64,000 bases of DNA from Candidatus Latescibacterota bacterium (GTDB lineage Bacteria > Latescibacterota > UBA2968 > GCA-2709665). Position numbers and translations under genes: made by a program. The stretch lies in assembly GCA_965203805.1 (NCBI GenBank), contig OZ241917.1, positions 128,001 to 192,000 on the forward strand, written 5' to 3'. The notes beneath the pieces were generated by a model. It saw nothing but the letters and a program-made list of their open reading frames with translations, did not search any database and was not told the origin of the DNA. Shown here in pieces: positions 1 through 64,000 of this stretch. Every line of letters starts with the position of its first letter. The stretch's first letter is position 1.

Positions 1-1
1 A

Positions 2-52
2 CTCTTTGACGCGGCGGCGGCATTGATCGATGCCCTGGGAGCCAGGATATGA
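2..52 (+). CDS. 3' end of an upstream gene (possibly BatD-like), partial
   Basis: Open frame LFDAAAALIDALGARI* whose stop overlaps the next start (ATGA); identity inferred only from the BatE neighbour. Confidence 0.4.
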   Translation, partial: LFDAAAALIDALGARI

Positions 53-876
53 CGTGCCTGCGCGCGCCGTCCGTCCGGCTGCGGAGGCGTCGCCGGGCGT
101 CGGAAACCGGCGCCTCCTCCGCGGGTCCGGTTGCATGGGCGGCAGTGGCCGTGCTTCTGCTTGCCGGCAGCGCCCGCGGCGCCGGGACCGGCGCGCATGG
201 GTATAATGAGGCGAATGCTCTTTACAGGCAGGGCGAATTCAGGAAGGCGGCGGGTCGGTACGAAGAAGTGGTGTCGCAGGGTGTGCGGAACGGCAACGTT
301 TTTTTCAATCTGGGCAATGCCTGGTTCAAGGCCGGCGAAATCGGCCAGGCCATTCTGGCCTATGAGCGGGCCCTGAAGCTGATGCCGGGCGATGAAGACG
401 TGCTCTCGAACCTGCGCTTTGTGAACGCCCACAAAGAAGACAAGAGTCCCGAAGAAGACGTCAATCTTCCAACCCGCCTGCTGTCGTCCGCTTACCGCGT
501 GCTGAGCGCCAATGTACTGGCCGTTTTGAGCAGCATCAGCCTGTTTTTGATGTCGGCGGCCGCCGTTCTGTGGCTGTATTCGATTCCTCGCCGTTCGCTA
601 TCGATCGGGCTGCTCGTGCTGGCAGGGGTGGGATTGTGCGGTTCAGGCTCTCTGCTGACGTACAGGGTCTATAACGAGACCTCGGCTTCAGAAGCGATTG
701 TTCTGGCGGACGAGGTACAGGGACGAAGCGGCCCCGGGAACGACTATCTGCTCGTATTCACGATCCATGAGGGTACGAAGGTGGCCGTCGAACGGCTGGA
801 AAGCCGCTGGTATCTGGTGCGACTGCCAAACGGGATCGGCGGGTGGGTGCCGGGGGAGACGGTGGAGAGAATCTGA
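49..876 (+). CDS. batE: BatE-like TPR + transmembrane + SH3b protein
   Basis: Signal-like hydrophobic stretch, TPRs (FFNLGNAWFK...YERAL), two TM helices, C-terminal SH3b (HEGTKV...W...LPNG.GWV). Confidence 0.75.
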   Translation: MTCLRAPSVRLRRRRRASETGASSAGPVAWAAVAVLLLAGSARGAGTGAHGYNEANALYRQGEFRKAAGRYEEVVSQGVRNGNVFFNLGNAWFKAGEIGQAILAYERALKLMPGDEDVLSNLRFVNAHKEDKSPEEDVNLPTRLLSSAYRVLSANVLAVLSSISLFLMSAAAVLWLYSIPRRSLSIGLLVLAGVGLCGSGSLLTYRVYNETSASEAIVLADEVQGRSGPGNDYLLVFTIHEGTKVAVERLESRWYLVRLPNGIGGWVPGETVERI

Positions 877-987
877 AGTGCGCATCGCTCGTTCACAAGG
901 CGGCGGTGCGCTCGATGCGGGCCGTCATGAACAGAAACGACCCGTTTTCCGAAACGTGTCTGTATCTCATTTGAACCAGGGGTCTGC

Positions 988-2334
988 ATGAGGCCTTATA
1001 GCGCCTGGTTTCGGTGTTTCAGAGGATGCGGCGGTCGTTATCCGCTCACGCAGATCATCTATGCGTGTCCGAAGTGCGGCGGTCTGCTCGAGGTGCGCCA
1101 CGATGTGGAAGCGCTGCGCGCCAGTTCCCCGAATTATTGGCGCCGGCTGTTCGATAGCAGGTATATGCGCACGCAATGGCCGTACGGCAGCTCGGTCTGG
1201 GGCAAGAAGGAAATGGTCTGCCCCGTCGTGGACGACGACAACGTGGTATCGATGTATGAAGGGGGAAGCAATCTGTTCTGGGCGGAGCGCCTGGGACGCG
1301 AGATAGGTGTGGAGGACCTGTGGGTCAAGCAATGCGGAAACAGCCACACCGGCTCGTTCAAGGATCTGGGAATGACGGTGCTGGTGTCGATGGTAAAGCA
1401 GATGGTCGCGGAGGGCCAGCGCATCCCGGCTGCCGCGTGCGCCTCGACCGGAGATACGTCGGCGGCGCTGGCCGCATATTGCGCGCACGCGGGCATACAG
1501 GCGGTGGTGTTCCTGCCACGTGACAAGGTCTCCACGGCCCAGCTGGTGCAGCCGATGTCCAACAATGCGCTCGTACTGAGCCTGGATACGGACTTTGACG
1601 GGTGTATGAAACTCGTTCAGGAGATATGCCACACGGAGAACATCTACCTGGCCAACTCGATGAATTCGCTTCGCGTGGAGGGCCAGAAAACCGTCAGCGT
1701 GGAGTTGCTCCAGCAGTTCGATTGGGACCTGCCGCAATGGATCGTGGTTCCCGGTGGCAACCTGGGAAACGTCAGCGCATTGGGCAAGGGGTTCAGCGAG
1801 TTACGGGAGATGGGTCTGATCGATCGCGTGCCTCGAATCGCGGTTGCCCAGAGCGCGCGGGCGAATCCGCTTTACCGGAGCTACCGCAACGGCTTCGATG
1901 TCTTCGAACCGCAGACGGCCGGAACGACCCTGGCCAGCGCCATCCAGATCGGGGATCCGGTCAGTACCGAAAAGGCGATCCGGACCCTGAAGAGCATCGG
2001 CGGCGTGGTTGAGCAGGCAACGGACCAGGAACTGGCGGATGCGGCGGCGCGGGCGGATCGAACCGGGTTGTTTGCATGTCCGCATACGGGAGTGGCCTTT
2101 GCGGCGCTTTTCAAGCTGGTGGAACGAGGCGTCATTCGAAAAGATGAGCGGGTTGTGGTCATATCCACCGCCCACGGACTGAAGTTCGCCGAGTTCAAGA
2201 TCGGGTACCATCAGGCGCAACTGGCGTCGTTCGACGTCGACCCGACCTATGCGAATCTGCCCGTGGAACTGCCGGCGGAATACGGACCGGTTCGGGACCG
2301 GATCTTTCGCACGCTTGATCTGAACGGCGGTTGA
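988..2334 (+). CDS. thrC: Threonine synthase (plant-type)
   Basis: PLP lysine motif [31 protein letters not shown]; N-terminal [12 protein letters not shown] as in plant threonine synthase. Confidence 0.93.
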
Positions 2335-2359
2335 CAGGGATGTGAGAATTGGTTACATT
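2331..2359 (+). promoter_or_regulatory. Sigma70-type promoter for the leader and CGS gene
   Basis: TTGACA-N17-TACATT overlapping the thrC stop. Confidence 0.7.
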
Positions 2360-2367
2360 GGTTGGCC

Positions 2368-2391
2368 ATGTTCAGCGTAGTGGTGATTTGA
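2368..2391 (+). CDS. Putative leaderless attenuator peptide MFSVVVI
   Basis: ATG ~8 nt after the -10 box; codons GTA GTG GTG ATT; followed by complementary CCACTAT and a terminator. Confidence 0.55.
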   Translation: MFSVVVI

Positions 2392-2419
2392 GGCATATTG
2401 CAGCCACTATAAAGAAATC

Positions 2420-2493
2420 GCTAAAAAGCTCATGACCGGATCGACGTTTGCGTATTCAGGTTCTCTGGGGCTTTTTAGCTTCAGTTTTTTTTT
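2420..2493 (+). terminator. Attenuator-type intrinsic terminator
   Basis: GCTAAAAAGCTC pairs with GGGCTTTTTAGC, followed by TTCAG and T9. Confidence 0.65.
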
Positions 2494-2512
2494 GTGGGTA
2501 CCGGAGGAGGCG

Positions 2513-3706
2513 ATGAAAAAAAGCCCATCGACTGATGGCGCCTGCAGTTCCACCCGTGCGGTCCACGCCGGCGAAAAGGGTGGGCATTGGGGCCATTCTC
2601 TCACGGTCCCGATCGCGCAAACGTCGACCTACGTATTCGAGAATACGGAGGCCGTGGACGATTTCGTGTCCGGGCGATCCCCCCGCCTCGATTACGGGCG
2701 CTACGGTAACCCGACACAGCAGATTGCGGAACGAAAGCTGGCTGAGATTGAGGGAGCCGATGCGGCGCTGTTGTTTTCGTCCGGCATGAGCGCCGTGACA
2801 ACGACGCTTCTTGGCATGTTGTCCACGGGTCACCACGCCGTGATTGCCGACGACTGTTATCGAAAGACCGCTCAATTCTGCGAACAGGTTCTGAGGAAGT
2901 TCGGAATCGCCACAACCTTCGTACCCGCGGGCGACTATGAGCGGCTGGCTTCGGCCATGCAGGAGAATACGAGGGTCGTAATTGCGGAATCTCCGACCAA
3001 CCCGCACCTGAACGTGATGGATCTGGAGAGGGTGGTTCCAATCGCAAAGGCGAACCGTGCGAAGGTCGTTATAGACAGCACGTTTGCCACACCGTTCAAC
3101 CAGCGTCCCCTCGAGTTCGGCGTCGACCTGGTCATTCACAGCGCAACCAAGTACCTGGGGGGCCATAACGACCTGATTGCAGGCGCCGTACTCGGCCCCG
3201 AGCCACTGGTATCGGCTATAAAGGACTATCGAGGAATCCTGGGCGGGGTGATCGACCCCCACTGTACCTATCTGCTGATCAGAGGCATCAAGACATTTCC
3301 GTTACGGATGGCGCGCCAGAACGAAACGGCGCTGGCGCTCGCCCGCTTTCTGGAGGGGAACGTCAAGGTGCGCCAGGTCTACTATCCCGGACTGGAGAGC
3401 CACCCGCACCACGGGGTCGCGCGGGAGCAGATGCATGGGTACGGCGGCGTGGTGAGTTTCGACCTCGATGCGGACCTGGGCGGAACCATGGCGTTCCTGG
3501 ATCGCCTGAAGGTTCCGTGCATCGGGGCCAGCCTGGGCGGCGTGGAGAGCATCGTATCCCATCCGTCAACCATTTCCTACTATGAGATGGCGCGGGAAGA
3601 CAGAGTCGCCGTTGGAATCAAGGACGAATTGGTGCGCTATTCCGTCGGTGTCGAGGACGCGAAAGACCTGATCGAGGACGTGGAACGGGCCCTCGAGACC
3701 ATTTAA
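2513..3706 (+). CDS. metB: Cystathionine gamma-synthase-like Cys/Met PLP enzyme (plant-type)
   Basis: YGRYGNPT, SGMSA, DCYRKT, ESPTNP, HSATKYLGGHND; RBS GGAGG before ATG 2513. Confidence 0.85.
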   Translation: MKKSPSTDGACSSTRAVHAGEKGGHWGHSLTVPIAQTSTYVFENTEAVDDFVSGRSPRLDYGRYGNPTQQIAERKLAEIEGADAALLFSSGMSAVTTTLLGMLSTGHHAVIADDCYRKTAQFCEQVLRKFGIATTFVPAGDYERLASAMQENTRVVIAESPTNPHLNVMDLERVVPIAKANRAKVVIDSTFATPFNQRPLEFGVDLVIHSATKYLGGHNDLIAGAVLGPEPLVSAIKDYRGILGGVIDPHCTYLLIRGIKTFPLRMARQNETALALARFLEGNVKVRQVYYPGLESHPHHGVAREQMHGYGGVVSFDLDADLGGTMAFLDRLKVPCIGASLGGVESIVSHPSTISYYEMAREDRVAVGIKDELVRYSVGVEDAKDLIEDVERALETI

Positions 3707-3726
3707 CGAGACAAGGGAGCGAGGCC

Positions 3727-4506
3727 GTGGTGACGCGGCCCTTCGAATGTATGTTCGGTCCGTTCCTCATGTTCGCATTGCGGGCGCCGTTACAGGACGT
3801 GCGGTGGCGGCAGAAGATCCTGGTGGGGGGGTTGCTGTCCCTTCTGCCGAGTCTGGCGCTGCTGCTCGCCGTTTTTATGGCGCTTGGGAAAGTCACCATG
3901 TTGCTGGCGCCCGTCGCGGTGGTATTCTTCTTTTTTCCGACGCTCGTTTCCTGGGGGTATATATATCGGGTCTTTGTCGACGCGTTGAACGGAATGGAAT
4001 TCCGGCAACTGCCCGATTGGGGCGCATGGAAGCAGTACGCGGGCGTGGGGGTGCGGCTGGGCGTTATCTTTTTCGGATATCTGTTTCTGGCCGGTCTGGG
4101 CGCGCTTGCCGTGATGGCGGTTCTGGGACTGGTACCGCCGGGAAAGGATCCGACCCGGCTAAGCGCGGTCACAATGCTTGTTATCGCTGCCGCGATGCTG
4201 CTCTACGGGCTCCTGCCCGTGGTATTCGCGCGGTTTGCAGCCGAGCGCAAGATATGGGCTTCATTCGATCCTGGCGCAATCCTGTCGGACATTCGGCGGG
4301 TGATTCGGGGCGGGCGGTATACACAGGCGTGTCTTGCGTTCTATCTCGCTTACGGATTGCTGCTCTTCCTGAACTTGCTGCTGGGCGCCGTGCCGCCAGT
4401 GGCGATGTTTATCGGTTCGATTGGCTCGTTTTACCTGATGGTGGTTTTTGCCTGGGTATTCGGATGGCTGATCGGGAATCGGGGTGCGGAGCGTTCAGAC
4501 CGGTAA
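3727..4506 (+). CDS. Integral membrane protein, DUF4013-like
   Basis: Multiple TM segments, GY...LPDW motif; start uncertain. Confidence 0.6.
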   Translation: MVTRPFECMFGPFLMFALRAPLQDVRWRQKILVGGLLSLLPSLALLLAVFMALGKVTMLLAPVAVVFFFFPTLVSWGYIYRVFVDALNGMEFRQLPDWGAWKQYAGVGVRLGVIFFGYLFLAGLGALAVMAVLGLVPPGKDPTRLSAVTMLVIAAAMLLYGLLPVVFARFAAERKIWASFDPGAILSDIRRVIRGGRYTQACLAFYLAYGLLLFLNLLLGAVPPVAMFIGSIGSFYLMVVFAWVFGWLIGNRGAERSDR

Positions 4507-4558
4507 CGCCGTCTGTCGGCCGTCCCGGTTTCGAGTGTGACCGGACTTCGCGGACTGC

Positions 4559-4728
4559 CAGTGTTCTGTCCCGGAAATAAGTTGCCTGAATTCGGCCGTG
4601 GGAAAGCGGCAATTATCTAAAGGCGGTGAGACGGGAGAGTTGAGACGGGATGAATCGGCCTGCCTGCAGCTCAGGGCACTGCGCAGGCAGGCGGAAGAAT
4701 GGTGAGGTATTTATGGGTCAGGACACTA
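4559..4728. mobile_element. MITE-like element, copy A
   Basis: TIRs GTGTTCTGTCCC (4561) / GGGTCAGGACAC (4726); both ends match the reverse complement of 23558-23723; the right end forms the epimerase stop codon. Confidence 0.8.
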
Positions 4729-5640
4729 GACCTGCGCCCACGCGGCGTCGAGAACCCTCTTGGCGTTGGCGATGACGATTTCGGGTGATTCTCCCTCCAT
4801 CGGAGAAACTTCGAAGCTGAGAATCGGGCGTTTCTCAGGATCCAGAAAGCCGATGTCGAGCAGTTCACTGAGGAATTCAACGGCTTCGGGAATGTCGTTC
4901 TCGCCGTCTTCGCAACCGAATCGGGGGTGGTTGTCCCCGTATGCCGGATGATTGGGGTTTCGCATTACGCAGTTGCCGATATGGGCATGAACCAGGTGGT
5001 CGCGTGCGATTCGCAGTGCATATTCCGAGGTTTCACCCTGAAGGGGGAAATGACTCAGGTCCAGCATCAATCCGAAGTTCGGGTACTCCCGCCTTACCCT
5101 GGAAGAAACTTCGACTGCCAGCGCATTCGGGCCGACGAGACAGTGCTTGCCGAAGGGCACCCGGTCGAACGTTTCGAGTACGATGTTCATGTTCCTGCCG
5201 GCCGCTTCTTCGCATAGGCGATAGAGAGAGTCGACCAGCAGGTCCACGCCCCGCTCGCGGGCTCCCGGACCGGGATCGATGCCTGAAAGCAGGGCAACCC
5301 CCGGAGCGCCGAGTGCTTCGGCCTGCCCGATGCCTGCGATGACCGCGTCCACCGCGCCGAGCCTGTGGCCCTCGTCGTCGGCGTTGATGTTCAGGTTGCC
5401 GCCAAGAAGAATCGGTTGGGCGCCGAAGGCCACGTCCATATGGGCGGCCTGCAGCAGTTCGGCGGCTTCCGCACGTACCTTTTCGTCCTTCATATGGGTG
5501 ACTTCCACCGCCTGGAAATAGGGATCGAGCGCGATCCTTTCCAGTGTCTCAACAATCGGCCCTTCACCGCCGATACAGGATTTGTACGCCATAAAATGTA
5601 CAATGCCGATTCGAGCGTAGTTCTGAATAGGTTCGGTCAC
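4726..5640 (-). CDS. Sugar phosphate isomerase/epimerase (xylose isomerase-like TIM barrel)
   Basis: LETFD, LDLSH, HAHIGN, SFEV metal-ligand pattern; GTG start with AAGGAG RBS. Confidence 0.8.
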   Translation of the reverse strand: MTEPIQNYARIGIVHFMAYKSCIGGEGPIVETLERIALDPYFQAVEVTHMKDEKVRAEAAELLQAAHMDVAFGAQPILLGGNLNINADDEGHRLGAVDAVIAGIGQAEALGAPGVALLSGIDPGPGARERGVDLLVDSLYRLCEEAAGRNMNIVLETFDRVPFGKHCLVGPNALAVEVSSRVRREYPNFGLMLDLSHFPLQGETSEYALRIARDHLVHAHIGNCVMRNPNHPAYGDNHPRFGCEDGENDIPEAVEFLSELLDIGFLDPEKRPILSFEVSPMEGESPEIVIANAKRVLDAAWAQV

Positions 5641-5856
5641 AACAACGACTCCTTTCCTGCCTCGCGATTTCGCTGGTCCGAAACGTGAGGCAAGCGATCT
5701 GGCAAACGGGCATGCGAGGCCGACTCCCTTCAGCCGGGACGCGGCGGGCAATTGGCTCGGTCGAATTACCCGGGAAGCGTCGGCGCTGGAGGAATGGCGG
5801 GGCCAAAAATACGCATTCATGCCGGTTTTGTCAAACGGCAATTCGCACTTTTCCGC

Positions 5857-5885
5857 TTGACTTCAGGGGCGCCGGTCTGTATTTT
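5857..5885 (+). promoter_or_regulatory. Promoter for tRNA-Tyr
   Basis: TTGACT-N17-TATTTT; a divergent TTGACA-N17-TATTTT lies on the minus strand at 5806-5834. Confidence 0.5.
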
Positions 5886-5909
5886 TTCTGCTTCGATTGC
5901 ACGGCACGT

Positions 5910-5995
5910 GGGGAGGTACCCAAGCGGTCAACGGGGGCAGACTGTAAATCTGTTGGCTGACGCCTTCGGTGGTTCGAATCCGCCCCTCCCCACCA
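5910..5995 (+). tRNA. tRNA-Tyr(GTA)
   Basis: GGGGAGG acceptor stem, anticodon loop CTGTAAA, long variable arm, GGTTCGAATCC, encoded CCA. Confidence 0.96.
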
Positions 5996-6011
5996 TTTCC
6001 CGGGCCCCGCG

Positions 6012-6041
6012 CCCCTCCTCAAACGGAGGGGTTTTTATTTT
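6012..6041 (+). terminator. Intrinsic terminator after tRNA-Tyr
   Basis: CCCCTCC-TCAAAC-GGAGGGG followed by TTTTTATTTT. Confidence 0.85.
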
Positions 6042-6073
6042 CTGTCGCGCTTATCGGTTTTCTATCCCGTTCC

Positions 6074-6675
6074 TCCTGTCCACCCATGTCAATTGCAGTA
6101 GGTGAAAATGACTGCAAAAGACGCCAAACATGGATACACAGGATAGGCAGGATGAAAAGCAAAATTCGGAAAAAACTAACCTTAATTCGTAAAAAGACAA
6201 CCGAAAAATCGGCCACAAAAAGCACAAAAGACACAAAGGGCACGGCTGCGAAACGGCGTGTAGAGGTCGTCCAAAGGCATGTATTCTCGGTTCACGTCCA
6301 GTGACCTGAAGGTTCCTGAAAATCCGACGTCAAATCGCCTTAATTCACCTGCGTTTATTCGAATTCACGTTCCCTGAGAACCACGAATCACGGCCAAAAC
6401 CTGAGATATCCGTGAAAACCGGTGGGTTTGTTGCCAAATCGGTTGATTATCAATAACATTAGCGGAGAATATATCGAAAACCATGAAGCGTCCGGAATCG
6501 TTTTGGCTCGCGTTATATTGGGTTTCAGGGTGTTCGTTGTGTTGGCGTGCGGTCCTATGGTGAGTCGATTCCCTGCCGTTACTGGTTTCGTCTCGCTTTT
6601 CGTGTTTTTCGTGTGTTTCGTAGTTTCTGATTTTCGTTTTGTCGCGCTTTCCGGTTTTCATCCTGTCCATCCATG
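6074..6675. repeat. Nested inverted array of 9-nt-periodic repeats
   Basis: A: CATGGATAC-ACAGGATAG-GCAGGATGA (6129-6155) with inverse TTTTCATCCTGTCCATCCATG (6655-6675); B: CCACAAAAA-GCACAAAAG-ACACAAAG (6213-6238) with inverse TTTTCGTGTTTTTCGTGTGTTTCGTAG (6597-6623); extra inverse-A unit at 6074-6093. Confidence 0.7.
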
Positions 6676-7460
6676 GTGCGCCGTGAAAAGGCGCGGAACT
6701 CCAGTGGGTGAGAGTCCCACCCGACAAATGTTGCTGCAGTCGGTAGCAACCGGAGCGGGGGTGAAGGTAACGACATCTCCGAAGCCTCCGGTGTAAAGGG
6801 TCGCAAGGCGACTCGGCGAGTATGCGGGCCGAAACGTGCAGTGAACGCTGAGCAGGCCTCGAAAAAGGTAATGCGGGAGCCGACCCGCCCATGGATCGGG
6901 GAAGGCCGCCGTCGTTGGAAAAAGAGAGCAACGCGCGCATCCAACGGTCCCGCCTGCCTGTCCGAGGGACGCAGGCAGGCCGGGGTAATGGCGAAGGCAC
7001 GTATACAAGGAGATCCGACGCAACACGGGAAGCCCCAGCGGTGGTGTATAGACACCAACCGGACGCCCGTGAGGGACAGGTCGGGCCGTATGGGGTGGCG
7101 GACAGGCTCGTAGTACCCGTGAAGCCGGGTAATGCCGGTGGAGGGAAGGGGCCTGACTTCGGATGTGCTTGTGAAGGGGACAACGGTCGGGAGAGTGGCG
7201 CAAGCCTATTACCTCCTCTAAAAGTAGATGAGGCGACTCCAGAGCAAGCTTGGGCTTCAGGTGAAGCTGTCCGGGCAGTGCGGGCAGCGTGTGCCTGAAG
7301 GCGACGTCCGTCGGAGAGCCGGATGCGGGAAAACCGCACGTCCGGTTCGATGAGCGGGATGTGGAAACGGAGCACGGAGCGGCTATTGAGGCACCGCCAG
7401 ACGAAAGGGGCGGAAACAGATAGGCCACTCCTAAACCACCGCGCCACATCTCGACTCTAC
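6676..7460 (+). mobile_element. ORF-less group II intron ribozyme (IIB-like)
   Basis: 5' GTGCG, 3' CTCGACTCTAC; domain V GAGCCGGATGCGGGAAAACCGCACGTCCGGTTC (~7316-7348); EBS1 CATGGA(T) at 6890 complementary to exon (A)TCCATG; domain IV reduced to IEP-like fragments. Confidence 0.93.
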
Positions 7461-7508
7461 TAAATTCCGTTTTGAGAATTGACGGGATGAAGTTTGCGAG
7501 CGCGATTA

Positions 7509-7550
7509 TTGACAAAAATTCTTGACATCCATACCTATATATTATAACTT
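7509..7550 (+). promoter_or_regulatory. AT-rich promoter region for the tRNA-Gly/Thr-rpmG operon
   Basis: Two TTGACA hexamers (7509, 7522) and TATAAC/TAACTT -10-like boxes. Confidence 0.55.
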
Positions 7551-7621
7551 GTTAAGTCTGGAAACTTTCAGGGCCGGCATTCTTGCGTGTACGACCCGCA
7601 GATCGTCGTTTCCTGTTCTGC

Positions 7622-7698
7622 GCGGGAATAGCTCAGTTGGCTAGAGCGTCAGCCTTCCAAGCTGAATGTCGCGGGTTCGAGTCCCGTTTCCCGCTCCA
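7622..7698 (+). tRNA. tRNA-Gly(TCC)
   Basis: GCGGGAA stem, anticodon loop CTTCCAA, GGTTCGAGTCC, CCA. Confidence 0.96.
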
Positions 7699-7752
7699 AT
7701 TTCCTGCGGGCTGCGTTATCAGCCCTTTTCTGTCGTGCAGACGGGGTACAGG

Positions 7753-7828
7753 GCCCATGTAGCTCAGTCGGTAGAGCACCTCCTTGGTAAGGAGGAGGTC
7801 ACCGGTTCGAGTCCGGTCGTGGGCTCCA
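7753..7828 (+). tRNA. tRNA-Thr(GGT)
   Basis: GCCCATG stem, anticodon loop TTGGTAA, GGTTCGAGTCC, CCA. Confidence 0.96.
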
Positions 7829-7850
7829 GAACAACGTCCGGTCCCCATCC

Positions 7851-8003
7851 ATGCCCAGAGATCTGATTACATTGGCCTGCGCCGATTGTGCGCGCCGGAA
7901 TTATACGACGAACAAGAACCGGCGATTACACCCGGACCGCGTCGAATTCAAGAAATACTGCAGGTTCTGTCGCAAGCATACCCTGCACCGGGAGACTCGC
8001 TGA
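7851..8003 (+). CDS. rpmG: 50S ribosomal protein bL33 (Zn-binding form)
   Basis: Manual translation [23 protein letters not shown]...[17 protein letters not shown]; absent from ORF track. Confidence 0.95.
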
Positions 8004-8033
8004 GATTCAGGATTCACTGCAGATTTTGGGGTT

Positions 8034-8109
8034 AGGGCAGTAGCTCAATTGGTAGAGCACCGGTCTCCAAAACCGGTGGTTGCGGGTTCGATTCCTGCCT
8101 GCCCTGCCA
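8034..8109 (+). tRNA. tRNA-Trp(CCA)
   Basis: AGGGCAG stem, anticodon loop CTCCAAA, GGTTCGATTCC, CCA. Confidence 0.96.
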
Positions 8110-8272
8110 TTTTCCTCCGAAACAGACACCTGACCCGCGCCTGAGTTCCGCTGGAAATTGCAGGAGCCGGGTTTCTCTTACGAATCCCCATCTGCCTTTG
8201 TCGACTGTGGCATACGCGAGCCCGCGTTTGGGCTGTTTCAGGTGTTGGGGCGTTTTTCTGGCGGTATACCCG

Positions 8273-8458
8273 ATGTTCACGAAAGTGGCGCAGTTCATAA
8301 AAGACGTCCAGCTGGAAATGGGCAAGGTGACCTGGCCGACCCGTGACGAGCTGATCGCCTCGACAACGATTGTGCTGGTGGTTTCGCTCGCGCTTTCCGT
8401 GTTCATCTTCGCCGTCGACTTCGTGCTTTCGCTGGTTCGCAGATTTGTAATGAGCTGA
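8273..8458 (+). CDS. secE: Preprotein translocase SecE
   Basis: EMGKVTWPTRDEL plus a single TM helix; synteny. Confidence 0.93.
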   Translation: MFTKVAQFIKDVQLEMGKVTWPTRDELIASTTIVLVVSLALSVFIFAVDFVLSLVRRFVMS

Positions 8459-8493
8459 CGGCCTCCGGCTTTCCATACAGAGAGTGATACACC

Positions 8494-9033
8494 ATGGCAA
8501 TGCGCTGGTACGTCGTGCATACCTATTCAGGACACGAAAACAAAGTGCGTACCTATCTCGAGAGTGCCAAGGAAGGCACTGAGGTTGCGGAGAGGATCAA
8601 CCGGGTCGTCGTACCTACCGAAGAGGTTGTCGAGATGAAGGATGGACGGAAGACAACCTCCTTCAGGAAATTTCTGCCCAGTTACATTCTTGTCGAGATG
8701 GAAATGGACAAGGAGACCATGCACTTCGTTACGAATGTGCCTGGTGTCACGAGCTTCGTCGGGCCTGGGAAGCGCCCCCAGCCGCTTCACGAAAAAGAGG
8801 TGGAACACGTGCTGGGTCACGTCGACCGGCGTCAGGTTCAGGACGATCAGGAAATCCCCTATCAGGTCGGAGACCGTGTTAAAGTGATCGACGGCCCCTT
8901 CAGCGAATTCATCGGGATGGTCGACGTCGTGAACCCGGAGAAGAGAAAGATCAAGGTGATGGTGAGTATCTTCGGAAGGAACACCCCAGTGGAACTGGAC
9001 GTCCTGCAGGTTGAAGAGGCCATGGAAGGGTAG
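8494..9033 (+). CDS. nusG: Transcription factor NusG
   Basis: [11 protein letters not shown]; KOW domain IDGPF...IFGR.TPVEL. Confidence 0.97.
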
Positions 9034-9037
9034 CGTA

Positions 9038-9463
9038 ATGGCAAAGAAGATTATGACAACCATCAAACTGCAGATTCCGGCGGGCCAGGCGTCCCCGACG
9101 CCGCCTGTCGGTCCGGCGCTTGGCCAGCACGGGGTCAACATCATGGAATTCTGCCAGGCGTTCAACGCACAGACCAAAGACAAGCAGGGTCTGATCGTCC
9201 CGGCGGTCATTACCGTGTTTACCGACCGCAGTTTCTCGTTTATTACAAAAAGCCCGCCGGCCGCGGTGTTGCTGAAAAGGGCCGCGGGACTCGAGAAGGG
9301 ATCGCCCGAATCCAACCGGACCAAGGTCGGCAGTGTCAATCGGGATCAGGTTCGGGAGATCGCCGAGATGAAAATGGAAGATCTGAATGCGAGCAGTGTG
9401 GACACCGCCGTGCGCATGATCGAAGGAACGGCGCGCAGCGCCGGGATCACGGTTGAGGATTAG
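9038..9463 (+). CDS. rplK: 50S ribosomal protein uL11
   Basis: [18 protein letters not shown]. Confidence 0.97.
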
Positions 9464-9476
9464 GAGGCAACTCATC

Positions 9477-10175
9477 ATGGCTGGGCGCAACGGGAGACGT
9501 TTCAAGACGGCGCTTTCTCAAATTGACCGGCGCGCGCAATATTCAATCGAGGATGCCGTATCGCTGTTGAAAGACATGCCGGCGCCGAAATTCGATCAGA
9601 CGGTCGAAATGGCCATCCGCCTGGGCGTGGATCCGCGCCAGGCCGACCAGCAGATCCGGGGTACGGTGATGTTGCCCCACGGGCTTGGAAAAACGATCCG
9701 CGTGGTCGTGTTCGCCAAAGGCGAACAGGCGGCCGCAGCCGAGGGCGCCGGGGCGGATATCGTGGGCGCGGACGATCTGGCCGAACGCATCAACGGGGGT
9801 TGGACCGACTTCGACGTAGCCATCGCGGCGCCGGACATGATGAGGGTTGTCGGACGTTTGGGGAGAATACTCGGGCCCCGCGGGCTGATGCCCAATCCCA
9901 AGAGCGGCACGGTCACGCCGGACGTGGCGCGGGCGGTGGCGGAGGCCAAAGCCGGTCGCGTGGAGTATCGGGTCGATCGGAACGGCAACGTCCACGCGCC
10001 CGTGGGCAGGGTCTCGTTCGAAAAGAACCGATTGGTTGAGAATGTCCGAACGCTTTTCGATACGATTCTGCGCGCGCGTCCTTCCTCTGCAAAGGGGCAA
10101 TATGTCCGGTCGGTTACCCTGGCGACCACGATGGGCCCGGGTGTCCGTATCGATCGGTCCAGTGCGGCCAGCTGA
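9477..10175 (+). CDS. rplA: 50S ribosomal protein uL1
   Basis: LGPRGLMPNPKSGTVT. Confidence 0.97.
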   Translation: MAGRNGRRFKTALSQIDRRAQYSIEDAVSLLKDMPAPKFDQTVEMAIRLGVDPRQADQQIRGTVMLPHGLGKTIRVVVFAKGEQAAAAEGAGADIVGADDLAERINGGWTDFDVAIAAPDMMRVVGRLGRILGPRGLMPNPKSGTVTPDVARAVAEAKAGRVEYRVDRNGNVHAPVGRVSFEKNRLVENVRTLFDTILRARPSSAKGQYVRSVTLATTMGPGVRIDRSSAAS

Positions 10176-10207
10176 CGGGGAGTGTACCCGCAACGGAAGG
10201 GAACAGG

Positions 10208-10744
10208 ATGCCAACGGCTGGAAAAATCAGTGCGGTCGAGGAACTGACCCAACTTATGAGCAGGTCCCAGGGATTCTGTCTGGCCGATTTTACCGGTCTC
10301 GATGTTCCGGAGGTCACTCGGCTCCGTAAACGGCTGCGCGACGAGGATATAACCTACAAGGTCGTCAAGAATCGCCTGGCGTTGATTGCGGTAAAAAACG
10401 CGGGGATTCAGGGTCTGGAAGAGGTGTTGCAGGGTCCAACCGGTCTGGCCAGTTCGGAAACCGATCCGGTCGCGGCGGTGAGGCTGCTTCACGAGTTTGC
10501 CCAGGAGTCGAACGGCCTCCCAAGGGTCAAGGGCGGCTTTGCGGACGGACGGGTCTATCGGGAAGATCAGCTGGAGGCGCTTGCCAGACTGCCGTCAAGG
10601 GAAGTGCTGTTGGGGCAGGTGGTCTCGTCGGTCCAGAGTCCGTTGAGCGGGCTGGTATTCTGTCTGGGCGGCATGCTGCAGAACCTCGTTCTGATTCTGA
10701 ACGAAATTGCCAAGAAGAAGGGTGAGGCCGGTGTGGTTGACTGA
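10208..10744 (+). CDS. rplJ: 50S ribosomal protein uL10
   Basis: VVKNRL, LPSRE; synteny. Confidence 0.95.
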
Positions 10745-10803
10745 GCATTCCGGGTCACCTAAAACCGTTTCAATCATCAGGACAAGACGTATGGAGGAGA
10801 TCC

Positions 10804-11184
10804 ATGGCAATCACAGATATTATCGATGAAATCGAAAAGCTCTCCGTTCTTGAACTGGCCGAGTTGGTTAAGGCGCTCGAGGATAAATTCGGCGTGAGCG
10901 CCCAGGCGATGGTTGCCGCACCGGCGGCCGGCGCCGTCGCCGTCGCCGATGGAGAGGCGGAGGAAGAGGAACAGACGGAATTCGACGTGGTTTTGAGCGC
11001 CATCGGCGACAAGAAAATTCAGGTCATCAAGGTGGTACGCAGCGTCACCAGTCTGGGCTTGAAAGAAGCCAAGGAACTCGTCGACGGTGCGCCTCGCAGC
11101 GTGAAGGAGGGCGTTTCCAAGGAGGAGGCCGACCAGATCAAGGCCGAGTTGGAGGAGGTTGGAGCCGTGGTTGAAATCAAATAG
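10804..11184 (+). CDS. rplL: 50S ribosomal protein bL12
   Basis: [17 protein letters not shown]. Confidence 0.97.
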
Positions 11185-11247
11185 ACTCGCTTCATAGCAT
11201 TCCTGCCTTCAAACAATGGTCGATTTCACCGGAGGAGCGTGATCATC

Positions 11248-14200
11248 TTGGCGAAAAATGGACTTATAGACAGGAAGTCTTACGGAAAAATCGCTTCAGC
11301 CATCGAAATGCCGAATCTTCTGGACATCCAGATTGATTCCTACAATTGGTTCTTGCAGCAGGACGTACCGCCTGGCGAACGCGGAAAACAGGGCCTCCAG
11401 GCGGTTTTCCATAGTATCTTTCCGATCAGCGACGTCCACAGGCTTTTCTCACTCGAGTTCGTCGACTATTCCATTGGCACACCCAAGTACGACGTGGGTG
11501 AATGCCTGGAGCGAGGAACAACATACGCGGTTCCGCTGCGCGCCACGTTAAGGCTGATTTCCCGCGAAAAGCAGGACAACAAGGAGTTCCGGATCAAGGA
11601 TATCGTGGAGCAGACGGTATTCCTGGGCGAACTGCCGCTGATGACCGACGAAGGCACGTTTATCGTCAACGGTTCGGAGCGGGTGATCGTAAGCCAGCTG
11701 CACAGGTCTCCCGGCGTCTTTTTCGACGAAACCATTCACCCCAATGGAAAGCGGCTCTATTCCGCGCGGATAATACCGTACAAGGGCGCCTGGCTGGAGT
11801 TCAGCCTGGACATAAACGATATCATGTACGTGCATATAGACAGGAAACGGAAGTTGCCGTTTACCACGTTTTTGCGCGCCCTGGGTTTCAGTCGGAACGA
11901 AGAAATTCTAAGCCTGTTTCACGAGAACACGACAGCCCGGGTCGACGAAGATCTGGTCGGCGCCGTTGCGATGGAGGACGTGGTCGACAAGAAGTCCGGC
12001 GAAGTTATCGTCGAGTCCCGCCAGACGATAACGGAAGAACACCTGGAGGCGCTGAAGGGCGCCGGGATCAACCGGCTGACCGTACTCGACGTAAATGCCG
12101 ACAACGATGGCGGCGTGATTGCCAATACCCTTCTGAAAGATCCTTGCGACAACGAAGAAGAGGCGCTCTCACGAATCTACAACCTGCTTCGTCCGGGCGA
12201 TCCGCCAAATCTGGAGACGGCGCGCGGTCTGCTTGAGCGACAGTTCTTCAGCCCCAAGCGTTATCAGCTGGGCGAAGTCGGGCGTTATCGCCTGAATCAG
12301 CGGCTGAATCTCAACATTCCACTGGAATTCACCACCCTGTGTATCGAGGATTTTCACAGGGTCATCCAATATCTGCTGGTCCTGTTCAAGGGCGAAGGCT
12401 ATACGGACGACATCGACCATCTCGGCAATCGGCGTATCCGGACCGTGGGCGAGCTCCTGTCCTACCACTTTTCAACCGGCCTGGTGCGCATGGCCAGGAC
12501 GATCAGAGAGCGGATGAGTCTCAGGGATACCGAGCAGATTACACCACAGGATCTGGTCAATGCGAGGACCGTCTCGACCGTCGTTCAGGCGTTCTTCGGC
12601 AGCAGCCAACTGTCTCAGTTCCTTCAGCAGACCAATCCGCTGGATGAGCTGTCGCACAAGCGGCGGCTCTCGGCGCTGGGTCCCGGCGGCCTGACGCGTG
12701 ACAGGGCCGGCTTCGAGGTGCGTGACGTCCACCATACCCACTACGGGCGGATTTGCCCCATCGAAACGCCGGAAGGTCCCAATATCGGCCTGATCGCCAA
12801 CATTTCCACGTACGCGAAGATAAACGCCCTCGGATTTCTGGAAACGCCGTACCGGGTTGTTAAAGACGGAAGGGTGACTTCGGAGATCAAGTATCTGTCC
12901 GCGGACGAGGAAGACAAACACACCATCGCCCAGGCCAATGCGATGCTCGACACCGACGGGAGATTCCAGGATCCCGCGGTGCAGGCCCGCCGGCGTGGCG
13001 ATTTTCCCCTCGTAGCGCCTTCGGAAATTGATTATATGGACGTCTCGCCCTGCCAGCTGGTCAGTACGGCGGCGTCCCTGATTCCGTTTCTGGAGCACGA
13101 CGATGCCAACCGCGCCCTGATGGGCTCGAATATGCAACGACAGGCCGTGCCGCTGCTTCGGACGGAAGCGCCGTTCGTCGGTACCGGTATGGAACACGCG
13201 GTTGCCGTGGATTCCAAGGCGGTCGTAACCGCGAGGACCCCCGGAACGGTCACCTACGTGAGTGCGGACAAGATCGTGGTGAAGCGTCGAAAGGGCCCCA
13301 ACGTCGAAATGATCGATCTGTTCGACGAAGACATCTACAGGCTTATCAAATTCAAACGGTCGAACCAGGATTTCTGCATCAGTCAGAAGCCGCTCGTGAG
13401 GGTAGGCGACAAGGTTGGAGCCGGCGATCTCCTGGCGGACGGCTGCGCCACGGACCGGGGGGACCTCGCCCTCGGAGCAAACGTGCTATGCGCGTTCATG
13501 TCGTGGAACGGGTACAATTTCGAAGATGCGATCATCGTATCCGAGCGGCTGTTGAAGAAAGATATCTTCACCTCGATATCCATAGAGGAATTCGAGCTCC
13601 AGGTGCGCGACACCAAGCGGGGTGTGGAGGAGATAACGAGGGAGATTCCGAACGTCAGCGAACAGGCGGTGCGCAACCTGGATGAGCAGGGCATCGTCCG
13701 GTCCGGCGCCGAGGTGACTTCCGGCGATATCCTCGTAGGCAAAGTCACTCCCAAGGGAGAAACCGAACTGTCTCCCGAAGAACGCCTCCTGCGCGCAATA
13801 TTCGGAGAGAAGGCGGGAGACGTCAGAGATGCGTCTTTAAAGGCGCCGTCCGGAATGGACGGGGTTGTCATGGACCGGAAGGTCTTTTCGCGTAAAGACA
13901 GAGAAAAGACCCGAAAGGCCGATAAAGAGAAAACAGCCACTGTCAAGAAACGGATCCAGGAGAAAGTCAAAGCGATAAAGTCCAGCCGGGACGAACAGGT
14001 GGCGGCGCAGCTGCGGGGGAGAAAGCTGAAGCTGTTGCGGCATACCGAAGACGGCTCTGTCGCGGCCCGTTCCGGAAGGGTATTCGATGAGAAGCTGGCG
14101 GAAAAGCTCGACCTGGACGTCGTTCGGCCGGACGACGCATGGGTCGACGATGCCGGCGTCGACCGAAAGGTCGGCCGCATCATGGAACTGGCGGAGATGC

Positions 14201-15015
14201 TGATCCGCGCCGCGGAAGACGAGCTGGAGCGGGAACTGGAAAAAATCGCACGGGGCGATGAGCTTCCGCCGGGAATCGTTCAGCTCGTCAAAGTGTACAT
14301 CGCCCGAAAGCGCAAGCTGATGGTCGGCGACAAGATGGCCGGACGCCATGGCAACAAGGGAGTCGTTTCGATCATCGTACCTGAAGAGGATATGCCTTAT
14401 CTTCCCGACGGCACCCCGATCGACATCATCCTCAACCCGCTGGGTGTGCCGTCACGCATGAATCTGGGGCAGATTCTCGAGACCCATCTCGGATGGGCCG
14501 CCCAGGCGCTGGATCTCCACGTCGCCACGCCCGTTTTCGACGGCGCTACGCTCGAGGACATCAAATCGGCGCTGGGCCGGGCCCGATTGCCCGAAACCGG
14601 AAAAACCGTGTTGTACGACGGCAAGACGGGAAAACCCTTCGACAAGGAAGTTATGGTCGGTTTCATCTATATGTTGAAACTGTCACACCTGGTCAGCGAC
14701 AAAATCCATGCCCGTTCCATCGGACCCTATTCGCTGGTGACGCAACAGCCCCTTGGCGGAAAGGCGCAATTCGGCGGCCAGCGGTTCGGCGAAATGGAGG
14801 TCTGGGCGCTCGAGGCCTACGGCGCCGCGTATATGCTGCAGGAGATGCTGACCGTCAAGTCCGATGACGTTGCAGGACGTTCAAAGATCTACGAAGCGAT
14901 CGTAAAGGGCGAAAATCCGCCCGAACCGGGGGTTCCTGAATCCTTCAACGTGCTGGTGAAGGAATTGCAGAGCCTGTGTCTGGACGTGGTTCTGGAGAAC
15001 GGCCAGGGCGGGTGA
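11248..15015 (+). CDS. rpoB: RNA polymerase beta subunit
   Basis: [28 protein letters not shown]; TTG start preferred over GTG 11239 on RBS spacing. Confidence 0.98.
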
Positions 15016-15073
15016 CATCTTTCAGCTGGGTCATCTTCTTTAAAATTCCGATCGCAAAAAGGGGGTAAGGCCC

Positions 15074-18000
15074 GTGGCGGACATCAACACTTCCAAGCGC
15101 CCCACAGAGTTCAATTCGATCCGTATTCAGCTGGCTTCTCCGGAAACGATCCGGGGCTGGTCCCGCGGTGAGGTGACCAAGCCGGAAACCATCAACTACC
15201 GCTCGTTCAAGCCGGAACGCGACGGTCTCTTCTGTGAACGCATCTTCGGTCCGGTCAAAGATTGGGAATGCAGCTGCGGCAAATACAAGAGGATTCGCTA
15301 CCGGGGCGTGGTCTGCGACCGGTGCGGCGTCGAAGTCACCCAGTCGAAGGTGCGACGCGAGCGTCTGGGTCATATCGAACTTGCGGTGCCGGTTACGCAT
15401 ATCTGGTTCTTCAAGTCGCTGCCTTCCCGCATGGGCTATCTGCTGGACATTACCATTCGCAATCTGGAACGGATCATCTATTACGAATCTTATGTCGTGT
15501 TGGATCCCGGCGACGCGCCCGATCTGAAGTATAAGGACCTTCTCTCCGAAGACGAGGCATTTGAACTTGAAGCGAAGGGGTACAACTTTACTGCGGACAT
15601 GGGCGCTGTCGCGCTCAGAAAGCTGCTCAGCGAAATTGACGTTGAGGAACTTTCCGCCGAGTTGCGCACCCAGGCGCGCATGGAAACCTCCGTTCAACGT
15701 AAACAGGAGGCATTGAAACGGCTCAAGGTGGTCGAGGCGTTTCGGCAGTCCGACAATCACCCGTCCTGGATGATTCTTGACGTCGTTCCCGTGATTCCAC
15801 CTGACCTTCGACCGTTGGTCCCTCTGGAGGGCGGCAGGTTTGCCACGTCGGATCTGAACGATCTTTACCGGCGGGTCATCAACCGGAACAACAGGTTGAA
15901 GAAACTGATCGAAATCAAGGCGCCTGAAGTGATCCTCCGCAACGAGAAACGCATGCTTCAGGAGGCTGTCGACGCGCTCTTCGACAATGGCCGCAGGTCT
16001 CGCGCGGTGCGCGGAGACGGCAACCGTTCCCTGAAGTCGCTCTCCGATCTCCTGAAGGGCAAACAGGGTCGCTTCCGCCAGAATCTCCTCGGCAAGCGGG
16101 TGGACTATTCCGGCCGATCGGTAATCGTCGTCGACCCCAATCTCAGGCTGCATCAATGCGGGCTTCCGAAGCATATGGCGCTTGAACTTTTCAAGCCGTT
16201 TATCATCAAGAAACTGGAAGAGCGTGGATTGGTCCAGACCGTGAAAAGCGCAAAAAAGCTGGTCGAGCGCGAACGGGTCGAAGTGTGGGACATTCTCGAA
16301 GACATCATTCAGGATCACTACGTCCTGCTGAACCGTGCGCCCACGCTGCACCGGCTGGGCATCCAGGCGTTCCAGCCCGTGCTTGTGGAAGGAAAGGCGA
16401 TTCGCATTCATCCGCTGGTGTGCGCGGCGTTCAATGCGGACTTCGACGGCGACCAGATGGCCGTCCACGTTCCCCTGTCTTTCGAGGCGCAGATCGAAGC
16501 CCGAATCCTCATCATGTCCGCGAACAACATGCTCAAGCCCGCAGACGGATCGGCCGTGATCGTGCACAACCCGCAGGACATCGCCATGGGCTGTTATTAT
16601 CTGACCAAAATCGTCCAGCAGCCCGACGGGAAGCAACTTAAGGCGTTCGGCAGCCCCAACGAAGCGTTGATTGCGCACGATTACGGCAAGATCGACCTTC
16701 ACGAAGCAATCCGTGTCCGGGTCGAAGGCGAGTTGCTCACGACCACCGTAGGCCAGGTGATTTTCAACGAGATCCTGCCGGATGGGATGCCCTTTATCAA
16801 TCAGATGGTGGACAAGCCGGTAATACAGAAAGTAACCACCGACGTCCATCGGCGATTCGGCAATCGGGCAACCGTGGAATTTGCCGACGGCCTGAAGCGC
16901 CTGGGTTACGACTACGCCACCCAGTCGGGCGTGACCGTCTCGATGGACGACGTCGTGGTTCCGCCCAGGAAACAGGAACTCATCGACAGGGCCAAGGGTG
17001 AGGTCGATCGAATCCAGCAACAGCACGGCCACGGCGTCATCACCGAGGGCGAGCGATACAACAAGGTCATCGACGTCTGGCAGCACACCACGAACAATAT
17101 CGCCGAAATGATGAACGAGGCCCTGGAGCATTCCGAGGCGGGTTTCAACTCCATCTATATTATGAAGGACTCCGGCGCTCGCGGCAGCGACGATCAGGTG
17201 AAACAGCTGGGCGGCATGCGCGGGCTGATGAACAAACCCCAGAAGAAGCTCACCGGAGCGATCGGTGAAATCATCGAGACGCCCATCGTTGCCTCCTTTA
17301 AAGAGGGTCTCTCGGTACTCGAGTACTTCATATCCACGCACGGGGCAAGAAAGGGGCTGGCCGATACGGCGCTGAAAACCGCCGAGGCAGGGTACCTTAC
17401 CCGCCGTATGGTGGACGTGGCGCAGGACGGCGTGATCAACGAAGGCGACTGCGGCACCATCATGGGCATTGAACTCGAAGCGCTCAAAGAGGGCGAGGAA
17501 GTGGTCGAACCCCTGGCGGATCGCATCGTCGGCCGAACCCTGTTGGAGGATGTTTACGATCCCATTGGAGGCGAGATCATCGTGGAGAGCGGTAAGCTGC
17601 TCGACGAGGCAACCGCCGCCAGAATCGCCGATGCTGGTGTGGAACGGGTGAATGTGCGGTCGGTACTGACGTGCGAGGCCCGGCGGGGCATCTGCGCCAA
17701 GTGCTATGGTCGTAATCTCGCCACCGGGAGGCTCGTCGATATCGGCGAGGCAGTCGGCGTGATTGCCGCACAGAGCGTCGGCGAGCCCGGCACTCAGCTC
17801 ACGCTCCGTACCTTCCATATCGGCGGCACATCCAGCCGAATCGCGGAGCAGGCCGAAATCGTGGCCAAGCGGGCCGGCGTGGTGCGGTTCATCAACATCG
17901 ACTGCGTTACCCGCAGCGACGGACAGCGCATCGCGGTCGGCAGGAACGGCGAGTTCGAGGTACAGGACGATCAGGGACGTCCCCGGGGCGGTCACTATTA

Positions 18001-19162
18001 TGTGCCATACGGCGCCGTGTTGAAAGTCGAGCACGAGCAGACGGTGGACGAGAGCCAGGTCCTGTATGAATGGGATCCCTACAACAATATAATTGTCTCC
18101 AACCGGCCGGGTGTCGTCGAATTCGTCGACCTCGTCGAAGGGATAACCTACCGCGAAGAGGCCGATGAGACCACGGGTCTGGCGGCACAGGTGGTCACCG
18201 AGCACCGCGACCGTACGCTCTCTCCGCGGATTCGCATTGTCGACGCCGAGGACAATGAAGTCGGCCATTACATTATTCCCGTAGGCGCTCGTCTCGTGGT
18301 GCACGACAAGGACCGGATCGGCGCCGGCGATACCCTGGCGAAGATCCCGCGCGAGCGCAGCAAGACGCGGGACATCACCGGCGGGCTGCCCCGCGTCGCG
18401 GAACTCTTCGAGGCGCGGCGCCCCAAGGATCCCGCCGTGGTCACGGAAATCGACGGTACAGTCAGTTTCGGAGGACTCGTTCGGGGTTCCAGGACCGTGA
18501 TTGTCACGTCCGACGACGGAGAAGAGCGGAAATATACGATTCCCTATGGAAAACACCTCCGGGTCCAGGAGAACGACCGGGTGCAGGCCGGCGAACAGCT
18601 TTCCGAAGGATCGGTGAATCCGCACGATATCCTGCAGATTCAGGGTATTCAGGCGGTGCAGGAATATCTGGTAAACGAGATCCAGGCCGTGTATCGCATG
18701 CAGGGTGTCCGGATCAACGACAAGCATATCGAATGCATTGTTCGCCAGATGCTGCAAAAGGTCCAGGTTACGGATCCAGGCGATACCAATTTCCTGGAAG
18801 GAGAAACGGTAGACCGCTTCCGCTTCCGCGACGAAAACGACAAGGTGATTGCCGAAGGCGGCGATCCGGCCACGTTCCATCCGGTGTTGCTGGGCATTAC
18901 AAGGGCCTCGCTGATGACCGACAGCTTTATTTCAGCCGCGTCGTTCCAGGAGACCACGCGCGTCTTGACGGAGGCATCCGTTCAGGGCAAGATGGACGGC
19001 CTGCTCGGATTAAAGGAAAACGTGATTATAGGGCACCTGATTCCAGCCGGTACCGGTTCGGAACGGTATCGCGAGGTCCAGGCGGTGTCTCTGGAGAAGG
19101 ATGCCGAGGAGGCCCCCGACGAGGGGCTCGAAAACGTCGGCCTTCCACCGATAAATGCTTGA
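15074..19162 (+). CDS. rpoC: RNA polymerase beta' subunit
   Basis: NADFDGDQM catalytic motif; N-terminal Zn finger. Confidence 0.99.
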
Positions 19163-19187
19163 CAAGTGGGCTTCAAATTGGTATAAT
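19159..19187 (+). promoter_or_regulatory. Consensus sigma70 promoter of the str operon
   Basis: TTGACA-N17-TATAAT overlapping the rpoC stop. Confidence 0.85.
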
Positions 19188-19266
19188 GCGAGTCTATGGC
19201 CGAATTTGGCCGCGAACGGCAAACTCGACCGCACAGGTCCGGATGTGAACCATACAGGAGGTTGTT

Positions 19267-19638
19267 TTGCCCACCATCAACCAGCTGGTGCGCAAAGGGC
19301 GTAAGTTAAAGGCGAAGCGGTCGTCCGCCCCGGCATTGCGGGCATGTCCGCAGAAGCGGGGCGTCTGTACGAGGGTGTATACCACAACCCCCAAGAAACC
19401 GAACTCGGCTCTGCGTAAGGTTGCCCGCGTCCGCCTGACGAACGGGATGGAGGTCACAGCTTATATCCCTGGCGAAGGCCATAACCTTCAGGAACACTCA
19501 GTTGTGCTCATCCGGGGTGGCCGTGTACGGGATCTGCCGTCGGTCCGTTACCATATTGTCCGCGGCGTTCTGGACACGACCGGAGTCTCCGACCGAAAGC
19601 AGGGTCGGTCCAAATACGGTGCCAAGACACCTCAATAG
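19267..19638 (+). CDS. rpsL: 30S ribosomal protein uS12
   Basis: [22 protein letters not shown]. Confidence 0.98.
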
Positions 19639-19726
19639 GATTTGCGGGTTTTATGTAAGGGTTTGTTTCGGGGGATTACGCTGGAGTCGGCAGCAAACGG
19701 TGTGTCCCCCTTGTTTTGAGGGCGTT

Positions 19727-20194
19727 ATGAGAAAAAGGCGGGCCGAGAAGAGAGCGCTTTCACCCGATCCCAAGTACGGCAGCGTTCTGGTGACGCAGTT
19801 CGTAAACAGCCTGTTTCGGAAGGGCAAGAAGAGCATTGGCGAGAAGATACTGTATCGCGCACTGGACCTGATCGCCGAACGGTCGGACAAGACTGGTCTG
19901 GAAGTCTTCGAGCAGGCGGTCGAAAACGCCAAGCCGATCATTCAGGTGAAATCCCGGCGCGTGGGCGGCACGACCTACCAGGTGCCGGTGGAAGTACGGT
20001 CGGATGAGCGGCTCTCTCTATCGATAGGCTGGCTGATTACGTTCGCACGCGGGCGCGGCGAGAAAACCATGTCACAGAGGCTCGCGGGTGAATTGACGGA
20101 CGCGGCAAGCGGCCGCGGTCGGGCGATGCAGCGAAGAGAAGAAACACACCGCATGGCCGAGGCAAACCGTGCGTTCGCACACTATCGTTGGTAG
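19727..20194 (+). CDS. rpsG: 30S ribosomal protein uS7
   Basis: SRRVGGTTYQVP, HRMAEANRAFAHYRW. Confidence 0.97.
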   Translation: MRKRRAEKRALSPDPKYGSVLVTQFVNSLFRKGKKSIGEKILYRALDLIAERSDKTGLEVFEQAVENAKPIIQVKSRRVGGTTYQVPVEVRSDERLSLSIGWLITFARGRGEKTMSQRLAGELTDAASGRGRAMQRREETHRMAEANRAFAHYRW

Positions 20195-20200
20195 ACGAAT

Positions 20201-22270
20201 ATGTCACGTAGAGAACAACTGGAACGGATTCGCAACATCGGTATCATGGCGCATATCGATGCGGGTAAGACCACAACCAGCGAGCGGATTCTGTACTATA
20301 CAGGTCGGCTGCATCGCATGGGTGAGGTGCACGACGGCGCGGCGACAATGGACTGGATGGACCAGGAACGGGAGCGGGGAATCACCATCACGTCGGCTGC
20401 GACCACCTGTTTCTGGGACGGACACCGGATCAACATCATCGATACGCCCGGACACGTGGACTTTACGGCCGAGGTAGAGCGGTCACTCAGGGTTCTGGAC
20501 GGGGTTATCGGGATCTTTTGTGCCGTCGGCGGCGTGGAACCGCAATCGGAAACCGTCTGGCGGCAGGCGGATAAATACAGGGTACCCCGGATCGCCTTCG
20601 TCAACAAGATGGACAGGACGGGCGCCGACTTCTTCCGCGTACTTGAAATGATGAGGGAACGGCTGGCTTCGAATTTCGTGCCGGTGCAGATTCCCGTGGG
20701 CGCGGGCGAGTTATTCACCGGATTGATCGATCTGGTGAAGATGAAAATGGTTTCCTATCAGGAAGACACGCTGGGCACGGTCTTTACCGAAAGTGAAATT
20801 CCCCACGACCTGATGGACCGTGCGCAGTCCTATCGCGAGCAGATGCTCGAGGCGGTCTCGGATTTCGACGATTCGCTGATGGAGAAATTCCTTGAGGGCG
20901 AGCACATTGCCGAAGAAGAAATCCGGCAGGCGCTTCGTCTGGCAACCATCAATGTTCACGCCGTTCCCGTATTCTGCGGATCGGCTTTCAAGAACAAGGG
21001 TGTCCAGCGCTTGCTCGACGGCGTTCTGGACTATCTCCCTTCGCCCCTGGACGTTCCGGCGGTAGACGGGTTCGATCCGGATTCGGGCGTGGAGGTTACC
21101 CGGGCGCCTTCTCATGACGAACCGTTTTCAGCGCTTGCATTCAAAGTGAAGACCGATCCTTATGTGGGGCATCTGACCTATTTCAGGGTTTATTCGGGTT
21201 GTCTGAAAACCGGGTCGTACGTAAGGAATTCCAACAAGGGGAAACGGGAACGAATCGGCCGGGTTCTCCAGATGCACGCCAACAAGCGCGAGGAAATCGA
21301 TGAGGTCGTTACCGGAGAAATCGCAGCCGCCGTGGGATTGAAAGCGACGGCAACGGGGGAGACGCTCTGCGATATCGATCATCCGGTGATTCTGGAGTCG
21401 ATGGACTTCGCGAAACCGGTCGTGTCCGTGGCCATCGAGCCCAGGACAAAGGCCGACCAGGATCAGCTGGGGACGGCGCTGCGAAAGCTGTCCGAAGAGG
21501 ACCCCACGTTTCATGTCTCCACAGACGAAGACACCGGGCAGACGATCATTTCGGGTATGGGAGAACTGCACCTGGAGATCATCGTCGACCGCTTGATGCG
21601 GGAATTCCGTGTTGCCGCCAATGTGGGCAAGCCGCAGGTGACCTTTAAAGAGGCGATTCGCGAGACGGTGAAAGTCGAGGGGCGGTTCGTGCGGCAGACG
21701 GGCGGAAGGGGGCAATGGGGCCATGTCTGGCTGGAGATGGGGCCGAGCGAGCCGGGAAGCGGCCTTGTATTTGAGAACAAGGTCGTGGGAGGGTCCGTTC
21801 CGACCGAATATATCTCTGCTGTCAGGCAGGGTGTTCGGGAGGCCATGCAGTCCGGCGTTCTGGCCGGATACCCGGTGGAAGACGTAAAGGTTGTGCTTTA
21901 CGACGGATCGCACCACGACGTCGATTCTTCAGAGGTGGCGTTTAAGGTGGCCGCATCCATGGCGTTTAAAGACGGCGCCCGAAAAGCGGATCCGTACCTG
22001 ATGGAACCCCTGATGGATGTTGAGGTCGTCGTACCCGAAGAGTATATGGGCGATGTCATGGGCGATCTGAATGCCCGGCGCGGACACATCGTGGGCATTG
22101 TGAACCGTCCGGATGCCCAGGTGATCACGGCAATGGTCCCGCTAACCGAGATGTTCGGCTACGCCACGCGACTGCGTTCCCTGACCCAGGGGCGCGCGAT
22201 CTATTCAATGGAATTTTCAAGGTTCCAGGAAATTCCCAAAGCGCTTGCGCAGGAACTTACCGATAACTAG
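20201..22270 (+). CDS. fusA: Elongation factor G
   Basis: [26 protein letters not shown]. Confidence 0.98.
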
Positions 22271-22363
22271 CGATCGGGACGCCCGTTCCACGTTCACGGC
22301 GGGCAACCACAAGAGCCCAACAAATAGATTTGCGGGACGTTTTTTGCACAGGAGGAAGGTCAT

Positions 22364-23557
<1,194 letters not shown>

Positions 23558-23560
<3 letters not shown>

Positions 23561-23723
23561 TGTTCTGTCCCAAAAATACCTCACCATTCTTCCGCCGATT
23601 CATCCCGTCTCGCGGCGTTCCCTTCGCTCGCCGACCTGGCCAGGTCGCCTGCGCTCTGGCGCCTTGCGAGCCGGGCGACTCGACGGCCGAATTTAGGCAA
23701 CTTATTTCCGGGACAGAACACTA
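23558..23723. mobile_element. MITE-like element, copy B (best preserved)
   Basis: Perfect TA-GTGTTCTGTCCC ... GGGACAGAACAC-TA termini; internal hairpin; begins at the tuf TAG. Confidence 0.85.
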
Positions 23724-23741
23724 GGTCCGACGGAGGGGCAG

Positions 23742-24050
23742 GTGCCAGCACAAAAAATTCGAATTCGGCTGAAGGCTTACGATCATTTCGCCCTTGATCG
23801 GTCCGTCGACGAGATCGTTCGAACAGCGAAACGGACAGGGGCCCTGATTTCCGGCCCCATTCCATTGCCCACCAAGCGTTCATTGTACACGGTCCTTCGG
23901 GGCCCGAATATCGACAAGAAATCGCGGGAGCAGTTCGAGACCCGGGTACATAAGCGCTTGATCGACATTCACAACTCGACGCCTCAGACGGTAGATGCAT
24001 TGATGAAATTGGATCTGCCGGCGGGGATCGACATCGAAATCAAGGCGTAG
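23742..24050 (+). CDS. rpsJ: 30S ribosomal protein uS10
   Basis: [24 protein letters not shown]. Confidence 0.97.
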
Positions 24051-24054
24051 TGAC

Positions 24055-24681
24055 GTGTTGGGATTGATCGGAAAGAAAATCGGGATGACCCAGGCCTACG
24101 ACCAGGACGACAACCTGGTCCCCATAACCGTGGTTGAGGCGGGGCCATGTCCGGTTGTACAGGTCAAGGAAGACGGATCGGATGGATACCGCGCCTTGAA
24201 GCTCGGCTTCGGCGTGACTTCAGAGCGGCGGCTTACTCGGCCGCACCTGGGCATTCTCAAGGATTCCGGCGCAGGCCCACTCCGCGTACTGAAGGAGTTC
24301 CGGGTAGCCGACACGTCGGAATTCGCGGTCGGCCAGATTCTCGATTCCGGTATATTCGAGCCCGGAGAATACGTCTCGGTAACCGGACGTACCAAAGGCA
24401 AGGGCTTTCAGGGCGGGGTCAAGAGGCACCATTTCAAGGGCGGTCCGAAAACACACGGGCAGTCCGACCGGCATCGGGCGCCCGGATCCATCGGTCAGAG
24501 TTCAGATCCCTCCCGGGTGTTCAAGGGGATGCGAATGGCGGGCCATATGGGCAATCGCCGGGAAACCGTGAAAGGGCTGAAGGTTGTCCGGGTGGACGCG
24601 GCGCGCAACCTGTTGCTGCTCAAAGGCGCGGTGCCCGGGCCCAACGGCGGCATCGTCAAGGTGCAGAAGCAGCGCAATTAA
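24055..24681 (+). CDS. rplC: 50S ribosomal protein uL3
   Basis: KKIGMT, KGKGFQG, RAPGSIG. Confidence 0.97.
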   Translation: MLGLIGKKIGMTQAYDQDDNLVPITVVEAGPCPVVQVKEDGSDGYRALKLGFGVTSERRLTRPHLGILKDSGAGPLRVLKEFRVADTSEFAVGQILDSGIFEPGEYVSVTGRTKGKGFQGGVKRHHFKGGPKTHGQSDRHRAPGSIGQSSDPSRVFKGMRMAGHMGNRRETVKGLKVVRVDAARNLLLLKGAVPGPNGGIVKVQKQRN

Positions 24682-24698
24682 CGGGAACCAATATTGAT

Positions 24699-25331
24699 AT
24701 GGCGTCAGTTGAGGTAACGAACCTCGAGGGCGAGGTCGTGGGAAGCGTCGACCTCCCGGAGACGATCTTCGGAATCGATCCGTCCCACCATGCCATTTAT
24801 CATACGGTCAAGATGTATCTGACCAATCAGCGCCAGGGCAACGCACACGCCAAGACCCGTGCGGAAGTCCGGCGCAGCAAGCGGAAGATGTACAGGCAAA
24901 AGGGAACCGGACGAGCGAGAGCCGGCACCGCGTCGTCCCCGATTCGGGTCGGCGGCGGGGTCGCTCACGGCCCCAGACCGCGGGAGCTGAGCGAGCGCGT
25001 CCCCAGGAAGGTGCGGCGCCTGGCGCTGAAGTCGGCGTTTTCACTGAAGGCTCCGGTCGGAGCGATCAAGGTGGTTGAAGACTTTACGTTCGATGCGCCC
25101 CGGACGAAGCGGATGGCGGGGATGACACAGGCCATCGAAGTGGACGATCGAAAGGTCCTGCTGCTCACGCCGGAAGCGGCGCCGAATATCCTGAAGTCAT
25201 GCCGGAACTTGTCCAACGTCCGGGTGGTGCCGGTCGCTCAGGTATCGACATACGATGTCGTCAACGCCGACGCGGTCGTCTTCACCCAGGAAGCCCTGGG
25301 AAGGCTGCAGTCCATCTGGGGGTCGGCATGA
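24699..25331 (+). CDS. rplD: 50S ribosomal protein uL4
   Basis: RQKGTGRARAG, GGGVAHGP. Confidence 0.96.
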   Translation: MASVEVTNLEGEVVGSVDLPETIFGIDPSHHAIYHTVKMYLTNQRQGNAHAKTRAEVRRSKRKMYRQKGTGRARAGTASSPIRVGGGVAHGPRPRELSERVPRKVRRLALKSAFSLKAPVGAIKVVEDFTFDAPRTKRMAGMTQAIEVDDRKVLLLTPEAAPNILKSCRNLSNVRVVPVAQVSTYDVVNADAVVFTQEALGRLQSIWGSA

Positions 25332-25621
25332 AAAAAGACTTCAGAGAGATCATCCGAAGACCGCTGATCACGGAACGGGCTTCTGAGCTGCAGGAAGATC
25401 ACAACAAATTCGTGTTTGAAGTTCGGGTCGATGCCAACAAGCTGGAGATCAAAAGGGCCGCTGAAGCGATGTTCAATGTACGGGTGCTGAATGTCAATAC
25501 GTCTACCGTATCTGGAAAGCTGAAGAGAATGGGGCGGTTTCAGGGCCGTCGCGCCAGTTGGAAGAAGGCGATCATCACGCTTGCGGCTGGCGACGTCATT
25601 GACTTTTTTGGAGAATCCTGA
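25328..25621 (+). CDS. rplW: 50S ribosomal protein uL23
   Basis: PLITE, ANKLEIK, WKKAIITL. Confidence 0.96.
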   Translation: MKKDFREIIRRPLITERASELQEDHNKFVFEVRVDANKLEIKRAAEAMFNVRVLNVNTSTVSGKLKRMGRFQGRRASWKKAIITLAAGDVIDFFGES

Positions 25622-25624
25622 TCG

Positions 25625-26455
25625 ATGCCTGTAAAAACGTTCCGACCGTTTACGCCCTCTCTGCGGTTCAAAACCGTCTCCTCGTTTGAGGAAATCACCC
25701 GTTCCGACCCCGAGAAGTCCCTGGTCGAGGCGAACAGGAAGAGCGGTGGCCGTAACAACATGGGCCGCATTACGAGCCGTCGTCGCGGCGGAGGCCATCG
25801 CCGGCACTACCGTATCATCGATTTCAAACGCAACAAACGAGGTGTTCCGGCAACGGTGAGGTCGATTGAATACGATCCGAATCGCTCAGCGCGAATTGCA
25901 CTGCTCCACTATGCCGACGGTGAGAAGCGGTATATTCTGGCGCCCGTGGGGCTGAACGTTGGCGTCCAGGTGGTATCCGGACCCGAGGCCGATGTGCGGC
26001 CCGGCAATGCGCTGCCTCTGGAGAACATCCCGCAGGGAACCCATGTTCACAACGTCGAATTACAGCCCGGCAAGGGAGGGCAGTTGGGCCGGTCGGCAGG
26101 ATCTGAAATCCAGATCATGGCCAAAGAAGGCAAGTTCGCGCAACTCCGCCTGCCTTCGGGCGAGGTGCGGCTTGTCCCGGTCACGTGTTACGCCACGGTG
26201 GGTCAGGTGGGGAATCAGGAGCACGAGAACGTCGTTCTGGGTAAGGCGGGGCGAGCCAGGTGGCTGGGGAGACGGCCGTCGGTGAGGGGCGTGGCGATGA
26301 ATCCTATCGATCACCCGCATGGCGGCGGAGAGGGACGCGCATCGGGCGGCGGGCATCCGGTAACGCCCTGGGGGGTGCCTACGAAGGGATACAAGACGAG
26401 AAAACGCAAGAAACAGTCCAACAAGCTTATCGTAAGAAGACAGAACCAGAGATAG
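25625..26455 (+). CDS. rplB: 50S ribosomal protein uL2
   Basis: [25 protein letters not shown]. Confidence 0.98.
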
Positions 26456-26476
26456 ATTTCCCCAGGCGAGGATTGA

Positions 26477-26764
26477 ATGGCACGGTCGCTCAAGAAAGGG
26501 CCCTACATCGACGCGGGTCTTCTGACGAAGATCGAGGGAATGAATAAGACGGGCAACAAGCGCGTGATTCAGACGTGGGCCCGCCGTTCGACCATTTCTC
26601 CCGAATTTGTGGGTCATACGCTCGCGGTGCACAACGGGAACAAGTTCATCCCCGTGTACATTACTGAAAACATGGTGGGCCACAAGCTGGGTGAATTTGC
26701 CCCTACAAGGACGTTTCGCGGACATTCGGGAAGCCTTACCGAGCGATCGACCGGGCTGAAATAG
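26477..26764 (+). CDS. rpsS: 30S ribosomal protein uS19
   Basis: [20 protein letters not shown]. Confidence 0.98.
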
Positions 26765-26872
26765 TTCAGAAAACCCGTTCAGGCCGACGTCCGCTTGTCG
26801 ATGTTCGGCTTCGGGCCGGATGCAGCCCGGATGGATATTCTCAACGGGCTGTTCGGGTAAGGAAGGGATTTG

Positions 26873-27214
26873 ATGACGGCCAGGGCAGTCACCAGATATG
26901 TCAGGATTTCGCCCCGAAAAGCGCGTCAGGTGGTGGATCTTGTGCGCGGGAAAGGGGTTGAAGAAGCGTTTCATATCCTTCAGTTTACGCCCAAGAAGGC
27001 GGCCCGGATCGTAGAACGCACGTTGCGGTCGGCAGTAGCCAACGCCGCCAACAACGAGGCGTCCACGGTTCGGGAAGAAGACCTTTATGTTCAGGAAGCG
27101 TTCGTGAACGGCGCCATCGCGATGCGTCGCATTCGCCCCATGCCGCGTGGCGCCGCGGGATTTATTCGAAAGCGCTGCAGCCATATCACGCTGGTCGTAT
27201 CGGACGACGATTAG
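26873..27214 (+). CDS. rplV: 50S ribosomal protein uL22
   Basis: [18 protein letters not shown]. Confidence 0.95.
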
Positions 27215-27232
27215 TCGTCGGGAGGATTACTC

Positions 27233-27889
27233 TTGGGTCAGAAAACACATCCAACCGGATTCCGACTGGGCATTGTAAAAGACTGGCGTTCCCGCTGGTT
27301 TGCCGGCAACGATTTTGCCGATCTGCTGAAGGAAGACCTGATGCTGCGACGTTACATCCACAGCAGACTCCAACGTGCGAGCGTGTCTCAGATCGAGATT
27401 GAACGCGCGCCGAAACGGGTGACCATTTCGGTGCATACCGCGCGTCCGGGTATCGTGATCGGCCGCAAAGGGCAGGAAGTGGACAAGCTCAGGGACGAAT
27501 TGAAACATATTACCGGCAAAGAGATTTATATAAATATCCAGGAAATCAAGCGTCCGGAACTGAATGCGCAACTGGTCGCAGACAACATCGCGCGCCAGCT
27601 GGAGCAGAGAGTTTCGTTCCGTCGGGCGATGAAAAAAGCGATTGCTTCGGCGATGCGCATGGGTGCAGACGGCATCAAGATTGTATGTGGCGGACGTCTG
27701 GGCGGTGCGGAGATGGCGCGGATCGAAAAATCGGAACCCGCCGGCAGAGTGCCGCTGCATACGCTCAGGGCTGATATAGACTATGCCACGTCCACCGCCT
27801 TTACAACTTCAGGTACGGTGGGGGTCAAGGTGTGGGTGTGCCATGGAGAGGTCGTGGATCGTGGCGCTCCGGGAGGGCCGGGTCAGTAA
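27233..27889 (+). CDS. rpsC: 30S ribosomal protein uS3
   Basis: [25 protein letters not shown]. Confidence 0.98.
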
Positions 27890-27920
27890 GCCGAACCGGG
27901 TTTCGTAAGGATATGACTCG

Positions 27921-28340
27921 ATGTTAATGCCTAAGAGGGTCAAGTGGCGAAAACAGCAGCGCGGCCGCATGCGCGGCATGGCGCACCGGGGCAGCAGAAT
28001 CGCATTCGGGGAATTTGCGCTTCAGGCGCTCGAGCCGGCCTGGATAACCAGCCGGCAGATCGAAGCGGCGCGAGTGGCCATAACGCGCGCACTCGGCCGT
28101 GGAGGCAAGGTGTGGATCCGTCTGTTTCCCGACAAACCGGTTACCATTAAACCCGCCGAGACCCGGATGGGCAAGGGTAAAGGGAATCCGGAATACTGGG
28201 TGGCCGTCGTCAAACCGGGCAGGATTATGTTCGAAATCGATGGCGTCGAGCGGGAGAGCGCGCGGGAGGCCATGCGAAAGGCTGGCCACAAGATGCCCAT
28301 CAAGACCCGGTTTATCGAACGCGGAGAGAGTGAAGAATGA
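27921..28340 (+). CDS. rplP: 50S ribosomal protein uL16
   Basis: [12 protein letters not shown]. Confidence 0.98.
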
Positions 28341-28570
28341 AAGCCAGCGAGATTCGTCAGATGACACCGGGCGAGGTTGACGAGTTGTTGGTCGACAGGC
28401 TTGAGGAGTTGTCCAATTTGAGAATTCAGCTTGTCACGCAGCAGCTCGACAATCCGCTTCAGGTCAAGTCCGTCCGACGGGATATCGCCCGGATCAGAAC
28501 GGTACAGCGGGAGCGCGCAGAGGAATCGAACGCTGCAACCGGCGGCTCCCGGGGATCGGAAGGAACTTAA
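28337..28570 (+). CDS. rpmC: 50S ribosomal protein uL29
   Basis: [16 protein letters not shown]; synteny. Confidence 0.94.
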
Positions 28571-28573
28571 GCC

Positions 28574-28840
28574 ATGGCACAAACCGCCGCGCGCGGCCGT
28601 CGCAAGACCCTTGTGGGCCGGGTGCTGAGCAATCAGGCCAACAAGACAATCGTCGTGGAAGTCACCTGGCGCACCCCCCATCCGCTTTACGGCAAGGTGG
28701 TGCGGCGCCGTTCGAAATTTGCCGCGCACGACGAAAATAACTCGGCAAATACCGGCGACACCGTATTGATTTGCGAAACCCGCCCGATCAGCAAGACCAA
28801 ACGATGGCGTCTGGCCGAGATTCTGGAAAAGGTTCAATAG
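28574..28840 (+). CDS. rpsQ: 30S ribosomal protein uS17
   Basis: [21 protein letters not shown]. Confidence 0.97.
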
Positions 28841-28852
28841 GAGTATTGCAGG

Positions 28853-29221
28853 ATGGTTACGGAGCAGACGGTATTGAACTGCGCCGACAACAGCGGCGCC
28901 CGCAAGGTGATGTGCTTCCGGGTGCTGGGCGGTTCACGGAGAAGATACGCCGGTCTCGGCGATACGATCGTAGTCGCCGTGAAAGATGCCCAGCCCAACA
29001 GTGCCGTGAAAAAGGGAGAAGTTGCGCGGGCGGTTATTGTTCGGACCAGGAAGGAGGCGCGGCGCTCCGACGGTTCTTACATCCGGTTCGACGACAATGC
29101 CGCAGTGCTGATCAATGCGGAGGGCGAACCGCGGGCAACGCGCATCTTCGGACCGGTTGCGCGGGAACTGCGCGACAGGCGATTCATGCGAATTGTGTCT
29201 TTGGCGGCCGAAGTGGTCTGA
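28853..29221 (+). CDS. rplN: 50S ribosomal protein uL14
   Basis: [27 protein letters not shown]. Confidence 0.98.
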
Positions 29222-29248
29222 CGTTTCCGCAGCGAGGGGAGTCGAGTG

Positions 29249-29578
29249 GTGAAAGTTCATGTGCGCAAGGGAGATCAGGTCGAGGTCATCGGCGGGGTGG
29301 ATGCAGGGAGGAGAGGTCGCGTTCTGAAGGTTTTTCCCAGGAAAGCGCGGGCGCTGGTGGAGGGCATCAACTTCATAAAGCGGCATACCCGCCCCGGCCC
29401 CAAGAACCAGCAGGGCGGAATTATCGAAAAAGAGGCGCCTGTGCATATTTCCAGGCTGATGTTGATCGATCCTCAAACCGACGAGCCCACCCGGATTCGC
29501 CGGAAGAGACTGGAGAACGGCGAACGGATACGGCTCGCGATCAAGAGTGGCGAACAGATTTCCGAAGCGAGTTCATAA
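29249..29578 (+). CDS. rplX: 50S ribosomal protein uL24
   Basis: [21 protein letters not shown]. Confidence 0.96.
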
Positions 29579-29589
29579 GAGAGGGTTGA

Positions 29590-30144
29590 ATGGCTGCGCG
29601 GCTCCGAGAAATGTACAACAATGAGATCGTCCCGGCGATGGTCTCTCATTTCGTCTACAAGAACAGGATGCAGGTGCCAAGGCTCGAGAAGGTTGTCATG
29701 AACATGGGTCTGGGAGAGGCCGTCCAGAACCCGAAGGCGATCGACAGCGCCATTGCCGACCTGTCAACCATTTCGGGACAGCGACCTTCCATTCGCCGGG
29801 CCAAGAAGTCGGTCTCGAATTTCAAACTGCGCGAGGGCATGCCCGTCGGGTGCGCCGTTACGCTCCGACGCGATCGGATGTACGAATTCCTCGATCGTTT
29901 CTTCACCTTTGCCATACCCCGCACGCGCGACTTCAGAGGGTTGTCTCCCAATTCCTTCGACGGCCGTGGGAATTATACTGTGGGTGTCCGGGAGCAGATT
30001 ATCTTTCCGGAGATCAACTATGACCAGATTGACCAGATCCGTGGACTGGACGTGACCATCGTAACCACGGCCCGGACGGACGAAGAGGCATTTGAGTTGC
30101 TCAAGCGTTTTGGCATGCCGTTCCAGGCTGCCGAGGCGGCCTGA
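29590..30144 (+). CDS. rplE: 50S ribosomal protein uL5
   Basis: [21 protein letters not shown]. Confidence 0.98.
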
Positions 30145-30166
30145 TTTCAAGAAAGCGAGCGTACTT

Positions 30167-30352
30167 GTGGCAAAAAAGACGTTGATTGTCAAGGCAAACA
30201 AGGAACCGAAGTTTGCCGTTCGCCGTTATAATCGTTGCCATCGTTGCGGACGCCCCAGGGGCTACATGAGGCAGTTCGGGATCTGCAGGATCTGCTTCAG
30301 AGAATTGGCGTTGCTGGGTGAGATTCCAGGGGTCGCGAAGGCGAGTTGGTAG
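30167..30352 (+). CDS. rpsN: 30S ribosomal protein uS14, Zn-binding type Z
   Basis: RCHRCGRPR...CRICFRE; 61 aa. Confidence 0.96.
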
Positions 30353-30383
30353 CAGTTGTGGCAGACAGGAGGCTGTAGACGCT

Positions 30384-30782
30384 ATGAGTATGAGCGATCC
30401 GGTTGCGGACATGCTGACCCGTATTCGGAATGCGGCCCGTGCAGGGCACCGCAAGGTAGACATTCCGGGTTCCCGGACAAAAGCTGAAATTGCCCGGATT
30501 ATGAAGACGAAGGGGTTTATCCACAATTACGCGTCCGTGGAAGACAACAGGCAGGGCTACATCCGGCTGTATCTCAGGTACAGCACGGACGACGAGAGCG
30601 CTATACAGGGATTGGAACGCATCAGCCGGCCGGGGCTGCGCCGGTACGTAGGAGCCGGCGAAATCCCCAGGGTACTCAACGGTCTCGGCGTGGCTGTACT
30701 GTCCACGTCGCGGGGAATTCTCACGGACAGCGAGGCTCGCACGGCCGGGGTCGGCGGCGAAGTCCTCTGCCACCTCTGGTAA
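30384..30782 (+). CDS. rpsH: 30S ribosomal protein uS8
   Basis: DPVADMLTRIRNA, SRPGLRRY. Confidence 0.97.
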   Translation: MSMSDPVADMLTRIRNAARAGHRKVDIPGSRTKAEIARIMKTKGFIHNYASVEDNRQGYIRLYLRYSTDDESAIQGLERISRPGLRRYVGAGEIPRVLNGLGVAVLSTSRGILTDSEARTAGVGGEVLCHLW

Positions 30783-30797
30783 ACGGGAGGATTCAAG

Positions 30798-31364
30798 GTG
30801 TCACGCGTTGGAAAACAACCGATTCCCGTTCCGGATGGGGTTCAGGTACGGATTGGACCGGACGGCGTGCAGGTGAAGGGGAGCAGGGGAGAGTTGACGG
30901 TACGGATTCATCCGTTAACGCAGCTGTGCCAGGAAGACGGATCGCTGCGTGTCACCGTTGAGGATGTTCACGACAGGGAGTCGAAGGCGGTATGGGGTCT
31001 GACCCGGGCATTGCTCGCCAACGCGGTCGAAGGCGTGCGCAATGGATTTGAAAAACGGCTGGTTGTCGTGGGAGTGGGGTATCGCGCGGAAATGAAGGGC
31101 AGGAATCTGGATTTGCAGGTCGGATTCAGCCATCCCGTGATAATAGAGCCCCTTGACGGCGTGGAGATGAGCATTGAGGCGGCCCCCGCCGAAATTGAAA
31201 CGGCTCAGGCGTCGATTGTCGTCCGGGGAGCAGATAAGGAACGGGTGGGACAGTTGGCCGCCGATATTCGAAAAGTCCGTCCCCCGGAGCCATACAAGGG
31301 TAAAGGGATCAGATACTTTAACGAGTACGTACGTCGCAAGGCCGGCAAGGCCGCTGTAACGTAA
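30798..31364 (+). CDS. rplF: 50S ribosomal protein uL6
   Basis: SRVGKQPI, PEPYKGKGIRY. Confidence 0.97.
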   Translation: MSRVGKQPIPVPDGVQVRIGPDGVQVKGSRGELTVRIHPLTQLCQEDGSLRVTVEDVHDRESKAVWGLTRALLANAVEGVRNGFEKRLVVVGVGYRAEMKGRNLDLQVGFSHPVIIEPLDGVEMSIEAAPAEIETAQASIVVRGADKERVGQLAADIRKVRPPEPYKGKGIRYFNEYVRRKAGKAAVT

Positions 31365-31391
31365 CCTTAAGGACCCACGGAGCGGATTTTC

Positions 31392-31760
31392 ATGGCAAAC
31401 CCACAGATTCAGAAGGCCAACCTTCGACGTCGGCGCCGATTGCGAATCCGGAAGAAGATTCGCGGTACTCCCGGAAGGCCCCGGTTGGCGGTGAGCAGGA
31501 GCCTGAACCACATTGAGGCGCAGCTGATCGACGACACGACGGGTCGATCCCTTCTCGGGCTCTCAAGCAATTCCCGTGAAATCCGCGATACGCTCTCGGG
31601 CAACAAGAGCGAGAAGGGGCGTGCGGTGGGGCGTGCGGTGGCACTGAAAGCGCTCGAGGCCGGCATCAAAACCGTTGTATTCGATCGGGGCGGCCGCCTG
31701 TACCACGGCCGGATCAAGGCGTTGGCCGACGGCGCCCGCGAAGGCGGATTGTTGTTTTAG
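31392..31760 (+). CDS. rplR: 50S ribosomal protein uL18
   Basis: RPRLAV, VFDRGG..YHGR. Confidence 0.97.
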
Positions 31761-31786
31761 GCTGGTTGCAGGAATCATTAAGGAGT

Positions 31787-32308
31787 ATGCATTTGAGACG
31801 TATAGACCCTTCGGGATTGGACCTGACTGAAATCGTCATCAACAACAGCCTCAAGCGGGTTTCCCACGTGCGCAAGGGAGGACGTCGCTTTGCCTTCAAC
31901 GTGATGGTGGTCGTCGGCGACCGGCAGGGACACGTTGGCGCCGGAATGGGCAAGGCGGGAGAGGTGGCCGAAGCCATCCGCAAAGCCACCGAAAACGCAA
32001 AAAAGGAACTGGTGCGCATCCCGGTCATCAACGGAACATTGCCGCACGAGATCATCGGTGTCTTTGGCGCGTCCAGGGTACTGTTAAAGCCCGCGGCGCC
32101 GGGAACAGGGGTGATCGCCGGGGGGGGTATTCGGGCGGTTCTGGAACTGGCAGGCGTGCAGAACGTGTTGACCAAATCTCTGGGATCCCAGAATACCCAC
32201 AATACCGTGAAGGCGACGCTCCAGGGTCTGGCCAGCCTGCGCGACGCACGGGCGTTCGCGCGGCTGCGGAATATCGACGAATCAGAGCTGACCGGCGTTC
32301 GGGAGTAA
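31787..32308 (+). CDS. rpsE: 30S ribosomal protein uS5
   Basis: [18 protein letters not shown]. Confidence 0.96.
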
Positions 32309-32314
32309 TGCGGA

Positions 32315-32512
32315 ATGGCAAACGACGGGAAGAAACTGAAGATCACCCAGGTTCGCAGCATGATCTCGCGCAATGAAAAACAGCGGCGCACGCTCGCGGC
32401 ACTTGGCATTCGACGAATTCGTCACAGCGTAATCCACAACGATACCGCGCAAATTCGCGGAATGGTCAATGCAGTAGCACACCTCGTCGAAGTGAAACAG
32501 GCGGACGTCTGA
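32315..32512 (+). CDS. rpmD: 50S ribosomal protein uL30
   Basis: KITQVRS...IRGM...HLVEV; synteny. Confidence 0.94.
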
Positions 32513-32582
32513 TTTCGGTTACGGGCGCTTAAAGGTCGCGACGGCCGGGCCCGCTTGCCCTCACGCGTAAGGACTCAGGAAG

Positions 32583-33044
32583 ATGGAACCAGGAAAGTTC
32601 AAGCCCCCCAAGGGCGCGGTGACGAATCGGAAACGACTTGGCTGCGGCGTCGGATCCGGATGCGGCAAGACCAGCGGCAAGGGACACAAGGGTCAGAAGT
32701 CCCGTTCGGGCGCCAAGTTGAGGCCGTGGTTTGAGGGTGGGCAGATGCCGTTGCAGCGCAGACTTCCCAAAGTCGGATTCAACAATCCGTCGAAGGTGAT
32801 CTATCAGGTCGTCAATCTGGACGATATCGTCAAACGGGGATTGTCCGGACCCGTGACACCCGAACAACTGAAGCAGTCGGGCCTGATACGGTCGATCCGG
32901 CGGCCTGTGAAAGTTCTGGGGCGGGGAGACGTCTCCGATCCCATTCAGGTTCATGTGCATGCGGCATCCAGGTCGGCCACAGAGAAAATCGAATCGGCCG
33001 GGGGAAGTGTGACCCTGATCGACGCGGGTTCCGGGGCGGGTTAA
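32583..33044 (+). CDS. rplO: 50S ribosomal protein uL15
   Basis: GKGHKGQKSRSG, FEGGQMPL.RRLPK. Confidence 0.97.
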   Translation: MEPGKFKPPKGAVTNRKRLGCGVGSGCGKTSGKGHKGQKSRSGAKLRPWFEGGQMPLQRRLPKVGFNNPSKVIYQVVNLDDIVKRGLSGPVTPEQLKQSGLIRSIRRPVKVLGRGDVSDPIQVHVHAASRSATEKIESAGGSVTLIDAGSGAG

Positions 33045-33062
33045 TCTGAAGAGGAGGCGGCG

Positions 33063-34400
33063 GTGCTCCAGAGTTTCCAGAGTGCCTTTCGTATCCCCGA
33101 GTTACGCAATCGCATCCTGTTTACGCTGGGGATTCTGGTGGTCTTCCGGGTTGGCACGTATGTGACCATTCCCGGCATCGACCCCAGGGCCCTGGACGAG
33201 TACTTCAGCAGTGCCGCAACGGGCGTCCTGGGATTCTACGACATGTTTGCCGGCGGCGCGTTCGGCCGTGCGACCGTCTTTGCGCTGGGCATCATGCCGT
33301 ATATCAGCGCCTCTATTATCCTGCAGCTGATGGGCGCCGTCATTCCCTTTTTGCAGAAACTCCAGAAGGAGGGCGAAGAGGGGCGGAAGAAGATCACCCA
33401 GTATACCCGATACGGGACCGTTGCGCTGGCAGCCGCTCAGTCGTTTGGCGTCAGCCTGTTTATGGAAAGCCTCCGGTCGCCCATCACGGGAATGCTGGTG
33501 GTGCCGGATCCGGGCCTCGGCTTTCGCTTGCTGACGATACTGACAATTACCGCCGGTACCGTATTTGTGATGTGGCTGGGAGAACAGATAGACGACCGGG
33601 GCATCGGCAACGGCATGTCGATGTTGATTTTCATTGGGATCATCGCCCGTGCGCCCGCGGCCGTGATCCAGGAGTATCAGGACTTCGTGGCCAACAACAA
33701 GCCCATCCTGCTGGAGTTGTTCGTGGTCGTCATCATTGTCGCGGTAACCGCGCTGGTGGTCCTCATTACGCAGGGAACGAGAAAAATACCGGTACAATAC
33801 GCAAAACGAGTTGTGGGCCGGCGGGTCTACGGAGGCCAGAGCACACACATTCCGCTGAAGGTAAATACCTCCGGAGTGATGCCGATTATTTTCGCGCAGG
33901 CCATCATGTTTTTGCCATCCACTCTGGCCAATTTCTTCCCGATGAACGAGTGGGTGCAGGATATGGCATCCAGGTTTTCGCCGGCGACCACCCTGCATGC
34001 GCTTCCGTACTGGATTCTCTATTCCGCAATGATCATCTTTTTCGCCTACTTTTATACGGCGATCGTTTTCAACCCTGTAGATCTGGCCGATAATATGAAG
34101 CGGCAGGGCGGGTTCATTCCCGGCATCCGTCCCGGTAAGCGCACGTCCGATTTTATCGATCGGATTCTGACCCGGATTACGCTTCCAGGATCCATCTTTC
34201 TGGCGGCGATCGCGGTCTTCCCGTTTTTCGTGATCAGCTGGGCCGATGTGAATCCCGGTCTGATCGACTTCTTCGGAGGGACCGGGCTTCTGATTATCGT
34301 AGGTGTGGCGCTCGACACGTTACAGAGGGTGGAATCACACCTCCTGATGCGCCACTACGACGGCTTTATGAAGAAGGGCAGGCTCAGAGGACGTAGGTGA
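33063..34400 (+). CDS. secY: Preprotein translocase SecY
   Basis: [26 protein letters not shown]. Confidence 0.98.
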
Positions 34401-34416
34401 TCGAAAGGATTTCAGA

Positions 34417-34533
34417 ATGAGGGTTCGCGCGTCCGTCAAGAGACGATGCAATCACTGCAAGATCATCCGGAGAAAGGGCGTGGTCCGGGTGATATGCAAA
34501 CACGATCCAAGTCATAAACAGAGACAGGGTTAG
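34417..34533 (+). CDS. rpmJ: 50S ribosomal protein bL36
   Basis: Manual translation [38 protein letters not shown]; absent from ORF track. Confidence 0.95.
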
Positions 34534-34699
34534 TATTCTGTCCCGATAAAAGGCGACCCGAATTCGGCCGGCGAATCGCCCGGCCGATATACCCCTTCGA
34601 CCCTTCCACAAGTTCAGGACAGGGCTCAGGGATCCACGCAAGAGCAGGACCGGACGTATCGGCGGATGGATGGTAACAAATTTCCGGGACGGGACGCAG
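34531..34699. mobile_element. MITE-like element, copy C (degenerate)
   Basis: TAGTATTCTGTCCCG...GAATTCGGCCG left end and ATCGGCGGA..ATGGT..CCGGGACGGGACGC right end resemble copies A and B; starts at the rpmJ TAG. Confidence 0.65.
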
Positions 34700-34733
34700 G
34701 GACCTTCGGAAACCGAACAAAGGAGGAGAACCC

Positions 34734-35114
34734 ATGGCACGTATCGCAGGGGTAGACGTGCCGCGCGATAAGCGTGTGGAAATCGCGCTGACATACATTT
34801 ACGGTATCGGCAGAAGTTCCTCAAACCGGATTCTTGAGAAGACGCAGATTTCCCCGGATACACGCGTTGACGCGTTGAGCGAGGAAGACGTTACCAAACT
34901 CCGGAGTGTGATCGAGGGGGAATACCGTGTGGAGGGCAACCTGAGGAGCGAGGTGGCCATGAACATCAAGCGTCTGATGGACATCGGCTGTTACCGCGGA
35001 CTTCGCTGGCGGCGGGGGCTTCCGGTGCGCGGCCAGCGCACCCGGACGAACGCCCGGACGCGAAAAGGACCGAAGAAGGGTCAGATTGCCAAAAAGAAGA
35101 AAGCGCAGGTTTAA
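34734..35114 (+). CDS. rpsM: 30S ribosomal protein uS13
   Basis: [25 protein letters not shown]. Confidence 0.98.
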
Positions 35115-35136
35115 ACACGATTAAGGAGGCGATCAG

Positions 35137-35526
35137 TTGCCGCCGGAACAAAGAAGAGGCCGACGAAGGAGCAAGCGGGTCGACGGACAGGGTGTTGCCC
35201 ATATTAAAGCGACGTTCAACAATACCATCGTAACCCTGACCGACAGGGACGGGCACGTGATTTCGTGGTCCACTACTGGAAAAGTGGGTTTTAAGGGTTC
35301 CCGCAAGAGTACGCCCTTTGCCGCCCAGTTGGCTGCGGAAGCCGCGGCAAAAGAAGCAATGTCCATGGGGCTGCGACGTGTTGAGGTCTGGGTCAAGGGC
35401 CCGGGCGTCGGCCGGGAAGCCGCCGTACGCGCGTTGCAGGGCGCCGGACTGGAAATCGCGGCGATTCGCGATGTCACCCCGATTCCTCACAACGGCTGCC
35501 GGCCGCCCAAGCGACGTCGGGTGTAA
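35137..35526 (+). CDS. rpsK: 30S ribosomal protein uS11
   Basis: [25 protein letters not shown]. Confidence 0.98.
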
Positions 35527-35553
35527 CGGTTTCCGACCGAGGAGGTCTATCGC

Positions 35554-36183
35554 ATGGCAAGGTATACGGACGCGAGCTGCAAATTGTGTCGCCGCGAAGG
35601 AGTTAAGCTGTTCCTGAAGGGCGAGCGCTGCTATCTGGACAAATGCTCGTTCGAAAAGCGCAGCTACGCGCCGGGCATGCACGGGCAGCGGCAGGGCCGC
35701 AAGCCTTCGGAATATGCCCTGCAGCTCAGAGAGAAGCAAAAGGCCAAGCGGCAGTACGGTGTGCTCGAAAGCCAGTTCCGCGGCTATTATCACAAGGCCG
35801 CCCGCCGGAAAGGCGTGACAGGGGAGCTTCTCCTGCAGACGTTGGAAAGCCGCCTGGATAACGTTACACACAGGCTGGGGTTCGCGCCTTCCCACAAGGC
35901 GGCGCGTCAACTGGTGCGGCACCGGCACATTATGGTGAATGGGCGTATCGTGGACGTCCCGTCTTTTCAGGTCGCGCCCGGCGATACAATTCAGGTTCGG
36001 GAAAAGAGCCGGCAACTGGCGTTGATCCACGAGTCCATCAAGCGTACCGGCGAGGGGCGACAGGCGGCGTGGCTGTCTCTGGACAAGGTGAATCTCACCG
36101 GCACCGTTCTCGACGTTCCCGCAAGGGAAGGGATTCCGACGCCTGTAGAAGAGCAACTCATTGTGGAATTGTATTCGAAGTAA
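35554..36183 (+). CDS. rpsD: 30S ribosomal protein uS4
   Basis: [22 protein letters not shown]. Confidence 0.98.
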
Positions 36184-36273
36184 TCGCATCGGCTCTAATG
36201 AGGAGCGGCCCCGTATGCCTGCAACACCGGGGATGCCGCGCTGTTTCTTAGTTGATCCAAGGAGAATGTTTGT

Positions 36274-37290
36274 ATGAAGCCCAAGAACTTCCAGATGCCC
36301 AGGTCCGTCCAGATCAATGAGGACAGCCTCACCAGTTCTTACGGAATGTTTACGGTGCAACCTCTGGAACGTGGATTCGGAACCACAATCGGCAACGCAT
36401 TGCGCAGGGTATTGCTCTCGTCCATAGAAGGCGCCGCCGTTAAGGCCATTCGGGTGAAAGGGGTCCAGCACGAGTTCTCCGTTGTACAGGGCGTTGTCGA
36501 AGACATGACTGAAATCGTCCTGAATCTCAAAGAGGTCAACCTTCGGATGCATTCGGAGGAGGACAAACAGCTACGAATCGACAAGGCCGGGCCGGGCGCC
36601 CTGACGGCCGCGGAGCTGGAGGTGGACGCGGAGGTCGAGGTCATGAATCCCGATCAGCACATCGCGTCTCTCGATAAGGACGGCCACCTGGAACTGGATA
36701 TCACCGTGGGCAACGGGCGGGGGTATGTTCTTGCCGAAGAGAACAATGTCGCCGATCCCGCTACCGATACGATCATGCTTGACTCCGCATTTTCTCCCAT
36801 CCAGAAAGTGCATTACGAGGTGGACAATGCCAGGGTGGGACAACAGACGGACTACGATAAACTGACGCTGACCGTCTGGACCAACGGAACGGTCCGACCG
36901 GACGACGCCGTGTCTCATGCGGCCAAGATACTGAAGGACCATCTGGAGCTCTTTATTCACTTCGAGGAAGAGCCGGAGGAGGAGTACGAGGAAGTCATCG
37001 ACGAAGACACGCAGCGAGTGGCCTCACAACTTCAGATGCCGGTAGAAGAACTGGAATTATCGGTTCGTTCGGCGAATTGTCTGAAGGCTGCCAATATTTT
37101 GACCCTCGAAGACCTCGTGCAGAAGACCGAGACGGAGATGCTGAAGTTCCGGAATTTCGGCCGCAAATCGCTGAATGAGCTGACGGCCATCCTGGAAGGT
37201 ATGGGACTTCAGTTCGGCATGGATATTGCGAAGTACAGCGGGATTGCCGCCAGGAGTGATGAGGTGGCAGTGCTGGAGGACGAATTTTAG
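36274..37290 (+). CDS. rpoA: RNA polymerase alpha subunit
   Basis: PLERGFG.TIGNALRR, LSVRSANCL, NFGRKSL. Confidence 0.98.
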   Translation: MKPKNFQMPRSVQINEDSLTSSYGMFTVQPLERGFGTTIGNALRRVLLSSIEGAAVKAIRVKGVQHEFSVVQGVVEDMTEIVLNLKEVNLRMHSEEDKQLRIDKAGPGALTAAELEVDAEVEVMNPDQHIASLDKDGHLELDITVGNGRGYVLAEENNVADPATDTIMLDSAFSPIQKVHYEVDNARVGQQTDYDKLTLTVWTNGTVRPDDAVSHAAKILKDHLELFIHFEEEPEEEYEEVIDEDTQRVASQLQMPVEELELSVRSANCLKAANILTLEDLVQKTETEMLKFRNFGRKSLNELTAILEGMGLQFGMDIAKYSGIAARSDEVAVLEDEF

Positions 37291-37316
37291 TAATTTCCCA
37301 AGGGGAAAGACGGGCT

Positions 37317-37868
37317 ATGAGACACGGCAAGCGGGGGCGCAAACTCGGACGTACAGCAAGCCACAAGAGAGCGATGATGAACAATATGGCCGCGTCTCTG
37401 TTCACGTACGGTTCGATACGTACGACCCACGCCAAGGCCAAGGAGTTGCGCGGTGTGGCTGAACGCCTGATCACGTTTGCCAAACGGGGCGATTTACACG
37501 CCAGACGACAGGTTCTGCGGCGAATTCGAAACCAGCGTGTCGTTGCGAAACTCTTCGACGAGATCGCAACGTCCTATACCGAACGGAACGGGGGCTATCT
37601 GCGGTTGCTCAAACTGGGCCCCCGCCGCGGCGACCGCGTTGAAATGTGCCTGGTGGAGATGGTCGGAGAGGAGTCGAGGGCCGATTTCGCTACGCGATCG
37701 GAATCTCTCGACGAAGCCGGTAACGGGCCTGACCGCGGGGAAACCGAAGGAGATTCCGCGGAGGAGGTCGCAGGCGGATCGGGCGGGCCCTCGTCGGCTC
37801 CGACCCGTGAAAGAGATTCCAGGGAAGCCGTCGAATCCGGAGAGGAACATAGGCGTACGATAAAATGA
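37317..37868 (+). CDS. rplQ: 50S ribosomal protein bL17 with acidic C-terminal extension
   Basis: MRH..RKLGR..SH, TT.AKAKELR. Confidence 0.96.
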   Translation: MRHGKRGRKLGRTASHKRAMMNNMAASLFTYGSIRTTHAKAKELRGVAERLITFAKRGDLHARRQVLRRIRNQRVVAKLFDEIATSYTERNGGYLRLLKLGPRRGDRVEMCLVEMVGEESRADFATRSESLDEAGNGPDRGETEGDSAEEVAGGSGGPSSAPTRERDSREAVESGEEHRRTIK

Positions 37869-39175
37869 TTCCGTCACGTCGCAACAATATCTGGATGAGA
37901 GGGCAAATCGACAAGCCGGTCGATTTGCCCTTTGTCTTCCGGCACGTTCCGGGGCGCGGACTCGCCTGTCTCTGCCTCGTGCTATGCCTGTGGTCGACTG
38001 CCGTTGGCGGGACAGGCAGGCCGACTGACGAATTCCGTGGATTGTGGGTGGTTCGCCACTGGCTGAAGGGTCGGGAGCAGGTCATGCGAGCGGTGCGCAC
38101 CGCCGTGGAGGGGCGGATGAACGCCCTTCTGGTGCAGGTCCGGGGCCGGGGAGACGCCTTCTACGCCAGCCGACTGGTGCCGCGTGCCGAATCTCTGTCG
38201 GAGCCGGATTTCGACCCGCTTGCGCTTCTCGTGGAAGAGGGGCGCCGGGCGGGGCTGGAAGTGCACGCCTGGGTGAACATCTACCTCACCTGGCACCCGA
38301 CAGAGCGGCGTCCTGAGTCGGCGCAGCACGTATTTCTTCAGCATCCCGAGTGGTTCATGCACTCTTCGGACGGGATCGACCTGGGGCGCGTCGGGCTGAA
38401 CGGGGTCGATCTGGTCAAACGTTCGGTGGAGGGCCGGTACCTTTCGCCCGGAAATTCCGAAGTCAGGACCCATTTACTGGCGGTCATAGAAGAGATCGTC
38501 ACGCAATACGACGTCGACGGGATTCACATGGATTATGTCCGGTATCCGAATATCCACTATGACTACAATCCGGCTGTGACGGCGGAGTTTACGAGGCGTT
38601 TCGGATTCGACCCCGCGGAATGGAAAGAAAACAGGGCGAAATCCGAAGACGTCGGCTCGGGCGTCAGCGAAGTACGGTTGGCATGGGAGAAATGGCGAAG
38701 CGGACAGGTCAGTGTGCTGGTCGGGCAGGTACGCGAGCTGCTTTCACGCCTGAAGCCCGGCGCAAGGTTGTCTGCGGCCGTCAAACCGGACATAGAATTG
38801 GCATACACGCAATACGGCCAGGATTGGACCGGATGGATCAACGCGGGGCTCGTGGATTTTGTGGTGCCCATGTTTTACAAAGGATCCACGGCCGATATCG
38901 TTCGTCAGATGACCGAGGCCCGTGAGCGGGTGAAAAGAGGGAGTCTGTACGCCGGAATTGGCATCTGGAATCAGGGAGCCGACGACACGGTCGCCCAGAT
39001 CGACGTCGCTCGCCGCGCGGGCCTGCAGGGCGTGGTGTTGTTTTCCATCGATGGATTCATACAGCAGAAGGGTCTGGTGGGCCGGTTGCTGGACGGGCCG
39101 TTTCGTGAGCCGTCGCCACTTCCGGCGCGAAAATCGAACGTGGAGGGCACCTGTGCTGAGACCCAGGCGCGGTGA
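37865..39175 (+). CDS. Glycosyl hydrolase-like family 10 (GHL10, YddW/DigH-like), secreted
   Basis: RGLWV, QVRGRGDAFY, FDPL, LEVHAW, DGIHMDY.RY, QDW; start uncertain. Confidence 0.8.
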   Translation: MIPSRRNNIWMRGQIDKPVDLPFVFRHVPGRGLACLCLVLCLWSTAVGGTGRPTDEFRGLWVVRHWLKGREQVMRAVRTAVEGRMNALLVQVRGRGDAFYASRLVPRAESLSEPDFDPLALLVEEGRRAGLEVHAWVNIYLTWHPTERRPESAQHVFLQHPEWFMHSSDGIDLGRVGLNGVDLVKRSVEGRYLSPGNSEVRTHLLAVIEEIVTQYDVDGIHMDYVRYPNIHYDYNPAVTAEFTRRFGFDPAEWKENRAKSEDVGSGVSEVRLAWEKWRSGQVSVLVGQVRELLSRLKPGARLSAAVKPDIELAYTQYGQDWTGWINAGLVDFVVPMFYKGSTADIVRQMTEARERVKRGSLYAGIGIWNQGADDTVAQIDVARRAGLQGVVLFSIDGFIQQKGLVGRLLDGPFREPSPLPARKSNVEGTCAETQAR

Positions 39176-40517
39176 CCGGATAGAGCTTGACATCGAGGGG
39201 CTCGACAGGAGGGGCAATGGGGTGGGCCGCGTTGGCGAGTACACGCTGCTGGTTCGCGGCGCGGTGCCCGGAGACCGGGTCCGGGCGCGGGTGCGCAAGG
39301 TCCGAAACCGATTGAGAAGGGTCGAAGCCAGGGTGGAGGAGCTTCTCTCCTCCGAAATTCAGCGTATCGGTGCAAGCTGTTCTCACTTTGGCCTCTGCGG
39401 CGGGTGCCTGTGGCAGGATATTCCTTACGAGTCGCAGGTCCGACTGAAGCAGGACCTGGTAAGGAACTGCCTGCTTGAGGCCGGAATCGACACGGAACCC
39501 GACGCGCCGATACCTTCCGGGGAGCCGTTCTTCTACCGGAACAAGATGGAATTCTCCTTTGGCTCGTCGCCGGACGGGCGAAACGAGGTGGGATTGCACG
39601 TTTGGGGGCGCTTCGACCGTGTATTCGACCTGGACGCCTGTCATCTGCAGTCGGAATCGTCCAACCGGATCGTTGAACGCGTGCGCAACATTACCAGGTC
39701 TCTCCCCGTTTACGATTTGAAGCGGCACGACGGCCTGCTCCGGTTCCTGACCATACGGGAAGGTAAACTGACGGGTGAAACGATGGTTGTACTGACCACA
39801 TCGGGAGATGGGTTTCCCGGGGCGGAGACGTTGGGAAAAACGCTGAGGGAGTCCTTCCCGGAGGTGAAAAGCGTGATCCGCAGCGTTAATCTTCGACGGG
39901 CTCAGGTGGCCACCGGGGACCGCGAAGAGGTGCTTTCCGGTACGGGCTCGGTAAAAGAAAAACTGGGGGATTTTACTTTCGAGATATCGCCGGGCTCGTT
40001 CTTTCAGACCAACACCCGCCAGGCCGAGCATCTCTACCGGCGGGTCGTCGAATTGGCGGAGCCCGGTTCGGACGACCGGATTCTGGACGTGTATTGCGGA
40101 ACGGGCGCGATTTCGTTGTATCTTTCGCGGAAGGCAGGATACGTACTGGGCATCGAGGTCGTTGAAGGGGCGGTTCGGGATGCGATTCGCAACAGCGCCA
40201 TCAACGGTGTGTCCAACTGCGGTTTCATTGCGGGTGCGGCGGAAGATATCCTGTGGCGGATCCGGGAGCAGGGCGAGCGGTTTGACACCGTGGTCACCGA
40301 TCCCCCGCGACCGGGAATGCATCCAAAGGCGCTGAACGCGATCTGCGATCTGCGCCCGGAGCGCATCGTTTACGTCTCGTGTAATCCGGAGGCGCTGGGT
40401 TCGGACTTGAAGCGGCTGGAGGCGGGGGGTTACAGGACGGACTATGTGCAACTCGTGGATATGTTCCCCCACACGCCCCATTGCGAGGTTGTGGCCCGGT
40501 TGGCGGATACGGCCTGA
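39153..40517 (+). CDS. rlmD: 23S rRNA m5U methyltransferase RlmD/TrmA
   Basis: TRAM domain, C.HF..CGGC Fe-S motif, SFFQTN, DPPR.G, YVSCNP, DMFPHT.H. Confidence 0.92.
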   Translation: MLRPRRGDRIELDIEGLDRRGNGVGRVGEYTLLVRGAVPGDRVRARVRKVRNRLRRVEARVEELLSSEIQRIGASCSHFGLCGGCLWQDIPYESQVRLKQDLVRNCLLEAGIDTEPDAPIPSGEPFFYRNKMEFSFGSSPDGRNEVGLHVWGRFDRVFDLDACHLQSESSNRIVERVRNITRSLPVYDLKRHDGLLRFLTIREGKLTGETMVVLTTSGDGFPGAETLGKTLRESFPEVKSVIRSVNLRRAQVATGDREEVLSGTGSVKEKLGDFTFEISPGSFFQTNTRQAEHLYRRVVELAEPGSDDRILDVYCGTGAISLYLSRKAGYVLGIEVVEGAVRDAIRNSAINGVSNCGFIAGAAEDILWRIREQGERFDTVVTDPPRPGMHPKALNAICDLRPERIVYVSCNPEALGSDLKRLEAGGYRTDYVQLVDMFPHTPHCEVVARLADTA

Positions 40518-40548
40518 CGATCCGGTATACCACACGACACGCACGGTA

Positions 40549-40586
40549 AAGCAGAGGACGCGAGCGCCCTCTGCTTTTTATTTTTC
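40549..40586 (+). terminator. Intrinsic terminator between convergent rlmD and greA
   Basis: AAGCAGAGG...CCTCTGCTT followed by a T-rich tail. Confidence 0.7.
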
Positions 40587-40598
40587 CGAACGGAAGGG

Positions 40599-41072
40599 CT
40601 AATCCCTGCTGATATCCAGAATTTCGTACGCCAGCGTACCCACGGGAACCTTCGCTTCCACCTTCTCTCCAACGCCTTTGCCCAGAAGCGCCCGACCCAC
40701 GGGGGATTGTGTTGAGATCTTGTTCTGTTCGAAATCGGCCTCGTCCGTGGATACCAGCGTATACCGGATGTGCTCGCCGGTCCTGCGGTCCTTCAACGTC
40801 ACCGTAGCGCCAAGATATGCCTTGTCCTTGGCCATCAGGCTCTCGTCGATGATTTCAGATCTGACCAACTTGTCCTGGAGTTCGGCGATCTTCTTTTCGA
40901 CGAACATCTGACGTTCTTTCGCGCTGTGGTATTCCGCGTTCTCACTCAGGTCTCCATGTTCCCGGGCCCTGGCGATGGCCTCGATAACCGCCGGCCGTTC
41001 CCGGGTTCTGAGACGCTCCAGTTCGTTCCGGATCTTGTTGTAACCGTCTTTCGTGAGGTAAAGCCGATCCAT
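40599..41072 (-). CDS. greA: Transcription elongation factor GreA
   Basis: HGDLSENAEY, ISTQSPVGRALLGK. Confidence 0.96.
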   Translation of the reverse strand: MDRLYLTKDGYNKIRNELERLRTRERPAVIEAIARAREHGDLSENAEYHSAKERQMFVEKKIAELQDKLVRSEIIDESLMAKDKAYLGATVTLKDRRTGEHIRYTLVSTDEADFEQNKISTQSPVGRALLGKGVGEKVEAKVPVGTLAYEILDISRD

Positions 41073-41132
41073 TGTCCTGTCTCGCTTCCTCGGTTGCGAA
41101 TCGCAGGTACTCACGCGCCCTGAAATTTCCGT

Positions 41133-41168
41133 AAAAATATCGGGGGTCCGGATCTGCGGACAGCCCCG
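41133..41168 (-). terminator. Terminator-like hairpin in the greA 5' leader
   Basis: Minus strand CGGGG..GTCCG-loop-CGGAC-CCCCG then ATATTTTT; upstream promoter TTGACT-N17-TAATTT at ~41224-41252. Confidence 0.55.
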
Positions 41169-41279
41169 CTACGTACGCCGAAGACGAATCTGGTGAATCC
41201 GGAAATGGACGCTAAGGTGCTCAAAATTAAGGTCTTTTTTGAATAAAGTCAAGATCAAAAGATGCCTGGCAGGTTCGGT

Positions 41280-41308
41280 TTGACATCTACCACAAAGGTT
41301 AGTATACT
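41280..41308 (+). promoter_or_regulatory. Promoter of the DapA-family/adk unit
   Basis: TTGACA-N17-TATACT. Confidence 0.75.
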
Positions 41309-41402
41309 ATACGTCTCGTGAGTCCTTTTCGGCCGCCAGAGACACAATTCGCATGAATCGCCCCACCTGAAGAAGTGCGGCGGAACACGAACGAGGGAGG
41401 GA

Positions 41403-42314
41403 ATGGATACCACGTTTGTGCGTGGGCTGATACCGGCACTGATTACCCCAATGACCTGCGACGAAGCACTGGATGAAGCGGGCCTTGAGCGCCTGCTGAA
41501 TTACGTGATCGCCGCGGGGGCCCATGGCGTATTTGCAGGGGGTACCGCCGGAGAGTCCTGGGCCTTGAGCGTGGAAGAAAAGATACGGCTCTACGAGTGG
41601 ACCGTGAATTATACCGCCGGACGGGTGCCTGTTTACGCGGGTACCTCGGCGAATTGCACGTCCGAAGCCGTGCGGCTGGCCGAAGCGGCGCAGGAGGCGG
41701 GGGCCGATTGCCTTTCCGTGCTCACGCCATACTTTATCACGCCCGGTCCCGGCGAAATGTACGAACACTTTGCCGCCGTCGCACGGGCGGTGGACCTGCC
41801 CGTGCTCTTGTACGATCTCCCGGCCAGAACGGGAAACAGTCTTTCGGTAGATCTGGTCTTGCGGCTGGCGGCGGCGTTCGGCAACATCGTCGGAATCAAG
41901 GAAAGTTCGGGCGATTTTTCCCGTACGCTCGAGTACCTGCGAATCGCCCCGGAGGGCTTTCGCGTGATTATGGGCCGCGATACGCTGATTTACGCCGCCC
42001 TCGTTCACGGCGCCGCAGGGGCAATTGCCGCAAGCGCCAACGTGGCGCCCGAACTCGGGGTTGGCGTCTATGAGCGGTTCAGGGCGGGAGATACGGACGG
42101 CGCGCTGGATTTTCAGTTGCGGCTGGCGCCGTTGAGGTCCGCGTTTTCGCTTGGAACCCATCCGGCGATGCTCAAGGCCGGTGCAGACCTCGTCGGCGCC
42201 TGTGGAGGACCACCCCGGCGACCCGTGAGCCGTCTGGCGGGCAGCGATCTGCAAGCGTTGAAAGCCGTGCTTGCAAAGATGGGAAAGCTCCAGGCCAATG
42301 CGGCGTATGAGTGA
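41403..42314 (+). CDS. DapA/NanA-family aldolase (dihydrodipicolinate synthase-like)
   Basis: GGTAGES, PY, LYDLP.RTG, GIKESSG Schiff-base lysine. Confidence 0.85.
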   Translation: MDTTFVRGLIPALITPMTCDEALDEAGLERLLNYVIAAGAHGVFAGGTAGESWALSVEEKIRLYEWTVNYTAGRVPVYAGTSANCTSEAVRLAEAAQEAGADCLSVLTPYFITPGPGEMYEHFAAVARAVDLPVLLYDLPARTGNSLSVDLVLRLAAAFGNIVGIKESSGDFSRTLEYLRIAPEGFRVIMGRDTLIYAALVHGAAGAIAASANVAPELGVGVYERFRAGDTDGALDFQLRLAPLRSAFSLGTHPAMLKAGADLVGACGGPPRRPVSRLAGSDLQALKAVLAKMGKLQANAAYE

Positions 42315-42355
42315 ATCGGAAGGGCGGAGGCCATGACGTATCGACGAGCGGGGGA

Positions 42356-42970
42356 ATGATGGATCGACGGGAGAAGCATCGGACGATTCTGGTCGTTGGC
42401 GCACCCGGATCGGGCAAGGGAACGCAGGGGAAAATCCTGGGAAAGATACCGGGATTCCACCACCTGGCCTGCGGAGACGTTTTCAGGTCGCTCGATCCGG
42501 GCAGCGAGTTGGGCAAGATATTTCTGGCCTATTCCGGCAAGGGCCGGTTGGTTCCGGACCAGTTCACGGTGCAGTTGTGGCTGGACCACATTCGAGGCGC
42601 CATTCATAACGGCGGTTTTCGACCTGAAGAGGAGGTGCTCGTTCTCGACGGCATCCCGCGCAATCCGCGCCAGGCTGAAATGATGGTGAACTATATAGAC
42701 GTCAATCTGCTTATTCATCTGGATACAGCCGACGACAACGTCCTGGTTGAACGGGCGCTTCGCAGGGCGCTCAGAGAGAACCGGCTCGACGATGCCAGCG
42801 AAGCCGTCATCAGGCGGCGGATGCGCGAATTCGAGCGGGAGACCGCGCCTCTGCTGGACTATTATCCTGCAGAGGTGATTCGCCGGGTAGACGGAGACCA
42901 GAAACCGGTAGACGTATTGCGCGACGTCATCGGAATCATCCAGGAAGTCGATGCCGTGACAGGTTTCTGA
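42356..42970 (+). CDS. adk: Adenylate kinase family protein, short (LID-less) form
   Basis: GAPGSGKGTQ, GDVFR, G.LVPD, LDGIPR..QA, R.DD. Confidence 0.85.
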   Translation: MMDRREKHRTILVVGAPGSGKGTQGKILGKIPGFHHLACGDVFRSLDPGSELGKIFLAYSGKGRLVPDQFTVQLWLDHIRGAIHNGGFRPEEEVLVLDGIPRNPRQAEMMVNYIDVNLLIHLDTADDNVLVERALRRALRENRLDDASEAVIRRRMREFERETAPLLDYYPAEVIRRVDGDQKPVDVLRDVIGIIQEVDAVTGF

Positions 42971-43139
42971 GATCCGCTGTCGATCGGTGTGGATGACGGT
43001 CGCCCGTTCTCGGGCGGCCGTCGCATTTTGGGTATAAAGGGAATTCCGGATCCCGGTTCCGGGTTTCCGCGGTCCCCGCCACCCTGCCGGCCTTCGGTTT
43101 GGAGGCCGGTTCCATCTCGACGCAGGAGCAACATCAGAG

Positions 43140-46100
43140 ATGACTCGTTTGAGTTTCGGCCTGACATTACTGTTCCTGGCGTCGCCGGCCGTGGCGTCGC
43201 GCGCGATGACGGATTGGGCGGTGTACCAGCAGGACGACGGGCTTGCCCATAACGTCGTGACCGCAGTCGTGCAGGCGAAAGACGGCGCAATGTGGTTTGC
43301 CACACGCGGGGGTATCTCCCGATACGACGGCACGACCTGGCGGACGTTTACCGAAAAGCAGGGATTGCCCGCCAACGGGTTCAGCGGACTGTACGAAGCT
43401 GAGGACGGCACGCTGTGGGCCACCGGAGGACTCGGATTTCGGGGGCAGATCGAAAACCACATCGCCCGGCTGGCCGGGGACCGCTGGGAGCCGGTCATGT
43501 TGCCGGAAAACCTCGTGGATGTGAACGTGGGGCCGGTGATCGGCGTCGGCGAAGGAGGCTTGTGTTTTGCCACCGGGGGTATGGGAATACTCCACTTTAC
43601 CGGTGAAGAATGGAAGACGATCGATGAAGTGGATGGGCTTGCGTCCAACTATGTGCAATGCCTCTTGCGGTCGAAAGACGGCGCCGTATGGGCCGCGCAC
43701 ACCGGGCGGCGTCCGGGCGTGCCGTCTCCGCCCCGGTCGATGCGGGGGCGGGGCGGGGGCATGAGCCGATTCGACCCCGTGACCAATGAATGGGTGAAAG
43801 TCGCCACGCCTCGCGCCCTGGCGGGTAGCGCGGTCACGGCGATGGCCCAGGCGGTTGACGGCGCCGTCTGGATGGGTACGCTGAATCGCGGCGTCATGCG
43901 TTACGACGGTATCCATTGGCAGGGATTTTCGGTGGCGGACGGACTGCCCGCGGATCGGGTGCTGTCAGTGGCCGCGGCGCCCGACGGGTCCGTCTGGTTG
44001 GGAACCGTGGGGGGGGTGGTGCGGTTCCCGGCATTCGGAAGTGAATCGCAGGCCGGGGATCGCGGGCGGGTTCTTCAGGTCTTTACGGAAGAGAACGGGC
44101 TTCCAAGCAATCTGGTGACGTCCGTCTGCACAAGCACAGACGGTTCCGTATGGGTGGGAACGGCATGGGGTGTGGCGCGATACGGCGCCACCGGCTGGGA
44201 CCACCACCACCGCTGGGCGGGCGCGTCCGACCGTGGCGGGGTGGCCCTTGAACGCACGGCGGACGGCCGTTTGTGGGCGGCCACGGGAGAGCGTGTCTAC
44301 GAATATGACGGCGCCAACTGGAACGAGTCGTACCGGATTCGGAGGAACGGCCGCCGAAGGCCGGGGCGCATCGTGGCGCTGGAAGAAGGACGGGGCGGCA
44401 CGCTCTGGGCTGCCGTCGGCCGGCGTGTGTTGCGATTTGACGGCGTCCAATGGAAGGAATTCGGACTGCCCATGTCGGGCCCCGGATCGCGGATTCTGTC
44501 TATCTCTCCCGCGCGTTCCGGCGGGACGTGGGCTGGCACGCGCGCCGGGCTGTTTCGATTCGATGGGGAGGAATGGTCCGCGCACACGACCGGGATTTCA
44601 GGAGGAGTAAATGCGGTATACGAGTCCGGCGATGGCGCCCTCTGGCTTGGCGCCGCCGCCGGTGTCGTTCTGGAGAAAGACGGCGAACGAAGGACGTTTA
44701 CCACTGCCCACGGGTTGCCCGACGAGCCTGTCATCGCGCTGGCGGAATCGCAGGGCGCTGTCTGGGCCGCAACCCGCTTTAAGGGTATGTTTCGGTACCA
44801 TCAGGGTGCGTGGGAGGCCGTGCCGAGAGGAGACCAGACCGTTTTCGGCGGGGCGCACAGGCTCTTCGTGGATGACGACGGCATACTCTGGCTGGCGTCT
44901 CTCGCGATAGGCGCCGTCCATACCGATGGGGAGACCTGGACGCGGTACACGACGCGCAGCGGCCTGCCCGGCGCCAGCGTGTGGGACATCGCGCAGGACA
45001 GGCACGGCCGATTCTGGTTTGCAACGGACAAGGGTCTGGGATGCTACACGAGAGATGCGATCGCACCGGAAACATCGCTCTCCATGCCATCCAACGAGGT
45101 GGCGCCCTACCAGAGCGTGTTGTTCAAGTTCTCCGGTCAGGACGCCTGGAAGGATACCCCCACACGGGATCTGAAATACGCCTGGCGGGTGGACGGCGGC
45201 GACTGGTCGGTGTTTTCGGGCGAGGATCAGGCGCTCATGGGCCGCGTGGATCCTGGACCTCACACTTTCGAGGTGCGCGCGATGGACCGGGGATTCAATG
45301 TAGATCCGACACCGGCGCGCCGCACTTTCGTGGTTCTGGCGCCGGTCTGGCAGCGGCCGTGGTTCGTGGCGCTCAGTGTATTCTCTTTCGTGGCTCTCTG
45401 CGTATCGTCCGGGTACGCGCTGCACCGTCATCGACGGTGGCAGGAGGAACAGGCGCGGCAGATTCAGGAGCTGGAATCCGAGTTGCAGCAGGCGCACAGG
45501 ATGCAGATGGGGCTGCTGCCCACAGGCCCGATCCGGGACGAATCCTTTGAAATCGCGGGGGTCTGCGCACCGGCGAACCACGTTGGCGGCGACTATTTCA
45601 ATTATTTCTGGCTGGACGAGCGTACGCTGGGCTTCGGCGCTGCGGACGTATCGGGAAAGGCGATGGAGGCCGCGGTTCGCGCGATGCAGTTAAGCGGAAT
45701 CTTCAGGTACGAATTTCGAGGCCGGAGGCCGTTGAACGAGGTTGCGATGCGCCTGGACGAGGATTTGAGAGAGCAGATGGACGAGGCCAGTTTCGTCACC
45801 TGCTGCCTCGGCACGCTGAATCTCGAAACACGGTGCGTACAACTGATTAATGCCGCCCATCCCTTTCCGTATCACTATTCCGCCAGCGCTCGGGAATTGC
45901 GCGAAATTCACCTGCCGTCCATTCCTCTGGGCATCGTGTTGCCCCCGGGAAGCGCCGGGGGGCACGCGGAGGCCGCCATCCCCGTCGCGCCGGACGACTT
46001 GCTGGTGTTCTACAGCGATGGTGTAACGGATATGAGGAATGCGGCGGGCGAATTCTACGAGACGGATCGGCTGGAACAGACCATCAAGGCGCACATTCAC

Positions 46101-46235
46101 GCGGGCGCCGCGGATCTGGTCTCGGTGATCCTCGAGGATGTATACCGTTTCAAGGGAGAGGCGTCTCAGGCCGACGATATCACGCTTCTGGTGATTCGAA
46201 TGCAGAACGCAGACCGCGCGGAAACCGGCGGATGA
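43140..46235 (+). CDS. Membrane sensor phosphatase: Reg_prop beta-propeller + Y_Y_Y-like + TM + SpoIIE/PP2C
   Basis: Repeated DGL.SN.V...DG.LW.T units; PG.HTFEVRA; P.WQRPWF before TM; VGGDYF, DVSGK, AAHP, YSDGV, DDITL. Confidence 0.88.
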   Translation: MTRLSFGLTLLFLASPAVASRAMTDWAVYQQDDGLAHNVVTAVVQAKDGAMWFATRGGISRYDGTTWRTFTEKQGLPANGFSGLYEAEDGTLWATGGLGFRGQIENHIARLAGDRWEPVMLPENLVDVNVGPVIGVGEGGLCFATGGMGILHFTGEEWKTIDEVDGLASNYVQCLLRSKDGAVWAAHTGRRPGVPSPPRSMRGRGGGMSRFDPVTNEWVKVATPRALAGSAVTAMAQAVDGAVWMGTLNRGVMRYDGIHWQGFSVADGLPADRVLSVAAAPDGSVWLGTVGGVVRFPAFGSESQAGDRGRVLQVFTEENGLPSNLVTSVCTSTDGSVWVGTAWGVARYGATGWDHHHRWAGASDRGGVALERTADGRLWAATGERVYEYDGANWNESYRIRRNGRRRPGRIVALEEGRGGTLWAAVGRRVLRFDGVQWKEFGLPMSGPGSRILSISPARSGGTWAGTRAGLFRFDGEEWSAHTTGISGGVNAVYESGDGALWLGAAAGVVLEKDGERRTFTTAHGLPDEPVIALAESQGAVWAATRFKGMFRYHQGAWEAVPRGDQTVFGGAHRLFVDDDGILWLASLAIGAVHTDGETWTRYTTRSGLPGASVWDIAQDRHGRFWFATDKGLGCYTRDAIAPETSLSMPSNEVAPYQSVLFKFSGQDAWKDTPTRDLKYAWRVDGGDWSVFSGEDQALMGRVDPGPHTFEVRAMDRGFNVDPTPARRTFVVLAPVWQRPWFVALSVFSFVALCVSSGYALHRHRRWQEEQARQIQELESELQQAHRMQMGLLPTGPIRDESFEIAGVCAPANHVGGDYFNYFWLDERTLGFGAADVSGKAMEAAVRAMQLSGIFRYEFRGRRPLNEVAMRLDEDLREQMDEASFVTCCLGTLNLETRCVQLINAAHPFPYHYSASARELREIHLPSIPLGIVLPPGSAGGHAEAAIPVAPDDLLVFYSDGVTDMRNAAGEFYETDRLEQTIKAHIHAGAADLVSVILEDVYRFKGEASQADDITLLVIRMQNADRAETGG

Positions 46236-46286
46236 GTCCGACACACCCGGTGTGCGCAGGCGGCGTCACGTCGTGTGAAAGGATGC

Positions 46287-47165
46287 CTAGGCGCGTTCGT
46301 TATCGTCCGCCGGTCCGATCCCGGGATTGCGCGCTTCCGCGGATTTCACCGTCTGGGCGATCAAGGTGGCAATAGTCATTGGCCCCACGCCGCCGGGTAC
46401 GGGCGTGTAGGCCGCGCATCGGTCCACGACAGCAGAGAGTTCCACGTCGCCGACCGGCCCCGGATGGTAGCCGGCGTCAATGACGACCGCGTCGTCCGCA
46501 ATCCAATCGGCCCTGATGAACTCCGGTCTCCCGACCGCCCCGACGACAATGTCGGCCCAACGCACAATGCATGGCAGATTTCGGGTTCTGGAATGACAAA
46601 TGGTCACGGTTGCGTTCGCATTCAGCAGCATCATGGCCATTGGTTTGCCCAGAATGGGGCTCCGACCGACCACAACGGCGTTTCTGCCCTCCAGCGGGAT
46701 ATCGTAATGAAGAAGAAGCTTCATAATGCCCGCCGGTGTCGCCGCGCCGTAGGCTGGCGCACCCATCGCCATGAGACCGAAGCCGTGCGCCGTGACGCCG
46801 TCCACATCTTTGCGGGGCGAGATCCGGTCGAAGCACGTGCGCTCGTGGATATGGGCGGGAACCGGATGCTGCAGGAGAATTCCGTGTACGCGCGGGTCCG
46901 CGTTGAGCCTGTCGATTTCGGCCAGGAGTTGGCGCGTGGTCGTTTCTTCCCGCAGCAGGACTCGAACTGAATCCATGCCCACCCGTTTGCAGGCGTTTCC
47001 TTTCATTCGTACATAGGTGGCCGAGGCCGGGTCGTCTCCCACCAGAATGGTGGCAAGTACGGGGACCATGCCGTCCGCACGGTCCCGGATATGCGCCACC
47101 CGTTGTTTCAGGTCGAATTCAATCTGTCCGGCGAGTCTCTTTCCATCCAGAACCGTTGCAGGCAT
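46287..47165 (-). CDS. folD: Bifunctional methylene-THF dehydrogenase/cyclohydrolase
   Basis: [30 protein letters not shown]. Confidence 0.95.
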
Positions 47166-47279
47166 CCCGCCTCCCTGTCTGCGGTCTATCACCCTGTCGC
47201 GTCCTCCGGTTGTCGCAACCGACCTCCCGGACGTGACGGCGCCGGCCCGTCCACCCCTCGTAACGTCTCCTGTTCTCTC

Positions 47280-50200
47280 TTACCCTTCCTCGCACCACTT
47301 CCGGGCATTCTGAAAGAGCTGCAGCCAGGGCGAAGCGCCAAGGCGCTGCTTCCAGGATTCCGGCATCCAGCCCCACTGCCATTTCAGGAACGTCCTCTCC
47401 GGGTGCGGCATCATCGCCAGGTGGCGGCCGTCCGGGGAACAGAGGGCGGCGATGCCAAGGGGAGAGCCGTTGGGATTGAACGGATAGGCTTCACTGATTC
47501 GATCGGCGTCGTCGACGTATCGGATGGGGGCCAGGCTTTCCCGGATGACCCCATCCAGCGTTTCAGCGTCCGGAAAATGGATTCGGCCCTCGCCGTGCGC
47601 AACCCATATTCCCAGGGTGGCGCCACGCATGTTTCTGAGCATCACCGCCGGACTTTCCTGGATCTGTACCGTGACGAAGCGTGACTCGAAACGCCCGGAT
47701 GTATTCTGGACGAATCGAGGCTGACTCCCGGTTTCGATGCCCGGCCGGGGTACCCATCCGAGCAGGGCCATCAGCTGGCAGCCATTGCAGACGCCCAGGC
47801 TGAATGTGTCCGGTCGTACGTAAAACGACTGAAATTGGTCGCGCAGCCCCGGACTGAACCGGATGACTCCCGCCCATCCCTTGGCGGAATCCAGGACGTC
47901 CGCGTAACTGAAACCACCGACAAACGCGATGCCGCGAAAGGCGTCCAGCTGAACCCGATCAGCCTGAAGATCGGTCATGGTCACGTCCCAGGGCTCCAGG
48001 CCTGCCGCGTGGAACGCCGAGGCCATCTCACGGTCGCCGTTGCTTCCTTCCTCGCGGACGATGGCAACCGGAATCTTTGTCCGGGACGCCAGAATCTCGG
48101 GCGCGGTCGGCGCCGGTGTGAACGGTACCGTGTATCGGGGCGCCACTCGCTGCCTCAGCGAGTGGCGTTCCTGCTCCACGCACTGCGGGTCTGCCTGAAG
48201 CCGCTCGAGTCGGTAGCTCGTTTCCTCCCACAGGTCGCGAAGGTCCGCCATTTCATCGTCGAGTACGGTCAGGCCGTTCACGGCGATCTGTACCGACGTG
48301 TCTTCCGTGGTTTCGCCAATGGGAATACAGGGCACGTCCGCGGCCTCGAGGGTTTCGAGAACATGGGATGCTTTTTCGGCATGTACTTCGAATACCAGGC
48401 CCATCTCCTCGGAAAAGAGGGACGCCATCGGATCTGTAGACGCCGGAAGATCGATGCGGATGCCGCAATTTCCGGCAAACGCCATTTCGAGCAGACAGGT
48501 TACGATGCCGCCGTCGCTGCGGTCGTGACCCGCGGCAACGGCGTTTTCGGCGATGAGTCGCTGCATGGCGTTGAACGCGCGTTTGAGCCGACCGGGGTCG
48601 TCAACGTCGGGCGGCGTATCGCCGATCTGGCTGTAAACCTGGGCGAGGGCGGAACCGCCAAGGCGGTTCCTTCCGCCTGACATGTCGATGAAGAGCAGGC
48701 GACTGTTTCCGGGGAGTTTGAGGTCCGGCGTGACAACCCTGGTGACATCCGGACACGTTACATAAGCCGAAACGACCAGGGCTCCCGGCGCGGTCACGGT
48801 TTCCTCGGTCCCGTCGGGTCCGGGGGCCAGCGCAGCCATGGACAGGCTGTCTTTCCCGCCGTCGATGGCGATACCCAGCTCAAGCATCATGTCCACCATG
48901 GACGTGGCCGCATCGTAAAGCGAGGCGCCTTCGCCCGGCAGTTTCGCGGCCCACATCCAGTTCCCGGAGCATTTGACGTCTTCCAGGGAGCTTATGTGAG
49001 CCCATACCAGATTGGTCAGTGCTTCTCCGACGGTCATCCGGGCCATTGTCGCGGGGTCCAACAGCCCGATTACGGGCTGCTCCCCGATGGCCGTGGCGGC
49101 GCCGGTGATGCCGAAGTGGCTTTGCGCAATCACGGCGACGTCTGAAACCGTGAGCTGAAGCGGGCCCGCGCATTGCTGGCGAGCAACCAGTCCGGTGACG
49201 CTACGGTCGACCTTGTTGGTCAGAAAACGTTTGGAGCCAACCGAAACGAGGCGCAACACCCTCTCCAATGCGGACTTTACGGTGACGTCTTCAGGCAAAT
49301 TGAGGGGGGCCAATTCGGGTTGATTACGGTAGAGTTCGAATTCCTTCCGGGGCATGTCGCCCAGCACTTTGTCCAGTTCCAGGTCAACCGGGGTGGTGCC
49401 GTCATCGTCGTCGTACAGGACGATTCTTCCGCTTCCGGTTACATGCCCCACAAACGCCGCCTGTATCTTTTCGCGACCGCACAGGGCTCTGAACGCGCCC
49501 TCGTGCCGGGGATGCAGAAGCAGCGCGTCGTTTTCCTGGTATTCGGCGCCCCAGATCTCCAGCACGGACAGCGACCGGTCGCCCACGGGCAGCTGGCGAA
49601 CCTCGATGCGGGCGCCTTCAGGCGCGACGATTTCCTTGAGGACGTTACAGTTGCCGCCGGCCCCCTGGTCGTGGATGCTGACGATGGGATTGTCTTCGCC
49701 CATTTCCACGCATGCGCGGATGACCCGGTTTACTTTCTGCTCCATTTCAGCATCGCCCCGCTGTACCGCGTTGAAGTCCAATTCGGCCGTGTTCTCGCCC
49801 TGCACCATCGACGAAGCCGCCCCACCTCCCATCCCGATGCGGTACGCGGGACCTCCGAGCTTGACTACCCACATCTTCCTTTCGGGTTTTCCCTTGGTCG
49901 TGTGGCGGGCGTCGATCTGGCCGATGCCCCCGGTGAACATGATGGGTTTGATCCATTCGCGGCGCTGTCCGTTCGGCAGCCGCATACCAAATGCGCGGGT
50001 ATAGCCCTGAATGAGCGGTTCGCCGAATTTATTGCCGTAGTCGGACGCGCCGTTGCTGGCTTCGATTTCGATCCGGACGGGAGATGCCAGATTTCGGGGA
50101 TATGCGAACGTCCGGTCCTCCCAGGGCATCTCATAGCCGGGGATGCGGAGATTGCCCACGCAGTAGGCCGCGGTACCAGCGACGACAAGGCCGCCCCGAC

Positions 50201-51224
50201 CGACGGCATGCACGTCCCTGATGCGGCCGCCCGTACCGGTTTCCGCTCCCGGGAACGGCGCGACTCCGGTGGGAAAATTATGCGTTTCAGCGGTGAAGAC
50301 GATGTCATAATTCCGTTCGGAAGCGGCGAAAGGGCTCGGTTCTCCGGGCCTGCCGGGCAGGATGGTTCTCACAGAATACCCTCTGATGCCGCTGGCGTTG
50401 TCCCTGAACGCAATCGCGCTGTTGCCGGGGTTGGCTGCCAGGGGCCGCTGAATCATACCTAGAAGATGCTCCTGAATCTCCTCGCCGTCGATCGTCAGCC
50501 GGCCTCGAAAAAACCAGTGCCGCGAGTGTTCGCTGTTGGACTGGGCAATGTCGAAACACTCCACGTTCGTGGGATTGCGTCTAAAGTGATCCAGAAAGAG
50601 GTCCGTATAATAGTCGAGGTCCCATTCATCGAAGGCCAGTCCCAACGTTGCGTTGATGCGTTCCAACGCCGGTCTTCCCTCTTGAATGAGCGGGACCTCG
50701 GAGACGGGCTCCGGCAGCACGCCGGTCTCGAAGGACGCCAGCGGCGAGGGGTATTCGCATTCGGTCATGCGGTCATGGATCAGTTCGAGGAATTCGGATT
50801 CCTGCTCGTGCGTCAGCCGGGGCCGCAGCAGATAGCGCCTCGAGCGCTCGACGCGAGTGACTCCCGTCAGACCGCATGCGTGGCAGACTGAAACGGCGTT
50901 CGTGGACCAGGCCGTGCTGAAGTTCAGGCGAGGACCGACCTCGATCAGCGTGCCGTCATCGCCCAGAAACGGCGTTGGGCCGAACTTTTCCGGTTCGAAG
51001 GTCTCGCTCAGGAGCCAGGTGAGCCGCTCCCGTTCTCCGGCGGCCAATGAACCCTTCGGTGCGACGTTGAAGCAGGTTTCGGTTTCAAGCCGCGCAACAC
51101 CGTGACAGACGGTCTGTCGGACCTGACTGATCAGGGAGTCGGTCTGAGTCGGGGAGAGGTGCGGCGTGCGGTATAGATGTAGAAGACCCACGTTTCGTTT
51201 CAGTTCCTTTCCGAGGCTGTCCAT
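47280..51224 (-). CDS. purL: FGAM synthase, large single-chain form
   Basis: SNSEHSRHWFF, ETHNFPT, HDQGAGG, GGFSYAD, GVCNGCQ, MMPHPER; start may be GTG ~51191. Confidence 0.96.
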   Translation of the reverse strand: MDSLGKELKRNVGLLHLYRTPHLSPTQTDSLISQVRQTVCHGVARLETETCFNVAPKGSLAAGERERLTWLLSETFEPEKFGPTPFLGDDGTLIEVGPRLNFSTAWSTNAVSVCHACGLTGVTRVERSRRYLLRPRLTHEQESEFLELIHDRMTECEYPSPLASFETGVLPEPVSEVPLIQEGRPALERINATLGLAFDEWDLDYYTDLFLDHFRRNPTNVECFDIAQSNSEHSRHWFFRGRLTIDGEEIQEHLLGMIQRPLAANPGNSAIAFRDNASGIRGYSVRTILPGRPGEPSPFAASERNYDIVFTAETHNFPTGVAPFPGAETGTGGRIRDVHAVGRGGLVVAGTAAYCVGNLRIPGYEMPWEDRTFAYPRNLASPVRIEIEASNGASDYGNKFGEPLIQGYTRAFGMRLPNGQRREWIKPIMFTGGIGQIDARHTTKGKPERKMWVVKLGGPAYRIGMGGGAASSMVQGENTAELDFNAVQRGDAEMEQKVNRVIRACVEMGEDNPIVSIHDQGAGGNCNVLKEIVAPEGARIEVRQLPVGDRSLSVLEIWGAEYQENDALLLHPRHEGAFRALCGREKIQAAFVGHVTGSGRIVLYDDDDGTTPVDLELDKVLGDMPRKEFELYRNQPELAPLNLPEDVTVKSALERVLRLVSVGSKRFLTNKVDRSVTGLVARQQCAGPLQLTVSDVAVIAQSHFGITGAATAIGEQPVIGLLDPATMARMTVGEALTNLVWAHISSLEDVKCSGNWMWAAKLPGEGASLYDAATSMVDMMLELGIAIDGGKDSLSMAALAPGPDGTEETVTAPGALVVSAYVTCPDVTRVVTPDLKLPGNSRLLFIDMSGGRNRLGGSALAQVYSQIGDTPPDVDDPGRLKRAFNAMQRLIAENAVAAGHDRSDGGIVTCLLEMAFAGNCGIRIDLPASTDPMASLFSEEMGLVFEVHAEKASHVLETLEAADVPCIPIGETTEDTSVQIAVNGLTVLDDEMADLRDLWEETSYRLERLQADPQCVEQERHSLRQRVAPRYTVPFTPAPTAPEILASRTKIPVAIVREEGSNGDREMASAFHAAGLEPWDVTMTDLQADRVQLDAFRGIAFVGGFSYADVLDSAKGWAGVIRFSPGLRDQFQSFYVRPDTFSLGVCNGCQLMALLGWVPRPGIETGSQPRFVQNTSGRFESRFVTVQIQESPAVMLRNMRGATLGIWVAHGEGRIHFPDAETLDGVIRESLAPIRYVDDADRISEAYPFNPNGSPLGIAALCSPDGRHLAMMPHPERTFLKWQWGWMPESWKQRLGASPWLQLFQNARKWCEEG

Positions 51225-51952
51225 TGGGAAGCACCGATATGCGTGTGCAGCAATTCGGGCAGGGATCTGATGACTCGATCCGCCCGAATGTCGCTGTCAT
51301 GGGGCAGCCCCTCCCGTTTGGCATCGTTCCATACACAGTAGATGCCCAGTTTCTGCGGAACTGCTACCTCCCACTCCAGGTTGTCGCCCACCATCCACGT
51401 TTCCCCGGGCACGGCGTCCAGGAGGCGGAGCGCATCCGCATAGATTCGAATATCCGGCTTTCCGTAGCCGTACTCTCCTTCGATGAGAATGGCATCGAAG
51501 AATGGCGCAAGATTGAACCTGCGTATCTTATCCCGCTGGGGTTCGGCGCCTCCGTTCGTTACCAGCGCCATCCGCACCCGGCCGGCGCGAAGCGTTCGAA
51601 GCGTTTCGAGGGCGCCGGGGAACGGTTTAATCGTCTTTTGGCGCGCCTGGTGGTAGGATCGGGCGATTTCACCGGCGAGGTCCCAACTGTCTATGCCGAG
51701 CGTCCGCAAGCCATGGTGGATGAGTCGCTGGTACGCACGCGGCATGTTCTGGCGGTTCGCCCGGTGCCGGTCGGGATCGCCCCAGAACCAGGTTCGGGCC
51801 TCATTGAGCGCACGGAGCAGTTCGTTGGCATCGGCTCCGGGAATTCCGCACGCCGCCTCCTCGCAGACCCGCTTCCAGCACGGACCCGCATAGGTGGAAT
51901 AGGAGACGATGGTGTCGTCCAGATCCATCAACATCGCGGCGGGAAGGCGCAA
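51200..51952 (-). CDS. HAD-superfamily hydrolase (YjjG-like)
   Basis: DLDDT, TNG, KPD, MVGDN; start uncertain. Confidence 0.85.
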   Translation of the reverse strand: MRLPAAMLMDLDDTIVSYSTYAGPCWKRVCEEAACGIPGADANELLRALNEARTWFWGDPDRHRANRQNMPRAYQRLIHHGLRTLGIDSWDLAGEIARSYHQARQKTIKPFPGALETLRTLRAGRVRMALVTNGGAEPQRDKIRRFNLAPFFDAILIEGEYGYGKPDIRIYADALRLLDAVPGETWMVGDNLEWEVAVPQKLGIYCVWNDAKREGLPHDSDIRADRVIRSLPELLHTHIGASQWTASERN

Positions 51953-52320
51953 GGCCGGGCCCTTTCGATGATCGAGTTCGGCGTTGGTTCGGTTGTGGCG
52001 TCCCCGATAGAAAAGGGGTACCGCACGTGGCCAACCGGAATAATTATAGCGAATCGCGGTGCATATCGCCAATTTATAAATTTCATTAAATCAATAAAAA
52101 AATTTTATAATACTATAATACAAAGATGACCGGATACCGGGGACGCTCCACGCTTTCCGCTGGCTTACCGAAACCGAATTGGGTTGACAACCCGATTTGA
52201 TGGCCCTATTTTCTTCGCGGCATCCACGCGATGTCGTTTTCGGCCTTCGAGGGGTTCGCCGGGAGGGAACCTTCGAGGGCCGTTTTGACATGGCAGTCTT
52301 CTGTCTCGATGGGAGTGAGC

Positions 52321-53274
52321 ATGAATCTCCGTCCGCTCTGTTTGGGCGGTCCCCGGATTTCGGAAGTCGGACTGGGCGCCGGACCGTTCCGGGGATTGGA
52401 CTGGGGACCCGTGAACGACGAGACGTCGGTACGTACCGTCCACCGGGCGCTCGACGTGGGCGTGAACCTATTCGATACGGCTGACGCTTACGGGAACGGT
52501 CGCAGCGAACGGGTTCTGGGCAGGGCGCTGGCGGGGGTGCGGGAACAGGTCGTGCTGGCCACCAAAGGCGGCTGGTGGTACCTGGACGGCACCCCTTATT
52601 GCGATTTCTCGTTGATTTACCTGTGCCGGGCGGTAGAGGCCAGTCTGCGGTGTCTGAGAACGGACTATATCGATCTCTACTACATCCACGATCCGGATAC
52701 CGAGACCATTCGGCGAAGCGGTGTTTTCGAGTTTCTGAACCGGTTGAAAGAGGCGGGAACCATCCGTTTCGCCGGCGTTTCGGTCGATACGGTCGAGCAG
52801 GCGCGGCTGTGCATCGACTCCGGCTGTGTGGACGTGATTCAGATTTATTACAATATCTTGGACCAGCGTCCGGATCCCGGTCTGTTCGAGGCGGCACGGG
52901 CAGCGGGTGTCGGAACGGTGATCAAGGCGCCTATGGCGAGGGGTCTGTTGAGCGGGAAGTACCGAGAGGATTCCCGCTTTCCAGGAGCGGACTTTCGGTC
53001 GTATTGGCGCAGAGACGGCCGATTGCAGCGAGCGCTTGCCCAGGTGGCGAGGGTGGAAGCGCTGGTGGGCGGCCGGAGTCCAACGCTTGCACAGACGGCC
53101 CTCAGGTTCGTACTGAGCCATCCGGACGTGTCATGCGTGATTCCGGGCGCCAAGACGCCTGAACAGGCCGAGGCAAACGCGGCCGCGTCTGAATTGGGGT
53201 CGCTGGACGCCGCCGACGTTGCCGCGCTGAAGTCGCTCTACTCAGAGATGGCCGGTCCGGTTGATGCCCGGTAG
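52321..53274 (+). CDS. Aldo/keto reductase
   Basis: FDTADAYG.G.SE, ATK, DYIDLY.IH, IPGAK. Confidence 0.92.
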   Translation: MNLRPLCLGGPRISEVGLGAGPFRGLDWGPVNDETSVRTVHRALDVGVNLFDTADAYGNGRSERVLGRALAGVREQVVLATKGGWWYLDGTPYCDFSLIYLCRAVEASLRCLRTDYIDLYYIHDPDTETIRRSGVFEFLNRLKEAGTIRFAGVSVDTVEQARLCIDSGCVDVIQIYYNILDQRPDPGLFEAARAAGVGTVIKAPMARGLLSGKYREDSRFPGADFRSYWRRDGRLQRALAQVARVEALVGGRSPTLAQTALRFVLSHPDVSCVIPGAKTPEQAEANAAASELGSLDAADVAALKSLYSEMAGPVDAR

Positions 53275-53323
53275 CGGCGCGGGGAAGGCAGTGTATGGAA
53301 GGGTTGTTCATCCGTGCAAACCG

Positions 53324-53362
53324 AAGCAAAAGAGGCGGGGTTTAACCCCGCCTCTTTTGCTT
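53324..53362. terminator. Bidirectional intrinsic terminator
   Basis: AAGCAAAAGAGGCGGGG-TTTAA-CCCCGCCTCTTTTGCTT. Confidence 0.85.
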
Positions 53363-53387
53363 GTGGATGCCACTTGCAGATGCGACT

Positions 53388-53573
53388 TCAGTCCGCGGCG
53401 ATACCCAGGGATTCCGCGCCGGTACTCGCCTCGCCCGCCAGGGCCTGCCTGGCATTGTCCATAAACTGCGCGATGCGCACCTGAAGGTCTTTGGCTTCCG
53501 ATTCAAACCGATCCAGCTCGTCCACGAGATCCTCATAATCGAGGCGTGGCGCGACGCCTGCGCGGTTCGCCAT
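53388..53573 (-). CDS. Small acidic coiled-coil protein of unknown function
   Basis: AGGGAG RBS, own terminator, amphipathic acidic helix. Confidence 0.65.
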   Translation of the reverse strand: MANRAGVAPRLDYEDLVDELDRFESEAKDLQVRIAQFMDNARQALAGEASTGAESLGIAAD

Positions 53574-53722
53574 ACAACACACTCCCTTCGTGCAAGGGGA
53601 ATCAGGGAGAGGGGGGAGGTTGATTGCCGTACACGCTCGGGTTATATATGTTAGGGATCAAAATATAGGACAGGGTGAGAGTAGGGTCAAGAGAAAAGGC
53701 GAAAATAGCGGATTTCCCGCGG

Positions 53723-54670
53723 TCAGGAATGCGGCCCCCGCCTCGACGGAGCATCCATCAGGGACCTGATCTGAGCCTCGCGCGGCAGCGCGGCCTGCGC
53801 GCCGGTCCGGGTTACCGCGAGCGCGCCCGCGCAGTTCGCGAAGGCGACGGCGTCGGGAAGGGATGCGGCTGCGCAGAGTGCGGCCGCGAGCGCTCCGTTG
53901 AAGGCGTCTCCGGCGCCGGTCGTGTCGCGAACGTCGACCACGGGCGCCTGAACCAGAATGGCATTGCGGTCGGTCGCCAGAAGCGCGCCGCGTGCGCCAA
54001 GGGTGATGATGACATTGTCGACCCCCCGGGCCATCAGGATGTCTGCGGCACGGCGCGCCGCCTTTTCGGTATCCGGGCGAACGCCGGTCAGAATCTCGGT
54101 TTCCGTTTCGTTCGGCGTGAGAAGGAATAGATCGGAAAGTAGACTGTCGGGGAGGTCGCGGGCGGGCGCCGGATTGAGAATCACCGGGACCCCGTGGTCC
54201 CTCGCAATTCCTGCAGCGTGGAGGACTGTCGGCAGAGGCGTTTCAAGCTGAAGGAGGCACGCGGAAGCTTGGTCGAAAAGGGATCGGGCAGCCTCAATCT
54301 GAACTGGAGAAAGGGCGGCGTTGGCACCGGGAACCACGGCAATGACGTTCTCGCCCTTGCCGTCCACGAGGATCGAGGCGATGCCCGACGGCAGATCCGG
54401 GTCTCTCGTCACGCAGGTCGTATCGATGCCCTCCGATTCCAGGCAGCGCAGGGCGTCCGCGCCGAATGCGTCCCTTCCGATTCGTGCAACGAACGAGACG
54501 TGCGCGCCCGAACGGGCCGCCGCTACCGCCTGATTGGCGCCCTTGCCTCCCGGCAACGTGACAAACGTATCCGCCATGATCGTCTGGCCGGGGCTGGGCA
54601 GGCTCGCCGATCGGACGATCAGGTCCGTATTGGAACTTCCGATGACCAGAACGTGCGGACGCGAAACCAT
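53723..54670 (-). CDS. rbsK: Ribokinase
   Basis: GGKGANQAVA, LQLE, NPAP, PNETE, DTTGAGDAF. Confidence 0.92.
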   Translation of the reverse strand: MVSRPHVLVIGSSNTDLIVRSASLPSPGQTIMADTFVTLPGGKGANQAVAAARSGAHVSFVARIGRDAFGADALRCLESEGIDTTCVTRDPDLPSGIASILVDGKGENVIAVVPGANAALSPVQIEAARSLFDQASACLLQLETPLPTVLHAAGIARDHGVPVILNPAPARDLPDSLLSDLFLLTPNETETEILTGVRPDTEKAARRAADILMARGVDNVIITLGARGALLATDRNAILVQAPVVDVRDTTGAGDAFNGALAAALCAAASLPDAVAFANCAGALAVTRTGAQAALPREAQIRSLMDAPSRRGPHS

Positions 54671-54870
54671 GGTTATCTCAGAATCAATCGATGGGCGCCG
54701 CGACGGTCGGGTTGCGAGATAGACCGCACCGGTTTCGACCCGCCCCCGGACGCCGCCGAAGGGACTCCGGACCGGAATGCAAGTTAACCCTGTCGGGGCG
54801 GGTTCGTCAAGGTGAACCTGTGCGAATTCGCCCGGTCGTGACGGGAGCGTTCGGACCTCATTGTATTCTC

Positions 54871-54899
54871 TTGACTTGCCTGTGGGGTTTGCTTAAGTT
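54871..54899 (+). promoter_or_regulatory. Promoter upstream of the ncRNA candidate and bamD
   Basis: TTGACT-N17-TAAGTT; divergent TTGACG-N17-TTAACT on the minus strand (~54782-54810) for rbsK. Confidence 0.5.
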
Positions 54900-54936
54900 T
54901 TCCCGATCTGCCGAAGGATACCGGACGCTTCCGCGA

Positions 54937-55109
54937 ACTCGGTCTGAACCGCCGGCAGCGATTCCCGCCGGTCTTGTACGGAACCATCCGCGGGTTTCCG
55001 GAGTCAAAGGTATGCGCGTCGAGCTTTACCGATTGATTCCATGGCATACGCCACCCGAAGACGTCCTGGTTGCAGGGTGGTCGATCGCACCGACCGTTCG
55101 GGGTTGGGA
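54937..55109 (+). ncRNA. Rod-shaped ncRNA candidate, 6S RNA-like
   Basis: Collinear pairings TCTGAAC/GTTCGGG, GCGATT/GATCGC, CCGCC/GGTGG, CTTGTA/TGCAGG, AACCA/TGGTT, CGGGT/ACCCG, GGAGTCAA/TTGATTCC, GGTA/TACC with internal bubbles. Confidence 0.5.
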
Positions 55110-55152
55110 TAAACACGGCCCCGATTTTCTGTTATTGCGGGGTGGGAAGGGT

Positions 55153-55974
55153 ATGATGACGCGGTGTGTCATCGTTCTGTGTTCAATTGGCCTGCTGGCA
55201 TTGGGCGGATGCGCCCAGAACAGGTATCGCCATCCGAGTGCGGATCTGTACCTGGAAAAGGCGAACGAAGCGCTCGAGCAGAAGAATTGCTGGGAGGCCC
55301 AGAAGTTGCTCCGAAATCTGCTGTCGGACTTTCCGGGGTCACATCTGGTCGACCGGGCCCAATATAAACTGGGGTTCGCGTTTTTGTGCGACAAGGACTA
55401 CGTGACGGCAGTGTTTGAATTCGAGCGGCTGCTGAACGAGTTTCCAACCAGCCCGTTCGTCGACCAGGCGCGGTACCAGATAGGGGTGTGTTACTACCGT
55501 CAGTCCCGGGGCATCCACCACGACCAGGATGAGACCCATAAGGCCATCAGGGAATTCGAACGGTTTATCGAGGATTTCCCCGATAGCGATCTCGTCCCGA
55601 GCACGCGCGACAGAATACTGGAACTTCGGACCAAACTGGCGCAAAAGAAACTCATGGTCGCCCGGAACTACATTCGGTGGGACATGTTCGAATCCGCCGC
55701 GCGGTATTGTGAAATTGTCCTGAAGGAATTCAAAGATACCCCGCTCGCGGCGCAGGCCAGGTTTCTTCTCGCACGCACAAGACACCAACTTGGCGCCCTG
55801 GACGAAGCGCTCGAGATGTTGAGGCTCCTGGCCGCGGACGGGGTTCAGGACGAACTGAAACGCGAGATTGCCGAAGAGATACGCCGGATCGAGAAAACCC
55901 GGGCCGGACAGAAGACCGAACACCGGAAACCGGCGGCGAAAACAAATGGCTCCAGCGCCGCGAGTTCCAGGTGA
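55153..55974 (+). CDS. bamD: Outer membrane assembly lipoprotein BamD
   Basis: Lipobox LGGC, TPRs, DQDET..AI..F..FI.DFP.S. Confidence 0.88.
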   Translation: MMTRCVIVLCSIGLLALGGCAQNRYRHPSADLYLEKANEALEQKNCWEAQKLLRNLLSDFPGSHLVDRAQYKLGFAFLCDKDYVTAVFEFERLLNEFPTSPFVDQARYQIGVCYYRQSRGIHHDQDETHKAIREFERFIEDFPDSDLVPSTRDRILELRTKLAQKKLMVARNYIRWDMFESAARYCEIVLKEFKDTPLAAQARFLLARTRHQLGALDEALEMLRLLAADGVQDELKREIAEEIRRIEKTRAGQKTEHRKPAAKTNGSSAASSR

Positions 55975-55980
55975 GGCGGC

Positions 55981-56568
55981 ATGGGCGGAAGGATCGGCAT
56001 CCTCGGCGGCACGTTTGATCCCATTCATCTCGGCCATCTGATAATCGCCCAGGAAGCGCTGGCACAGTGTTGTCTGGACCGCGTCCTGTTCGTTCCCTCA
56101 GCGGACCCTCCCCACAAAAACGCCGCCGACGTGGCGCCGGCCGACGCGCGCGTCAGTATGGTTGCGCTTGCCCTCGACAGACAGCCCGGGTTTGAGCTGT
56201 GCCCGATCGAATTGGAACGAACCGGCAAGTCCTATACTGTCGAGACCCTGAGGCAACTGCGTGGAAAACTCGGGTCCGCGACTGAATTTTACCTGATCAT
56301 CGGTGCGGATAACGCGCCGGAGATGTCGACATGGTGCGATCCCCAGGGGGTTCTCGACCTCGCCCACGTGACGGTGATGGGTCGCCCCGGGTTTCTTCCC
56401 GATGATGTCGACAGACGAATAGCGGCTCGAATGCGTTTCCTGCAAACGCCGCTTATCGAGATCTCGTCAACGCAGATCCGTTCGCGCATTCGTTCGGGCA
56501 GGCCCATTCGTTATTGGGTGCCGGACAAAGTCGCGCGTTATATAGAAGCGCACCGCCTTTACGTATAG
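55981..56568 (+). CDS. nadD: Nicotinate-nucleotide adenylyltransferase
   Basis: GGTFDPIHLGH, PPHK, SYT, GAD, ISSTQIR. Confidence 0.95.
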   Translation: MGGRIGILGGTFDPIHLGHLIIAQEALAQCCLDRVLFVPSADPPHKNAADVAPADARVSMVALALDRQPGFELCPIELERTGKSYTVETLRQLRGKLGSATEFYLIIGADNAPEMSTWCDPQGVLDLAHVTVMGRPGFLPDDVDRRIAARMRFLQTPLIEISSTQIRSRIRSGRPIRYWVPDKVARYIEAHRLYV

Positions 56569-56583
56569 AAATGAGAAACTGCG

Positions 56584-56850
56584 ATGGCTGAATCCACGGA
56601 GGGACATACTCAAAGCAGCGCCCAACTGGGCGGAAAACCCGAAGGTCGAATTCAGCGGTATTTCTGTGTCGACGATGAAAAATACCACGCATTCGCGAGA
56701 GTTTCCAAAGACGCGACGGTATTGCGTCGGATACCCAAGCGGATTCGGGTGATGGGCAAGGACGTGGACGGTTGGGTTGTGGAGGTGACGGTACCCGCGA
56801 CGGACGGCGTGGTTCGAGTGGATCCGCTTGAAGCTCCGAACAAGATTTGA
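56584..56850 (+). CDS. Hypothetical small beta-rich protein
   Basis: 88-aa ORF directly after nadD in the same orientation. Confidence 0.55.
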   Translation: MAESTEGHTQSSAQLGGKPEGRIQRYFCVDDEKYHAFARVSKDATVLRRIPKRIRVMGKDVDGWVVEVTVPATDGVVRVDPLEAPNKI

Positions 56851-57028
56851 GCCCGGCGTCAACGGCGCGTGAACGTCGGCCCGGTCTTTCGTGCCGCAGC
56901 GCCGTCCGGGGCGCCGGTTTCGGGAGGCTCGAACGTGGGGATACATTGGCAAATCGACCGGCGAAAACGGCGAATGGCGTGGACCATTAACCGGAGCGCC
57001 GATACTCCGTGAGAAATTCGGGGGAAGC

Positions 57029-57361
57029 ATGTTACTTTCGGACGGCCGAAACCGGGATGAGACGACCAGCGTGACGATCTTCGGGCGCCAGTATCCCATA
57101 TTAAGCCGGGAGTCGTCCGCCTATACGCGTCGGGTCGCCGATCTGGTCGATCGTCGCATGACAGAGATTGCCTCGCAGCAGAAGCTGGCCGAACCGACAA
57201 AAATAGCCATCATCGCGGCACTGGATATCGCAGACAGATTGTTGAAGTATCGGACGGGTCGCGAAAGGGCAGGCAGGCAGGCCGAGCTGGTGGCCGCGCG
57301 TCTGACGATGTTGCTGGACGACGTACACGGGAGCACGCGCGACGGGTCCGATACGGCCTGA
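57029..57361 (+). CDS. zapA: Cell division protein ZapA
   Basis: V.IFG..Y, A.LVD.RM.EI, AI.AAL.IA. Confidence 0.85.
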   Translation: MLLSDGRNRDETTSVTIFGRQYPILSRESSAYTRRVADLVDRRMTEIASQQKLAEPTKIAIIAALDIADRLLKYRTGRERAGRQAELVAARLTMLLDDVHGSTRDGSDTA

Positions 57362-57390
57362 CTGCACAAGGTCGACGGGGGCGGGTCGAT

Positions 57391-58113
57391 TCAATGCGGG
57401 GCAGCAGGCGAGGATCCAGGCGGTTCCAGGAATCTGTATCTGAAGATCGTATAGAGGATTTTCCAGCCAGCCCGGACCGTGCCGCTCAGGGTTCCGGTAA
57501 TCTTGGACACGCCGATACGACGTCGGTAACGTACCGGAACGTCCAGGTGCCGGAGGCCCATCCGGGCAGCCTTCACCTGCATCTCCACCGTCCAGCCGAA
57601 GGTCCTGTCCTGCATATCGAGCGCGACAAGCGCCGGGTAGGTTATGGCGCGAAATGGCCCGAGGTCGGTGAAGCCGGCGCCAAACAGGCGACGAATGAGC
57701 CACGTGGCCAGCCAGTTGCCGAAGCGGGCCTGTGGAAGCAGCGCGCCGGGCTCCCGGACGCCCAGCGTGCGCGACCCGATCACGAGGTCCGCGCGATTCT
57801 CAGCGATGGGCGCCACCAAGAGCGACATTTCATCGGGATGGTCACTGTAGTCGCCGTCCAGGAAGACCACGATATCGGGTTTCTCCAGGGCCGCGATGCC
57901 CGCCAGGCAAGCCCATCCGTATCCCCTTCGATGTTCGTGTACAATTCGGGCCCCCATCTGCCTGGCCAGGTCGACCGTACGGTCGGTGGAGCCGTTGTCC
58001 ACCACCACCACGTCGGCTTCGAGATGACCTGGAATATCGGACAGCACGTTCTGAATGGCGTCCTGCTCGTTGAAAACCGGGATGACCACGGAGATTTCGG
58101 GACGGGCGCGCAT
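57391..58113 (-). CDS. Glycosyltransferase family 2
   Basis: VIPVFNE, VVDNGSTD, FLDGD, DLGPFRAI, GWTVEMQ. Confidence 0.92.
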   Translation of the reverse strand: MRARPEISVVIPVFNEQDAIQNVLSDIPGHLEADVVVVDNGSTDRTVDLARQMGARIVHEHRRGYGWACLAGIAALEKPDIVVFLDGDYSDHPDEMSLLVAPIAENRADLVIGSRTLGVREPGALLPQARFGNWLATWLIRRLFGAGFTDLGPFRAITYPALVALDMQDRTFGWTVEMQVKAARMGLRHLDVPVRYRRRIGVSKITGTLSGTVRAGWKILYTIFRYRFLEPPGSSPAAPH

Positions 58114-58149
58114 GGCAGGAGTGTCTGTTCGTTTCGGGATGAAACGCGT

Positions 58150-58350
58150 TTACTTCCGATCCGGCGGCTTACGTATCATCCGGTTCGTTCTGGCGTTGCC
58201 CCGCCCCTTCAGGCGGGCGACCAGAATAAAGATGCAGAAGACAATGCCCAGGATAACGGTGCCGGCGACCTTGTCCGGATGATCCGCAAGCCACATCAGC
58301 GCCAGCGTAATCAGCAGGCAGATGCCTGCGATGGTCGTTTCTCTGGTCAT
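58150..58350 (-). CDS. Small two-TM membrane protein
   Basis: Two hydrophobic helices, GAGG RBS, upstream TTGACA-N17-TAGATT (58393-58421, minus strand). Confidence 0.6.
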   Translation of the reverse strand: MTRETTIAGICLLITLALMWLADHPDKVAGTVILGIVFCIFILVARLKGRGNARTNRMIRKPPDRK

Positions 58351-58563
58351 CGGATCCACCTCTATTTCGGGTCGTGGGAGTCTGTCACCGGAAATCTAAC
58401 GGACGGCACGAGCATTGTCAATGGATTCGGCCCGAAGGCGGCCGTTCGCAGACTGGCCGGCAAACCCGGTTCACGGCTCCTTATCCGATTCCGGGGCCGG
58501 AAGTTTGGTACAGCTTCCGATAACCCGCACCTCCAGGGGCGCGGTTTTTTTTCGCGTGTCCGG

Positions 58564-59787
58564 TCAGCCGCGTCCGCCGCCGCGCGGAGAATGTCCGCGA
58601 GATACGCCCTCCGCAAGGGTTTCCGGGACGAGAAACGCGAAGGTGCCCGCGGCCAACAGGCCGAAACCCGCGATTGCAAACGTGGCGGGGGAGAGTCCGA
58701 GCAGATCGGCGATTCCGCCCACGACGAGGGGCGCGCCCATATGGCCCGTATCGCCGACCAGGCGCCAGGCCCCCAGAAATTCTCCGAACGATTCCCTCGG
58801 CGCAAGGTCCGCGCCAAGCGTCATCATGGAACCGGAGCCGATGCCATTGCCCAGGCCGAGAAGCGTCGTGGCCAGAAGCAGCCCCGTAAAGCCCTGGGTG
58901 AGGGGTATGGCTGCCATGGCGACGGCCTGGATCAGGAAGCAGGGTACCATCGCGAACTTTCTTCCGAAACGGTCCATGACAAGGCCGGCCGGGTAGAAGA
59001 GCGACATGTCCGCCAGCGCGGAAACGGTGATGATCAATCCGATGGACTGAACGTCCAGGCCGATCACGTCGGCCGCGTAAAGCGGTACGACGACGTGGCG
59101 TCCTGCCCGGATGGTCTGTGCGAAGAGTTGCCCCGAACCGGCGATGGCCAATTCTCGAAAATGCGTTTTGAAGATCGCCAGAACGGGTTTCAGCCGGCCG
59201 CCGCGGGCCTGCCGGGCCGCGGGCGTCGGTTCGGTTTCGAACCACCATGCGGCAATGATAACGACAAGAGCCGCCAGAACCCCGAATACGAGAAACGGGG
59301 CTTCCAGACCGTAAGATAAGGCGAGTGCGCCGCCCGGCAGGGGACCCGCGAAGGTTCCGATGCGTTGAATCCCGCCGAAGATCGAGAGCGCCCGTCCGCG
59401 GTGAAATACAGGGACGGCGTCCGCCAGATAGGCGTGACAGGAGATATGCCAGAGGGAACCGCCGACGCCGGCGGCAAGACGGTAGCACACGACTTCGTTG
59501 ATGTCCTGCGCCCAGAACAGCGCGAGCGTGGACACGGCGACGCAGCTGACGCCAAGAACCATCACGGGCTTCCGACCGAAGTTCCCGAGCAGAATACCTG
59601 CAGGCAGCGCGGCGACCAGCCTGCCCACGCCTTCGGCGGCAAGGACGCCGCCGATGAGGCCGTACGACGCGCCGAAGGTCTTTGCATAGAGCGGAAGGAT
59701 GGGAATGAGCATTCCGTTGCCGAACATCAACAGCAGCGACGGAACGTAGACGGGCAAAACAAGGGGATTGCGGATGGGTTTCGTCAT
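58564..59787 (-). CDS. MFS transporter
   Basis: About 12 TM helices; motif A DRFGRK and GNFGRK. Confidence 0.9.
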   Translation of the reverse strand: MTKPIRNPLVLPVYVPSLLLMFGNGMLIPILPLYAKTFGASYGLIGGVLAAEGVGRLVAALPAGILLGNFGRKPVMVLGVSCVAVSTLALFWAQDINEVVCYRLAAGVGGSLWHISCHAYLADAVPVFHRGRALSIFGGIQRIGTFAGPLPGGALALSYGLEAPFLVFGVLAALVVIIAAWWFETEPTPAARQARGGRLKPVLAIFKTHFRELAIAGSGQLFAQTIRAGRHVVVPLYAADVIGLDVQSIGLIITVSALADMSLFYPAGLVMDRFGRKFAMVPCFLIQAVAMAAIPLTQGFTGLLLATTLLGLGNGIGSGSMMTLGADLAPRESFGEFLGAWRLVGDTGHMGAPLVVGGIADLLGLSPATFAIAGFGLLAAGTFAFLVPETLAEGVSRGHSPRGGGRG

Positions 59788-59924
59788 TGGGTTCCAGGAG
59801 GTGCGGGGGGCCGGAAGTCGGGTATGTTAAACAGCGGACGGGGTTTTGTCAAGGAACGCTTTGGTTTGAACAGGCGCAGCCGTACGACACGCCGTGTGCC
59901 ATTTCGGGGAAGGCAGGTTGAGCC

Positions 59925-60887
59925 ATGAAGATTGTTCTGTGTCCGCCGGTGGACGAAGCGTTGTGTGAGCAAGTGCGCGAGGCCGCGCCCGGGGCGGAAG
60001 TGGTGATGGCAGCGATGGATGACGCCCCCGCGGTCGTTGGCGACGCCGACGTGATATTCGGCATGTATACCGAGGAGATCATCCGTGCCGCCGCAAAGGT
60101 CAGCTGGATACAGACTACGAGCGCGGGCATGGATATGTTGATGGACATACCCGGTGTCCGGGAGGCCGATTTCAGATTGAGCAACGCCAGCGGGTTGCAC
60201 GCCCTACAGGTCGCGGAACACGCCTGGGCGCTGACGTCGGCCCTGTTCCGGGGCCTGCACGTAACCGTGCGAAATCAGCTTGCGCACGAATGGAAGGGCG
60301 CGCCGATTCAGGATCTGTACGGGGCCACGGCCGGGATCGTGGGATTCGGCGGAATCGGGCGGCGGTACGCCCGGCTGGCCAGGGGATTCGATATGCGAAT
60401 TCTCGCGGTGGACGTTCAGCAGTCCGAAGTGCCCGATTACGTGGAGGCGCTGTGGGGAACGGATCGGCTGGAAGCATTGCTGGCGGAATCCGACGTGGTG
60501 TTTATCGCTTGTCCCTGTACGCCGCAGACCGAGAGGCTGATCGACGCGCGTGCGTTTCGCATGATGAAGAATTCGGCCTTCCTGGTCAATACGGCACGAG
60601 GCCCGATCGTCGACGAGGCGGCGCTGATCGATGCACTGATGTCCGGTGAGATCGCCGGCGCGGGCCTGGACGTCTTCGAGACCGAGCCGCTGCCGGAGAC
60701 CAGCCCGCTCTGGGAAATGGAAAACGTGATCATCACCACCCACTCGGCGGGTGTATCGAGCTACCGCCCGCAACGCACGGTCGACTTCTTCTGCGAGAAT
60801 CTGAGACGGTTTCTGGCGGGGAAGCCGCTGTTGAACGAGACGGACCGGGAACTGGGATATCCCACTCTGGAAAGCCGCGTCGATTGA
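59925..60887 (+). CDS. D-2-hydroxyacid dehydrogenase (SerA-like)
   Basis: VAEH, GFGGIG, NTARG, LDVF..EP, H.AG. Confidence 0.9.
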   Translation: MKIVLCPPVDEALCEQVREAAPGAEVVMAAMDDAPAVVGDADVIFGMYTEEIIRAAAKVSWIQTTSAGMDMLMDIPGVREADFRLSNASGLHALQVAEHAWALTSALFRGLHVTVRNQLAHEWKGAPIQDLYGATAGIVGFGGIGRRYARLARGFDMRILAVDVQQSEVPDYVEALWGTDRLEALLAESDVVFIACPCTPQTERLIDARAFRMMKNSAFLVNTARGPIVDEAALIDALMSGEIAGAGLDVFETEPLPETSPLWEMENVIITTHSAGVSSYRPQRTVDFFCENLRRFLAGKPLLNETDRELGYPTLESRVD

Positions 60888-60918
60888 CCTGTACCACCCG
60901 ATTCCGGAGAGATGGAAG

Positions 60919-62250
60919 ATGGCGGAAATAAGGGCCTTTCGCGGAATCCGATTCGCGACCGACAGGATAGGCGACGTTGGAGACGTGGTCGCGCCCCCCT
61001 ACGATGTCATCGACCCTTCGATGCAACGGGCGCTGTACGACGCTCATCCCAACAACATCGTACGCATTATTCAGGGCGAGGAATACGCAGGAGACTCGGT
61101 CGACGAAAACCGGTACACCCGTGCCGCGGAGGCCTATCGAAGCTGGCTTGAACAGGGTGTCCTGGTCCGGGACCGGAAGGAAGGAATTTATCTGTACGCA
61201 CAGGATTTCGACGTCAGTACTCCCGATGGGACAACCAATAAGACCAGGCTGGGGGTCGTCGCGCTGGTGCGTGCGGATGCATTGGGAGAAGGCGCAATCC
61301 TGCCGCACGAGAATACGATGCCGGGCCCGAAGGCGGACCGGCTGGCGCTGATGCGGCACACCCGGGCGGCGTTCGGCCAGATCTTTTCGTTATACTCCGA
61401 CCCCGACGGCCGGGTGCGGGATATCGTGGCGCCGGTCCTGGAAAACGCACCGCTCTTCGCGTTCACGGGGGACGATGGCGTCGGACACCGCTTCTGGCGG
61501 GTAACCGATCGGGCGACCGTAGACGGCGTCGCCCGATCGCTGGAAGAAAAGCCGTTCTTCATCGCCGACGGCCATCACCGATATGAAACCGCGGTGGTCT
61601 ACCGGGATGAACGCGCGGCGGCCGAAGGCGGGCAGTGGCAGGGCAGGCCCTACGGGTACCGGATGCAGACTCTCGTGAATATGGACGATACGGAGGGGAT
61701 GGCCATCAATGCGATTCACCGGGTGGTCATGGATCTGGGACCCGGCGGGGTCGCGCGCCTGGTCAGCGGTATGGCGAAACTGTGTGACGTCGAACGGGCG
61801 CCCCTCCGGGATACCCGGTCGGTACTGCGGGAGTTGAGACGGCGCGGCGGTCGCGGACCCGTGTTCGGACTATGCCATGGAACGTGCGGCGAAGTCCACT
61901 ATCTGAGGTTGAAGCGCGGCGTGCGGCCGTCCGATCTGGATGACGGGGGCCATTCGGAGGCCTGGCGGGGCCTGGATACGGGGTTGTTGCAACTGGTTCT
62001 GTGCAGGGTACTGGATCTGGACCAGGAGACATTGACCAGAGGTGAGAAGGTGAAATTCGTCAAGGTCGAAAGCGAAGTGCTGGACATGGTGAAGGCGGCG
62101 CCCGACCGGGCAGGTTTCTTTTTGAACCCGGTGGGCATGCAGCAATTGCGCGATGTTGTGCTCGCGGGAGAGCGCATGCCGCCCAAGTCCACGTTTTTTT
62201 ACCCGAAAGTGTATTCGGGACTGGTGATACAGGATCTGCAATCGTTCTGA
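60919..62250 (+). CDS. DUF1015 family protein
   Basis: APPYDVI, PHE.T, IADGHHRYETA, MPPKSTFFYPK..SGL. Confidence 0.9.
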   Translation: MAEIRAFRGIRFATDRIGDVGDVVAPPYDVIDPSMQRALYDAHPNNIVRIIQGEEYAGDSVDENRYTRAAEAYRSWLEQGVLVRDRKEGIYLYAQDFDVSTPDGTTNKTRLGVVALVRADALGEGAILPHENTMPGPKADRLALMRHTRAAFGQIFSLYSDPDGRVRDIVAPVLENAPLFAFTGDDGVGHRFWRVTDRATVDGVARSLEEKPFFIADGHHRYETAVVYRDERAAAEGGQWQGRPYGYRMQTLVNMDDTEGMAINAIHRVVMDLGPGGVARLVSGMAKLCDVERAPLRDTRSVLRELRRRGGRGPVFGLCHGTCGEVHYLRLKRGVRPSDLDDGGHSEAWRGLDTGLLQLVLCRVLDLDQETLTRGEKVKFVKVESEVLDMVKAAPDRAGFFLNPVGMQQLRDVVLAGERMPPKSTFFYPKVYSGLVIQDLQSF

Positions 62251-62282
62251 CAGTGACTGTGAACCCAGGTAAAACCACACGG

Positions 62283-62311
62283 GAAGAAGGGGCGCCATGC
62301 GCCCTTTTTTT
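62283..62311 (+). terminator. Intrinsic terminator
   Basis: AAGGGGCGC-CAT-GCGCCC followed by a T run. Confidence 0.7.
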
Positions 62312-62371
62312 GATTCGGCCCGAACGCCGGACTCAGTTCTTACAAGTGCTTCGCCGGCATCCGGATTGAAA

Positions 62372-63556
62372 CTACAGGACCGGCAATTTCCCTGGGGCGG
62401 GTTCCGACAGGATTTCGCATCCGGTATCCGTCACGACAACGTCCTCTTCGAGCATGAAATACGCGCCGTCCGTATAGAGAGAAGGTTCGACGGTGAGCAC
62501 CATGCCTTCCTCGAGAACCGTGTCGTCTTCAAGTTCGATGAACGGAGGTTCGATGATGTCCAGACCGATGGCGTGTCCGATCCCGGTGACCTGCCGCGCC
62601 TGCTTTGCGTAACCCGCCCTCGCCAGCGTTTCGTTCGAAACGCGAACCAGGTCGGATATCGGAATGCCGGGGCGGACCGCGGCGGTTGCCGCTTGCAGGC
62701 ACTCATACACGGCGCGGTACGCGTCCTTGTGTTTTGGTTCGGCCCGCCCCACGGCGAACATGCGCGTGTAGTCCGACCAGTATCCCCGGTACACGCCGCC
62801 GGCGTCGTGGGCGATGAGCTCGCCTTCGGTCAGGACGCGGTCGGTGTGCCGGCGCAGGCTGCGGTTGCTGCTGCGCGCGTTGCCGGGGACGTACGTGGCC
62901 AGGGTGATCGAACCCGGGGCGTCCATCCCCCGTTTCATGTGCTCGACGCAGAGCAGGCTATACAGGTCCCTTTCCGTCATGCCGGGCGTGACGGAGTCGA
63001 AGAGGGCTCGGTAGGCCTGGCCGGTGATCCTCACGGCCTCGCGAATGTAGGCGATCTCGGCGGGGGACTTGGCGAAACGGGTCTTCCAGAGCGTTTGCGA
63101 GGCATCCGTGAATTGTACGCCGGGAAGATTGTCCTTCAGCCGGCCGAAGTCGTCGTAAGGCATTCGCGACCAGAGGACGCCGCCCAGTTCGGCGCCGATG
63201 CGGGAGTTGTGGAGGCCGAGTTCGCGGATGACTCCGGTCAGGAGCGAGACCCCCGCGCGGATGCGGATGGGCGGCTGATACGTGCGCAGGTCCTGAATCC
63301 AGGCGTCTTCCTCACACATTCCGGTTTCCAGCGGCGGGACGATGAGCACCGGGTCGCGTTCAAGTGGAAGCAGGGCGAAAAGAGACGTGAATTTGTGCCC
63401 CCAGCGATGGGTCCAGTGCCCCGTGAAATAGCGATGGTTCGTGTCCGTGGTAATCAGCACGGCGTCCAGGCGGTTGCTCGACATGAGATCCCGCAGCCTG
63501 GCCAGGCGTCGTTCGTATTCGTGGGCGTTGAAATCGGCGTAGTCGCTGGTCAGCAT
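62372..63556 (-). CDS. M24 family Xaa-Pro peptidase / creatinase-fold protein
   Basis: Creatinase N domain, KS.AEI, D..G..GY.SD.TR, GHAIG, VEP, LEED. Confidence 0.88.
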   Translation of the reverse strand: MLTSDYADFNAHEYERRLARLRDLMSSNRLDAVLITTDTNHRYFTGHWTHRWGHKFTSLFALLPLERDPVLIVPPLETGMCEEDAWIQDLRTYQPPIRIRAGVSLLTGVIRELGLHNSRIGAELGGVLWSRMPYDDFGRLKDNLPGVQFTDASQTLWKTRFAKSPAEIAYIREAVRITGQAYRALFDSVTPGMTERDLYSLLCVEHMKRGMDAPGSITLATYVPGNARSSNRSLRRHTDRVLTEGELIAHDAGGVYRGYWSDYTRMFAVGRAEPKHKDAYRAVYECLQAATAAVRPGIPISDLVRVSNETLARAGYAKQARQVTGIGHAIGLDIIEPPFIELEDDTVLEEGMVLTVEPSLYTDGAYFMLEEDVVVTDTGCEILSEPAPGKLPVL

Positions 63557-63686
63557 GAATGGGATCCTTTAAGATGGGTTTTGTGATGAGTCCCTTTGGC
63601 ACGGAGTTACCGCGCACACGATCGCATGGATGTGATTGCGTGCCTTGCATTCAACCTGACGTAACCGGGCGCACTGAGGCGACACG

Positions 63687-64000
63687 ATGCCGTTGCAGGC
63701 CTTCATTCTGGTGATGATCTCCACCGTCCTTCACGCCGCCTGGAATTTTGCGGTGAGGAAGGCATCCGGAAACCTGGGTGTGCTGTGGCTGGGTATGTGG
63801 TTTGCGTCCGTCCTGTGCCTTCCGGCGGTCTTTCTTGTGCCACCTGGGTCTGGCTCGCTAACGGCCGGATGGCCCTTCATTGCGGCGACCGGTCTGACGC
63901 ATTCCCTGTATTTCCTCATGTTGGCCAAAGCCTACGAAGATGGAGAGATTTCGGTCGTATACCCGGTTGCCCGCGGCACGGGCGTGGGAGGTACGGCCCT
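63687..64000 (+). CDS. EamA/DMT family transporter, 5' part (runs off the window)
   Basis: Manual translation: LHAAWN...YFLML.KAY..GEIS.VYP.ARG. Confidence 0.85.
   Translation, partial: MPLQAFILVMISTVLHAAWNFAVRKASGNLGVLWLGMWFASVLCLPAVFLVPPGSGSLTAGWPFIAATGLTHSLYFLMLAKAYEDGEISVVYPVARGTGVGGTA

What the first reader, a model, noticed from the sequence alone, without database searches (positions are those of the whole stretch)
6660..7466. ORF-less group II intron programmed to home into a dispersed repeat family
Seen: EBS1 loop CATGGAT (6890-6896) pairs with exon ATCCATG (6669-6675), and candidate EBS2 GCAGG (6852-6856) pairs with CCTGT (6662-6666). Removing the intron restores repeat unit CATCCTGTCCATCCATG|TAAAT. 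The same CCTGT-N3-TCCATG|T site occurs unoccupied on the minus strand at 6128-6142 (perfect) and on the plus strand at 6075-6089 (one mismatch). Established: IIB introns choose targets by EBS-IBS pairing and need an IEP for mobility. Inference: a non-autonomous retroelement that parasitises the multicopy 9-nt repeat system, gaining many neutral landing sites and borrowing a reverse transcriptase in trans.
Basis: partly seen in the sequence, partly recalled or inferred. Interest (0 to 1): 0.85.

Follow-up and report, generated by a model that had tools for sequence, protein, structure and literature searches.

The report
Orphan ORF-less intron targeting dispersed repeats
A 785-base group II intron with no reverse-transcriptase gene sits in one copy of a short repeat that occurs about 70 times in this genome; it is a known kind of genetic parasite, unusual mainly because the genome holds no helper enzyme for it.

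Summary
Window 6676-7460 (+) is a 785-nt ORF-less group II intron: Rfam D1-D4 at 101.8 bits, D5/D6 at 46.9 bits, GUGCG...AC ends, and a bulged A at 7454. The loop at 6890-6896 is EBS1. Across about 40 distinct intron/flank combinations from this genome and sister species it tracks the last 7 exon bases: 90% paired in register against 23-39% when slid. I also found EBS3 (A6988 with T7461; 48 of 52 Watson-Crick), which makes the intron IIB-type.

The target is a dispersed intergenic repeat. There are 70-71 empty perfect sites against about 0.1 or fewer expected, and 2 occupied. A sister species has the orthologous site empty. Sister species also carry 1979-nt versions encoding a 456-aa RT/maturase, with the same EBS1, in the same repeat.

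This genome has six ORF-less copies, three of them 99.7-100% identical. It has no intron RT, not even a remnant; its only RT is a DRT8 defence type. The ORF is replaced by an unrelated conserved cassette of about 150 nt.

Verdict: a non-autonomous retroelement, apparently stranded here. It is a new variant of a known kind. Splicing and mobility were not tested.

The parts
6676..7460 (+). ORF-less group II intron, 785 nt (GUGCG...CUAC), copy A1
   Evidence: Rfam hits. Exact boundaries come from the alignment of six genomic copies and from an empty orthologous site in sister genome G017. A contig in run X3 also joins 6675 to 7461. No ORF with RT similarity lies inside.
6669..6675 (+). IBS1 (ATCCATG), the last 7 nt of the 5' exon
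   Evidence: 7 of 7 Watson-Crick pairs with 6890-6896. Covaries with the loop across intron classes.
6890..6896 (+). EBS1 (CAUGGAU), in a 9-nt loop closed by CCCG/CGGG
   Evidence: Subfamily B has UGACGA here with exon UCGUCA. A column scan picks intron positions 215, 217, 218, 219 and 221 as the best partners of exon -1, -3, -4, -5 and -7. Pairing is 0.90 in register against 0.23-0.39 slid.
6988..6988 (+). EBS3 (A), which pairs with the first 3'-exon base
   Evidence: Intron position 313 is the best partner of +1. It gives 48 of 52 Watson-Crick pairs (51 with G-U), and all four pair types are seen. Pairing is 0.97 in register against 0.32-0.68 slid.
7461..7461 (+). IBS3 (T), the first base of the 3' exon
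6852..6856 (+).
   Evidence: Pairs 5 of 5 with 6662-6666 in this class only. It is invariant (GCAGG or GCAAG) in all 53 copies while the targets differ. There is no peak in register.
6862..6873 (+). 12-nt hairpin loop AAAAAGGUAAUG; the family's likely EBS2 (core 6865-6869)
   Evidence: The loop core covaries with exon -14..-10 in other classes: AGGU/ACCU, AGGC/GCCU, CGUU/AACG, CUGC/GCAG. Pairing is 0.67 in register against 0.25-0.54 slid, and 0.74 without this class. Only 3 of 5 positions pair with this copy's exon.
6662..6666 (+). Exon -14..-10 (CCTGT), the position of IBS2; pairing partner unresolved
6702..6839 (+). Domain 1 core matched by Rfam group-II-D1D4-4
   Evidence: 101.8 bits, E = 1.4e-21, whole model matched.
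6952..6978 (+). 27-nt palindromic mini-insertion (GCCTGCCTG...CAGGCAGGC type) inside domain 1, specific to the A copies
   Evidence: Absent from the 758-nt G011 copies and from the IEP-encoding introns. An X3 contig lacks 27 nt at 6952. The motif has 332 copies in the genome.
7155..7309 (+). Domain 4 cassette of about 150 nt that stands where relatives carry the RT/maturase ORF
   Evidence: No similarity to the 1373-1375-nt ORF segment. Present in 11 of 22 genomes of the family, across 3 genera, at 77-100% identity. In the RNAalifold consensus, 3 pairs change on both sides, 16 on one side, and 15 of 630 cells are non-standard.
7316..7348 (+). Domain 5 (AGC triad, bulge, GAAA loop)
   Evidence: RF00029 alignment and fold.
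7352..7457 (+). Domain 6 with an insertion of about 80 nt in its distal part; bulged branch-point A at 7454, 7 nt from the 3' splice site
   Evidence: RF00029 alignment with a large insert, fold and the sequence itself.
6630..6675 (+). 5' part of the interrupted dispersed repeat (T-rich run, ATCCTGTCC, ATCCATG)
   Evidence: Consensus of 74 sites and matches across the junction.
7461..7480 (+). 3' part of the interrupted repeat (TAAATTCCGTTTTGAGAATT)
6128..6142 (-). Unoccupied perfect target site (CCTGTGTATCCATG|T)
6075..6089 (+). Unoccupied site with one IBS1 mismatch (CCTGTCCACCCATGT)

Best explanation
Window 6676-7460 is a non-autonomous (ORF-less) IIB-type group II intron.

It belongs to a family that lives in this genus. 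The sister genomes bear NCBI titles 'MAG: Candidatus Latescibacterota bacterium'. Autonomous members of the family are 1979 nt long and encode a 456-aa RT/maturase without an endonuclease domain.

Inferred mechanism:
1. The intron RNA is spliced out as a lariat through the bulged A at 7454.
2. It binds an RT/maturase supplied by a related intron.
3. It reverse-splices into DNA. The site is chosen mainly by EBS1 (6890-6896) pairing with ATCCATG and by EBS3 (A6988) pairing with the following T.
4. It is then copied into DNA.

Because that 8-nt site is the conserved 3' part of a roughly 60-nt intergenic repeat present about 70 times, the intron has many harmless landing sites.

The copy in the window inserted after this species split from its close relative G017. 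This genome now holds six ORF-less copies and no intron RT, so the copies are most likely stranded. At best they are splicing-only, unless a helper lies outside the assembly.

What is shown: intron identity, boundaries, EBS1/IBS1 and EBS3/IBS3 pairing, the repeat census, the empty orthologous site, cognate RT-encoding introns in sister species, and absence of the RT here.

What is inferred: splicing, trans-mobilisation, and loss of the helper.
For: Identity. Rfam D1-D4 and D5/D6 match. The 5' end is GUGCG, domain 5 has the AGC triad, and there is a bulged A 7 nt from the 3' end.

Targeting.
- EBS1/IBS1: own pairs average 6.25 of 7, against 3.39 for cross-class pairings, over 40 distinct combinations. 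An objective column scan and the slide control agree.
- EBS3/IBS3: 48 of 52 pairs are Watson-Crick.

Mobility footprints.
- Three copies are 99.7-100% identical and have unrelated flanks.
- One of them (A3) lies outside the repeat and keeps 5 of 7 IBS1 pairs.
- 0 of 13 orthologous tRNA-Tyr/tRNA-Gly spacers in sister species hold the intron. G017 has the empty site ...ATCCATG|TGAGTT... followed by the same downstream sequence.

Target repeat.
- There are 70-71 empty perfect sites and 2 occupied.
- 57 of 74 sites lie outside my crude ORF set, in a genome that is 86% coding.
- The same repeat exists in sister genomes: 93, 38, 22, 9 and 3 sites, with 0 for the control pattern.

Helper.
- Eleven IEP-encoding introns in G016 and G011 carry the same EBS1 loop, and all 11 lie in the repeat.
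- The IEP matches RVT_1 and GIIM, and TIGR04416 at 356.8 bits (cut-off 300).

Parallel case. Subfamily B (87-90% identical) has a compensating EBS1 and sits in a second dispersed repeat.
Against: - No IEP in this genome. PF08388 gives none. PF00078 and TIGR04416 hit only a DRT8-type RT. The cognate IEP gives no match in the genome search, and its best tblastn E-value is 1.1. Yet three copies are almost identical and share a derived 27-nt insertion, which argues for spread within this lineage. Complete loss of the helper without any remnant is therefore an assumption.
- The ORF-less form is not a simple deletion derivative. Its domain 4 is unrelated to the ORF segment.
- EBS2/IBS2 is weak for this target: 3 of 5 positions pair with the covarying loop.
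- No evidence of transcription or splicing. The intron lies between an intrinsic terminator-like site (6011-6032) and the next tRNA genes. The only exon-exon joint seen comes from a relative about 93% identical, and it may simply be an empty DNA site.
- Occupancy is low, 2 of about 73 sites.
Confidence: 0.75

Rival explanations
1. The intron is still mobile because a helper RT/maturase exists in the same organism but outside the single assembled contig, for example on a plasmid, an integrative element or a strain variant.
For: Three copies are 99.7-100% identical. Runs X1 and X2 hold pieces identical to the window. They also hold contigs that follow the intron up to 7154 and then continue with other sequence beginning TGGTTC..., which resembles the start of the IEP segment of sister introns.
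Against: Those contigs differ from the known IEP segments. They come from mixed communities, so they may belong to other species. The genome is one contig scored 99.81% complete. No IEP fragment of any kind lies in it.
Confidence: 0.12
2. The ORF-less intron moves without its own kind of RT. Either the ribozyme reverse-splices into DNA on its own, as reported for a IIB1 ribozyme in vitro and in the spirit of the ORF-less IIC 'HYER' ribozymes, or it uses an unrelated RT such as the resident DRT8-type enzyme or a repair polymerase for copying.
For: - The genome holds multiple near-identical copies and no trace of an IEP.
- 5 of the 11 family genomes that carry the domain 4 cassette have no TIGR04416 match over the cut-off; three of them are single-contig genomes.
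- The conserved, apparently structured domain 4 cassette and the enlarged domain 6 could stand in for maturase functions.
- Literature passages report protein-free reverse splicing into DNA, and ORF-less IIC introns that cleave DNA.
Against: - Nothing here tests catalysis.
- In the genomes where ORF-less copies are most numerous (G011 17, G010 8), IEP-encoding relatives are also present.
- The orphan genome G001 holds mostly fragments.
- DRT8 is a defence RT with no known link to introns, and it lies 32 kb from the nearest copy.
- No RT step is known for HYERs.
Confidence: 0.08
3. The copies spread at the DNA level, by recombination or gene conversion between repeat copies, not by reverse splicing.
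For: Two of the three A copies lie in members of one repeat family, which share about 60 nt of homology around the site. The ribozyme tree interleaves ORF-less and IEP forms, so recombination between intron copies does occur.
Against: - Copy A3 and two G011 copies lie at non-repeat sites that share only the IBS1-like bases.
- Insertion is exact to the base at the EBS1/EBS3-defined junction in every copy.
- EBS1 and the target covary across classes.
Confidence: 0.03

Closest known systems
Thermosynechococcus elongatus TeI3/TeI4 intron family (Mohr et al. 2010, PMC2882425; passages read)
   Same: - ORF-less and RT-encoding IIB introns proliferate side by side.
- Families are defined by diverged EBS sequences that retarget them.
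[quoted passage not shown]
- ORF-less copies are mobilised by 'driver' IEPs in trans.
   Different: - There, all 17 ORF-less introns share one deletion with visible ORF remnants. Here the ORF is replaced by an unrelated conserved cassette of about 150 nt, and ORF-less and IEP forms interleave on the ribozyme tree.
- There, the IEPs are in the same genome. Here there are none.
- Here the IEP has no endonuclease domain.
- Here the target is a short non-coding intergenic repeat.
RmInt1 of Sinorhizobium meliloti, homing into ISRm2011-2 (PMC1802570 and PMC8914252; search listing and starts of abstracts only)
   Same: A IIB-type intron whose IEP lacks the DNA-binding and endonuclease domains and which homes into a multicopy element of the genome.
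   Different: RmInt1 is autonomous and its target is an insertion sequence. That the intron here inserts at replication forks, as RmInt1 does, is only an inference. GC skew was too weak to test strand bias.
ORF-less class IIC introns / HYER ribozymes (known to me from passages in bioRxiv 10.1101/2024.08.31.610620, and from recall of Liu et al. 2024, which I did not read)
   Same: ORF-less group II introns present in several copies in genomes without an IEP.
   Different: HYERs are IIC, with short target recognition. This intron has a 7-nt EBS1, EBS3, a 33-nt domain 5 and an EBS2-type loop, so it is IIB-like. DNA cleavage was not tested.
C.te.I1 of Clostridium tetani (Zimmerly and Semper 2015, PMC4424553; passages read)
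   Same: A bacterial ORF-less intron in a genome without any IEP gene. The review calls this the sole known exception to the rule that ORF-less introns live beside related IEPs.
   Different: C.te.I1 is a single intron inside a gene and splices robustly. Here there are six intergenic copies, in dispersed repeats or in a decayed gene remnant, and their splicing is untested.
Group II introns beside REP elements in Pseudomonas putida KT2440 (Tobes and Pareja 2006, PMC1525189; one table row seen)
   Same: Association of a group II intron with short extragenic repeats (2 of 9 copies there).
   Different: There the association is a minority pattern with no EBS-based rationale given. Here 16 of 19 copies of the class are in the repeat and the site is explained by EBS1/EBS3.

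Membership tests
Group II intron (ribozyme) | Conserved 5' GUGYG and 3' AY ends | tested here: met
   GUGCG at 6676-6680 and ...UAC at 7458-7460.
Group II intron (ribozyme) | Domain 5 helix with AGC triad, 2-nt bulge and GNRA loop | tested here: met
   RF00029 at 46.9 bits (cut-off 40). The alignment shows GAGCCGGAUGCGG-GAAA-ACCGCACGUCCGGUUC.
Group II intron (ribozyme) | Domain 6 with a bulged branch-point A 7-8 nt from the 3' splice site | tested here: met
   A7454 is bulged in the basal helix GAGCGGG.../...CUCG-A-CUC. Domain 6 carries an unusual distal insertion of about 80 nt.
Group II intron (ribozyme) | Domain 1 architecture | tested here: met
   RF02003 group-II-D1D4-4 at 101.8 bits, whole model matched.
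Group II intron (ribozyme) | Self-splicing or lariat formation | not testable with these tools
   The only exon-exon joint (6675 to 7461) comes from a relative and may be an empty DNA site.
Subgroup IIB (as against IIA and IIC) | EBS1-IBS1 pairing of about 6-7 bp from a domain 1 terminal loop | tested here: met
   7 of 7 pairs here, and covariation across classes.
Subgroup IIB (as against IIA and IIC) | EBS3-IBS3: a domain 1 base away from EBS1 pairs with the first 3'-exon base (in IIA it is delta, next to EBS1) | tested here: met
   Intron position 313 (window 6988), 92 nt 3' of EBS1, gives 48 of 52 Watson-Crick pairs with all four pair types.
Subgroup IIB (as against IIA and IIC) | EBS2-IBS2 pairing | tested here: inconclusive
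The family-wide signal lies at loop 6862-6873 (0.67 in register against 0.25-0.54 slid), but only 3 of 5 positions pair with this target.
Mobile (autonomous) group II intron | RT/maturase ORF in domain 4 | tested here: not met
   No RT-like ORF in 6676-7460. Domain 4 is a 155-nt non-coding cassette.
Non-autonomous ORF-less intron mobilised in trans (TeI3 type) | Closely related IEP-encoding intron in the same genome | tested here: not met
   None in this genome. Present in sister species G016, G011 and G010, with ribozyme parts 96-97% identical to this copy.
Non-autonomous ORF-less intron mobilised in trans (TeI3 type) | [quoted passage not shown] | tested here: met
   A1 and A2 pair 7 of 7, A3 5 of 7, B1 and B2 6 of 7.
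Non-autonomous ORF-less intron mobilised in trans (TeI3 type) | ORF-less form derived by deletion, with ORF remnants | tested here: not met
   No similarity between the cassette and the ORF segment; the best short BLAST match is 10 nt.
Non-autonomous ORF-less intron mobilised in trans (TeI3 type) | Mobilisation by a trans IEP shown by experiment | not testable with these tools
   Needs a two-plasmid mobility assay.
HYER (ORF-less IIC hydrolytic ribozyme) | Class IIC ribozyme architecture with short exon recognition | tested here: not met
   7-nt EBS1, an EBS2-type loop, a 33-nt domain 5, and targets that are not hairpin-adjacent. The definition is taken from passages.
HYER (ORF-less IIC hydrolytic ribozyme) | Multiple copies in a genome lacking an IEP | tested here: met
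   Six full-length copies and no IEP.
HYER (ORF-less IIC hydrolytic ribozyme) | Sequence-specific hydrolytic DNA cleavage | not testable with these tools
   A biochemical assay is needed.

The most novel reading that the evidence does not exclude
This is a IIB-type counterpart of the IEP-less IIC 'HYER' phenomenon. [quoted passage not shown] It would do so by protein-free reverse splicing or with a borrowed, unrelated polymerase, using 8 nt or more of programmable recognition.
Probability: 0.1. Interest if true: 0.8.

Novelty: new variant of a known kind. Interest (0 to 1): 0.5.

Why it matters
The finding is a clean natural example of how a selfish ribozyme stays harmless. It aims at a short intergenic repeat with 70-90 copies per genome. 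It retargets by changing a 7-nt loop, and a sister subfamily aims at a second repeat.

It also documents three things in an uncultured, host-associated lineage:
- ORF-less introns that are not deletion derivatives but carry a conserved replacement cassette shared across three genera.
- Modular exchange between ORF-less and RT-encoding backbones.
- Several complete genomes that keep ORF-less copies with no intron RT. A 2015 review described that situation as nearly unknown in bacteria (passages). It has since been linked, for IIC introns, to protein-free DNA-cutting ribozymes (passages).

If these copies prove active without a cognate RT, they would offer a ribozyme with longer programmable recognition than the IIC forms. 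If they prove inert, they give a dated snapshot of retroelement extinction after loss of the helper.

Tried and rejected
1. It pairs with this target, but it is invariant in 53 of 53 parsed copies (GCAGG or GCAAG) and shows no register peak. I rejected it as the family's EBS2 and left it open as a class-specific contact.

2. ORF remnants in domain 4. Global and short-word alignments found none.

3. A helper RT in this genome. I tried PF08388, PF00078, TIGR04416, the cognate IEP through the genome search, and my own tblastn at E up to 10. The only RT is DRT8-like (PADLOC 530.7 bits).

4. RNA evidence for splicing.
   - I laid one stretch on 4 of the 24 listed runs.
   - The single 6675-to-7461 joint is in an RNA-library contig. 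That contig differs at 14 positions and one gap over the 210 laid bases (7461-7671), so it comes from a relative.
   - It therefore shows an empty or spliced site in a relative, not splicing here.
   - Parts without cover, and the depth figures, were not used as evidence.

5. Replication-strand bias expected for an endonuclease-less IEP. Cumulative GC skew is weak and asymmetric (minimum at 4.43 Mb, maximum at 0.82 Mb), so I did not use it.

6. A promoter or terminator role for the repeat. With a crude ORF set, the downstream neighbour is on the same strand at 33 sites and on the opposite strand at 24. There is no clear orientation rule.

7. The whole-intron minimum-free-energy fold. I used it only for domains 5 and 6. 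Domain 1 of a group II intron is not reliably predicted that way.

8. Whether any A copy interrupts a gene in sense. No open frame longer than 133 codons spans any junction. A3 lies antisense to what looks like a short gene remnant; that resemblance is my reading, not a search.

9. Rows dropped.
   - Of the 54 regions fetched, my anchor patterns parsed 49. L069, L070, L071, L078 and L079 were dropped.
   - The loop pattern then failed for G000_B3 (EBS1 hairpin deleted) and L082.
   - L082, L116 and G000_B3 were left out of the column scans, and L082 and L116 out of the tree.

10. Literature.
    - Searches for group II introns in Latescibacter* found 2 papers, both incidental.
    - Searches for non-autonomous introns with intergenic repeats and for REP elements found no description of this system.
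    - Simon et al. 2008 (PMC2525955) is not held.
    - Supplementary files were not consulted. Those of Mohr 2010 and Miura 2022 may list comparable ORF-less or orphan cases.

Full report
**What is there**

Window 6676-7460 (+) is a group II intron of 785 nt.
- Rfam's group-II-D1D4-4 model matches 6702-6839 over its whole length (101.8 bits, cut-off 49).
- The D5/D6 model matches 7314-7460 (46.9 bits, cut-off 40), with a large insert in domain 6.
- The intron starts GUGCG and ends UAC.
- Domain 5 (7316-7348) has the AGC triad and a GAAA loop.
- The basal helix of domain 6 leaves A7454 bulged, 7 nt from the 3' splice site.
- No open frame inside resembles a reverse transcriptase.
- The intron lies between tRNA-Tyr, which is followed by a terminator-like hairpin at 6011-6032, and tRNA-Gly.

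**Copies in the genome**

The window is G000:C1:128001-192000, in a genome of one 5.87-Mb contig. BLAST finds six full-length copies.
- Subfamily A: the window copy A1, A2 at 5585699 and A3 at 5624622. A2 and A3 are identical, and each differs from A1 at 2 of 785 positions.
- Subfamily B: three copies, 87-90% identical to A1, at 1339595 (-), 1647542 and 689606. The last has lost the EBS1 hairpin.
- Four short 5' fragments also exist.

All flanks differ, so these are separate insertions.

**Exon-binding sites**

*Data set.* I fetched 54 further copies from sister genomes and could parse 49 of them. L069-L071, L078 and L079 were dropped.

- In subfamily A the 9-nt loop reads CCCAUGGAU and the exon ends AUCCAUG. 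In B the loop reads UCUGACGAU and the exon ends UUCGUCA.
- Over 40 distinct loop/exon combinations, own pairs average 6.25 of 7, against 3.39 for loops matched to other classes' exons.
- A blind scan of all variable intron columns picks positions 215, 217, 218, 219 and 221 (window 6890-6896) as the best partners of exon -1, -3, -4, -5 and -7.
- Pairing is 0.90 in register and 0.23-0.39 when slid.

*EBS3.* The same scan for the first 3'-exon base picks intron position 313 (A6988). It gives 48 of 52 Watson-Crick pairs with all four pair types, and 0.97 in register. This is an EBS3-IBS3 pair, which places the intron with IIB rather than IIA.

- GCAGG is invariant (GCAGG or GCAAG) while the targets differ, and it shows no register peak (0.53 against 0.31-0.54 slid).
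- The 12-nt loop at 6862-6873 covaries with exon -14..-10 in other classes (AGGU/ACCU, AGGC/GCCU, CGUU/AACG, CUGC/GCAG). It peaks in register at 0.67, or 0.74 without this class.
- With this copy's exon, that loop forms only 3 of 5 pairs.
- This class therefore seems to rely on EBS1 and EBS3.

**The target**

- The joined flanks restore a repeat.
- The conserved core, judged from 74 sites, runs from about -45 to +15. It consists of a T-rich stretch, one to three ATCCTGTNN units, ATCCATG, then TAAGTTC.
- CCTGTNNATCCATGT occurs 71 times against 0.11 expected. Two further sites are occupied.
- 57 of 74 sites fall outside my crude ORF set, in a genome that is 86% coding. There is no clear orientation relative to neighbouring genes.
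- Sister genomes have 93, 38, 22, 9 and 3 perfect sites, with 0 for the reversed control pattern.
- Of 19 parsed copies with the CAUGGAU loop (3 in this genome, 9 in G011, 7 in G016), 16 are in the repeat. A3, L065 and L066 are elsewhere and keep 5-7 of 7 IBS1 pairs.
- Subfamily B sits in a second dispersed repeat, AACCTTGATTCGTCA|TTATTCGGGGACGTTAATTCGAATATGTGCAAGTG. It has 29 sites with the 13-nt core, 2 of them occupied.

**Empty site**

- The tRNA-Tyr/tRNA-Gly spacer was found in 13 of the 14 sister genomes of the genus. None holds the intron.
- In G017, the spacer has the repeat with ...ATCCTGTTTATCCATG|TGAGTTCTGG... followed by the same GAAGTTTGCGAGCGCGATTATTGACAAAAATTCTTGACATCC as the window.
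- The insertion is therefore exact, and it is younger than the split from G017.
- A contig of an RNA-library run (X3) also joins 6675 to 7461. It comes from a relative about 93% identical and could be an empty DNA site.

**The helper**

*In sister species.* These genomes bear NCBI titles 'MAG: Candidatus Latescibacterota bacterium'.
- They carry 1979-nt introns whose ribozyme parts are 96-97% identical to A1.
- Their domain 4 encodes a 456-aa protein with RVT_1 and GIIM domains. It matches TIGR04416 at 356.8 bits (cut-off 300), has no endonuclease domain, and its closest solved relative is GsI-IIC RT.
- Eleven of them (7 in G016, 4 in G011) have the CAUGGAU loop, and all 11 are in the repeat.

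*In this genome.*
- There is no GIIM match.
- The only RVT_1 and TIGR04416 match is a 522-aa protein that PADLOC calls Drt8, at 530.7 bits.
- The cognate IEP finds nothing, and its best tblastn E-value is 1.1.

**The ORF-less form is not a deletion product**

- Its domain 4 (7155-7309) has no similarity to the 1373-1375-nt ORF segment.
- The cassette is conserved at 77-100% identity in 11 of 22 genomes of the family, across three genera.
- It shows some compensatory change in a consensus fold: 3 pairs change on both sides and 16 on one side.
- A maximum-likelihood tree of the ribozyme parts interleaves ORF-less and IEP forms. It needs 3 changes of label, at least 2 of them forced by well-supported branches. 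Domain 4 modules have therefore been exchanged between backbones.
- Of the 11 cassette-bearing genomes, 5 have no TIGR04416 match over the cut-off: G000, G001, G006, G008 and G021. Three of these are single contigs.

**Reading**

The most economical account is a non-autonomous IIB-type retroelement. It retrohomed, with an IEP of its own family, into a harmless multicopy repeat. In this genome it has outlived its helper.

The awkward fact is that the three A copies are nearly identical. They also share a 27-nt palindromic insertion (6952-6978) that is absent from G011, so they spread within this lineage. Yet no IEP remnant remains. Two rivals stay open: a helper outside the assembly, or RT-independent or heterologous mobility.

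**Comparison with what is known**

- The T. elongatus family shows ORF-less and IEP introns diverging into EBS-defined families, with trans mobilisation. There, the ORF-less forms share one deletion with remnants, and the IEPs are co-resident (passages).
- RmInt1 homes into a multicopy IS element (abstracts).
- A 2015 review states that bacterial ORF-less introns nearly always lie beside related IEPs, with C.te.I1 as the sole exception (passages).
- A 2022 survey counted 888 of 13,041 bacterial group II introns without an IEP (passages).
- ORF-less IIC 'HYER' ribozymes are described as DNA-cleaving (passages).
- My searches found no description of group II introns in Latescibacterota, or of homing into short intergenic repeats. 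The nearest is a table row giving 2 of 9 intron copies next to REPs in P. putida.

I therefore rate this a new variant of a known kind, of moderate interest.

Noticed in passing
window 6952-6978; genome-wide in G000: A small palindromic element (CCTGCCTG, 4-30 nt, CAGGCAGG) has 332 copies in the genome. It is present or absent at different places in different intron copies (A: 27 nt; B: 33 nt elsewhere; B3, L081, L101 and L082 in domain 1). It also splits some copies of the target repeat between ATCCTG and TCC. It looks like a mobile mini-hairpin.
   Followed up: partly
G000:C1, e.g. 2238765, 3860056, 573863; related motif at window 6176-6190: A second dispersed repeat, AACCTTGATTCGTCA|TTATTCGGGGACGTTAATTCGAATATGTGCAAGTG. 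There are 41 sites with the first 12 nt and 29 with the 13-nt core. It is the target of intron subfamily B, and its upstream flanks are unique right up to TAACC.
   Followed up: partly
window 5996-7621: The tRNA-Tyr/tRNA-Gly spacer is 844 nt here without the intron, and 733 nt in G017. In the other 12 sister species it is 174-447 nt. The extra length is an accumulation of the dispersed repeats.
   Followed up: partly
G000:C1:5766000-5774000: At least 15 perfect target sites lie within about 8 kb, on both strands. This is a dense array of the repeat far from the window.
   Followed up: no
G000:C1:1678993-1680561 (-), locus L014 733-2301: The only reverse transcriptase in the genome: 522 aa, PADLOC Drt8 at 530.7 bits over nearly its full length.
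   Followed up: partly
window 2370-2445 (+): An Rfam SAM_alpha riboswitch match (48.9 bits, cut-off 36). The family is described for Alphaproteobacteria, but the sister genomes here are labelled Latescibacterota.
   Followed up: no
loci L098, L099, L100 (G010): Two IEP-encoding introns have an EBS1 loop (UUUUGGA) that does not match their own exon (UUCGAUU). A third copy's loop (AAUCGAA) matches that exon exactly. This hints at loop exchange or recent retargeting between copies.
   Followed up: no
window 6590-6650 and other repeat copies: Upstream of the 9-nt units, many repeat copies carry one to three 11-nt units (TTTCTCGTGCC-like). Because that period is not a multiple of three, a coding role for the repeat is unlikely.
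   Followed up: no
window 7352-7457: Domain 6 carries a distal insertion of about 80 nt, shared by the ORF-less and IEP-encoding members. I did not establish which described intron class has this feature.
   Followed up: no
runs X1, X2 and X16 laid on window 7154/7310: Contigs in community samples follow the intron to 7154 and then continue with other sequence. One has 1376 nt between 7154 and 7310. RT-encoding relatives are therefore present in the same kinds of sample.
   Followed up: partly
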